In this document: positions 1 to 33,725 of the stretch, one piece after another | Numbering within the stretch: the first letter of the stretch is position 1 | Layout: each line of letters opens with the position of its first letter | NCBI GenBank assembly: GCA_036625875.1 | Contig: JAZKSW010000002.1 | Coordinates: 1 to 33,725 of the forward strand | Length of the DNA: 33,725 nt | Direction of reading: 5' to 3' | DNA from: Minisyncoccota bacterium | Lineage (GTDB): Bacteria; Patescibacteriota; Minisyncoccia; Minisyncoccales; JAZKSW01 | The notes under the pieces: generated by a model | Seen by the model: the letters and a program-made list of their open reading frames with translations, nothing else | Told to the model about the DNA's origin: nothing | Databases searched by the model: none | Program-made: the position numbers and the translations under genes

Positions 1-256
1 TCTGCTGTTAATGAGAGCGGCTCATGCTGTTATCTTTATTTGTGGAAGGACCGGAACTCTTAACGAGTTTACCATTTGTTACGAAGATGGTAGGCTAGGC
101 GGAGTTTTAGAGGGAACTGGTGGAACTTCTGCTATGATTAAAAATATAATTGAAAAAAGCAACAAAGAAGGTCCGGAAGTTATTTATGATTCCGATCCTG
201 AAAAATTGGTTAATCGTTTAATTAAATTAATCGATGAAAAAGAAAAGGTCGGTTAA
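1..256 (+). CDS. LOG/SLOG family protein, C-terminal part (5' end outside window)
   Basis: AVIFICGRTGTLNEF resembles the SLOG GGxGTLxE motif, followed by VLEGTGG; frame is open from the window edge. Confidence 0.7.
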   Translation, partial: LLLMRAAHAVIFICGRTGTLNEFTICYEDGRLGGVLEGTGGTSAMIKNIIEKSNKEGPEVIYDSDPEKLVNRLIKLIDEKEKVG

Positions 257-277
257 GTTCTAATTAATTAAAATAAT

Positions 278-544
278 ATGCCAGAAGCACCTGAAGAAGG
301 AAAATTAATAGGGGAAGTTACTCACTATTTCGGTCATCCGGAGGTGGCTATTATTAAGTTGGAAGACACTTTAGAAATAGGGGACAGTATTAGAATAGTA
401 GGTGGAACTGATACTGATTTTGAGCAAGAAGTTACTTCTATGGAGATTGATAATGAGAAGGTGGAGAAAGCTAGTTCTGGAGATGAAGTCGGAGTGAAAG
501 TTGACGAAAAAGTGAGAGAAACTTACGAAGTTTATAAAGTTTAA
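278..544 (+). CDS. Translation elongation factor-like small beta-barrel protein (EF-Tu domain II / U32 C-terminal-like)
   Basis: IGEVTHYF...VAIIKL...L.IGD.I...F.Q.V.SMEID...G.EVG.KV pattern; very acidic. Confidence 0.75.
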   Translation: MPEAPEEGKLIGEVTHYFGHPEVAIIKLEDTLEIGDSIRIVGGTDTDFEQEVTSMEIDNEKVEKASSGDEVGVKVDEKVRETYEVYKV

Positions 545-545
545 G

Positions 546-992
546 TTGGAAATGTTTGGATATCAAATGATGCTCCAGTTAATCCTGGCTACCCTTTTGG
601 GGGCTATACTCGGACTGGAGAGAGAATTAAAAGAAAAAGAAGCAGGTCTTCAAACTTACAGCCTAATAGCTTTGGGGTCTTGTTTGTTTACGATTCTTGC
701 CTTTAATTATTTTGATATTTTAAGCGGTCATGCTGGACTTGATTTTGATCCGGTTCGAATTATTCAATCAATAGCCATTGGAATCGGTTTTGTTGGAGGT
801 GGAGCTGTTTTCAAAGGAAAATCCTACATCGAAGGATTAACTACTGCTGCCGGATTATGGGTAGCGGCAGGTATAGGTATAGCAGTTGGTACTGAATTTT
901 ATGTTTTAGCTGTCTTTACTGCTTTTGTGGCTTTGTTGATTTTATCAGGTTTGGGAGCAGTAGAAGAAAAATTTTTCCGGCATTCGGTTTAG
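546..992 (+). CDS. MgtC/SapB family membrane protein (start TTG 546 or ATG 552)
   Basis: LGLERE..KEAGLQTY, DPVRI, GIGFVGGG, GLTTAAGLW motifs. Confidence 0.92.
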   Translation: MEMFGYQMMLQLILATLLGAILGLERELKEKEAGLQTYSLIALGSCLFTILAFNYFDILSGHAGLDFDPVRIIQSIAIGIGFVGGGAVFKGKSYIEGLTTAAGLWVAAGIGIAVGTEFYVLAVFTAFVALLILSGLGAVEEKFFRHSV

Positions 993-1025
993 TATTAATC
1001 GTATAATTTTTTTAAGTAGCAAAGT

Positions 1026-2153
1026 ATGCGTAAGAATTTTTATTACGCACTGGCAATTTTAATTGGTACTACTGTTGGGGGAGGTATTTTTGGTCTTCCT
1101 TATGTGATTGCAAAGGCTGGTTTAATTACCAGCTTCTTTTACTTTTTAGTTTTAGGAACGGCAGTACTACTGGTAACATTGTTCTTCGGAGAGATAATAT
1201 TGAGCACCGAAGAAGACCACCGTTTAGTAGGTTACGCTAAAAAATATTTAGGCAAAAAAGGAGAGATAATTATTACTTTGTCTACAGTTCTGGGAATGGT
1301 TGGAGCTCTACTGGCATATGTTATTATCGGAGGAAACTTTTTAAAAATAGTTTTACCGTCTATTGGGTTGAGTGCTACTCATTTTTCATTTTTGTTTTGG
1401 TTAGCCTTGAGTTTCTTTGTTTATAAAGGTATAAAGTTGGTTGCTCCGGCTGAATTAGTTATGAATATCTGCTTGGGAATTATTTTAGTTCTGGTCTTTG
1501 GCTTTGCGATGCCTCACATTGACCCTCAGAACTTTGAAGTCATCAATTGGTCCAACGTATTTTTACCCTTTGGTGTTATTTTATTTGCACTAGTGGGTTG
1601 GACTGCACTACCCGAGATTTCTGAACTTTTTCAAAGTAAAAAAGATCATGATAATTACAAGCGAGTTATAATTCTGGGAATGGGGATTGTAATTTTAATT
1701 TACTTTTTATTCAGTGCTGCTGTAGTAGGAGTTTCTGGTTCGGAAACAACTCAAGAAGCCTTTCAGGGTTTAATGCCATTCCTGGGGTCTAATATTGTTA
1801 GACTCGGAGCGCTCCTGGGAGTCCTGGCAGTGGCTGCTTCCTTTTTAGTATTGAGTCTTTACCTTAAAGATACATTTAAGTATGATTTTAATATAGCTCC
1901 CTGGAAAGCATTTTTAATTACTTCCGTTCCACCAATAATCTTGTTTGCCTTGGGAATGAGAAGTTTCATTGAAGTTTTGGGTATTACCGGTACCGTCATT
2001 GGAGCTTTAGAAGGATCAGCAATAGTCCTAATTTTTAAAGAAATTAAGAAAAAGAGAGATCAAAAGCCGGAATATAGTTTAAGTGTGCCTAATCTTCTGC
2101 TATACTTATTAATAACAGTCTTTTTAATAGGAGCAATAGTCCAGTTTATTTAA
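1026..2153 (+). CDS. Aromatic amino acid (Trp/Tyr)-type permease, APC superfamily
   Basis: LIGTTVGGGIFGLP N-terminal motif; about 11 hydrophobic segments. Confidence 0.85.
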   Translation: MRKNFYYALAILIGTTVGGGIFGLPYVIAKAGLITSFFYFLVLGTAVLLVTLFFGEIILSTEEDHRLVGYAKKYLGKKGEIIITLSTVLGMVGALLAYVIIGGNFLKIVLPSIGLSATHFSFLFWLALSFFVYKGIKLVAPAELVMNICLGIILVLVFGFAMPHIDPQNFEVINWSNVFLPFGVILFALVGWTALPEISELFQSKKDHDNYKRVIILGMGIVILIYFLFSAAVVGVSGSETTQEAFQGLMPFLGSNIVRLGALLGVLAVAASFLVLSLYLKDTFKYDFNIAPWKAFLITSVPPIILFALGMRSFIEVLGITGTVIGALEGSAIVLIFKEIKKKRDQKPEYSLSVPNLLLYLLITVFLIGAIVQFI

Positions 2154-2163
2154 TATAAATAAG

Positions 2164-2235
2164 CTTCTATTTACTCACTCGCATCAAAAAGATAAAAATT
2201 AACATTTTGACTTTTCTCACTCGTTCGTAAATATG
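2164..2235. repeat. 72-bp structured intergenic repeat, copy 1 (ends on ATG 2233)
   Basis: CTTCTATTTACTCACTCG...ACTCGTTCGTAAATATG; closely similar copies at 8810-8882 and 10870-10941. Confidence 0.92.
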
Positions 2236-2832
2236 TATAAACCTTATCAAGATCAAGAAAATCAAAAGACAGGCGATTACAAACCTCGAGGTCCTTTGTC
2301 TGATGAAGATAAGTATGATTCTGGCAAAGAAGATTACATTATTTGTCCCGATTGTAATTCGGTTTATGAAGGTAAGGGGTGGCATCACCATTCAGAATTT
2401 GACATTGAACGTTTGAAGAAAGAAGAGGAAGTAAGGTTTGAGCAATGTCCCGCTTGTAAGATGATTGAAGACAAATATTTTCAAGGGGAAATAATAATTG
2501 AGAATCCGCCCGCTAACCAAAAAGAGCAAATTAAGAATACTGCTCAAAATTATGGCGAGAAGGCATTTAAGAAGGATCCTTTGGACAGAGTTATTTCCAT
2601 CGGAGAGAAAAAAGTTGAGCGGCCCACCGCCCAAGAGAAGCGAGGCAAAGAATCTCGTGATGAAGTCAAAGGAAGAACTGATATTAGGATTTTAACCACC
2701 GAAAACCAATTAGCAGTAAGAATAGCTAAAAAAGTAAATGAAAGCTTAGGTAGAAAAGCAGACTTAGATATTAAACACTCTCACCGTGACAAAGTTAGCA
2801 GGGTAAGGGTTAAGTTTCCGGAAGATGAGTAA
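2233..2832 (+). CDS. BCAM0308-like zinc-ribbon protein
   Basis: CPDC..VY..KGW...CPAC.MI.D...G pattern; P.DR.I and TTENQLAVRI motifs. Confidence 0.7.
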   Translation: MYKPYQDQENQKTGDYKPRGPLSDEDKYDSGKEDYIICPDCNSVYEGKGWHHHSEFDIERLKKEEEVRFEQCPACKMIEDKYFQGEIIIENPPANQKEQIKNTAQNYGEKAFKKDPLDRVISIGEKKVERPTAQEKRGKESRDEVKGRTDIRILTTENQLAVRIAKKVNESLGRKADLDIKHSHRDKVSRVRVKFPEDE

Positions 2833-3097
2833 GGCCCATCTTTTAATTTCAGGCAGAGTGCAAGGAGTTACGTTTAGAGCTAGTACTAAGAAAAAAGCTC
2901 AATCACTCGGATTAAAAGGTTGGGTTCGTAATACCGAGGACGGTAAAGTAGAAACAGTAGTCGAAGGAGAGCAGGAAAAAATTGAAAAGTTGATTGATTG
3001 GTGTAAGCAAGGTCCGAGTCTGGCCAAAGTTCAGAATATTGAAGTTGATTGGAAAGAAGAACAAGAGGGATTTAGCAACTTTGAAGTAAGATATTAA
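2825..3097 (+). CDS. acyP: Acylphosphatase
   Basis: GRVQGVTFR, GWVRN..DG.VE, GP..A.V signatures. Confidence 0.95.
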   Translation: MSKAHLLISGRVQGVTFRASTKKKAQSLGLKGWVRNTEDGKVETVVEGEQEKIEKLIDWCKQGPSLAKVQNIEVDWKEEQEGFSNFEVRY

Positions 3098-3118
3098 TAG
3101 ATGAAAAGCAATTATAGT

Positions 3119-3142
3119 GCCGGGTATAAACTCGGCTTTTTT
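3119..3142 (+). terminator. Intrinsic terminator after acyP
   Basis: GCCGGGT-ATAA-ACTCGGC stem-loop followed by T6. Confidence 0.75.
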
Positions 3143-3201
3143 ATTTGAAATAACTTCTGCGCCTTTACTAAAGAAAAGGTGCAGGGTAAAATGAAAACAG
3201 T

Positions 3202-4434
3202 ATGGCTAATTTGTTTGAAGAAGGAAATAAACAAAAACCTCCTTTGGCTGATCGAATCAGGCCGGATGGGTTTGATGGGTTTTATGGTCAAGAAGACTTA
3301 ATAGGAGAAGGAAGCCCTTTAAGGAAAGCTATTCAAAACGATGAACTTAATTCCTTAATTCTTTGGGGGCCTCCTGGTTCCGGCAAAACAACTTTGGCTA
3401 AGATTATAGCTAACAAAACTGACGCTCATTTTGTTAAGTTTTCTGCAGTGGATGCTCGTTTGAAGGAAGTAAGAAAAGCAATTCGAGAAGCCGAAGAAAG
3501 ACAAAAAGTTCACAATCAAAGAACCATCTTGTTTATTGACGAAATTCATCGTTTCAACAAAGCACAACAAGATGCTTTTCTTCCTTATGTTGAAGAGGGT
3601 ACGATTATCTTAATCGGAGCTACTACTGAAAACCCTTCTTTTGAAGTTATATCTCCTTTGTTGTCTCGCTCTTCCGTTTACACTCTGGATCCACTTGATG
3701 AAGAATCAATGAAAAAGATTATCAAGAGGGCACTTAAGAAAGGATTTGAAAATAGTTTTGAAATTACTGATCAAGCCTTGGAAAGATTAATTAATTATGC
3801 TGACGGTGATGCCCGAGTGGGGCTTAATGGCTTGGAACTGGGAGTTAATTTTGTTGAAGCTAATGAAGGAAATAAGATTACGGAAGAAGTCTTAGATAAA
3901 GTTTTAAAAGAACATGCCTTACGTTATGATAAAAAAGGAGAACAGCATTATAATTTAATTTCTGCTTTTATTAAAAGTATGCGTGATTCTGATCCGGATG
4001 CCGCTCTGTATTGGTTGGCTCGTATGGTGGAATCGGGCGAAGATCCGAGATTCATAGCACGAAGAATGGTAATTTTTGCTTCGGAAGACATCGGAAATGC
4101 TGATCCTCAGGCTTTGGAGGTAGCCACCAACGTTGCCCGAGCAGTTGAATTCGTAGGGTTGCCCGAAGTCCAAATTAATTTAGCTCAAGGGACGACTTAT
4201 CTTGCCACTGCTCCCAAGAATAATGCTTCTTACTCCGCTTTACTAAAGGCTTTAAAAGATGCGAAGAAAGGTGCTTTTGGAGTTCCTCTTCATTTAAGAA
4301 ACGCTGCTACTAATTTAATGAAGAAGATGGGTTACGGCGAAGATTACGAATATGCTCATGATTTGGAAGAAGAGCCGGACCAAGAACACTTTCCTGAAGA
4401 ATTAGGAGAACAAAATTATTACAAGGAGGACTAA
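3202..4434 (+). CDS. rarA: Replication-associated recombination protein A (AAA+ ATPase)
   Basis: PLADRIRP, GPPGSGKTT, FIDEIHRFNKAQQDAFLP, GATTENPSFEV, ASEDIG. Confidence 0.97.
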   Translation: MANLFEEGNKQKPPLADRIRPDGFDGFYGQEDLIGEGSPLRKAIQNDELNSLILWGPPGSGKTTLAKIIANKTDAHFVKFSAVDARLKEVRKAIREAEERQKVHNQRTILFIDEIHRFNKAQQDAFLPYVEEGTIILIGATTENPSFEVISPLLSRSSVYTLDPLDEESMKKIIKRALKKGFENSFEITDQALERLINYADGDARVGLNGLELGVNFVEANEGNKITEEVLDKVLKEHALRYDKKGEQHYNLISAFIKSMRDSDPDAALYWLARMVESGEDPRFIARRMVIFASEDIGNADPQALEVATNVARAVEFVGLPEVQINLAQGTTYLATAPKNNASYSALLKALKDAKKGAFGVPLHLRNAATNLMKKMGYGEDYEYAHDLEEEPDQEHFPEELGEQNYYKED

Positions 4435-4450
4435 CCAATTTTAATATAAA

Positions 4451-4846
4451 ATGAATAATAAAAAGCCGGTTTTAACTACTGATGGACTGATTACCAAGGG
4501 AGATAAAATTCTGTTGATTAAAAGAGACATTGAACCCTTTAAGGGTTTTTGGGTTTTGCCCGGTGGACATGTTGAGTACAACGAAAAAGTTGAGCAAGCA
4601 ATTAGAAGAGAAGTAAAAGAGGAATTAGGTGTTAATGTTAAAATTAAGAATTTGGTCGGAGTCTATTCTGATCCTGAACGGGATCCTCGTTATCACAGTG
4701 TAAGTGTAGCTTTCTATTTAAAAAAGACAGGAGGAGAGTTTTCCCTCAATGAGGAGGCTACCACTTTTGAATACTTTCACTTTGAAAATCTTCCTCGGAA
4801 GGTAGGTTTTGATCATAGAAAAATAATTAAAGATCTAGAAAAATAA
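4451..4846 (+). CDS. NUDIX hydrolase (ADP-ribose pyrophosphatase-like)
   Basis: Nudix box PGGHVEYNE...AIRREVKEELG; RDPR and FDH motifs. Confidence 0.9.
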   Translation: MNNKKPVLTTDGLITKGDKILLIKRDIEPFKGFWVLPGGHVEYNEKVEQAIRREVKEELGVNVKIKNLVGVYSDPERDPRYHSVSVAFYLKKTGGEFSLNEEATTFEYFHFENLPRKVGFDHRKIIKDLEK

Positions 4847-4875
4847 TAAATTTAAGAGCAAGGTAAAATAGATTA

Positions 4876-6240
4876 ATGGACATTTATTCTAAAAAAACCA
4901 AAGATGAATTGAAAGTTACATTAGAAGACAGAGTATTTACTGTTACTGAGTTTATCAATTTTGTAAATGCTTTGTTTGAACCTTTGAAATCTCGTCGGGT
5001 TTCGATAAAAGGTGAAATAGGAGAAGATATTAATCTTTATCCCCGGTATGGTTTTTTTAAATTGATCGATGAAAATGATTCAGTTTTACAATGCTTTGCC
5101 TACAAAAGAGTGATCAATGAAATGGAGATTGATTTTGAGCCAGGTATGGAAGTAAAGATTAGTGGTTATCCGGAATTAAGAAAGAAAAAAGGTAGTTTTA
5201 ATTTTCAAGTAAAAAGAATTGTACCGACCGGCGAAGGAGAATTAAAAAAGCAATTTGAACTGTTAAAAAAGAAATTAAAAGAAAAAGGTTTTTTTGATAA
5301 AGAGAAGAAGCAAGAAATTCCTCCTTTTGCGGAAAAGATCGGCTTAATCACATCGAAAGGAAGCGATGCAGAAGAAGACTTTCGAACACATCTTAAGAAA
5401 TATGGTTTCACTATTTATTCCTACAATAGTAAAGTGGAGGGTGATTCGGCCATACAAGATATTGTTTCGGGGATTCAATTATTAAATAGTAAATTCCCCG
5501 ATTTAGACTTGATAGTTATCACTAGAGGTGGAGGAAGTTGGGAGTCATTACAAGCTTTTAATAGCAAGGAAGTTGTCAAAAGTGCCTTTTCCTCAAATAA
5601 GCCTATTATTTCCGGAGTTGGTCATGAGAACGATGTAACTCTTTTGGATTTAGTTGCGGATATGAGGGTTTCTACGCCTACCGATGCTGGTAAATATCTT
5701 TCTGAAAACTGGGAACAAGGTGCACAGTTTATTGAGCAATCAGAGAGGAATTTAAATATGACCATAGCAAATATAATAGAAAGAGTTAAGCAGCAATTTG
5801 CAGAAATGAAAAGATTCTTTGAAAGAGAAATTAAAAATGAAATTGGTAAACTTGAACAATCCTTAGAACATGATTTAAAGTTTTTAACTAATCAACTTAA
5901 AAGCAAAATAGAAAAGTTTTATTCTTTAGAAGAAAGTTTTCGTGCGAATGGATATAAGTTGAAAGTTAATTTTAAAGAAAACAAAGAAAAGGTCGAAACA
6001 TTAACTCAGCAATTAAATCAAAATAAAGAACACTGGGAAGAAACACTTTTTAAACAGCTTTCACAGGAACGAGAAAAATTAAGAATTTCTAGTCCAAAGT
6101 TTAAATTACGTCAAGGATACTCAATTACTAAAAAGCAAGGAGAGGTAGTGAAAAAATCTTCTGATCTGAAGCAAGGGGACAAAATCAAGACAAAGCTTTC
6201 CAAAGGAAGTGTGAAATCCCAAGTGGAAAATAATGAGTGA
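4876..6240 (+). CDS. xseA: Exodeoxyribonuclease VII large subunit
   Basis: N-terminal OB fold; IGLITS, RGGGS, SGVGHENDVTLLDLVAD.R.STPT, GYSI. Confidence 0.95.
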   Translation: MDIYSKKTKDELKVTLEDRVFTVTEFINFVNALFEPLKSRRVSIKGEIGEDINLYPRYGFFKLIDENDSVLQCFAYKRVINEMEIDFEPGMEVKISGYPELRKKKGSFNFQVKRIVPTGEGELKKQFELLKKKLKEKGFFDKEKKQEIPPFAEKIGLITSKGSDAEEDFRTHLKKYGFTIYSYNSKVEGDSAIQDIVSGIQLLNSKFPDLDLIVITRGGGSWESLQAFNSKEVVKSAFSSNKPIISGVGHENDVTLLDLVADMRVSTPTDAGKYLSENWEQGAQFIEQSERNLNMTIANIIERVKQQFAEMKRFFEREIKNEIGKLEQSLEHDLKFLTNQLKSKIEKFYSLEESFRANGYKLKVNFKENKEKVETLTQQLNQNKEHWEETLFKQLSQEREKLRISSPKFKLRQGYSITKKQGEVVKKSSDLKQGDKIKTKLSKGSVKSQVENNE

Positions 6241-6448
6241 CGAAAAATTTGATTTTTCCGAAGCATATCAAGAAATAAAAGAAATAAATAAGTGGTTTGA
6301 GAAGGAAGAGATAGATTTAGAGGAGGCCTTGGACAAATATGAAAAAGGAATGAAGCTTATAAAAAAATGTAAGGATAGACTTGAAGAATCCGAAAATAAG
6401 TTCAAGGAAATTAAGGAAGAATATTCCGAAGAAGTAAAGGAGGATTGA
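6233..6448 (+). CDS. xseB: Exodeoxyribonuclease VII small subunit
   Basis: F.EA...I.EI...LEEAL..YE.G..L.K.C...L pattern; overlaps the xseA stop. Confidence 0.93.
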   Translation: MSDEKFDFSEAYQEIKEINKWFEKEEIDLEEALDKYEKGMKLIKKCKDRLEESENKFKEIKEEYSEEVKED

Positions 6449-6472
6449 CTATTTATAAAAGGGAGTTTCCAC

Positions 6473-6500
6473 TTGACAGTTTCTCTCTTTTTTCTACAAT
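6473..6500 (+). promoter_or_regulatory. Sigma70-type promoter of the leader-peptide unit
   Basis: TTGACA (6473-6478), 16 bp spacer, TACAAT (6495-6500). Confidence 0.7.
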
Positions 6501-6509
6501 GTAACCACA

Positions 6510-6581
6510 ATGAGTTATCTCTCAGTTATTAATTTAATTCTATTTATTATTTACCCCGCGAACGGCTGGGAGGTAGCTTAA
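6510..6581 (+). CDS. Putative attenuator leader peptide MSYLSVINLILFIIYPANGWEVA
   Basis: 23-codon ORF starting 9 nt after the -10; Ile/Leu/Val-rich middle; 3' end overlaps the antiterminator arm. Confidence 0.55.
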   Translation: MSYLSVINLILFIIYPANGWEVA

Positions 6582-6636
6582 TTTTGGTACAACTAAATAG
6601 ATTCAAGTCAAACCTCCCAGCTCGGGAGGAATTTTT
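6565..6636 (+). promoter_or_regulatory. Transcription attenuator (mutually exclusive antiterminator and terminator)
   Basis: GCTGGGAGGT (6565-6574) is the perfect complement of ACCTCCCAGC (6612-6621); alternative hairpin CCTCCC-AGCTC-GGGAGG (6613-6629) followed by AATTTTT. Confidence 0.65.
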
Positions 6637-6669
6637 AATTGTTCGTTTAAATCTTATAGGAGGTGTTTT

Positions 6670-6801
6670 TTGTTGGATGGTGAAAGAGTTTCGACGAAGT
6701 TTGATGAGAAGAGACAAACCCAAGTAGAAGTTCCACTTTCTCTTGTATGGCAGCCTGAGCCGGACTTTTATCCGAGAGATAACAACAATGAATTATCTTA
6801 G
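6670..6801 (+). CDS. Hypothetical 43-aa micro-protein (not in ORF track)
   Basis: SD AGGAGGT at 6658-6664, TTG start, (M)LDGERVSTKFDEKRQTQVEVPLSLVWQPEPDFYPRDNNNELS, TAG directly before the next SD. Confidence 0.5.
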   Translation: MLDGERVSTKFDEKRQTQVEVPLSLVWQPEPDFYPRDNNNELS

Positions 6802-6814
6802 AAGGAGGTATTTG

Positions 6815-7066
6815 ATGGATAGTTTATACGATGAAGGTGGTACTAACCTAACAGTGCAAGAGCTATGCAGGCAAACTTCCAACGAAGAAGTTAGACAGGA
6901 TATTGAAAGAATTGTAAATTTTCTCTGTGATCAAAGAGAAATGTATGAAGAAGAAGTTAAAAAGAAAAAGGTAAGGGAGTTACTTACATTGGATGAGTTA
7001 CCTTCTGAGCATAAGGAGACTCTAAAAGGGTTTGATCTTGCTCTTAATAGGCAAAAAAGTTGCTGA
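6815..7066 (+). CDS. Hypothetical 83-aa acidic helical protein
   Basis: SD AAGGAGGT (6802-6809) precedes ATG 6815, preferred over the track start 6743; followed by a terminator. Confidence 0.65.
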   Translation: MDSLYDEGGTNLTVQELCRQTSNEEVRQDIERIVNFLCDQREMYEEEVKKKKVRELLTLDELPSEHKETLKGFDLALNRQKSC

Positions 7067-7075
7067 CATTCAAAG

Positions 7076-7110
7076 GGGCAGGGGAAGCAATTCCCTTGCC
7101 CACCTTTTTT
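7076..7110 (+). terminator. Intrinsic terminator
   Basis: GGGCAGGGGAA-GCAA-TTCCCTTGCCC followed by ACC and T6. Confidence 0.8.
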
Positions 7111-7133
7111 ATTTTGCTACAATAAAAACAGAC

Positions 7134-7682
7134 ATGAAAAACGGACTGAAAATCATAATTTTATTACTCGTTATCACTGCTATAACTACTTTTACTTGGA
7201 TTCTTCTTCAAAGGTCGGAACAAGTTTCTAACAAAACAGGTGATATGAAAATAACAAGTCCTGCTTTTGAACCTAACCAACCAATACCTGATAAATATAC
7301 TTGTACCGGGGAAGATATTAATCCGCCTCTGAAGTTTGAAGAAATTCCTCAAAAAGCTGAATCTTTAGTATTAATTGTAGATGATCCCGATGCACCTTCC
7401 GGCACTTGGTTGCATTGGACTGTTTGGAATATTAATCCCAATGTAGGTGAGATTAAAGAAAATACTATCCCCTCTAGTGCGGTAGAAGGCATGACTGATT
7501 TTGGGGAACCGGGTTATGGTGGTCCTTGCCCTCCTTCCGGAGAACACCGCTACCGATTTAAAGTCTTTGCTTTGAGTAGAAAGCTAAATTTAAAGGAAGG
7601 AGCTGAACAAGAAGAATTAGAAAGAGCATTGGAGGATTACATAATAGAGAAGGATCAATTGGTAGGGGTTTACAGTAAATAA
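7134..7682 (+). CDS. YbhB/YbcL (PEBP family) protein with N-terminal membrane anchor
   Basis: MKITSPAF, YTC.G.D.NPPL, DDPDAP.GTW.HW, GYGGPCPP.G.HRY.F; ATG 7134 follows an extended -10 TGCTACAAT. Confidence 0.92.
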   Translation: MKNGLKIIILLLVITAITTFTWILLQRSEQVSNKTGDMKITSPAFEPNQPIPDKYTCTGEDINPPLKFEEIPQKAESLVLIVDDPDAPSGTWLHWTVWNINPNVGEIKENTIPSSAVEGMTDFGEPGYGGPCPPSGEHRYRFKVFALSRKLNLKEGAEQEELERALEDYIIEKDQLVGVYSK

Positions 7683-7704
7683 GGAAATAAATACAAACCA
7701 GATT

Positions 7705-7728
7705 ACCGTCTGTAATGGGGCGGTTTTT
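7705..7728 (+). terminator. Probable intrinsic terminator
   Basis: ACCGTCT-GTAATG-GGGCGGT stem (with G-U pairs) followed by a T run. Confidence 0.55.
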
Positions 7729-7734
7729 GTTGTC

Positions 7735-7763
7735 TTGACAAAATTAATATAAATTAGTATTAT
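7735..7763 (+). promoter_or_regulatory. Sigma70-type promoter of rlpA
   Basis: TTGACA, 17 bp spacer, TATTAT. Confidence 0.7.
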
Positions 7764-7823
7764 TTAAATACGGGGTAGAAAGGAGCTACCACAGATCTTT
7801 ATACAACCGAATAGGAGGTTAAA

Positions 7824-8321
7824 ATGAAAAAGCTTATTGTGGTAGTTGCTTTGTTGGTCTTCTTCTCTAGTAACGCTATAGGTTCTGTTGGAGTTACTGT
7901 ACGTTCCGGTGCAACACTTTGGAGTATTGCTCAGGATTTCAACATGTCCGTTTCGGAATTAATGGGAATTAATGATTTAGAGGATGCTACAATTTATCCG
8001 GGGCAAGAATTGAAGGTTAAGCCCTATGTTAACTCTTATGCTGTAGTTAGCTGGTATGGCTCAAAGTTTCACGGTCGGTCAATGGCCAATGGAGAAGAGT
8101 TTGATATGCATGACCCGAAGATAGTGGCTCATAAGTGGTTACCTTTTGGCACAAAAGTTAAACTTACTCGTGTAGATACCAATCATAGCATTAAGGTCAT
8201 AGTGAAAGACCGTGGTCCTTACGTAGAAGGTCGTAATTTTGATCTAAGTCGAGCTGCCGCAGAAAAACTAAATATGAAAAGTAAAGGTGTTATTGAATGT
8301 AAAGTTGAAATTATCTCATAA
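7824..8321 (+). CDS. rlpA: LysM-domain RlpA-family lytic transglycosylase with signal peptide
   Basis: LysM (V.SG.TLWSIA...IYPGQ.L.V) plus DPBB (SWYG..FHG...ANGE.F, AH..LPFGT, DRGPY..GR..DLS..AA); SD TAGGAGG. Confidence 0.9.
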   Translation: MKKLIVVVALLVFFSSNAIGSVGVTVRSGATLWSIAQDFNMSVSELMGINDLEDATIYPGQELKVKPYVNSYAVVSWYGSKFHGRSMANGEEFDMHDPKIVAHKWLPFGTKVKLTRVDTNHSIKVIVKDRGPYVEGRNFDLSRAAAEKLNMKSKGVIECKVEIIS

Positions 8322-8328
8322 GTACGAT

Positions 8329-8358
8329 CTCCCGTCGGCTTTGCCGACGGGAGTTTTT
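8329..8358 (+). terminator. Intrinsic terminator
   Basis: Perfect 11-bp stem CTCCCGTCGGC-TTT-GCCGACGGGAG followed by T5. Confidence 0.88.
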
Positions 8359-8399
8359 ATTTGATTTAACGGGGTAAGTTTAGTAAAATAATAGTGTCC

Positions 8400-8768
8400 A
8401 TGAACGATAAAAAATTTAAAGAATTAATCCAAGAAGGACTTGAAGAGTTACCTTCTAAGATCAGAGACAAGATGGAGAACGTAGCTTTAGTGGTAGAGGA
8501 TAAACCTTCTTCTGAGCAGAGGAGTAATTTTGGCAATAAGAAACTTTTTGGTCTCTATCAAGGTACTCCTCAGTCAAAGAGAAACTCAGCTTACGGAAAG
8601 GGCGCCTTACCGGATAAAATCACTATTTTTAAAGAGATAATTGAAGATAAATTTGATGAAGAGGAAGACATCAAAGATAAGGTTAAGCAGGTAGTTTGGC
8701 ACGAGGTGGCTCATCATTTTGGTTTTGATGAGTCTGAAGTGCGGAAGTTAGAAAAACAAAGGTTTTAA
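8400..8768 (+). CDS. Minimal zincin-like metallopeptidase (DUF1025 type)
   Basis: LFGLYQG.P, PDKITIF, HEVAHHFG; start ATG 8400 or GTG 8394. Confidence 0.88.
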   Translation: MNDKKFKELIQEGLEELPSKIRDKMENVALVVEDKPSSEQRSNFGNKKLFGLYQGTPQSKRNSAYGKGALPDKITIFKEIIEDKFDEEEDIKDKVKQVVWHEVAHHFGFDESEVRKLEKQRF

Positions 8769-8809
8769 CTCATTAGTAAATTATAAGAACTCTCGCTTCA
8801 CTCGAGAAT

Positions 8810-8882
8810 CTTCTATTTACTCACTCGTTTCAAAAAGGTAAAAATTAATCATTTTAACTTTTCTTACTCATTCGCAAATATG
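8810..8882. repeat. 73-bp structured intergenic repeat, copy 2 (ends on ATG 8880)
   Basis: CTTCTATTTACTCACTCG...ACTCATTCGCAAATATG. Confidence 0.92.
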
Positions 8883-9128
8883 TTTGATAAACTTAAGCAG
8901 ATGAAACAATTAAGGGATTTGAAGTCTTCTATGGAAAAAGAAGATGCAACTGTAGAGAAACAAGGAGTAAAAGTTACTGTTAACGGCTCGATGAAAGTAA
9001 AGAGTGTTGAACTAAATTCTGATTTGTCTTTGGACGAACAACAATCATTGGTTAAGCAATGTGTTAACGAAGCTTTTCAGAAGGTCCAACAAAGAGTAGC
9101 TCAAAAAATGAAAGAGGCTCAACAGTAA
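8880..9128 (+). CDS. YbaB/EbfC family nucleoid-associated protein
   Basis: MFDKLKQ..., GVKVTVNG...V.SV, L...VNEA..K pattern. Confidence 0.8.
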   Translation: MFDKLKQMKQLRDLKSSMEKEDATVEKQGVKVTVNGSMKVKSVELNSDLSLDEQQSLVKQCVNEAFQKVQQRVAQKMKEAQQ

Positions 9129-9129
9129 T

Positions 9130-9639
9130 ATGGATGTCCAACAGGCAATTCTAAAAAGGAGGAGTGTCAGAGAGTATAAAAATCAGGAAGTTCCTTCGGA
9201 AAAGTTGAATAAAATTTTAAAAGCAGCTCAAATGGCACCCTCCGCCCACAATGATCAACCTTGGAAATTCGTTGTGGTTGAGAAAGAGATTACTAAAGAA
9301 AAGCTGGCGGAAGCGGCTCAGCAGTCTTTTATTGCCACAGCTCCAGTTATTATTGCTGCAGTAGCTCTAAATCCGAAGAAGGAAATGAGTTGTGAGGTTC
9401 CTAGTTACGCAGTAAATCTGGCTATTGCAGTAGACCATATGACCTTGGCGGCTACTGAACTGGGTCTAGGGACTTGTTGGATTGGAGCTTTTTCTCAAAA
9501 TGAAGTGAAGCGAATTTTGGAAATACCCGATCAATATAAAGTAGTGAGCTTATTACCGTTAGGGGTGCCTGCAGATGAGACTAAATCTAAACAAAGAAAG
9601 GATTTAGAAGAAATCTTTTGTAAAGAAAAATTCCAATGA
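9130..9639 (+). CDS. Nitroreductase family protein
   Basis: RRSVR.Y, APSA.N.QPW.F.VV, LAA...GLGTCWIG. Confidence 0.95.
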   Translation: MDVQQAILKRRSVREYKNQEVPSEKLNKILKAAQMAPSAHNDQPWKFVVVEKEITKEKLAEAAQQSFIATAPVIIAAVALNPKKEMSCEVPSYAVNLAIAVDHMTLAATELGLGTCWIGAFSQNEVKRILEIPDQYKVVSLLPLGVPADETKSKQRKDLEEIFCKEKFQ

Positions 9640-9749
9640 ATCTATTCGATTGGCTAACAATAGTGGTGGTAATAATATTTCTGTTTATTTTCCTTTCTAG
9701 TAATTTTAGTCCATTTTCTGATTTTATGAATCAGATTATGGTTTTTTAA
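9636..9749 (+). CDS. Small single-TM protein, 37 aa (not in ORF track)
   Basis: MNLFDWLTIVVVIIFLFIFLSSNFSPFSDFMNQIMVF; ATGA overlap with the upstream stop and TAATG overlap with the downstream start. Confidence 0.65.
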   Translation: MNLFDWLTIVVVIIFLFIFLSSNFSPFSDFMNQIMVF

Positions 9750-10063
9750 TGAGCGGTAGAATTAGAAAGTCGGATTTAGTATGGACTTCACACGCGGAAA
9801 GAAAAAGAAAGTATTATCAACTTTCTCAGACTAGGGTATTAAAAACTTTGAGGGATCCCGATAGAGTTGAAAAAGGAATAGCTTCAGAAACAGTTGCCTG
9901 CATGAAAAGATTAGGTACTGATAAAAATCCTTGGGAAGCATGGGTAATGTGGCAAAAGGAAGGTCATCAAAAGAAAATTATTTCAGTATGGCGATATCCG
10001 GGAACTTCCCCGGAAGGAGAACCACCACTTCCTGAAGATTTACCGGAGGGCTTTGAGATATAA
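9749..10063 (+). CDS. Hypothetical protein, DUF4258/RelE-like fold suspected
   Basis: WTSHA..K...Y.LS...V...LR.PDR.E.G and KIISVWRY pattern. Confidence 0.6.
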   Translation: MSGRIRKSDLVWTSHAERKRKYYQLSQTRVLKTLRDPDRVEKGIASETVACMKRLGTDKNPWEAWVMWQKEGHQKKIISVWRYPGTSPEGEPPLPEDLPEGFEI

Positions 10064-10087
10064 GCCCCTTTTAAATTACATTTATAA

Positions 10088-10849
10088 ATGAAAATGGTCT
10101 ACTTGGTTTTGGCATTGCTAGTTCTTTTTGCTTGTTACCTTTTTACGGAACCTTATCTCTTAAAGACAAAAAGAGTAGAATTGGATATGAAAGAAGAGAA
10201 TTTAAAAATAGTGCACTTAACAGATTTACATTCCAAGAAATTTGGTTGGACTGAAAGGAGAGTTTTAGAGAGGTTAAGAGAAGTAGATCCTGATTATATT
10301 TTTGTAACTGGAGACTTCGTAGATGATAGCACTTATAACTTAGAGGAGTGTCAACAGTTTTGGGAAGCTTTAGTTGACCAACATTCGGGGAAAGTCTATG
10401 GAGTACTGGGCAACCATGAATATAGACATCCTAAAACCAAAGAAGTTATTGGTCGGTTGAAAGAAAGTGGTATAAAGTTACTCAATAATGAGTCGGTTGA
10501 ATTGAATGGACTTATTTTAGGAGGAGTTAAAAGTCCCCATCTGAAGCATGATGAAATGAATAAGGCTCTTAAACGGGATGTAGATATTTTATTGGCTCAT
10601 TCGCCGGAGATTTTTAGGAAAGTTAAAGATAAGAAAGTTGATTTAATGTTGTCGGGTCATACACACGGAGGACAAATTAATATTCCCATTTTAAGAGGGT
10701 TGGTTTTACCTCTGAGGTATGGTAAAAAGTATAGAGAAGGGGTATTTAAAGAGCAAGATACTTATTTGCACGTAAGCAGAGGAATAGGTACTTCTATATT
10801 GCCTATTAGATTTAATGCCCCTCCGGAAATCAGTATAATTGAATTTTAA
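10088..10849 (+). CDS. Calcineurin-like metallophosphoesterase (YkuE type)
   Basis: DLH, GDFVD, GNHE, LAHSP, GHTHGGQ, SRGIG, R.N.PPEI. Confidence 0.93.
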   Translation: MKMVYLVLALLVLFACYLFTEPYLLKTKRVELDMKEENLKIVHLTDLHSKKFGWTERRVLERLREVDPDYIFVTGDFVDDSTYNLEECQQFWEALVDQHSGKVYGVLGNHEYRHPKTKEVIGRLKESGIKLLNNESVELNGLILGGVKSPHLKHDEMNKALKRDVDILLAHSPEIFRKVKDKKVDLMLSGHTHGGQINIPILRGLVLPLRYGKKYREGVFKEQDTYLHVSRGIGTSILPIRFNAPPEISIIEF

Positions 10850-10869
10850 CTATAAGATTTTTTCAGCTC

Positions 10870-10941
10870 CTTCTATTTGCTCACTCGCTTCAAAAGTATA
10901 AATAATTACTTATTTAACTTTTTTACTCGTTCGTAAATATG
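10870..10941. repeat. 72-bp structured intergenic repeat, copy 3 (ends on ATG 10939)
   Basis: CTTCTATTTGCTCACTCG...ACTCGTTCGTAAATATG. Confidence 0.92.
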
Positions 10942-11295
10942 ATTGATCATTACGAGTTTGGAAAAATAGTAATCGATGGAGAAATTTATGATTATGATGT
11001 TGAAGTGCGTTGGAATGGAAAGGTTCTTAAATGGTGGCGTGATGAGGGTCATGTTTTTGCAATTAGTGATATAAAAAGAGCAGTCGAAGAAGAGCCAGAA
11101 GCTATTGTTTTAGGGACGGGTGCGAACGGAAGAGCTGAAGTATCCAAAGAAGCTAGAAATTTCATACAGGAAAGAAAAATTAAATTAATAATAGATAAAA
11201 CTAAACCTGCCATTAAATCATTTGAATTACTAGCGGAAGAAGGTAATGAGAAGGCACCTGAAAAAGTAATTGGCTTATTTCATCTAACGTGTTAA
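10939..11295 (+). CDS. Mth938-like (DUF498) protein
   Basis: I..Y.FG.I.IDG..Y..D, WWR..GH, GTG, T..A, C-terminal HLTC. Confidence 0.9.
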   Translation: MIDHYEFGKIVIDGEIYDYDVEVRWNGKVLKWWRDEGHVFAISDIKRAVEEEPEAIVLGTGANGRAEVSKEARNFIQERKIKLIIDKTKPAIKSFELLAEEGNEKAPEKVIGLFHLTC

Positions 11296-11348
11296 TGGTT
11301 TTAAGTTTTTTAAAAGGTCGTTTTTACTTAATTTATTAATTATTAAAT

Positions 11349-12245
11349 ATGTTTAAACGATTGGTTTTAAGCATCTTAATACTCGTATTCGGAGTAGCAA
11401 TGGTAGGCATGGCTTCTGCTGATACTGTAGACATGACTGAGAGTGAATGTAATGATGCAGACAACTACTGGTACGAAGACACGTGCTACACAACAGAAAA
11501 CGAAAAGCTCAATGCTCAGATTGTGAGCTTGAACGACAGAATTGATGAGCTTCTGGGTATGCTGGAAGAAGAGGAAAAAGAAGAACAAGAAGAAAAAGAA
11601 CAAGAAGAGCAACCCCAACAAGCTCCTCCTATACTATGTGAAGGGGTTTCTTTTGATCGGCCCTTGAAATTGGGAACGAGAGGTGAAGATGTAAAATGTC
11701 TTCAAGCTATGCTTAATGAGAAATTAGATGAGCCATTGGCTAAAAAAGGTCCTGGCTCCCCCGGCAATGAAACTGATTACTTCGGTCCCCTTACCAAAGA
11801 GGGAGTAAAAAGATTTCAGAAAAAATATGAGCAAGATATACTTGCTCCTTGGAATCTTTCCAGAGGCACCGGATTTGTAGGTGGAAGAACTCGTGAAAAA
11901 TTGAATAGATTTGTGAAGAGAAAAATAGAACAAGAACAGGAACAAGAGAGAGAAAAGGAGCAGGAAGACAAAGAAGATGAAGAACAACAAGAACAAGAGG
12001 AACAAACAGAAGAAGATTTAACTTATTGTGATACCGATGATGATTGCACTCTGGTTAATGAAAACTGCTGTGGCTGTGAAAACGGTGGTGGAAAAAAATG
12101 CATTAATAAAGAATTTGAAGAAAGTTGGAAATCAGAATTAAACTGCGAAGAGAAAGAGGATATAGCTTGCCCCATGGTTTACCTTTGCGATGACTTACCC
12201 AGTGGTTGTGAATGTGTAGATAATACTTGTCAAACCATAGAGTAA
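11349..12245 (+). CDS. Secreted protein with peptidoglycan-binding domain, E/Q linkers and Cys-rich modules
   Basis: Signal peptide; L.LG..GEDVKCLQ..LN...GSPGNET.YFG.LT...V..FQ...TGFVG..TR.KLN; 12-Cys C-terminal module. Confidence 0.82.
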   Translation: MFKRLVLSILILVFGVAMVGMASADTVDMTESECNDADNYWYEDTCYTTENEKLNAQIVSLNDRIDELLGMLEEEEKEEQEEKEQEEQPQQAPPILCEGVSFDRPLKLGTRGEDVKCLQAMLNEKLDEPLAKKGPGSPGNETDYFGPLTKEGVKRFQKKYEQDILAPWNLSRGTGFVGGRTREKLNRFVKRKIEQEQEQEREKEQEDKEDEEQQEQEEQTEEDLTYCDTDDDCTLVNENCCGCENGGGKKCINKEFEESWKSELNCEEKEDIACPMVYLCDDLPSGCECVDNTCQTIE

Positions 12246-13237
12246 TGAAATTGGACTGGAAACTTTATTTGATTACGGGAATAGGGCTAATTTCAGCCCT
12301 ATTCCTTTTGTTTTTGGTTAACCAACAGAAGGCTTTTTACAACAAACTATCTTATTCCTTAGAAGCAAAACTTCAAACTGAAGGGAAACTTACTACAACT
12401 CTATTATTTACGGGAGATATTATGTTGGACCGAGGGGTAGAAAAAGTAGTAAAAAAATACGGAGAAGATTATGAGTTTCCTTTTTTAAAGATTAAAGATT
12501 ATTTACAAAATGCGGATATTTTATTCGGCAACTTGGAGAGTGTCATTTCCGATGAAGGGTATCAAATAAAGCCAACTTATCCCTTTAGGGCGGAACCGAG
12601 AGCCAAGTACGGTTTGGGGAAAGCTGGTTTTGATGTAGTTTCTTGTGCTAACAATCACTCTCTTGATTACGGAGCTGAAGCCTTAAGAGATAGTATTGAT
12701 AATTTAAAACAAGTAGAAATTAGTTGTGTCGGAGCAGGAGTTAAAGAGGAAGCTTGTGCTCCGGTTGTAAAAAAGAAGAACGATTTAAAAGTAGCTTATT
12801 TAGCTTACACTTATTTAGCTCCGGAAGGTTGGGTTGTCAGCGAGAATAAAACGGGAATAGCCTGGCTTAATGAAAAGAATTTAAAACAAGGAGTTAATGA
12901 AGCTGAGCAAAAGGCGGACTTGGTTGTGGTGTCTTTTCATTTTGGTAAAGAATATGAGAAGAAACCCAACTCTCATCAAAAGAGTTATTCTCACCTGGCA
13001 ATTGACTCTGGGGCTGATTTAGTAATAGGGCACCATCCTCACGTCGTTCAAACAGTTGAGCAATATAAAGACGGCTGGATTGCTTATTCTCTGGGTAATT
13101 TTGTTTTTGATCAAAACTTCTCCAAAGAAACGATGAAAGGATTGATTTTGGAGGTTGAAGTTAAGGACAAGAAAATAAAAAGGGTTACTCCTCGCAGAGT
13201 AACCATTAATGATTATTTTCAACCCGTTTTGGATTAA
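12245..13237 (+). CDS. CapA (PGA_cap) family metallophosphoesterase with N-terminal TM
   Basis: GDIML.R, NLE, ANNHSLDYG, H.G.EY, GHHPHV.Q, YSLGNFVFDQ; ATG 12245 overlaps the upstream TAA. Confidence 0.92.
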   Translation: MKLDWKLYLITGIGLISALFLLFLVNQQKAFYNKLSYSLEAKLQTEGKLTTTLLFTGDIMLDRGVEKVVKKYGEDYEFPFLKIKDYLQNADILFGNLESVISDEGYQIKPTYPFRAEPRAKYGLGKAGFDVVSCANNHSLDYGAEALRDSIDNLKQVEISCVGAGVKEEACAPVVKKKNDLKVAYLAYTYLAPEGWVVSENKTGIAWLNEKNLKQGVNEAEQKADLVVVSFHFGKEYEKKPNSHQKSYSHLAIDSGADLVIGHHPHVVQTVEQYKDGWIAYSLGNFVFDQNFSKETMKGLILEVEVKDKKIKRVTPRRVTINDYFQPVLD

Positions 13238-14247
13238 TCAGTTGTCCATTTAATTTTATTCTCTTTTACTTCAAAACTTCCCTCTAAGAACTTTTCTATC
13301 AACCAAATGTTTGTTTTGCAGTGATCTGTTACTTCGGAAACGGTAATTTTAGAATCACCGGCCAGGGCCATGTAAATCAAAATTTGGTCTGCCATGTATT
13401 TATCCAAACAGCCGTCTGACTTTTGTTGTTCTAATAACTCCAAAGCGGCTTCCTTACCTACTTGTTCTGCTCTCTTTTTTAATTTACCTATGTTATCTGT
13501 GCCTATAATCGAATTACTGAAGTTTGCAATTAGGGAAATATGACTACCGGGACACTTTGTATTATAGTAATTTTCCTCTTCTTTGATTGGCAATTGGTCA
13601 GGTAATACCTCGTCAGCGCCGCTTATTTGCCTATGAGCTACACTTTTATCTTTTAATTGGGTAGCAGCTCCGGATTTCATCGTTATCTCCTTAACCCGCT
13701 TCTTTTTGAGTAGATGAATTGTTCTTAAATTCGATGGTTTAATTTTTGCTATGACTTCGGCACCTCCCTGGGGGTAATACCCTCTTCTTTTTATATCTAA
13801 ATCGACGGAAACGCCCATTCTTTCTAAATTTTTTAGGAATACATTCTGAAAATAATCAATGGTCGGGCTAAAAAAGGTATCCGTTGCTCCACCTCTGAAA
13901 TGTATTTCGGTGGGTTCTGATGCTTGAAGCGCTATTGGAATTAAACCTTGTAAAACCAAGGTGATGCTTCCGGCGGTATCTATATCTACAGTGATATGTT
14001 TACCTTCAATTTTTCCGGGCTTGAATTCGATTTCTTCGGAGTCCTGCTTAACATTATTGAATTGGGCACTACAAAGTTCAGCTGCGGCTTTAATGCCAGA
14101 CAGGTGCTGGGGGCGTAATCCTGACTTCTTTCGCCCCTTTCTAATATTGGTTACATGAATATCTTGATTGGTTATAGCGGAGAGAGCGGTAGCTGTTCTT
14201 AAAATAGCACCTCCTCCCTCGTGTTTGGAACCATCAATTTGTAACAT
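13234..14247 (-). CDS. rtcA: RNA 3'-terminal phosphate cyclase
   Basis: IDGS..EGGG.ILR, GLRPQHL, TAGSITLVLQ, RGYYPQGG, ADQI...MALA, catalytic-type H in DHCKTN. Confidence 0.95.
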   Translation of the reverse strand: MLQIDGSKHEGGGAILRTATALSAITNQDIHVTNIRKGRKKSGLRPQHLSGIKAAAELCSAQFNNVKQDSEEIEFKPGKIEGKHITVDIDTAGSITLVLQGLIPIALQASEPTEIHFRGGATDTFFSPTIDYFQNVFLKNLERMGVSVDLDIKRRGYYPQGGAEVIAKIKPSNLRTIHLLKKKRVKEITMKSGAATQLKDKSVAHRQISGADEVLPDQLPIKEEENYYNTKCPGSHISLIANFSNSIIGTDNIGKLKKRAEQVGKEAALELLEQQKSDGCLDKYMADQILIYMALAGDSKITVSEVTDHCKTNIWLIEKFLEGSFEVKENKIKWTTD

Positions 14248-14345
14248 GATGTTTCATTAGGACAACCACTTTTATTTTAGCAGTTTTTCTTAGGATTGGC
14301 CAGCCTGGTTGATTTTATGAATTTTATGAATTAAAATTGGGGTAA

Positions 14346-14418
14346 GGCCTGGTGCCCGAGTAGCTTAGGGAGCGGTTTGCAAAACCGTTTTACAGGGGTG
14401 CAAATCCCCTCCAGGCCT
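14346..14418 (+). tRNA. tRNA-Cys(GCA), CCA not encoded
   Basis: Acceptor GGCCTGG/CCAGGCC, discriminator U, anticodon arm GCGGT-TTGCAAA-ACCGT, T arm AGGGG-TGCAAAT-CCCCT. Confidence 0.93.
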
Positions 14419-14419
14419 C

Positions 14420-15052
14420 ATGTTTTTTTATTTGATATTAGTTTATCTGTTAAGTTCGATTCCAATAAGTTTCTTGTTGGTGAAACGAACATCCGAAGTT
14501 GACCTTCGAAAAGTAGGAAGTAAGAAGGTAAGTGTTTCCAATGTAGTTAAAAACGCAGGTGTTAAAAGTGGATTGATATGTCTTGTCTTTAATCTAATGA
14601 AGGGTTTTTTAGCAGTCTACTTAACTCAGCACTTTGGATTTAATTGGCAAGTACAAATAGCAGCCGGTATTTTGGTAGTAGCTGCTCAGTTATGGCCTTT
14701 GTTTTTTAGATTCTGGGGTGGAACGGGTTTTGTCGTTGTGATCGGTGCACTTTTGTTTTTAGCGCCTAAAATAGCATTGGGGGCTGCAGTTGTCAGAATA
14801 TTAGTTGAAGTTATAATTAATTATTATGATTTGTTACCGGAAGGAGAGTCGATGGGAATAACTTTTGCTTTGTTATTGGTAAGTATTTGGGGTTTTTGGA
14901 GTAGTTTGGGACTAGGGATTTTTGGGATTGCTACCTTTGGTCTTGTCCACCTTGCAAGGATATTGGGAATACCCGGTTCTTTAAAGGAAATTAGTAGCAA
15001 AAAAACTTTACTGCTGAGATTGCTTTATAATCAAGGGGTTAAGCGGGGGTAA
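14420..15052 (+). CDS. plsY: PlsY-like glycerol-3-phosphate acyltransferase, degenerate motifs
   Basis: YLLSSIP, VDLR.VGS, N..KG, WPLF.RF.GG.G; polytopic membrane protein. Confidence 0.75.
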   Translation: MFFYLILVYLLSSIPISFLLVKRTSEVDLRKVGSKKVSVSNVVKNAGVKSGLICLVFNLMKGFLAVYLTQHFGFNWQVQIAAGILVVAAQLWPLFFRFWGGTGFVVVIGALLFLAPKIALGAAVVRILVEVIINYYDLLPEGESMGITFALLLVSIWGFWSSLGLGIFGIATFGLVHLARILGIPGSLKEISSKKTLLLRLLYNQGVKRG

Positions 15053-15157
15053 TTTTACTCGGTTAGTTTTTAGGTTCTGAATTTAAATTGAAAACGTCCA
15101 GAAAACCCGCTATTGTTGGTAAAAGCTCTACTTTCTATAAAGGACTAAAATAAATAC

Positions 15158-15186
15158 TTGACAATTAAAATGGATGAGAATAGGAT
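15158..15186 (+). promoter_or_regulatory. Sigma70-type promoter of greA
   Basis: TTGACA, 17 bp spacer, TAGGAT; ATG 9 nt downstream. Confidence 0.65.
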
Positions 15187-15195
15187 GAAAATACA

Positions 15196-15663
15196 ATGGC
15201 TAGCAAAAAGTTTTATCTAACTAAAAAAGGACTCAAGAAGCTTCGTCAGAAGTACAAGGATCTGATGGGAAGATTGAAAAAGCTCAAGAAGGAAGGAGAA
15301 GTTCCTAAGCTTTTACATTCGGAAGATCCCAATCCAGAGTATCTTTCTTTTCAGGAAGACTTAAATTTTCTTGAAGCAAGAATTTCTAAGGTAGAGAAAG
15401 CTCTAGCTAACGCCGAACTTATTGAGAAACCTCCCGAGGAAGAACAGGATGAAGTACAGGTTGGAGCTACAGTAAAAGTGGAAGTGAACGGAGAAGAGGA
15501 TGAATTCACTATTGTGGGTAGTGCTGAAGCAGCACCGTCTAAAGGTAAAATAAGTAATGAATGTCCAGTGGGTCAAGCTTTGCTGGGTAGCAAAGCTGGA
15601 GATGAAGTTACGGTTAATTCTAAAGTAAAGACGAAGTATAAGATTAAAGAAATTAATTATTAA
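15196..15663 (+). CDS. greA: GreA/GreB family transcription elongation factor
   Basis: YLT..G..KL, N.EY, RI...E..L, V..G..V, IVG..EA.P..GKIS..PVG.ALLG. Confidence 0.9.
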   Translation: MASKKFYLTKKGLKKLRQKYKDLMGRLKKLKKEGEVPKLLHSEDPNPEYLSFQEDLNFLEARISKVEKALANAELIEKPPEEEQDEVQVGATVKVEVNGEEDEFTIVGSAEAAPSKGKISNECPVGQALLGSKAGDEVTVNSKVKTKYKIKEINY

Positions 15664-15690
15664 AAATAACGAGAAAAATAAATCTTGCTT

Positions 15691-16935
15691 ATGCAGGAAT
15701 TGATTGATTTTTTCATAAAATTAGGACAATTAAAAGGGAATGAAAGAAAAAGGTGGAAGTTGAATGGATTGAAAAAAGTAGAAAGTACGGCCAGCCACAT
15801 GTTCAGGGTGGCTATTTTAAGTTGGTTGTTGGCAGAGAAAACCAGTTTAGATACAGAACGAATCATAAAAATAGCTTTGATTCATGATATATGTGAAATT
15901 AACACCGAAGAAGTTTTAAGTGATCCTACCTTACTTAATAATAGCAGTGAGGAGAAAAAGGAGATGGGAAATAAAAAAGAAAAAGCTAAAAAGCAAGCCC
16001 TTTCCGAGCTGGTGAAGGGCCTGCCCTTTCAGCGAGAATTTGAGAAACTTTACTTAGATCTTTTCGAGGAAGCTACAAAAGAAGCTAAGTTTGTAGAGCA
16101 GGCTGAAAAAGCAGAAAATTATTTACAAGCCCTACAATATTGGGATCAAGGCAAAAACATTGATAAGGAAAAATGGAACGAATGGAGTGGTAGGGTATTT
16201 GATGTACCTCTTTTTATCGATTTCAAAAAAGCGATTGATAGAAAATTCTTTGGCGAGCCCGAAGACCAAGAACTAGATAAAATTGTTGATTTTCTAATAG
16301 AAGTAGGAATTTTAAAGGAGAAGCCGCGAAAAGGATGGGTTTTAATAGGCAAGGAAAATCCGGGTACGATTGCTGAACATATTTACAGAACAGCAATGAT
16401 GGCTTGGACTTTGGGACAAAGGAGTGATACTGACTTAAACATGAAGAAGGTCATAAAAACTTCTTTGATCCACGATACTTGTGAGGTAAAAACTTATGAT
16501 AAGACACCCTATGATGATAAACTACCCGAGGATAAAGAAGAACGAGCTGAACTCTTTGATAGGTGGCCACGATCCTCTCAGGCAGAGAAGAAAGAAGAAT
16601 CATTAGAAAAAGATGAGAGAGAAATTGAATCTATAAAAAACTTAACTAATAGCTTGCCTCCTTATTTAAAAGAAGAGATCAGAGAGTTACAGATGGATTA
16701 CATCAAGCAGATAAGCAAAGAAACTTATTTTGTTAAGCAAATAAACAGATTGGAGGCTTTACTGCAAGCTTTGGAATATGGCGAAGAAGATAAACGGAGA
16801 CCTTTCCATTCATGGTGGGTAGGAACAAAAGAATTGATAGATGAACCTACTTTAGTGGAATTTTTAAAAGCTTTGGATGATAAATTTAAGCACCTAGAAG
16901 AAAAGTATCCTCGAAGGGAACTTGAAAAGGCATAA
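15691..16935 (+). CDS. Tandem HD-domain protein (HDDC2/YfbR-like, two domains)
   Basis: LK...R..W, ESTASHMFR..ALIHDICE, and a second copy RKGW..TIAEHIYR..SLIHDTCE. Confidence 0.88.
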   Translation: MQELIDFFIKLGQLKGNERKRWKLNGLKKVESTASHMFRVAILSWLLAEKTSLDTERIIKIALIHDICEINTEEVLSDPTLLNNSSEEKKEMGNKKEKAKKQALSELVKGLPFQREFEKLYLDLFEEATKEAKFVEQAEKAENYLQALQYWDQGKNIDKEKWNEWSGRVFDVPLFIDFKKAIDRKFFGEPEDQELDKIVDFLIEVGILKEKPRKGWVLIGKENPGTIAEHIYRTAMMAWTLGQRSDTDLNMKKVIKTSLIHDTCEVKTYDKTPYDDKLPEDKEERAELFDRWPRSSQAEKKEESLEKDEREIESIKNLTNSLPPYLKEEIRELQMDYIKQISKETYFVKQINRLEALLQALEYGEEDKRRPFHSWWVGTKELIDEPTLVEFLKALDDKFKHLEEKYPRRELEKA

Positions 16936-16996
16936 ATTGCCGAATTAACAAGGTTTGGTAGACAAGAAGTCTTTTTTGTGATATCCTTAAGACACT

Positions 16997-17794
16997 ATGC
17001 CTGAGTTACCAGACGTAGAATCCTTTACCAGATATTTTGAAAGAACCTCCTTAAATCAAGAAATTGAGGAGGTGATTGGAGAAACTAAGTCCTTGGTAAA
17101 GGGTACATCCTTTAAAAAATTTAGAGAAAAGTTAATTGGTGAAGAATTTGTCGATGCCAGACGGCGTGGCAAATTTTTAATTGCCGAAGTCAGTAATACG
17201 GACGAAAAAGTGGTTTTTCATTTTGGAATGACAGGAAGTTTGAGTTATTCTCGTCAGAGAGGTTCTAAATTTGGACGTGATGAGTATGCTCAAGTTACAT
17301 TTAAATTTGAGCAGGGCTACGAGTTAAGATGGATTAATATTAGGAAGTTAGGGAAAATTTATTTTGTAAAAAAACCGGAACGAATTGATTTAATAAAAGA
17401 AATGGGACCCGAGCCCTTATCTTTGAGTGAAGATAGCTTTTTAGAACTATTGGAAGAGCATGAACGCAAGAATGTAAAGACTTTTCTCATGGATCAAAGA
17501 GATATCGCCGGTATCGGAAATATTTATTCTGATGAAATACTGTTTCAAGCCGAGATAGATCCTCATCATAATATTAAAGATTTAGATGAGGAAAAGCGCA
17601 AAGAACTTTATCAAAAAATGAAAAATGTGTTGATCGAGGCCAGTAACTTATCTCATCCGGGTGCTAAATTTCCCAATTCTTGGCTTACAGCCCATAGAGA
17701 AGAGATGGAATGTCCGAATTACAAAACTCATGAGCTTACGAAAGAAACAATTGGAGGTCGAACAGCTCGTTTTTGTGATAAGTGCCAGTCATGA
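16997..17794 (+). CDS. mutM: Fpg/Nei family DNA glycosylase
   Basis: MPELPDVE, RRGK, HFGMTG, H2TH motif DQ..IAGIGNIYSDEILF, GR...FC..CQ. Confidence 0.9.
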   Translation: MPELPDVESFTRYFERTSLNQEIEEVIGETKSLVKGTSFKKFREKLIGEEFVDARRRGKFLIAEVSNTDEKVVFHFGMTGSLSYSRQRGSKFGRDEYAQVTFKFEQGYELRWINIRKLGKIYFVKKPERIDLIKEMGPEPLSLSEDSFLELLEEHERKNVKTFLMDQRDIAGIGNIYSDEILFQAEIDPHHNIKDLDEEKRKELYQKMKNVLIEASNLSHPGAKFPNSWLTAHREEMECPNYKTHELTKETIGGRTARFCDKCQS

Positions 17795-18516
17795 TTTTGA
17801 TCGGCACTTCCGGTTTTTCATACTCGGACTGGGAAGGAAGTTTTTACCCCGAGGATTTAGATAGTGGTAATCAATTGGAGTATTACACTAAACATTTCGA
17901 TACCGTAGAGTTAAATAATACTTTTTACCATCTACCTTCTAAAAAGACTTTTGTTGAGTGGCGAGAAAGAACTCCCGATGATTTCATTTTTACAGTTAAA
18001 GTATCTCGCTTTATTACTCACCGTAAATATTTAAAAGATTGTTCTGAAGCGTGGTTGAATTTTTATGAAAGAGCTAAGGCTCTCAAGGAAAAATTGGGGC
18101 CCTTTTTAGTTCAATTACCTCCTCGTTGGACTCAAAACCTTGAAAGGGTTCAGAAATTCGTACAAGTACTGAAGGAAACTTCTCCAAAGGAGCGCTTTGC
18201 TTTTGAGTTTAGAAATGAAAGTTGGTTTGATGAAAAAGTTATTGATTTCTTTAAGCAGGAGGAAAATATTACTTTGTGTATGGCTGATTCGCAAAAATGG
18301 CCCTCTGTTGAAGAGACTACGGGCAACTTTGTTTTTATGAGATTTCATGGGCCCGGTAAAGTTTATAGATCTAAGTACTCGGAGCAAGAGTTGAAACAGT
18401 GGGCAGCTGAAATTGAGCAATATCTAGAACAGAATTTGGATGTTTACTGTTACTTTAATAATGACTATAGTGAGTATGCTATTGATAATGCTAAAGCGTT
18501 AGCTGAGTTATTATGA
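17791..18516 (+). CDS. DUF72 family protein
   Basis: IGTSGFSY..W...FYP, TVELN.TFY, LVQLPP, AFEFR..SW, RFHG, YFNND; ATGA overlap with mutM. Confidence 0.93.
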   Translation: MILIGTSGFSYSDWEGSFYPEDLDSGNQLEYYTKHFDTVELNNTFYHLPSKKTFVEWRERTPDDFIFTVKVSRFITHRKYLKDCSEAWLNFYERAKALKEKLGPFLVQLPPRWTQNLERVQKFVQVLKETSPKERFAFEFRNESWFDEKVIDFFKQEENITLCMADSQKWPSVEETTGNFVFMRFHGPGKVYRSKYSEQELKQWAAEIEQYLEQNLDVYCYFNNDYSEYAIDNAKALAELL

Positions 18517-20180
18517 TTCAGAAAGAAGAAATATTGATAAGTATTGTAGTAGCTGTAGTCGTTTTACTTATATTTCAACTTCCTCTGTCTCGAAAAGCGG
18601 AGCAGGAGAAATTTGTGGTTGAATTGAATGCCTCTCAGTCGGAGTTGACTAATAAGCTGGTGGAGGAGGATTTTGTTAATAATGAATCTGCTTTTGAGTT
18701 TTGGCTTAGTGTTTGGCCGGGAGAAGTAACTCCGGGTAGTTATATACTTTCCAAGGAAATGTCTAGTATTGAGTTAGTTGATAAATTAACCGGGAAACCT
18801 CGCAAAGTATGGGTGCAAATTCCTGAGGGTTTAAGAAAAGAACAAATAGCGGAAGAATTACAGGAAAAATTGAATTGGAATGAAATGAACAAAGAGAACT
18901 TTCAGAAAGAAGCAAGAGAAGGACATTTGTTCCCTGATACTTATTTACTTAAAGAAAACTATTCCGGAAAAGAAGTGGCAAAACGAATGCATAACCATTT
19001 TAACGAAAAAATTGAAGGGTTGTTTGATGAGGCACAAAAGCAGAATATTCGTAATGATACTTTGATGGTTTTAGCTTCCATAGTACAAAGAGAAGCAGCT
19101 AATAAAGAACAAATGCCGTTAATAGCGGGAATTATCTGGAATAGGTGGTTAAACGAAAGACCATTTGAAATTGATGCTACTTTACAATACGCTTTAGGTG
19201 AACAAGGAAACTGGTGGCCTCAAGTAAAACCGAAGCATAAGGAAATTGATTCTCCCTATAATACTTACAAGTACGAAGGGAGACCACCCGCTCCCATTTG
19301 TAATCCCGGATTGGCTGCAATTAGAGCCGTAATTTTTCCTGAAGAAACCGATTATTTTTACTATCTTCATGATAAACAAGAACAAATTCACCTTGCTAAA
19401 ACTAAACAGCAACACTGGCAAAACATTGATCGGTATTTGAGATTCCCCTGGGTCTACAAACAGAAAAAATTATATAAGCTTGAAAAAGATGAAATTAATT
19501 CTATACTGGAAAAACTAAAAGAAAAATATCCCGATAAAGATAGAAGATTGGAAGCTCTTTCTCTACTTAGATTAGGAACTCCTTATCAACGAGGTTGCCT
19601 GGGAGAAGAATCCGAACGCGATAAAGATCCGATATTCCAACTGGAAACTACTGATTGTACAGCCTTTGTTTTAACGAATACCGCTTTGTTGTATTCTAAA
19701 AGTTTTCAGCAAGCCGAAAATGAGATGAAGAAGGTTAATTATCGTAATGAAATTTCTTTTGAGGATAGATTACACTTTACTACTGACCGAATAAAGGTTT
19801 CTCCCTATTTCGAACCGATTACTGAGCAAGTGACGAAGGAAAGTAAAATTAAAACCCAGCGGGTAACCTTAAACAAGATTAAGCAAGATGGAGAGCGATT
19901 AATAGACATAGATTGGCAGAAACAAGCAACGGTAAAGTATATTCCTCGGCAACATGTCGATGAAGAATTACTCTCTTCTTTACCTCAAAGTGCCGGAGTC
20001 GCTTTTGTAAATGAGGAAATGTTTGAGCTTGGCTTGGATGTAATGCACGAAGGTTTTCTACTTGATCAACGTTATTTGATTCATGCTAGTTCAGAAAGAG
20101 AAAAGGTAGTCAAAGTCAATTTCTTGAATTATTTTCAAAATACCAACTTTGACGGAATTACAGTTTATAAAATCAAATGA
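18513..20180 (+). CDS. mltG: Endolytic transglycosylase MltG fused to a DUF1460 (NlpC/P60-like) amidase domain
   Basis: IPEG, EG.LFPDTY, LASIVQREA, IDATLQY, DSPYNTY, PICNPG; then LGTPY...LGE...DCTAFV...RLHF..D...HEG...IHAS. Confidence 0.88.
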   Translation: MIQKEEILISIVVAVVVLLIFQLPLSRKAEQEKFVVELNASQSELTNKLVEEDFVNNESAFEFWLSVWPGEVTPGSYILSKEMSSIELVDKLTGKPRKVWVQIPEGLRKEQIAEELQEKLNWNEMNKENFQKEAREGHLFPDTYLLKENYSGKEVAKRMHNHFNEKIEGLFDEAQKQNIRNDTLMVLASIVQREAANKEQMPLIAGIIWNRWLNERPFEIDATLQYALGEQGNWWPQVKPKHKEIDSPYNTYKYEGRPPAPICNPGLAAIRAVIFPEETDYFYYLHDKQEQIHLAKTKQQHWQNIDRYLRFPWVYKQKKLYKLEKDEINSILEKLKEKYPDKDRRLEALSLLRLGTPYQRGCLGEESERDKDPIFQLETTDCTAFVLTNTALLYSKSFQQAENEMKKVNYRNEISFEDRLHFTTDRIKVSPYFEPITEQVTKESKIKTQRVTLNKIKQDGERLIDIDWQKQATVKYIPRQHVDEELLSSLPQSAGVAFVNEEMFELGLDVMHEGFLLDQRYLIHASSEREKVVKVNFLNYFQNTNFDGITVYKIK

Positions 20181-20272
20181 GTCCTTGTTGTGGAAAATTA
20201 GATTTTGAATACCCTTACTGTGTGATAAAATAAGTTTACTAAAGGTCCTTACCAATTAACATTGAAAAAATT

Positions 20273-21388
20273 ATGAAAAAGTTATTACTTAGTGTTATTA
20301 GTTTAGTGCTTTTGCTGGGTCTGGTGACACCAACTGCAGCTCAATTCGGTTGGTTGCCTAAGGCAGGAGTAACTCCCGACAGTCCATTCTACTTTTTGGA
20401 TCAATGGGGAGAAGGGATATCAATGGCTTTTACTTTTTCCAATGAAGCTAAAGCCAAGAAAGCGCTGAGGTTCTCAGAAGAAAGATTAGCTGAGATGAAA
20501 ACTATGTCGGAAAAAGGAAAAACTAAACAAGCCGAGAAAGCAGCTGAGAAATACCAACAGGCTTTAAATTCAGTTCAAAAAAGAAGTGAGCAAACCAAGG
20601 AAGATCAGAAAAGAGGAAAAGTTACGGCCCAAGTGGCCAGTTCCACCTCTAAGCATTTATCTGTTTTAGAGGAAACTTTAGGTAAAGTTCCGGAAGAGGC
20701 TCGATCTGCTCTTAAAAAAGCCAAAGAAAGCTCTAAGCAAGGTCATATGCAAGCCCTGGAATCTTTATCTAAAACAAACCCTGATGAAGCTGCCAAGATT
20801 GGAGCCAAAAGCCTCCAGCAGCGCTTGGAGGAGATTGAGCAGGTTACAGTGACAAATGCTACAACGGCAAAACAACTTCAGAGAGTTGAATCCATTACTA
20901 AGGATTTTCAGGATTTAAGTAAGGGGTTCAAGGAAATGACTCAAAATTCTAATAGAATAGAAGTGCAAGAAATAGTGGGTAGTAGTACTTCTCAGCATAT
21001 TGAAACCTTGAGAGGAGTTTATGAAAAGGTTCCTCAGGCTGCGAAGGAAAGCATCCAAAAAGCTATTGATGTTTCCGAGCAAGGCAGAGAAAGAGCTATG
21101 GAAGCTTTGAGAAACGCTTCTGAAAAAGGACAAAAGGGTGCGGGTGAAGCATTGGATAGAGTTGAAGGTTTGACTCCTCCAGGAGGAGCTCCTTCCCAAG
21201 GTGATTCAACTACTTCGGGACCGACGCCTGATCAACCTGATTCTCAACCGGGTCCCCAGCAACAATCAGAACAATCGGGACAATCAGAATCCCAAGAAAC
21301 TCCAGGATTGGAACCCAGTGGTGAACAAACTGACCAAGATACTGATGAACAACCCTCTGAAACACCCGGAGGAGGTCCAGGAATGTAA
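20273..21388 (+). CDS. Secreted DUF5667-like helical-repeat protein with P/Q/S/G-rich tail
   Basis: Signal peptide; AG.TPDSPFYFLD..GE, ERLAE; repeated H...L.....KVP..A...A motif. Confidence 0.75.
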   Translation: MKKLLLSVISLVLLLGLVTPTAAQFGWLPKAGVTPDSPFYFLDQWGEGISMAFTFSNEAKAKKALRFSEERLAEMKTMSEKGKTKQAEKAAEKYQQALNSVQKRSEQTKEDQKRGKVTAQVASSTSKHLSVLEETLGKVPEEARSALKKAKESSKQGHMQALESLSKTNPDEAAKIGAKSLQQRLEEIEQVTVTNATTAKQLQRVESITKDFQDLSKGFKEMTQNSNRIEVQEIVGSSTSQHIETLRGVYEKVPQAAKESIQKAIDVSEQGRERAMEALRNASEKGQKGAGEALDRVEGLTPPGGAPSQGDSTTSGPTPDQPDSQPGPQQQSEQSGQSESQETPGLEPSGEQTDQDTDEQPSETPGGGPGM

Positions 21389-21393
21389 ACAAT

Positions 21394-21423
21394 AAGCAGC
21401 CAAGGTTTTTCCTTGGCTGCTTT
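21394..21423 (+). terminator. Intrinsic terminator
   Basis: Perfect 12-bp stem AAGCAGCCAAGG-TTTTT-CCTTGGCTGCTT. Confidence 0.82.
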
Positions 21424-21452
21424 CTATGTTTTTTAAAGTTATAGATATCGAT

Positions 21453-22442
21453 ATGAAATTTTTGAAGAAAATTCTTCTCTTTGTAGTTTCACTAATAGTA
21501 GGATTAGCACTATTATTCGGTGTGGTTGAAAAAGTAGGTTGGCAAGAGATTGTCAAAAGCTTTTTTGTATTTAGGTGGTGGAAAGCCCTGATAATAATCG
21601 GTTTAACCCTATTAAGATCTTTCTTTGCACTTTGGAAATATAAATTGATTCTTAAGGCTGATGGGCTCGAGGTCCCTATCAAAAAGATAATACCATCTTT
21701 TTATTCTGGTTATCCTTTAATGTTTTTTGCTCCCGAATTTTTAATGTCCGGAGATTTTCTTAGAGGTTATGCTTTACAAAAAACAGAAGACCTACCCTGG
21801 AGAAAGACCATTGGAGCAGTAGTGGTAGACCGAATGCTGGATTGGGGAGTTTCTTTGATTACAATTTTTCTGGGGGTGTTTATTTTTCTGTTTAGAATTG
21901 GTTTACCTCCGAAGAATATCAGTTTGATTCTCGGTGGTTCTTTACTTGGAATGGGAGCGGGTTTATTTTTTCTTTACTTTAAAAATATTAGAGAAGAGAG
22001 CATATTAAAATTATTCGGTGTGCAGGGTGGAAAAGCCATTGAAGTGGAAGAGGAGGTCCATTCTATCTTTCAAAGTGGCTGGCGACGATGGGTGATGATG
22101 TTGTTTCCTTCTGCTATGGTAGGGATTACAAGGGTAATAAGAATATGGGTTTTAATTATCTTCTTGGGGGAAACAATCAGTATATTAAATTCTATCCCCC
22201 TCCTGGCATTTTTCTACTTGGGAGCCGGAGTTCCCATCCCCGCTTCGTTGGGAGTTCACGAAACAATTCAAACTTTTGCCTTTACTAAATTGTCTTTAGG
22301 AGCGGGAACAGCTACTGCTTTTTCCATGATTCTACGAGCGGGCGAATTAATTCTGGCTTTGCTTGGATCTATAGCCTTAATTAAAATAGGCTGGAACATA
22401 TTCAGGAAGATCCTTTTAGAAAGATTAAATGGTAATTCATGA
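21453..22442 (+). CDS. Lysylphosphatidylglycerol synthase TM-domain / flippase-like protein (UPF0104)
   Basis: W..IL, GD..R.Y, V.DR..D, PIP..LG..E, R motifs; polytopic; start ATG 21453 preferred. Confidence 0.85.
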   Translation: MKFLKKILLFVVSLIVGLALLFGVVEKVGWQEIVKSFFVFRWWKALIIIGLTLLRSFFALWKYKLILKADGLEVPIKKIIPSFYSGYPLMFFAPEFLMSGDFLRGYALQKTEDLPWRKTIGAVVVDRMLDWGVSLITIFLGVFIFLFRIGLPPKNISLILGGSLLGMGAGLFFLYFKNIREESILKLFGVQGGKAIEVEEEVHSIFQSGWRRWVMMLFPSAMVGITRVIRIWVLIIFLGETISILNSIPLLAFFYLGAGVPIPASLGVHETIQTFAFTKLSLGAGTATAFSMILRAGELILALLGSIALIKIGWNIFRKILLERLNGNS

Positions 22443-22846
22443 CAAAGTTTCAAGTTTCTACAAAAGGTTTCAATGATATTATAAATATTACCTCTCAAGT
22501 AAAAGAGGCGGTTGATTCCTCTGATGTAGAAGAAGGTATGGTTTTAGTTTTCGTTGCTCATTCTACTGCTGCAGTAACTACTATCGAGCACGAACGAGGA
22601 GTTTTAAAGGATTTAAAAGAAGCGGTGGAAAGATTGGCTCCTCGCGATAACAATTATCATCACAATAAAACTGCTGGAGATGGTAACGGGGATGCTCATG
22701 TTAAAGCAGCATTATTAAAGCCTAGCTTGGTTCTTCCTATTGAAGACGGAAAGTTAGATCTGGGCACTTGGCAACAACCGATTTTAATTGATTTTGATAA
22801 TAGACCTCGGGAAAGAGAAGTAATAATTAGGATTATGAAAAAGTAA
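22439..22846 (+). CDS. YjbQ/UPF0047 family protein
   Basis: INIT..V, HSTAAV...E, Y.H....GN.DAH.KA.L, LGTWQ....DFD..R.R. Confidence 0.93.
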   Translation: MTKFQVSTKGFNDIINITSQVKEAVDSSDVEEGMVLVFVAHSTAAVTTIEHERGVLKDLKEAVERLAPRDNNYHHNKTAGDGNGDAHVKAALLKPSLVLPIEDGKLDLGTWQQPILIDFDNRPREREVIIRIMKK

Positions 22847-22847
22847 T

Positions 22848-23459
22848 ATGTTTAAATCTATTAATAAGGTCATCCGAACTATGATATTTTCGGATTTAGC
22901 TTTATTATTTGGGTGGGGGCTGGTAACTCCCATTTTAGCTATTTTTATTGTACAGAATATTAAAGGGGGAGATGCTCAAGTGGCAGGGATTGCAGTAGGG
23001 ATTTATTGGTTAGTAAAATCAATACTCCAAGTTCCTTTGGCTAATTGGCTGGATAAAATTGAAGGAGAAATAGATGATTACTATGCTTTGATTTCTGGTA
23101 CACTACTGGCTAGTTTGGTACCTCTAGGTTTTATTTTTGCTAGTTTACCCTGGCACATGTATGCGCTTCAGGGTGTTCATTCTTTAGGGATGGCCTTAGC
23201 AATTCCCTCTTGGGCTGCGATTTTCACCAGACACATCGAAGATGGAAAAGAAGCACTGAGTTGGAGTTTGGATAGTTCTGCCTTGGGGGTTGGAACAGGA
23301 GTAGCAGGTATCATCGGAGGGAGTTTAGTAGAAGTAGTTGGATTTAATTCGTTATTTGTAGGTGTTAGTGTGTTGGGTTTAATTGCTACTTTAATATTGT
23401 TACTTATTCGTAAAGATATTATTCCTAAGAAACATGTTTTCCCTATGCCTAAGCCATAA
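22848..23459 (+). CDS. Half-size (about 6 TM) MFS transporter
   Basis: P..AIF, G..VG, QVP...W.D, LQ...G..., G.IGG; only 203 aa. Confidence 0.78.
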   Translation: MFKSINKVIRTMIFSDLALLFGWGLVTPILAIFIVQNIKGGDAQVAGIAVGIYWLVKSILQVPLANWLDKIEGEIDDYYALISGTLLASLVPLGFIFASLPWHMYALQGVHSLGMALAIPSWAAIFTRHIEDGKEALSWSLDSSALGVGTGVAGIIGGSLVEVVGFNSLFVGVSVLGLIATLILLLIRKDIIPKKHVFPMPKP

Positions 23460-23464
23460 TAATT

Positions 23465-25189
23465 ATGACTAACCAAGAAGTCGCAAAAATATTGTATGAA
23501 ATAGCTTCTTTTCTGGAGATGGATGAAGTTCAATTTAAGCCGCAGGCCTATCGTAAAGCGGCAGTAGCCTTAGAAAGTTTAAGTAAAGATGTAAAAGAGG
23601 TTTACGAAGAGCAAGGAGAAGAAGGTATTAAGGAGATTCCGGGAGTGGGGGAAAGTATTGCATCTAAAATTATAGAGTATATTAAAACTGGTGAGATTGA
23701 GTATTATCAAGAATTAAAAGAAGAAATGCCGATTGAAATTGATGAGATTACAGATGTAGAAGGAATAGGACCCAAGGTAGCTCAAGATTTGTATGAACAT
23801 TTGGAGATTACCAACTTGGAAGAGTTAGAAGAAGCAGCTAAGAAAGAAAAAATTAGAGATTTGTCGGGTTTTGGTAAAAAAACAGAACAGAATATCTTAG
23901 AAGGCATTGAATTTTTAAAGAAAAGCAAAGGAAGATTCGTATTAGCAGATATAATGCCTGCTGTAGAAAAAATGAAGTCGGAACTTGCTTCTTTGGCTCA
24001 GGTAGATAAAATAAAAGTAGCGGGTTCGGTTCGTAGAAAAAAAGAAACCATTGGAGATGCTGATTTTTTAGTCGTATCCGATCAACCAGAAAAAGTAATG
24101 GAGTTTTTTATTAATCGACCACAAGTCGTTAAGGTGTGGAGTAAAGGTGAAACTAAATCTTCAGTTCGCCTAAAACAAGATTTCGATGTAGATTTAAGAG
24201 TCGTTCCCGAAGAAAGTTTTGGTGCTGCCCTTCAATATTTTACTGGTTCCAAGGATCATAATATTCAGACCAGAAGAATAGCTATTGATAAAGGTTTTAA
24301 ATTGAACGAGTATGGTCTGTTTGAAGATGAAGAAAGAATAGCGGGCAAAACTGAAGAAGAAATTTATAATGCTTTGGACTTAGAAGTAATACCCCCGGAG
24401 TTGAGAGAGGACAGAGGAGAGATAGAAGCTTCACAGGAAGGCCAATTACCTGATTTAGTGGAACTAAGTGACATTAAAGGTGATTTACATTGTCATACCG
24501 ACTGGAATGGAGGTTCTCATTCTATTATGGAAATGGCTGAAGCGGCTGTAGAGAAAGGTTATGATTATCTGGGAATTGCTGATCATACTCGGTTTTTAAA
24601 AATAGAAAACGGTTTGGATGAGAAACAGTTGAATAAGCAAAGAAAGGAAATTAAAGAAGTTAATAAGAAGCTTGATGCTCAGGGGTTAGATTTTAAAGTT
24701 CTACAGGGAGCTGAGACTAATATTTTAAAAGATGGCTCTATTGATATTGATGATGAGGTAATGAAAAAGTTGGATTATGTAATTGCCGGTGTTCACTCTC
24801 ACTTTACTGTTAATGAAGATCAAATGACCAAAAGAATTGTTAAGGCCGTTAATCATCCTCAAGTGGATATTATTTCTCATCCGACGGGCAGAATCTTAAA
24901 GCAAAGGGACGAATATGATATTAATTTTGATAAGATTTTAAAAGAAGCTAAAAGAAGCAATACTGTTTTGGAAATTAACTCTTCTCCTCAACGTTTGGAT
25001 TTAAATGACGTGAATATTAAAAAAGCAATTGAGTCTGGAGTTGAATTAATTATTAATACAGATGCCCATCAAAAAGAACAATTACGTTATATGAAGTATG
25101 GGATTTACCAAGCACGCCGCGGGTGGGCAGAAGCTAGGGATATTATTAATGCTCAATCTTTGGATAGATTATTAAGGATAATTAAATGA
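23465..25189 (+). CDS. polX: DNA polymerase/3'-5' exonuclease PolX (with PHP domain)
   Basis: AY..AA, IPGVG, GSVRR.KETIGDAD, VDLR, YFTGSK.HN, PPELRE, DLHCHT, DH, HPTGR, TDAH. Confidence 0.96.
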   Translation: MTNQEVAKILYEIASFLEMDEVQFKPQAYRKAAVALESLSKDVKEVYEEQGEEGIKEIPGVGESIASKIIEYIKTGEIEYYQELKEEMPIEIDEITDVEGIGPKVAQDLYEHLEITNLEELEEAAKKEKIRDLSGFGKKTEQNILEGIEFLKKSKGRFVLADIMPAVEKMKSELASLAQVDKIKVAGSVRRKKETIGDADFLVVSDQPEKVMEFFINRPQVVKVWSKGETKSSVRLKQDFDVDLRVVPEESFGAALQYFTGSKDHNIQTRRIAIDKGFKLNEYGLFEDEERIAGKTEEEIYNALDLEVIPPELREDRGEIEASQEGQLPDLVELSDIKGDLHCHTDWNGGSHSIMEMAEAAVEKGYDYLGIADHTRFLKIENGLDEKQLNKQRKEIKEVNKKLDAQGLDFKVLQGAETNILKDGSIDIDDEVMKKLDYVIAGVHSHFTVNEDQMTKRIVKAVNHPQVDIISHPTGRILKQRDEYDINFDKILKEAKRSNTVLEINSSPQRLDLNDVNIKKAIESGVELIINTDAHQKEQLRYMKYGIYQARRGWAEARDIINAQSLDRLLRIIK

Positions 25190-25223
25190 AAAATGGCCAA
25201 GCCGGGAGATCCGAACTTGGCCA
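25189..25223. terminator. Hairpin between convergent polX and orphan gene
   Basis: TGGCCAAG...CTTGGCCA with an A run on the left (U tract on the minus strand). Confidence 0.55.
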
Positions 25224-25235
25224 AGATCTAGAAGG

Positions 25236-25964
25236 TTATTCTCCAAAGAAAATGTCCATTACTTCCTGGGTTTTTTTAGTAGATTTCTCACATTCGTCTA
25301 AGATTTCTTCGACGTTTTCCGCTAAGCCTGCTCCTTCCCATAACTCTTTCGTCAAATTAGTAATTCCATCTTCATGAATTTTAATCTGATCTACTATTAT
25401 TGCTTGTGGTCTGCTAGGATTAGGACCATTTGAGACGAGGACAGCAGTTGTTTTGGGGGAATCAGGATTAGCTATGTCAAATCGGAATTGAGATTTAAGT
25501 AACCATTTTAGTTTTAAATCTAAATAGATAAGATCTTTTCCTTTTTTGAAGAGTTGGCTCATTCCTAAGTTTTTCTCCTTACTAAATAAGCTTAATGGTT
25601 TTATTTTCTCTCTGTGATCATTGTCTGCGAAGTAACTTTTGAGGCGTCTTAACTTATCTATCTTTGCTGCTGCTGAATTGTTCATTTTCCACTCTTCTTG
25701 TTCCGTATATGAACTTTGATGAAATTCCAGAAGAGTTTCTTCATCTAAATCTGATACGTCTATAGAGCAAGAAGGAACTTTTGACCTTTGATTTACGGAG
25801 TTATATTCTTTTATAAAATCTTTGATTTCGCAACCTTCCGGTAATCTGACCAAAACTGACTTGTCAATAGCATATATTCCTTCATGCTTTTTAAAGAAAC
25901 CCATTAATTCCTCAAGTTTGTCGACTATTCTCTCTGGGGTAAGCCCCTTTGGAGAATTATTCAT
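25236..25964 (-). CDS. Hypothetical protein
   Basis: 242-aa ORF with SD AAGGAGG and an upstream TTGACA promoter on the minus strand; no recognisable family. Confidence 0.75.
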   Translation of the reverse strand: MNNSPKGLTPERIVDKLEELMGFFKKHEGIYAIDKSVLVRLPEGCEIKDFIKEYNSVNQRSKVPSCSIDVSDLDEETLLEFHQSSYTEQEEWKMNNSAAAKIDKLRRLKSYFADNDHREKIKPLSLFSKEKNLGMSQLFKKGKDLIYLDLKLKWLLKSQFRFDIANPDSPKTTAVLVSNGPNPSRPQAIIVDQIKIHEDGITNLTKELWEGAGLAENVEEILDECEKSTKKTQEVMDIFFGE

Positions 25965-26051
25965 TTTAGACCTCCTTTAAGTATTTGGATTTATTAGAGT
26001 TCAAACCTGCTTCTCTATTTTAATAATATTTTAACAAACTTGTCAAATTTT

Positions 26052-26492
26052 ATGAAAGCTATTATTCAAAGAGTTAATCAAGCTCAAGTTACTACTGAAG
26101 AAAGAACTCTGGGTAAAATAAGTAAAGGGATGGTTGTTCTATTGGGAGTGGGGCAAGAAGATAAACAACAAACTGTTGAAAAACTAGCAGAAGAAATTTC
26201 GAACTTGAGAATTTTTTCTTCCGCCGATAAAAATATTGATCGCTCCGTGCGAGACATAGAAGGTGAGATTTTAATAGTGCCTCAGTTTACTTTATATGCG
26301 GATACTTCTAAAGGTAATCGCCCGAGTTTTATGAAGGCGGCGGACCCCGAAAAAGCTAAACAACTCTACTTGAACTTTGTTGATTATTTAAAGGACAACT
26401 CCCGATTGAAAATAGCCACTGGTGAGTTCGGAGCGATGATGGATGTTTCTTTAGTTAATGACGGACCGGTAACTATAATTCTAGAGGAATAA
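26052..26492 (+). CDS. dtd: D-aminoacyl-tRNA deacylase
   Basis: MKAIIQRV, LRIF, QFTL, KGNRPSF, GEFGA.M.V...NDGPVT. Confidence 0.96.
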   Translation: MKAIIQRVNQAQVTTEERTLGKISKGMVVLLGVGQEDKQQTVEKLAEEISNLRIFSSADKNIDRSVRDIEGEILIVPQFTLYADTSKGNRPSFMKAADPEKAKQLYLNFVDYLKDNSRLKIATGEFGAMMDVSLVNDGPVTIILEE

Positions 26493-26544
26493 TTGTGGAA
26501 TATTAGATTTGAGTCTGTCGGTAAATAGTTTAGAATGAAATAAT

Positions 26545-26976
26545 ATGCCTGTAGAGAAATCAGCTGGAGTAATTATCTTTAGAAAGAAGAATCACGAAAA
26601 TCTTTTCTTACTGCTTCATTATGAAGGAGGCCATTGGGGTTTTCCAAAGGGGCACATTGAAGAGGGCGAAACTATTAAAGAAACTGCTATTAGGGAAGCA
26701 AAGGAAGAGACTACTATCACTGACTTGAATTTTAAGGAGGGATTCAAGGAATGGATAAAATATTTTTACAAACGAGAAGGAAAAAAGTTTTTTAAGATAG
26801 TTACTTATTTTTTAGCCGAAACTAAGCAAGAAGAAGTTGAAATTTCTCATGAGCACGTTGGTTATAAATGGTTGCCTTATGAGCAGGCTTTAAAACAAGT
26901 TACCTTTGACAACGCTAAACAAATTTTGAAGGCAGCCCATCAATTTTTAAAAAAGGAGGAATCTAATTCTAAGTAG
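26545..26976 (+). CDS. NUDIX hydrolase, asymmetric Ap4A hydrolase-like
   Basis: SAG.IIF, LLL.Y..GHW.FPKGH.E.GE....A.RE..EET, K.V.YFL, S.EH....W. Confidence 0.88.
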   Translation: MPVEKSAGVIIFRKKNHENLFLLLHYEGGHWGFPKGHIEEGETIKETAIREAKEETTITDLNFKEGFKEWIKYFYKREGKKFFKIVTYFLAETKQEEVEISHEHVGYKWLPYEQALKQVTFDNAKQILKAAHQFLKKEESNSK

Positions 26977-27039
26977 AAAAACACTTATTTAGGTAGGGGT
27001 AAAGCCCTACCCATTAAGTTGGAACTCTGCTTTATTTTT

Positions 27040-28317
27040 ATGCTTCCATTAGTTGAAATTTCAGATCGAGACTTTGATGAATACAAACAACACATACCGG
27101 AAGAAATGTTTAATGAAATTAAGGATTTAGCTGAAGAATTACAAGGACTTGAAGTAACTATGGTGAATGCCACTCCCAAGGGAGGTGGAGTAGCAGAAGT
27201 TTTAAAAAGTTTAGTACCTTTAATGCAAGATGTTGGTTTGGAAGCAAAATGGCATGTGATTCCACCTCGTGAGGATTTCTTTAAACTTACCAAGAGCATG
27301 CATAATTCTCTTCAAGGGGAAGACTTTAAGCTTAACTTTGAAGAAAGAAAACTTTACCAAAGGCATATGGAGAAAATGGCTGACCAAATGCAAGATATGG
27401 AAAGTGATGTGTGGGTAATGCATGACCCACAACCGGCAGGAGTTATTCAATACTTGTCAGATAAAGAGTGTTATCCTATGATCTCTAGAATTCATATCGA
27501 TACTACTAATCCGGGTAGGGAAAGTTGGAATTTTATTGAAGGGTTTTTACTACAATACGACAAGATTATTTTTCATTGCAAAGATTTCGTACATGATAAT
27601 GTTTTCGGTGATAGAATTGAAATTATGCCTCCAGCTATTGATCCCTTTATTGATAAGAACAAGGAATTAGATCAGCAGGAAATCAATGCTGTTCTAGAAG
27701 GCTTTGGTATAAATACCGATAAACCATTGGTTTCTCAAATTTCGAGGTTTGACCCCTGGAAAGATCCAGTAGGAGTGGTGGAAGCTTATCATCAGGCAAA
27801 AGAAGAAATTCCTGATTTGCAACTGGCTTACTTGGGGTTGTTTTTAGCTTCTGATGATCCGCAAGCGCAGGAGATTTATGAAAAGACGAAAGAAAAAGTA
27901 AAACCCGAAGACGATATTTATCTTTTTACCGATCCTAATCGTTTAGGAAGTTTAAGCGTAGGTAAATTCGTTAATGCCTTCCAAGCAGGAAGTGATGTGG
28001 TAATGCAAAAGTCAGTGAGAGAGGGTTTTGGTTTAACCGTAACTGAGGCAATGTGGAAAGGGACACCCGTAGTAGGAGGAGACGTAGGTGGAATTAAGTT
28101 ACAAATAGAAAACGGCAAGAACGGTTATTTGGTGTCTTCTCCCGCAGGAGCGGCGGAGAAAACCGTAAAGTTGATTAAAAATCCGGAGTTGAGGGAGAAA
28201 TTGGGAAATGAGGCTCGGGAAACAGTGAAGAAAAAGTTTTTGATGCCGCGATTGTTGAGAGATTATTTAAGGTTATTTAAAGACTTGGACGAAGAAGGGA
28301 AGATTGACCGCTGTTGA
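27040..28317 (+). CDS. treT: GT4 glycosyltransferase, trehalose synthase TreT-like
   Basis: VNAT..GGGVAE.L, FF..TK..HN.LQG, HDPQP, R.HID, ISRFDPWKDP, QKS.REGFGLTVTEAMWKG. Confidence 0.85.
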   Translation: MLPLVEISDRDFDEYKQHIPEEMFNEIKDLAEELQGLEVTMVNATPKGGGVAEVLKSLVPLMQDVGLEAKWHVIPPREDFFKLTKSMHNSLQGEDFKLNFEERKLYQRHMEKMADQMQDMESDVWVMHDPQPAGVIQYLSDKECYPMISRIHIDTTNPGRESWNFIEGFLLQYDKIIFHCKDFVHDNVFGDRIEIMPPAIDPFIDKNKELDQQEINAVLEGFGINTDKPLVSQISRFDPWKDPVGVVEAYHQAKEEIPDLQLAYLGLFLASDDPQAQEIYEKTKEKVKPEDDIYLFTDPNRLGSLSVGKFVNAFQAGSDVVMQKSVREGFGLTVTEAMWKGTPVVGGDVGGIKLQIENGKNGYLVSSPAGAAEKTVKLIKNPELREKLGNEARETVKKKFLMPRLLRDYLRLFKDLDEEGKIDRC

Positions 28318-28324
28318 GACCAAT

Positions 28325-28355
28325 AAAAAACTCGGGGATTAATTCCCCGAGTTTT
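28325..28355. terminator. Bidirectional terminator between treT and the GNAT gene
   Basis: A6-CTCGGGGA-TTAAT-TCCCCGAG-T4; the loop contains the GNAT stop codon. Confidence 0.85.
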
Positions 28356-28926
28356 GATTTCGCCAGGTGTCTTCCAATATTCCGAATATAACTAAATCAT
28401 ATCGTTCACCTTTTATGCGGATCATCTCTTTATGAGCTCCGACTTTCTTAAAGCCCAGTTTCTTTTGAAGAGCTATGCTTCTTTCGTTATACCCAACTGC
28501 AGCTGCGTTGATTCTATGGAGGTTCAATGCATCAAAGCCGAATCCGAGTAGAAGTTTTGTAGCTTCAGTTCCATAACCTTCTTCCAAATAATCTTCTCCG
28601 AGGAGAATACCGGCTTCGCCAACATCATTAACTAGGTCAATGTCTGCTAATCCGCAAATTCCTATTACCTCGTTTTCTTTTTCGTCGTGCATTAATTCAA
28701 TTGTGAAATGAGCGGCCTCTTTATTCTTTATTTGTTCGGCGTTGTTTTCTATCCACGTTTCTTCTTCTATGCGAGGCAGAGGAAAACGGCGTGTTAGAAA
28801 ACGATTAATTCTGGGGTTGTTTAACATCTGAACAAAGAACTTTGCATCTTCCTTTCTGGGTGGTCTTAAACGAACATTTTCACCTTCTCTCGGTACCAAA
28901 CAAATATCCTCTGACATCTTTGACAT
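28339..28926 (-). CDS. GNAT acetyltransferase, RimJ/RimL family
   Basis: GE.V.LRP, IG...L, GYGTEA..LLL.FGF..LNLHRI, N..SI....KLGF; SD AAGGAGG. Confidence 0.92.
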   Translation of the reverse strand: MSKMSEDICLVPREGENVRLRPPRKEDAKFFVQMLNNPRINRFLTRRFPLPRIEEETWIENNAEQIKNKEAAHFTIELMHDEKENEVIGICGLADIDLVNDVGEAGILLGEDYLEEGYGTEATKLLLGFGFDALNLHRINAAAVGYNERSIALQKKLGFKKVGAHKEMIRIKGERYDLVIFGILEDTWRNQNSGN

Positions 28927-28986
28927 TCTATCCCTCCTTAAGGGTAGAGTGGTAAAACTTTAATAGAAAAATAATTAGTTGTCAAG

Positions 28987-30780
28987 TTACTTTCCGATCA
29001 TTTTCTGATAAACCTCTTTCGGAATTTCTACTTGTCCCTCCTTTTTCATTTTTTTCTTTTGTTCCCGTTGGTTTTTCAGTAACTTCTTCTTCCGGGAATA
29101 ATCTCCTCCGTAAAGGCCTTCGGTTACGTCTTTTCTGCGGGCGGGAATATCTTCTCGTGCTATAATATTACCTTTTACTTGGGCTTGTAATTTTTGAGCA
29201 AAGTTTTGCTGGGGAAGTAAATCTTTAAGCTTCTTTAACTCTTTTCGGGCCACCTTTTGTGCTTTGTCTTTATGCACTATTTTGGCTAGACCGGATTTTG
29301 GTTCTCCGGCAACTAATATTTCCATTTTTACTAAATCACTTGCTTCATAACCTTCTATTTCATAACTGAAAGAAGCAAACCCCTGAGAAATACTTTTTAA
29401 TTGGTCTTGGAAGTTGGTCATTATTTCTGCCAAGGGAATTTTAAAAGTCATATTCATTCTTTTTGCAGAAAGCATTTCTGAGTTGATGAAATTGCCTCTT
29501 GAATTTTGCACTAGCTTGTGAACCTTACTTTGAATGTCAACGGGTGAGATAACATCTACCTTAGCTATTGGTTCTTCTACCTTTTTGATTTTACCGTGAT
29601 GGGGGAAATCGGCCGGGCTTAAACATTTTTTGGTTTTTTCTTTTTTGCCTTCCTCATATTTCACTTTGTAAGAAACAGAAGGAGGGGTAACCTTTACTTC
29701 TGTATTAAACTCTCTTTTAAGTCTTTCTAGGGTAACTTCTAAGTGCAACATTCCTAAAACACCCAACTTAACTCCTCGGCCCATGGTAGCATGAGATATA
29801 TTTTGAGGGTCTAGGGCCGGGTCGTTTAGTTTTAATTTTTCTAAAGCTTTTTTTAAGCCGGTAAAGTCGTCTTGTTGGTCGGGGAAAAGATTAGCAAAGA
29901 CAACCGGTTGAGCTTTGCGATAGCCTTCAATGGGTTCTATTTCCAGGCCGGGTTTGGTAATGGTCTCCCCAATTCTTAATTGAGAACTCTCCTTTATACC
30001 GGTAGCTACCCAACCTATTTCACCTTCTTGTAGTTTTTCTGTTTTCTTAAGGTTGGGTTGGAAGATACCTACCTCCAAATTTTCTTCCTGTAAGTCTTGG
30101 TGATAAAATTTGATGTCCTCATGTGGTTTTAAAGAGCCACTAAAAACCCTTACGAAGGCTATTACTCCTTTGTAGTTATCGTAGACCGAATCGAATACTA
30201 AAGTTCTCAGTTTATTATGGTTTTGTTCGGGCGGTTCCGGTATTGTTTTAACTATTTTTTGTAAAACGCGATCTACGTTTTCCCCGGTTTTAGCAGAAAT
30301 GAATAGAGGATCTTTAGCATCAATATTTAAATTATCCAGTAAATTGTTTACTTCTTTTGCTCTTTTTTCCGGTTCTGCTTGATTTAAATCAATTTTATTA
30401 ATAACGGGGATGATTTTTAAATTTTGCTTTTTAGCTAATCTCAAATTGGCTAAAGTTTGAGTTTGTATACCTTCTTTTGCGCTTACTAAAAGCAAAGCGC
30501 CTTCTGTTGCCTGCAAAGCCCTTTCTACCTCATAAGAAAAATCCATGTGACCGGGGGTGTCAATAAGATTTAAGGTGTAGTTGTTGTATAGCATTCGGAC
30601 GGGTTGCATTTTTATAGTAATGCCTTTTTCCTTTTCCAGGTCCATTTGATCTAAAACTTGATCCTCCATTTTCTGATCGGAGATTGTTTTCGTCATTTCC
30701 AACATTCGATCGGCCAGGGTGCTTTTGCCGTGGTCGATGTGAGAGATTATACAAAAATTTCTTATATTTTCTCTTTTCAT
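28987..30780 (-). CDS. lepA: Elongation factor 4 (LepA)
   Basis: IRNF.IISHIDHGKSTLADR, DTPGH.DF.YEV, NKID, LG.LH.E...ERL.REF, RKDV....YGGD.SRK.KLL. Confidence 0.97.
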   Translation of the reverse strand: MKRENIRNFCIISHIDHGKSTLADRMLEMTKTISDQKMEDQVLDQMDLEKEKGITIKMQPVRMLYNNYTLNLIDTPGHMDFSYEVERALQATEGALLLVSAKEGIQTQTLANLRLAKKQNLKIIPVINKIDLNQAEPEKRAKEVNNLLDNLNIDAKDPLFISAKTGENVDRVLQKIVKTIPEPPEQNHNKLRTLVFDSVYDNYKGVIAFVRVFSGSLKPHEDIKFYHQDLQEENLEVGIFQPNLKKTEKLQEGEIGWVATGIKESSQLRIGETITKPGLEIEPIEGYRKAQPVVFANLFPDQQDDFTGLKKALEKLKLNDPALDPQNISHATMGRGVKLGVLGMLHLEVTLERLKREFNTEVKVTPPSVSYKVKYEEGKKEKTKKCLSPADFPHHGKIKKVEEPIAKVDVISPVDIQSKVHKLVQNSRGNFINSEMLSAKRMNMTFKIPLAEIMTNFQDQLKSISQGFASFSYEIEGYEASDLVKMEILVAGEPKSGLAKIVHKDKAQKVARKELKKLKDLLPQQNFAQKLQAQVKGNIIAREDIPARRKDVTEGLYGGDYSRKKKLLKNQREQKKKMKKEGQVEIPKEVYQKMIGK

Positions 30781-30819
30781 TGTTTATTCATTTAAGTTGA
30801 AAAAATTACTTTTGTCAAT

Positions 30820-30844
30820 AAAAAGAAGCGCTTTTTCAAGCGCT
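30820..30844 (-). terminator. Probable terminator after rplT
   Basis: AGCGCTT-TTTC-AAGCGCT (30827-30844) with an adjacent A-rich run. Confidence 0.5.
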
Positions 30845-30860
30845 AATTTTTTATTTCCTT

Positions 30861-31220
30861 TTATTCTTCCAGGGCTTCTTTCGCTTCGTCTACAATCTTT
30901 TCAAAGGTTTCGGGTTTGTTTTTGGCTAAATCAGCCAGCATTTTTCTATTTAGTTCTATATCGGATTCTTTTAAACCATGCATGAAAGTGGAGTATTTCA
31001 TGTCGTGTTGGCGAGCTGCAGCATTGATTTGAGTTTGCCATAACTTGCGGAATTCACGCTTCTTTCTTTTTCTGTCTCTGTAAGCATGATCCCATGCTTT
31101 CATCAGGGCCTCTTTTGCCTTTCGGTAAAGATTTTTACGATTCCACTTAAAGCCCTTGGCCTGTTTCAACAGACGTTTCTTTCTTTTTCTACGACTTGTG
31201 CTTGATTTAGTTCGAGGCAT
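30861..31220 (-). CDS. rplT: 50S ribosomal protein L20
   Basis: K.AKG, AYRDR..KKR.FR.LW...INAA.R, LNRKMLADLA. Confidence 0.98.
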   Translation of the reverse strand: MPRTKSSTSRRKRKKRLLKQAKGFKWNRKNLYRKAKEALMKAWDHAYRDRKRKKREFRKLWQTQINAAARQHDMKYSTFMHGLKESDIELNRKMLADLAKNKPETFEKIVDEAKEALEE

Positions 31221-31401
31221 ACTTTAAAGCTTTTTTAATCTTTTTGGCTAATGGCTTAGAAACCTCAACCCACTTTCTTTTTTTTCTTTTATAATCACCG
31301 GATTTCTTAGATCGGAAGTGGTTTTGTCCGGTAGCTCTTCGTAAAACTTTGCCGTTCTTCGTTATTTTAAATCTTTTTTTGATAGACTTCCTGGTTTTCA
31401 T
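31207..31401 (-). CDS. rpmI: 50S ribosomal protein L35
   Basis: MKTRKS..KRFKIT..GK......H...KK; located between infC and rplT. Confidence 0.96.
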   Translation of the reverse strand: MKTRKSIKKRFKITKNGKVLRRATGQNHFRSKKSGDYKRKKRKWVEVSKPLAKKIKKALKYASN

Positions 31402-31448
31402 GGTAATAAAAAAATTGATTTTGCTACTATTAAAATTTGAAATTAAAT

Positions 31449-31949
31449 TTAGGAAACAATCATAACAAATTTACTTCCTTGTTTATCTAATTCTTTTTCT
31501 ACTTTAAAGGAAGTTTCCTCTTCAAGCAAGTCTAAAAAGTCTTGAATCTTCTCTTTAGCGTGATCAGCTAATGCTTTTTCCCTACCGCGCATTAAAAGTT
31601 CAATCTTAACTTTGTTGTCGTTATCTAAAAACTTCTTAGCTCTTCTGACTTTAGTTTTCATATCATGTTCGGAAATACTGAAGCCCAATCTAACGCCTTT
31701 TAGTTCTGTGGATTTAGACTTGGAGTTCTTTTTCTTCTTTTCTCGTCGGTACATAAACTTACCGACTTCTATTAATTTACAAACGGGAATATCAGGTTTT
31801 CCCGTTACCAAGACCAAATCTACATCCTTTTCCTTTGCTTTTTGAAGGGCTTCTTTCTTGGACATAACTCCCAAATTCTCTCCATCGTCGTCAACTACCC
31901 TTACTTTCTTGCCTTTTATTTGATGATTTATTGGTGGTCTGTCAGCAAT
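31449..31949 (-). CDS. infC: Translation initiation factor IF-3 with ATT start
   Basis: Frame extends upstream of the track start as (I)ADRPPINHQIKGKKVRVVDDDGENLGVM; in-frame TAA at 31965-31967 bounds it; DLVLV, PVCK, I..HD...K, RGRE. Confidence 0.93.
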   Translation of the reverse strand: MADRPPINHQIKGKKVRVVDDDGENLGVMSKKEALQKAKEKDVDLVLVTGKPDIPVCKLIEVGKFMYRREKKKKNSKSKSTELKGVRLGFSISEHDMKTKVRRAKKFLDNDNKVKIELLMRGREKALADHAKEKIQDFLDLLEEETSFKVEKELDKQGSKFVMIVS

Positions 31950-31968
31950 AGTATTTTTTGTTAATTAA

Positions 31969-32366
31969 TGGTGGAGGTGGTGGGATTGAACCCACGTCCA
32001 GAAAGCAAGTCAAGATACCTCTACAAGCTTAGCTCAGTTAATGAAGAACGAGAAGTGTAAACTGAGCAAAACCTTCTCGCCGTTTGCCTATTACATTTCG
32101 ACAACTTGCCTAGGCTAGAGTAAGTTGTCTACCCTGAGCTATGATACTCACTCTTGTTTATCAGGGATCGACAAGAGGAGCAGCTGCTAACGAGTAGCAG
32201 CGAACCTGCGACAATTGTCACGGAGTGACCCGTAACTTTTAGGCGTAAGCCATAGCAGGTTCAGAAGAGAATAAGTTTGCACTTATTATTCCTCTAAGTT
32301 TTTTGAGTTTAGAGGATACTCAGCTTGCGCATCTTAACAAGACATCCTGTCGAGTCACTCACCCCC
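31969..32366 (-). ncRNA. ssrA: tmRNA; tag peptide ANLFSSEPAMAYA (32280-32239)
   Basis: 5' GGGGGTG...TCGAC pairs with 3' CACCTCC-A-CCA including G3-U; T arm GTGGG/CCCAC; resume context ATAAGT-GCA; adjacent to smpB. Confidence 0.95.
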
Positions 32367-32369
32367 TCT

Positions 32370-32816
32370 TTAATGTTGTTTAAGTTCTCGTCTAATTTTT
32401 CGTTCGGCTTCCCGTTCTTTCAGCTTTTCTTTTTTCTCATACTTCTTTTTCCCTTTCGCTACTGCTATCTCTACTTTAATTAATCCATTCTTAGTATACA
32501 CTCTCAGGGGGATTAATGTCAAGCCTTCTTCTTTCGATTTACCAATTAAATGTTTTATTTGGTCTTTTTTTAGTAATAACTTTCGATCCTGTTCCGGTTC
32601 GTATTCGATAGGTACATTAAAGGGTTGGTAAGGCGGAATGTTAGCACCTATTAAGTAAAGTTCACTATGCTTGGGCATCACGTAAGCTCCTTTAATGCTC
32701 ATCTTTCCGCTCTTCACTGATTTTACTTCTTGGCCTGATAAAACAATTCCTGCCTCGTATTTATCGAGGATTTCGTAGTTGTGAGCAGCTTTTTTATTTT
32801 TTGCCAGAGTTTTCAT
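32370..32816 (-). CDS. smpB: SsrA-binding protein
   Basis: NKKA..NY.I...EAGIVL.G.EVKS, RKLLL.K, GLTL.PL, KGKK.Y.K. Confidence 0.98.
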   Translation of the reverse strand: MKTLAKNKKAAHNYEILDKYEAGIVLSGQEVKSVKSGKMSIKGAYVMPKHSELYLIGANIPPYQPFNVPIEYEPEQDRKLLLKKDQIKHLIGKSKEEGLTLIPLRVYTKNGLIKVEIAVAKGKKKYEKKEKLKEREAERKIRRELKQH

Positions 32817-32862
32817 AAAGACATATATATTTTACCACCCTTTGAGTAATATTTAAAATTTG

Positions 32863-32904
32863 AAAAAGAAAAGTCCGATGAAGAACACGAGGCTCTTCAT
32901 CGGA
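32863..32904 (-). terminator. Intrinsic terminator of the orphan gene
   Basis: TCCGATGAAGA/TCTTCATCGGA 11-bp stem; A-rich run at 32863-32872 is the minus-strand U tract. Confidence 0.8.
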
Positions 32905-32914
32905 AGATAATGTT

Positions 32915-33277
32915 TCAAGCAATATAATTTGTTAACTGTTCTCCGAGCTTTTTAATCTCATCTTTCTGTTCTTGGTTAAATTTGGATATGAAGTCTTTCC
33001 GGATGGTTTTACTGGCGGGTAGTAGAGTAATACCTTTTCGGTAAAGATCAGAAGGGACGTAATGTTCTATTCTTAAACCATCTAGGGTATTTAATCCCAG
33101 CCGGGGATTTTCAGCTTTGAGTTCCGGTCGAAAAACCTCTAACAATGCATTTTCTTTTTGGTTTTCGAGTTGATCTTCTAAAAAATCGTGAATAATTTTT
33201 GGATGATCAATTTTTTCAGTAGTATGATATAAGATACCAACTATAACATCCCTTTTACTAAGGTTTTCTTTCTGCAT
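32915..33277 (-). CDS. Hypothetical protein
   Basis: 120-aa ORF with SD GGGAGGT and its own terminator; no recognisable family. Confidence 0.7.
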   Translation of the reverse strand: MQKENLSKRDVIVGILYHTTEKIDHPKIIHDFLEDQLENQKENALLEVFRPELKAENPRLGLNTLDGLRIEHYVPSDLYRKGITLLPASKTIRKDFISKFNQEQKDEIKKLGEQLTNYIA

Positions 33278-33483
33278 TTTTACCTCCCGTTTAAAGATAT
33301 TTTAAAAACCAGCAATTACAGAAAATAGGTTTGAAGGTGCTTAACTTTTCCTCTTTTTTATCAAATACTTGGTCTAAAGTCAAACTATTCCTTGAAATTT
33401 AATATAATTAATGTAGTATAAGGATACAATTCATCAATTAATAATATAGCCTGGGGTTTCCCAGGAAGTTCTTACATACTTCA

Positions 33484-33725
33484 ATGTCAGAAATAGAGTT
33501 TTTACAAGAAAAAAATGAAGAACTACCCTCCGAATTTGAACCATACGTCAAAGAATGGTTCCGGGATTCTTTTGATGAATTATCTCCACCTCAAAAACAT
33601 TCTTTCGAGCAAATTCACAATAAAGAGAATTTGCTGATATCAGCGCCGACCGGCTCGGGGAAGACTGTTGGTGCCTTTTTATCTATGATCAATGAATTAT
33701 TCTTAATGGGAGAACAAGATGAATT
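33484..33725 (+). CDS. lhr: Lhr-like SF2 helicase, N-terminal part (runs off the window; not in ORF track)
   Basis: MSEIEF...PYVKEWF...F..LSPPQ...I...ENLLISAPTGSGKT..AFL..I.EL (Q motif plus Walker A). Confidence 0.85.
   Translation, partial: MSEIEFLQEKNEELPSEFEPYVKEWFRDSFDELSPPQKHSFEQIHNKENLLISAPTGSGKTVGAFLSMINELFLMGEQDE

Follow-up and report, generated by a model that had tools for sequence, protein, structure and literature searches.

A palindromic repeat abutting start codons in a Minisyncoccota genome: a probable MITE-like insertion at stop-start junctions

In the window, the stretch of 33,725 nt of a Minisyncoccota genome analysed here (contig JAZKSW010000002.1), three unrelated genes start at the very end of copies of one and the same hairpin-forming sequence. 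Two questions arise: what this repeat is, and whether it provides the genes with their start codons. An earlier note, made from the sequence alone, held that it does and offered three options for its nature: a REP/MITE-like element, an attC-like recombination site heading gene cassettes or a cis-regulatory 5′ leader. The sequences, the plus strand and the ORF opened by the last ATG of each copy were found as the note described them (Table 1), and the copies align at 90% mean column identity over 72–73 nt. Two of its gene names, YbaB and DUF498 (Mth938-type), agree with Pfam; the protein that it called BCAM0308-like has a sub-threshold NMD3 hit alone.

Table 1. Coordinates of the three repeat copies in the window, their junctions and the genes behind them
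Feature	Position	Strand	Evidence or details
Copy 1 (left arm, AT hairpin, right arm)	2164..2235	+	nhmmer E 3e-17; CM 91.9 bits
Left junction, copy 1	2150..2163	+	stop TAA 2151-2153; 7-mer TTAATAT 2150-2156; 5′ module AAATAAG 2157-2163
Right 7-mer TAAATAT, copy 1	2228-2234	+	6/7 identical to left 7-mer
Gene behind copy 1, 199-aa ORF	ATG 2233-2235	+	ORF call
Copy 2	8810..8882	+	nhmmer and CM hits
5′ module, copy 2	8778..8809	+	left 7-mer AAATTAT 8778-8784; AAG; small extra hairpin
Extra hairpin TCTCGCTTCACTCGAGA in 5′ module of copy 2	8791-8807	+	flagged terminator-like, 5 pairs
Right 7-mer CAAATAT, copy 2	8875-8881	+	5/7 identical to left 7-mer
Gene behind copy 2, ybaB/ebfC, 82 aa	ATG 8880-8882	+	PF02575, E 6e-11
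Copy 3	10870..10941	+	nhmmer and CM hits
Left junction, copy 3	10847..10869	+	7-mer TAACTAT 10847-10853, starting with upstream stop TAA; AAG; 13-nt spacer
Right 7-mer TAAATAT, copy 3	10934-10940	+	6/7 identical to left 7-mer
Gene behind copy 3, DUF498/Mth938-type, 118 aa	ATG 10939-10941	+	PF04430, E 2e-18

The repeat is not confined to the window. An iterated nhmmer search of the whole genome (637,508 bp in 78 contigs) gave 36 hits at E ≤ 0.01. In two cases a nested insertion has split an element, each half scoring as a hit, which leaves 34 distinct elements, located on at least 20 contigs. The elements are 70–77 nt long and non-coding. A copy nested inside the loop of another copy was observed before ftsZ and before an AI-2E transporter gene, and three copies consist of the 3′ half alone. 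Pairwise identity among copies has a mean of 68% and a maximum of 90%; given this maximum, nothing indicates current activity. In contigs C23 and C57, copies lie no more than a few tens of bases from the contig ends.

Placement relative to start codons, which the earlier note had proposed to check genome-wide, is far from random. Exactly on the ATG of an ORF of at least 53 aa end 28 of the 34 elements, and for one further element the ATG at the end opens a frame of 22 codons with CTTTAAC behind it, which we read as a putative prfB gene with a +1 frameshift; with it, 29 of 34 elements end exactly at a gene ATG. If end points were placed at random, by strand, in the intergenic DNA, ∼0.27% of them would be expected to coincide with a start codon. 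Of the other elements, two are located 2 and 4 nt before an ATG, one 44 nt before, one has no gene on the same strand and one is truncated where its contig ends. All elements but one have the orientation of the gene. The copy at C45:20128-20202 runs opposite to its operon and makes no contact with an ATG; its 8-nt repeat is perfect. The downstream genes are housekeeping ones (rpsL, rplS, thrS, gyrA, gyrB, ftsZ, gatC, ndk, GAPDH, hsp20 and others). The gene upstream is on the same strand for 29 of 36 hits, and in many copies its stop codon is situated in, or just before, a 7-mer that borders the element on the left.

This 7-mer is one half of a partial direct repeat with the consensus TAAWTAT. 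The 5′ end of the element (AAG...) comes after the left 7-mer, which often holds the upstream stop codon; the 3′ end takes in, or is followed by, the second 7-mer, and then comes the G of the ATG. The element fills the whole gap from stop to start. Identical 7-mers flank 7 of 26 copies (shuffled mean 2.5; 8 of 5000 shuffles as high), and 13 of 26 copies match at six or more of the seven positions; most copies show mismatches between the two 7-mers, and a constrained AT-rich motif is common to the two sides. In a suffix-match test the mean was 4.46 vs 3.56, with 0 of 2000 shuffles as high.

Whether the ATG belongs to the element or to the gene was decided by an empty allele. Contig L141 of a close relative carries the same upstream gene and a downstream gene with 84% amino acid identity to that behind copy 1; between them stand the stop TAA, AAAAAT and ATG, and the ∼80 nt, copy 1 included, that the window has here are missing. 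The stretch of copy 1 from its left junction corresponds to TGGTTAAAAAAT in the empty allele. As AAATATG is already present in this allele, the ATG belongs to the gene, and the element lies directly against it, contrary to the title claim of the earlier note. L141 is the one empty allele from a close relative, all other locus comparisons being between families. A covariance model (CM) of the repeat had no hit beside the gene at 2233 in any of 17 orthologous loci in other families of the order, nor beside ybaB (0 of 29 loci) or DUF498 (0 of 29); four weak hits at E ≤ 1 are located elsewhere in these loci. In these families the three genes mostly begin only a few bases behind the preceding gene. 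In other families DUF498 starts a median of 3 nt behind a same-strand ORF (≤20 nt in 21 of 29 loci), with element-free junctions such as TAAATATG or TAAAATATG. The genes at 1026 and 2233 are still adjacent in 6 of 11 loci examined, with gaps that we read as an ATGA overlap (two loci), ∼3–15 nt (three) and ∼70 nt (one). Among rpsL, ftsZ and gyrB of five element-bearing genomes, 1 of 15 orthologues has the element. The ftsZ gene is preceded by it in two families (in this genome, G000, and in G013), which could present a conserved site. Judged against L141 and the other families, the element has been inserted.

The earlier note had described a long hairpin whose inner stem differs between copies and still pairs, and covariation in a structure-blind MAFFT alignment of 28 copies supports this description. 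In the inner stem, changes on both sides were found in 10 of 12 pairs (47 cells vs 15.8 in shuffles); in the outer stem, in 6 of 10 pairs (27 cells vs 9.6), with slid controls for the outer stem giving at most 3 cells. For neither stem did any of 500 shuffles reach the observed value. The terminal inverted repeats TATTTAC..CTCG and CG..GTAAATA pair in 84.9% of cells, with covariation. The conserved TC/TC (pyrimidine) mismatch columns that the note had pointed out are present and read GA/AG on the minus strand, the strand that folds better: it outfolds the plus strand in 23 of 24 copies with RNA parameters and in 16 of 24 with DNA parameters. As RNA, the antisense strand has a mean of −12.9 kcal/mol (z −2.14), clearly better than shuffles, and the sense strand −5.6 kcal/mol (z −0.68), no better than shuffles. 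Cells with G-U and A-C on the sense strand are about equal in number, and wobble counts favour neither strand. An intrinsic terminator, with its GC-rich stem and U tract, was considered and rejected: the main hairpin is AT-only, and the terminator scan did not report it, flagging just the extra hairpin of copy 2. Scanned against Rfam 15, the window yielded at the gathering threshold only tmRNA and one tRNA, and eight element loci gave no hit on the element at E ≤ 1; thus the note's check for a described Rfam family returned no match.

Across the order, the CM had hits in 31 of 151 genomes; most genomes have 0–2 copies, and the range is from 0 to about 38. By this count G000 has 28 copies, G070 has 11 and G125 has 4; G080 has 29, or 38 when searched alone. 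In the relatives the arms read (T/C)ATAATTGC...GCAATTAT(A/G), and copies in tandem occur.

An alternative explanation, unlikely in our view, is that the element is the 5′ leader of a housekeeping regulon, maintained by selection, whose copies would have arisen through duplication or gene conversion instead of transposition. Such a leader would consist of a promoter box TATAAG, an optional 5′ hairpin and the long hairpin closing on the A of AUG, and would gate initiation without a Shine-Dalgarno (SD) sequence. The exact contact with start codons, the common orientation, the first-rank housekeeping genes downstream, the covariation of both stems and the presence at ftsZ in two families all argue for it, as does the TATAAG or TATAAT that most copies have 5 nt, or 11–27 nt, upstream. 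On the mRNA strand G is scarce and an SD sequence is missing: AGGAGG, the top enriched upstream hexamer of element-free genes (45 observed vs 10.9 expected), is absent from the element. Against this, the element is missing at the other-family orthologues of the three window genes and in L141, and the ancestral junction is a gap of a few bases within an operon. The TATAAG box is accounted for by the junction 7-mer, which ends in TAT, and the AAG with which the element starts; it often shares bases with the stop codon of the gene upstream, in G080 it reads TATAGA, and a consensus promoter scan stayed at chance level (23 sites vs 24.7 expected). Tandem copies, the 17 of 30 G080 copies that do not end on the ATG of an ORF of at least 50 aa and the poor fold of the sense RNA also speak against a leader. 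The orthologue comparisons contradict an ancient conserved leader; of the note's leader option, a secondary, acquired role may stand.

The better fold of the minus strand, with its GA/AG columns, would suit a REPIN/PATE-like single-stranded DNA element moved, with the minus strand active, by an HUH tyrosine transposase of the RAYT or IS200/IS605 type. Orientation would then reflect the replication strand, and the similarity of flank and end would mean recognition of target and cleavage sites, not target-site duplication. Proteins of ∼250 aa with a Y1_Tnp domain are encoded by 77 of the 151 genomes from this order: by 22 of the 31 with a CM hit vs 55 of the 120 without (related genomes being non-independent), and for one such protein the best NCBIfam hit is the REP-associated tyrosine transposase (31.8 bits, under the cut-off of 80). 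However, Y1_Tnp is lacking in G000, G070 and G125, all of which have copies; no CM hit lies within ∼1.5 kb of the three Y1 genes of G080, G013 and G035, so that a cognate RAYT flanked by the repeat was found in none of these places; and the G080 Y1 gene has a different, GC-rich palindrome on both sides, as expected for its own REP, which is absent from G000. The GTAG motif, a feature of REPs, is missing from the element consensus, and the wobble counts are neutral between strands. The long imperfect hairpin and the three 3′-half-only copies may correspond to the two halves of a REPIN. We regard this explanation as very doubtful. The attC-like option is scarcely credible: an imperfect hairpin, stabler on one strand and with conserved unpaired positions, would fit a site heading the cassettes of an integron-type system, but the copies are dispersed before essential genes such as rpsL, gyrA, gyrB, ftsZ and thrS rather than forming a cassette array, they stand 5′ of the gene that they touch, the AAC...GTT core pair of attC sites is missing from the consensus and the same gene pairs are element-free in relatives.

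The empty allele, the absence at orthologues, the patchy copy numbers, the nested and tandem copies and the flanking repeat favour the REP/MITE-like option of the note. The family is best read as a small junction-specific mobile element and not as a regulatory leader of ancient origin, probably a MITE-like palindromic insertion specific to stop-start junctions and then obliged to be an intercistronic leader. Several properties of MITEs were found: short, non-coding elements in many dispersed copies, terminal inverted repeats and presence/absence polymorphism at orthologous sites. No autonomous IS sharing the ends of the element, and no transposase that might act in trans, was found in G000, whose assembly (85.8% complete) has no Y1_Tnp, TnpB zinc-ribbon, DDE_3 or DDE_Tnp_1 domain; the note had seen no transposase in the window.

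A MITE-like element would insert at, or be tolerated only at, TAAWTAT|G junctions, and the 7-mer would be duplicated in the process. The gene upstream would still have a stop codon (in three cases a new one, T|AA, to which the element contributes its first two bases), and the downstream gene would retain both its native ATG and the positions −7 to −1 in front of it. Being the entire intercistronic spacer, the element would have to act as the 5′ leader of the downstream gene, a leader that is poor in G, without an SD motif and only weakly folded on the mRNA strand. Spread more likely involves the stronger hairpin of the opposite strand, with its G-U and tandem G-A pairs. Counting against this reading, tolerance alone is insufficient to account for the near-perfect orientation and ATG abutment, as ∼110 kb of other intergenic DNA is available, and the covariation of both stems at 68% mean identity could reflect host-level selection on the hairpin.

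A bolder variant, which we consider quite unlikely, is an insertion homing to the junction, between T and G of ..TAAWTAT|G, and made harmless by its own fold. The first bases of the element (AA) may complete the upstream stop codon; the hairpin would bring the stop and the native AUG next to each other where the stem closes, so that terminating ribosomes could re-initiate across the insertion, in analogy to ribosome shunting, or a nuclease could cut the stem base to free an mRNA starting at AUG.

Among known systems, the family resembles the Correia repeat enclosed elements (CREE/NEMIS) of Neisseria, short non-coding palindromes with inverted-repeat ends, scattered beside genes, differing in presence between genomes, co-transcribed with adjacent genes and able to alter their expression (the last two putative for the present family). 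The CREE duplication is TA; the present family differs in its flank of ∼7 nt (TAAWTAT), in its near-exclusive placement between stop and start codons, oriented one way and in contact with the ATG, and in its hosts with ultra-small, Patescibacteria-type genomes. Passages of a CREE paper (PMC2649163) describe promoters generated at either end and binding of IHF and RNase III. REPINs appear in parts of another paper (PMC3337134) as two inverted REPs exploiting a RAYT. With REPs and REPINs the family shares extragenic palindromes, a long hairpin putatively made of two inverted halves, a copy number in the tens with some copies in tandem, and an order in which RAYT-like genes are common; unlike them, it has no RAYT in G000, no GTAG, and a different palindrome flanks the RAYT-like gene examined. 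To our knowledge, REPs do not abut start codons. Like prokaryotic MITEs, the elements are small, lack coding capacity and end in inverted repeats; they also occur in dispersed copies and subfamilies, insert into one another and have a relative with an empty site. Unlike MITEs generally, they have no detected autonomous partner with the same ends, and they target functional gene junctions. The main text of a 2024 review (PMC10969869), in a term search, contains none of 'start codon', 'ribosome binding', 'Shine-Dalgarno' and 'intercistronic'.

Genomes of Patescibacteria/CPR count as streamlined, with little mobile DNA, and full-text term searches of one library of papers, covering main texts, found no description of repeat families in them. 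The present repeat occupies a visible fraction of what is intergenic in a genome of 0.64 Mb, and streamlined genomes thus tolerate selfish DNA at one particular place. Repeats at gene starts break contigs and can mislead the prediction of start codons and promoters, which matters for annotation and assembly. The copies amount to ∼30 natural experiments on translation without Shine-Dalgarno sequences or upstream coupling, rpsL, gyrA, gyrB and ftsZ included. If the stop-start specificity is mechanistic rather than selective, a recombination activity with a target adjacent to start codons is worth finding. If the bolder variant is true, its driver would be a recombinase with such a target, and the repeat would represent a new way for selfish DNA to inhabit the operons of streamlined genomes.

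The hairpin repeat was searched for throughout the source assembly, genome G000 (637,508 bp in 78 contigs, 38% G+C, 85.8% complete), of which the window forms contig C24. Iterated nhmmer searches yielded 36 matches, corresponding to 34 distinct elements, as two pairs of matches are halves of single elements split by nested insertion. The three window copies have the sequences described in the earlier note (90% mean column identity over 72-73 nt), and all three terminal ATGs open an ORF. Identity among the G000 copies reaches a maximum of 90%, with a mean of 68%; the element ends are AAG..CTTCTATTTAC on the left and GTAAATAT on the right. For 28 of the 34 elements the right end is the ATG of an ORF of at least 53 aa; the chance for a strand-specific end point in intergenic DNA to meet a start codon is ~0.27%. 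Of the six others, three stop short of an ATG, by 2, 4 and 44 nt; a fourth is without a same-strand gene, a fifth is truncated by a contig end, and the last abuts the ATG of a 22-codon frame. That frame stops at CTTTAAC and resumes in the +1 frame; it looks like a putative prfB gene with a programmed frameshift.

By Pfam, the genes behind the elements are ordinary housekeeping genes, three of them without a Pfam match. They include rpsL, rplS, thrS, a second class II aaRS gene, gyrA, gyrB, ftsZ, gatC, ndk and hsp20, as well as genes for a GTPase, GAPDH, phosphoglycerate mutase, glutamate dehydrogenase, D-Ala-D-Ala carboxypeptidase and others. The abutted ATGs are true starts: the S12 protein (MPTIN) begins right at the element end, as in its orthologues, and the Pfam profiles of YbaB and DUF498 match from residues 1-5.

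Several elements have a composite structure (see table). A ~76-nt insert occupies the element loop before ftsZ and the AI-2E transporter gene; the start of the insert resembles the element 5' end (AAGCAAAGCTTGAAATT), and the insert is a nested member of the family. In copies of a 5' variant, CTTGAAAATTG and CGCTAGTTCGC are separated by an additional hairpin whose variable sequence shows compensating changes; behind these copies are gyrA, the GTPase gene, the glutamate dehydrogenase gene and others. A lone right-arm remnant (..CGCGCTCGTAAATATA) located ~18 nt upstream of the full rpsL copy makes a 13-nt direct repeat with it, and may be a relic of an older copy.

Locations of element copies and of other features (genome G000 unless another is named)
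Feature	Location	Details
Element copy 1	window 2164-2235 (+)	before the 2233 gene (199 aa)
Element copy 2	window 8810-8882 (+)	before ybaB/ebfC
Element copy 3	window 10870-10941 (+)	before the DUF498/Mth938-type gene
Nested copies	C31:4451-4600; C16 oriented 5529-5677 (minus strand); C57:3924-3987	before ftsZ and AI-2E transporter gene
5' variant with extra hairpin	C36, C47, C45, C26, C41	copies 12, 15, 17, 26, 27 (n=5)
Inverted copy	C45:20128-20202	
Copy opening the 22-codon frame	C26:5217-5300	
Right-arm remnant	C10 oriented 7350-7367	
Element of genome G013	L152 1189-1257	before ftsZ
Palindromes around Y1_Tnp gene of genome G080	L143 1200-1235 and 2045-2085	
tRNA gene	window 14346-14418 (+)	Rfam
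tmRNA gene	window 31969-32366 (-)	Rfam, 107 bits
16S rRNA gene	L065 (contig C11), locus 1501 onward	3' part at 3690-3840

On L141, a metagenome contig of a close relative, the upstream gene is the same and the product of the gene after it shares 84% identity with that of 2233-2829. The junction there reads ...ATT GGT TAA AAAAAT ATG, a stop codon TAA followed by AAAAAT and ATG with no element; the window is ~80 bases longer at this point, and AAATATG is common to both. The empty-site allele that was to be sought in relatives is thus found, and it changes the view that the element supplies the start codon: as the empty junction already has AAATATG, the ATG is read instead as native.

Orthologues of the three window genes were also compared in 150 other genomes of the order, all belonging to other families (17 loci for the 2233 gene, 29 for ybaB and 29 for DUF498). 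A covariance model (CM) built from 50 family members detected no element adjoining any orthologue in these 17 + 29 + 29 loci; just four matches at E<=1 appeared, all weak and elsewhere in the loci. The DUF498 orthologues start at a median of 3 nt behind a same-strand ORF (<=20 nt in 21 of 29 loci), with junctions such as TAAATATG and TAAAATATG; ybaB orthologues are less tightly packed (median 30.5 nt; <=20 nt in 12 of 26 loci). The 2233 gene and its upstream partner, gene 1026, are kept as a pair in six of 11 loci examined, where the junctions, as read, comprise an ATGA overlap, gaps of ~3-15 nt and one gap of ~70 nt. When rpsL, ftsZ and gyrB were inspected in five element-bearing genomes, an element preceded one of the 15 orthologues (ftsZ of G013), and one weak match was located 1.3 kb away in G080. 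These comparisons show that the element is an insertion relative to L141 and to the other families. In G013 the element's ATG opens a ~80-aa lysine-rich extension in-frame with ftsZ, which is either a real N-terminal extension or a wrong start.

The gene upstream is co-directional with the element in 29 of the 36 matches. TATAAG or TATAAT precedes most copies, either 5 nt before CTTC or 11-27 nt before it, in which case a small variable hairpin intervenes. Together with the four bases to its left, the TAT of the box forms a 7-mer similar to the one that leads up to the G of the ATG (consensus TAAWTAT). With ten matches left out (eight partial or nested halves and two without a left box), left and right 7-mers are identical in seven of 26 copies (shuffled mean 2.5; 8 of 5000 shuffles as high) and match at >=6/7 positions in 13 of 26. 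A suffix test of flank similarity gave a mean of 4.46 versus 3.56, with none of 2000 shuffles as high. A stop codon begins the left 7-mer in 10 and the right 7-mer in 19 of the 26 copies; the left one is the real stop of the upstream gene in several copies, and in three the real stop is a TAA formed across the junction (T from one side, AA from the other). An element of this family would enter stop-start junctions between ..TAAWTAT and G; the 7-mer would be duplicated on entry, or the element end would mimic it, and both neighbouring genes would stay intact, the ATG being native rather than donated. The inverted copy on contig C45 runs against the direction of its operon; it is not in contact with an ATG, and it carries a perfect repeat of 8 nt.

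The upstream box could also be taken for a promoter. Both TATAAG and a TTTACT-17-TAAAWW arrangement in the left half of the element are promoter-like by eye; a consensus promoter scan gave 23 sites versus 24.7 expected, which is not above chance, and the sole site on the elements straddles the ATG of copy 3. The counterpart of the box in G080 is TATAGA, better accounted for by a TAT from the junction and an element start specific to that genome than by a promoter hexamer. TATAAG is better explained as the junction 7-mer followed by the element's AAG.

Covariation was assessed in a MAFFT alignment of 28 copies fitted to no structure. The proposed inner stem is borne out by two-sided changes in 10 of 12 pairs of the central AT hairpin (47 cells versus 15.8 shuffled), and the outer stem by such changes in six of 10 pairs (27 cells versus 9.6); none of 500 shuffles was as high in either case, and the shuffles keep shared ancestry in place, so that part of the covariation may be inherited subfamily difference. 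With outer-stem partners slid by 1-3 columns as a control, <=3 such cells were left. The regular mismatches noted earlier are two conserved 2x2 mismatches between outer pairs, UC/CU on the gene strand and GA/AG on the opposite one. With RNA parameters (24 copies), the mean folding energy is -5.6 kcal/mol for the gene strand (mean z -0.68 versus shuffles) and -12.9 kcal/mol for the opposite strand (z -2.14), which is the more stable one in 23 of 24 copies; DNA parameters leave only a small gap (-4.5 versus -5.1; bottom strand better in 16 of 24). A terminator scan ruled out an intrinsic terminator for the main hairpin. Rfam scans matched no described RNA family to the element: at gathering thresholds the whole window contained only the tmRNA and one tRNA, and at E<=1 no match fell on the element in eight element loci.

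Of 151 genomes in the order, 31 gave CM matches, and 0-2 per genome was the usual number. With up to 32 candidates scored in each genome, counts were higher in G013 (at least 8), G035 (at least 9), G070 (at least 11), G000 (at least 28) and G080 (at least 29; 38 when searched alone). Family members also occur in records titled Patescibacteria group, Candidatus Nealsonbacteria and uncultured Candidatus Saccharibacteria. Bacillaceae matches to a degenerate right-arm pattern (5 of 15 stretches) gave no CM match and were taken as chance. Of the 30 copies read in G080, 13 finish on the ATG of an ORF of >=50 aa; several others finish with ATA or ATT, and the ATG of the gene comes 5-6 nt further on. 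In relatives, some copies also stand in tandem and some are remote from any start. Two relatives, G080 (L146) and G035 (L147), have further long AT-rich palindromes, unrelated in sequence, ~120 nt before rpsL; sites of this kind may be occupied by other repeat families in other lineages.

The window was said to contain no cognate transposase, and in the whole G000 assembly (85.8% complete) we found no Y1_Tnp, TnpB zinc ribbon, DDE_3 or DDE_Tnp_1 domain. Proteins of ~250 aa with the Y1_Tnp domain (HUH tyrosine transposase) are encoded in 77 of the 151 genomes, one of which has as many as 22 matches; they are somewhat more frequent where the element is present (22 of 31 genomes) than where it is absent (55 of 120), the genomes not being independent samples. 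A 243-aa Y1_Tnp/RAYT-like gene of G080 has the same GC-rich palindrome (TTGGGACGT..ACGTCCCAA) on both sides, a REP-RAYT-like arrangement, and the best NCBIfam match of the examined Y1 protein is the REP-associated tyrosine transposase (RAYT), below cut-off. RAYT as the mobiliser of the element is not supported: Y1_Tnp was found in none of G000, G070 and G125, and the palindrome at the examined gene differs from the element and is missing from G000. No element occurred within ~1.5 kb of three Y1_Tnp genes examined.

The element behaves as bacterial MITEs or repeats of the REP type do. Among well-studied repeats its closest analogue is the Correia element, likewise able to affect expression of neighbouring genes (PMC2649163), and in structure it is closest to the REPIN (PMC3337134). 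TIGR-Tas arrays, as their abstracts describe them, are tandem guide arrays and were rejected, the element being dispersed at gene starts. Of the three readings offered in the earlier note, the MITE-like one is favoured by the empty L141 allele and by the absence of the element from the 17, 29 and 29 orthologous loci; the element has the defining features of MITEs apart from a clean duplication of the target and a partner that is autonomous. It lacks those of RAYT-linked repeats and of attC sites, and the attC-like reading is not supported. A 5' leader is tenable only as a consequence of insertion. The earlier interpretation was partly right. A term search of the main text of a 2024 MITE review (PMC10969869) did not return one-orientation, near-exclusive stop-to-start placement among the named roles, and titles and abstracts yielded nothing relevant on repeats or MITEs in Patescibacteria, nor on Shine-Dalgarno (SD) or leaderless starts there.

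In G000 genes without an element the most enriched upstream hexamer is AGGAGG (45 observed versus 10.9 expected, with a peak at -20 to -10). TATAAT and TAAAAT also peak at -20 to -10 of these genes; such motifs only 10-20 nt before starts suggest many very short or leaderless mRNAs in this organism. The usual 16S rRNA 3' tail carries the CCTCC anti-SD. The 16S rRNA gene of G000 has a ~800-nt insertion after about position 1400, and its 3' tail reads GGATCATTCC... in place of CCTCC, yet AGGAGG is the top hexamer; complementarity to 16S rRNA as an alternative SD was dropped, given the odd tail and this hexamer. The element offers neither AGGAGG nor the TATAAT/TAAAAT peak motifs. Insertion would remove the downstream gene's proximity to the upstream stop, and the gene would therefore have to start on a G-poor, weakly folded leader; alternatively, the hairpin may bring the upstream stop and the start close together again.

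Follow-up and report, generated by a model that had tools for sequence, protein, structure and literature searches.

In the window, meaning the whole 33,725-nucleotide stretch of DNA that was analyzed, we identified a locus that is probably a three-hairpin transcription attenuator operated by the ribosome and carried on a leaderless or near-leaderless transcript. Most likely, a translating ribosome sets whether transcription stops or runs on ahead of two small genes encoding proteins of 43 and 83 amino acids. The mechanism itself is textbook knowledge, and the unusual part is the organism and the target genes. The features of the locus are summarized in Table 1.

Table 1. Sequence features of the putative attenuator locus and its downstream genes (positions in the window).
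Feature	Positions	Strand	Details	Basis
Sigma-70-type promoter	6473..6500	+	TTGACA 6473-6478, 16-nt spacer, TACAAT 6495-6500	11/12 matches
Leader ORF	6510..6581	+	23 codons and TAA, MSYLSVINLILFIIYPANGWEVA; without Shine-Dalgarno (SD) sequence	ORF list
Region 1	6511..6527	+	putative anti-antiterminator arm, contains UG of the start codon	pairs with 6564-6580
Region 2 and accessory CCCG	6555..6580	+	region 2 6564-6580 (codons 19-23 and stop), CCCG 6555-6558	partner of region 1 or region 3
Region 3 and region 4	6612..6629	+	6612-6622 and 6624-6629	folding energies
Attenuator tail	6630..6641	+	AATTTTTAATTG; AA then TTTTT 6632-6636	
43-aa ORF with SD	6658..6801	+	SD AGGAGGT 6658-6664, TTG 6670 to TAG 6801	codon score
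83-aa ORF with SD	6802..7066	+	SD AAGGAGGT 6802-6809, ATG 6815 to TGA 7066	codon score, relatives
Operon-end intrinsic terminator	7076..7110	+	11-bp stem 7076-7101, then T run	terminator scan

The promoter is among the two best sites within 5500-8500 and lies directly 5' of the leader ORF, making this the first ORF of the predicted transcript, the 5' end of which we infer. Four of the 23 leader residues are Ile, all encoded by ATT, and there are three Leu and two Val; both promoter and ORF had been described in an earlier note on this DNA and were recovered as described there. The absence of an SD sequence before the leader ATG had been overlooked. This ATG is found 9 nt past the -10 box TACAAT, the distance at which SD-less first starts of the same genome peak: TAnAAT precedes the first start codon by 9 nt in 18 of 738 ORFs (24.4 per 1000), compared with 0.5 per 1000 at internal starts. 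We therefore regard the leader as a leaderless or near-leaderless ORF with putative translation. Its codon score of 3.75 bits is ambiguous, and shuffling the upstream 130 nt produces a comparable ORF in 7% of cases. An alternative 47-aa ORF at 6584-6727, located behind the SD-like GGGAGGT, was rejected for its low codon score (1.06 bits, which places it at the 3rd percentile of real genes).

Folding calculations gave three competing helices. The 1:2 helix consists of 17 contiguous pairs, six of them G.U (-19.7 kcal/mol), with the leader start codon at the foot of region 1 and the stop codon at the end of region 2; no helix of this length was obtained in 500 shuffles of the first 33 nt of the leader ORF. 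Region 1 had also been overlooked previously. The 10-bp arm reported within the last leader codons (GCTGGGAGGT, 6565-6574) matches the reverse complement of 6612-6621 exactly, and the 2:3 antiterminator helix grows from it to 11 bp (6564-6574 with 6612-6622) and four further pairs (6555-6558 with 6623-6626), with an energy of -24.9 kcal/mol. The reported CCTCCC/GGGAGG terminator with its U tract is likewise present as the 3:4 hairpin CCTCCC-AGCTC-GGGAGG (6613-6629, -11.3 kcal/mol). It is a modest terminator, having a 6-bp stem, an AA spacer that sets the tract 2 nt from the stem and five U, and the attenuated 3' end is predicted at about 6636-6640. Regions 1 (ATCTCTCAGTT) and 3 (ACCTCCCAGCT) differ by three C-to-T changes only, all of which keep the pairing with region 2 as G.U.

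The two resulting states, A (1:2 and 3:4, -32.5 kcal/mol) and B (2:3, -34.1 kcal/mol), are exclusive and nearly equal in energy. As state B is the more stable by 1.6 kcal/mol, termination by default would depend on folding kinetics. In folds of the growing transcript, the minimum free energy (MFE) structure is the 1:2 helix from 6576 to 6616, and the direct path from 1:2 to 2:3 has a barrier of 17.8 kcal/mol. Positions 6505-6645 fold with an MFE of -35.8 kcal/mol (z = -3.2), a value matched by one of 200 shuffles. The most stable structure that has no pair in common with the MFE fold still reaches -31.1 kcal/mol, against -18.1 ± 2.4 kcal/mol for shuffles (z = -5.45; 0/500 shuffles). When the upstream part alone was shuffled, the 1:2 energy was reached in 13 and the 2:3 energy in 1 of 1000 cases. 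Among 159 terminator-like hairpins in the same genome, six have an upstream competitor of at least 9 bp and just one is in leader context, the other five being apparently coding or tRNA sequence as judged by eye. A scan of this genome for a -10 box, ATG, short ORF and terminator in series gave five matches, with a TTGACA -35 box at the 6473 locus alone, and no second copy of the locus was found in the genome.

Since no terminator was found between the stop codon of xseB (6448) and the leader, the 3:4 hairpin probably ends xseAB transcripts also. There is, in addition, no other promoter-like site ahead of the 43-aa ORF, the sole site listed in 6500-7096 being a 9/12 match at 6892-6920. Both observations would fit a locus with no regulation at all, in which the 6613-6629 hairpin just ends the xseA-xseB transcript or a short RNA from 6473 and the other pairings arise incidentally from a GC-rich word that occurs three times in AT-rich DNA. 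We find this very unlikely given that the exclusive folds lie 1.6 kcal/mol apart with an alternative matched in none of 500 shuffles, that regions 1 and 3 differ by pair-preserving C-to-T changes only, and that a leader-context competitor accompanies only 1 of the 159 hairpins. The three-part layout furthermore recurs with compensatory changes in other families (see below), and the two SD-led ORFs, having no promoter of their own, need read-through.

The preferred attenuator reading can be described as follows. RNA initiated at the 6473-6500 promoter would carry the AUG at 6510 a few bases from its 5' end, and in the growing RNA regions 1 and 2 would be the first to pair. With region 2 occupied, regions 3 and 4 would form the hairpin that, together with the U run, stops transcription at about 6636-6640. 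A ribosome that reaches the stop codon (6579-6581) would bring about the same termination because region 2 is then covered. A ribosome stalled at about codons 5-15 (SVINLILFIIY, containing four AUU Ile codons as well as Leu, Phe, Asn, and Tyr) would instead cover region 1 and leave region 2 free to pair with region 3; no terminator would form, and the polymerase would enter the 43-aa and 83-aa genes and proceed up to 7076-7101. Codons 7-14 lie within the 1:2 loop and the stop codon at the 3' end of region 2. A ribosome has a footprint of about 30 nt, and with this value assumed the codon positions are consistent with a stalled ribosome that frees region 2 and a terminating ribosome that masks it.

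The two SD-led ORFs and the strong terminator claimed to follow the attenuator are all present, the ORFs starting at TTG 6670 and ATG 6815. The 43-aa ORF has a codon score of 11.5 bits, corresponding to the 31st percentile of real-gene fragments and the top 2.2% of open off-frame fragments. It matched no Pfam, PHROG, or NCBIfam family, and no relative other than itself was found among 5.8 billion proteins. It looks like a coding sequence and is a probable gene for a small acidic protein. The 83-aa gene is real, with a codon score of 26.2 bits, and its product, acidic and helical by prediction, belongs to a very small family. Its four relatives are P0004 (82% identity) and P0005, P0006, and P0008 (41-43%), and the earlier description of both ORFs as orphans thus applies to the 43-aa ORF but not to the 83-aa protein. 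A repeat-containing protein of 333 aa, P0007, was dropped as a relative, being likely a spurious low-complexity match. The predicted model of the 83-aa protein is helical (pLDDT 78.7). The protein has no match above threshold in Pfam, PHROG, or NCBIfam, and the structure search suggested in the earlier note gave no fold match, with nothing at E <= 0.001 in Foldseek against the PDB and a best Z of 4.5 in VIA-align wide; an Atlas search returned no usable feature match. Neither target gene has a known link to amino acids.

The host is an ultra-small, CPR-like bacterium of the Minisyncoccales with a genome of 0.64 Mb (assembly completeness 85.8%), and the order consists of ultra-small, host-dependent bacteria. 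At the DNA level, 40 relatives gave chance matches of 24-43 nt only. A single-sequence covariance model run on 150 genomes gave seven weak foreign hits (E 0.018-0.98) that were taken as chance; the best of these, the single one inspected, is located within a coding region. P0001 or its alignment identified no locus in genome, metagenome, or viral contigs. Protein searches of 400 genomes belonging to the order yielded five weak hits with E between 8e-4 and 0.01; four lay within long open frames and one had internal stops, and all were taken as chance. In 400 genomes of the class there were none. At the gathering score, Rfam recognized only tmRNA and tRNA-Cys in the window and no family at the attenuator. 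The best Rfam match in a search at E <= 10 was Phe_leader RF01859 at 6517-6639 (33.2 bits, E = 0.0015), and membership was rejected as this is below the gathering threshold of 55.

Leaders of the same build are found across the order. Of 401 genomes from the order, 24 contain the pattern GGGAGG-N25-55-CCTCCC-N3-8-GGGAGG, which the window matches once, compared with 2 for a reversed control pattern. These and the following counts overstate independence because the loci are pattern-selected and include many kin, with a single family supplying 10 of the 23 foreign genomes. Among 19 foreign loci, 17 have an ATG ORF of 18-45 codons that extends over the first GGGAGG and stops 0-50 nt past the first G of that motif, whereas 4.2 were expected from shuffles and none of 200,000 simulations reached 17. 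A TAnnnT box is located 4-11 nt ahead of the leader ATG in 11 of the 19, and a T-rich tail, as read by eye, follows in 15. Beyond the fixed core, the 2:3 helix is extended by 6.0 pairs compared with 2.83 ± 0.45 in permutations, and several pair types occur at single positions. In families other than that of the window, the layout is kept with compensatory changes. The window shares the core triple motif, the T-rich tail (AATTTTT), the extended 2:3 helix (five extra pairs past the core) and an SD-less ORF over the first GGGAGG (stop 11 nt after the first G). These loci constitute a recurrent class of leaders built on a GGGAGG/CCUCCC/GGGAGG-U-run core, with about 17 in other families of the order. 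The attenuator geometry proposed in the earlier note holds and is strengthened by this class, by the third pairing 1:2 and by the leaderless spacing of the ATG.

Fourteen like-built leaders (L025-L028, L032, L034-L042) were compared with the window; L024, L029, and 59 hits in G225 are GC-rich repeats and were excluded. Outside the core, none of them aligns with the window, and their downstream genes are unrelated, 8 of 10 being without a Pfam family. L026 and L028 additionally share with the window a CUCUC-type region 1 and the extension, GGCTGGGAGG...CCTCCCAGC, that reaches into the terminator loop. Only 5 of 14 leaders have a significantly long region 1 at their start codon. Among the leader peptides of the class, the layout is conserved and the sequence is not. 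Runs such as IIIISIII, NFFFF, and FFFFF occur, and several leaders have clear Ile or Phe runs of a kind that the window's leader does not have.

The GGGAGG motif is read in all three frames among the class ORFs, and lag-3 periodicity in the 14 leaders gave no codon signal (pooled 0.394 vs 0.36-0.42 at other lags; window 0.33). Conservation at the RNA level of motifs that are SD-like and anti-SD-like, the missing period-3 signal and a window leader with no SD and an ambiguous codon score would be expected if the RNA switch is real but set by an RNA-binding protein, a small RNA, NTP-sensitive pausing at U-rich tracts or temperature, with the 23-codon ORF incidental. Such a switch appears rather improbable in view of the 17 of 19 foreign loci with an ORF over region 2 (4.2 expected), the 1:2 helix bracketed exactly by the window's start and stop codons, and the ATG at the genome's leaderless spacing. 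Furthermore, neither this locus nor 13 like-built loci contain an Rfam family at the gathering score, and a candidate binding protein is absent from the neighborhood. The leader peptide itself could also be the product, as a small membrane peptide or type I toxin-like peptide with hairpins serving mRNA stability. Its hydrophobic core LSVINLILFIIY and mildly positive codon score agree with this, but the hydrophobic stretch, at about 12 residues, is short as membrane spans go, the minus strand of 6400-6700 showed no promoter-like site, and the class keeps the layout of its peptides and not their sequence; this explanation is highly improbable.

If the locus is an attenuator read by the ribosome, the likeliest signal would be a shortage of charged tRNA-Ile, possibly of tRNA-Leu also. 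Compared with the proteome, Ile (4/23, P = 0.067) and Ile, Leu, and Val together (9/23, P = 0.068) are not significantly enriched in the leader, and there is no run longer than two; codons 5-15 contain four Ile among 11 (P = 0.005), a stretch picked post hoc. Since the spacer must stay unstructured and AU-rich, codons for Ile, Leu, Phe, Asn, and Tyr are expected by composition alone. Of the Ile/branched-chain sensor claimed earlier, the residue counts stand and the specificity is not established, leaving Ile/Leu sensing as plausible but unproven. The dormancy or stress role and the relic origin also raised in the earlier note are conjectural. In a cell unable to make amino acids, the signal would report the external or host supply. 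The proposed auxotrophy of the organism is in line with its 0.64-Mb genome and with the lack of ilvD in the assembly, which is 85.8% complete and contains a class IV aminotransferase.

The ribosome-operated switch may alternatively be a general sensor of translation stress that responds to any stall in the leader, to ribosome-targeting antibiotics or to low initiation capacity on leaderless mRNA. It would then resemble the leader-peptide attenuators found before resistance genes, such as the B. subtilis bmrCD and vmlR leaders. The lack of a homopolymeric codon run, the nonsignificant Ile enrichment and target genes that are not amino-acid genes all point in this direction. So does the closing of the 1:2 helix over the start codon, by which the output also depends on the speed of ribosome loading; the same dependence is argued for hairpin H1 of the Corynebacterium glutamicum ilvBNC attenuator (PMC11857589). 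We nonetheless regard a general stress sensor as unlikely, as single-residue runs are found in like-built leaders (7/8 Ile in L037; 4-5 Phe in L032, L035, and L039), suggesting that amino-acid readout is the usual use of the class, and as the stall-permissive stretch has four AUU among its 11 codons. Taking the attenuator and its class together, we tentatively suggest, as a possibility, a lineage-wide set of attenuators in which one reusable scaffold and a leaderless mini-ORF, with Ile, Leu, or Phe codons swapped in, report amino-acid supply via ribosomes and induce lineage-specific genes. Here, Ile/Leu scarcity would induce two small acidic proteins, perhaps acting on translation, dormancy, or the host.

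How candidate-phyla-radiation-like bacteria regulate their genes has hardly been described, and full-text searches judged by title and abstract opening found no published leader-peptide attenuation in CPR, Patescibacteria, or Saccharibacteria. If the present reading is true, a classical ribosome-sensed switch operates on leaderless transcripts in a 0.64-Mb genome, where it governs genes unrelated to amino-acid synthesis, and one RNA scaffold has been reused ahead of many uncharacterized genes of the order. It would also offer a handle on when such unknown genes are expressed, namely during amino-acid shortage, and on annotating tiny sensor ORFs that gene callers overlook.

The enterobacterial attenuators trpL, leuL, ilvL/ivbL, pheL, and pheM have an SD sequence and a 5' UTR, and the genes under their control encode biosynthetic enzymes or aminoacyl-tRNA synthetases. 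The locus described here shares with them the 1:2 / 2:3 / 3:4 logic, a terminator with a U run, and a short ORF with its regulatory codons placed where a stalled ribosome frees region 2. It differs in that the leader has no SD and in that the stop codon is inside region 2, whereas theirs separates these two regions from each other. Mycobacteria also have leaderless short-ORF attenuators (10.1101/834739). The polycysteine attenuators described there likewise have a leaderless short ORF as the first cistron; when a ribosome stalls on its sensor codons, an RNA duplex is remodeled and downstream genes are turned on. These act at the level of translation by unmasking a ribosome-binding site and use Cys runs ahead of cysteine-metabolism genes, whereas the present locus contains an intrinsic terminator and its leader lacks a run. 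In C. glutamicum, the ilvBNC attenuator has a leaderless leader whose start is blocked by hairpin H1 (PMC11857589). With this system the locus has in common the leaderless leader ORF, a predicted peptide rich in branched-chain residues and the arrangement of an anti-antiterminator over the start region (H1), an antiterminator (H2) and a terminator (H3). Unlike ilvBNC, the locus is known from sequence alone and has as its targets two small proteins rather than ilv enzymes, in a host where no ilvD was found.

In an earlier note, made from the sequence alone, an Ile/branched-chain attenuator was proposed at this locus, and all of the elements that it listed were found in place at 6473-7101. The features are collected in the table below, including two RNA genes located further downstream in the window. 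The genome carrying the window (as contig C24) comprises 637,508 bases in 78 contigs, is 85.8% complete and has a GC content of 38%; in two genome scans, this was the only such leader identified. No terminator was found in the interval between xseB and the locus.

Features of the window at and around the putative attenuator
Feature	Position	Strand	Remarks
xseA	4876-6240		Upstream of locus
xseB	6233-6448		Upstream of locus; Exonuc_VII_S, E = 1.4e-13
Promoter TTGACA-16-TACAAT	6473-6500	+	11/12 matches
Leader ORF	6510-6581	+	23 codons
Region 1, ATCTCTCAGTT	6511-6527		Begins right after the A of the leader start codon
Region 2	6564-6580		Last five codons and stop codon of the leader ORF
Antiterminator arm GCTGGGAGGT	6565-6574		Exact complement of 6612-6621
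Region 3, ACCTCCCAGCT	6612-6622		
Hairpin CCTCCC-AGCTC-GGGAGG	6613-6629		Terminator-like; AATTTTT follows
Region 4	6624-6629		
43-aa ORF	6670-6801	+	SD-led
83-aa ORF	6815-7066	+	SD-led
Terminator	7076-7101		11-bp stem
PEBP-family gene	7134-7682		Downstream of locus; E = 2.2e-39
tRNA-Cys(GCA)	14346-14419	+	
tmRNA	31969-32366	-	107 bits; tag peptide ANLFSSEPAMAYA

When the nascent transcript was folded, a third helix that the earlier note had overlooked was observed, in which regions 1 and 2 form 17 contiguous pairs, six of them G.U. As this 1:2 helix (anti-antiterminator) adds to the 2:3 antiterminator and the 3:4 terminator, the full 1:2/2:3/3:4 layout is obtained. The three helices have predicted energies of -19.7, -24.9, and -11.3 kcal/mol, respectively, and the fold combining 1:2 with 3:4 (-32.5 kcal/mol) competes with the one containing 2:3 (-34.1 kcal/mol). 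In folds of the growing transcript, 1:2 is the minimum for 3' ends from 6576 to 6616, and going from 1:2 to 2:3 by the direct path means crossing a barrier of 17.8 kcal/mol. Region 1 is a copy of region 3 bearing three C-to-T changes that preserve the pairing with region 2 as G.U, as would be expected for a deliberately weaker competitor. The MFE of the locus has a z-score of -3.2 (an equally good fold in 1 of 200 shuffles), while the best fold without any MFE pair has z = -5.45, an energy attained by 0 of 500 shuffles. With upstream-only shuffling (n = 1000), 13 shuffles attained the 1:2 energy and one the 2:3 energy.

The leader ORF has no SD. Among 738 long ORFs in the window's genome, 18 have a TAnAAT box 9 nt ahead of the first start codon (24.4 per 1000 first starts vs 0.5 per 1000 internal starts), with counts also elevated at 8, 10, and 11 nt; no SD was visible in the listed cases. 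These genome-wide spacing counts argue that the organism habitually starts translation without an SD, on leaderless or near-leaderless mRNAs, a practice with which the leader accords; they also suggest that many of its mRNAs carry no leader or a very short one. The leader ATG is exactly 9 nt from its box, and the neighboring PEBP gene, likewise without SD, has a spacing of 10 nt. Starts of this type, with the box 8-11 nt before the ATG, include those at 3201, 26544, and 7134. The codon score of the leader (3.75 bits) is ambiguous, ranking at the 21st percentile when set against real fragments and in the top 7% when set against open off-frame fragments. An overlapping 47-aa frame behind an SD-like GGGAGGT was rejected because it scored as non-coding.

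The nearest relatives compared lie within the same order, each in a different family. Searches for DNA relatives of the window's own leader gave none in the genomes and contig sets covered. The core pattern GGGAGG-N25-55-CCTCCC-N3-8-GGGAGG, when sought across 401 genomes of the order, was matched in 24 of them (two for a backwards-read control pattern), the loci being chosen by pattern and many of them kin, as 10 of the 23 foreign genomes belong to one family. An ATG ORF of 18-45 codons spans the first GGGAGG in 17 of the 19 foreign loci examined, against 4.2 predicted by dinucleotide shuffles, and 0 of 200,000 simulations attained 17. All three reading frames are used across GGGAGG, which places the constraint there on the RNA. 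A TAnnnT box lies 4-11 nt ahead of the ATG in 11 of the 19 loci, and 15 have a T-rich tail as judged by eye. Beyond the fixed core, the 2:3 helix is extended by a mean of 6.0 pairs vs 2.83 +/- 0.45 (maximum 5.0) when 3' flanks were exchanged among loci (n = 2000). Each extension position shows several pair types across loci, the first outer pair in 16 loci being TA in six, CG in five, GC in two, and GT in one. Region 1 is clear at the start codon in 5 of 14 leaders, including that of the window; two loci from another family, L026 and L028, have a local GCCUCUC hairpin in its place and share the window's GGCTGGGAGG...CCTCCCAGC extension, with nothing further alignable. The window's putative attenuator is best read as belonging to a scaffold that has been used repeatedly within the order.

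The recurrent scaffold (GGGAGG...CCTCCC-loop-GGGAGG-T run with an SD-less mini-ORF) is represented by loci L023-L042, from genomes including G020, G131, G159, G162, G165, G174, G191, G192, G197, G230, G265, G282, G304, G326, G347, G390, and G398. The mini-ORFs are often Ile- or Phe-rich, and the genes behind them are diverse and mostly uncharacterized. In some loci, such as L023 and L031 (G159, G174), the second GGGAGG lies 6-7 nt ahead of a start codon; the downstream protein of L031 looks GreA-like by eye. The 59 matches in G225 lie in GC-rich repeats (GGGAGGGGGAGGA...CCTCCCCCTCCC, e.g. C1:2465-2513 and C11:1013-1085) and were set aside as a separate repeat family unrelated to leaders.

As to the sensed signal, Ile, Leu, and Val are indeed present in the window's leader peptide (four, three, and two residues), and every Ile codon is ATT, the commonest Ile codon. 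The enrichment over the proteome that Ile/branched-chain sensing would call for is non-significant, both for Ile (4 of 23 vs 6.8%; P = 0.067) and for Ile, Leu, and Val together (9 of 23; P = 0.068); codons 5-15 alone give P = 0.005, but that window was picked after the fact. An AU-rich unstructured spacer gives such codons through composition alone, and a lag-3 test for codon periodicity gave no signal. For these reasons, we regard Ile/Leu sensing as no more than plausible. A search for ilvD in the window's genome (85.8% complete) did not find it; a class IV aminotransferase (C31:2984-3628; Aminotran_4, E = 6e-51) could be a branched-chain or D-amino-acid aminotransferase. Leader peptides elsewhere include MSNFIAKNIIIISIIIELHKRGGFSYIK (L037), NIIFFIIILL (L034), NFFFF (L035 and L039), FFFFF (L032), and FFGFFF (L042). 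L041 (G390) and L042 (G191), of the same genus label (g146), have closely similar leaders with common ends (ME... and ...TEL(S/N)SGGF.F) and different middles (LFLIIMLIV vs QFFGFFF), as though the sensed residue had been exchanged while the scaffold stayed the same.

The 83-aa ORF encodes a real protein. Four relatives were found, one with 82% identity (P0004) and three with 41-43% (P0005, P0006, and P0008), none of them on a contig longer than 2.8 kb; the substitutions are conservative. The ORF has a gene-like codon score and encodes an acidic protein (19 D/E vs 13 K/R) predicted to be helical (pLDDT 78.7), for which family and fold searches gave no match. A strong SD precedes the 43-aa ORF, a candidate gene whose codon score is gene-like but for which a search for relatives found none. 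Downstream of 10 like-built loci, eight genes have no Pfam family; of the remaining two, one encodes a Methyltransf_33 protein and the other matches GT2 weakly. Compared by eye, proteins of ~370 aa at L035:1604-2710, L039:338-1453, and L041:2069-3073 (cut off at 335 aa by the locus end) all begin with M(K/E)LVL and have similar N-terminal regions; a Pfam scan of two of them found no family. The Phe-run leaders of L035 and L039 lie 44-47 nt upstream of these genes, and the LFLIIMLIV leader of L041 lies 495 nt upstream.

What goes beyond sequence and folding statistics is inference, and the best reading, which we consider fairly likely, is that of a leaderless, three-hairpin attenuator of transcription operated by the ribosome. 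If a footprint of ~30 nt is assumed, a ribosome decoding codons 7-14 in its A site would be within the 1:2 loop, covering region 1 and leaving region 2 free for region 3, while one on the stop codon (6579-6581) would mask region 2. Given these positions, an untranslated or fully translated leader would lead to termination, and a stall at about codons 5-15 to read-through. The locus is of moderate interest for its lineage, its leaderless start, and its small-protein targets without assigned function; the attenuator mechanism itself is of a known kind. The same three-hairpin logic has been described for the ilvBNC leader of Corynebacterium glutamicum, which is likewise leaderless and in which H1 also blocks the start (PMC11857589). 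Leaderless sensor ORFs are established in mycobacteria as well, where they act on translation (10.1101/834739).
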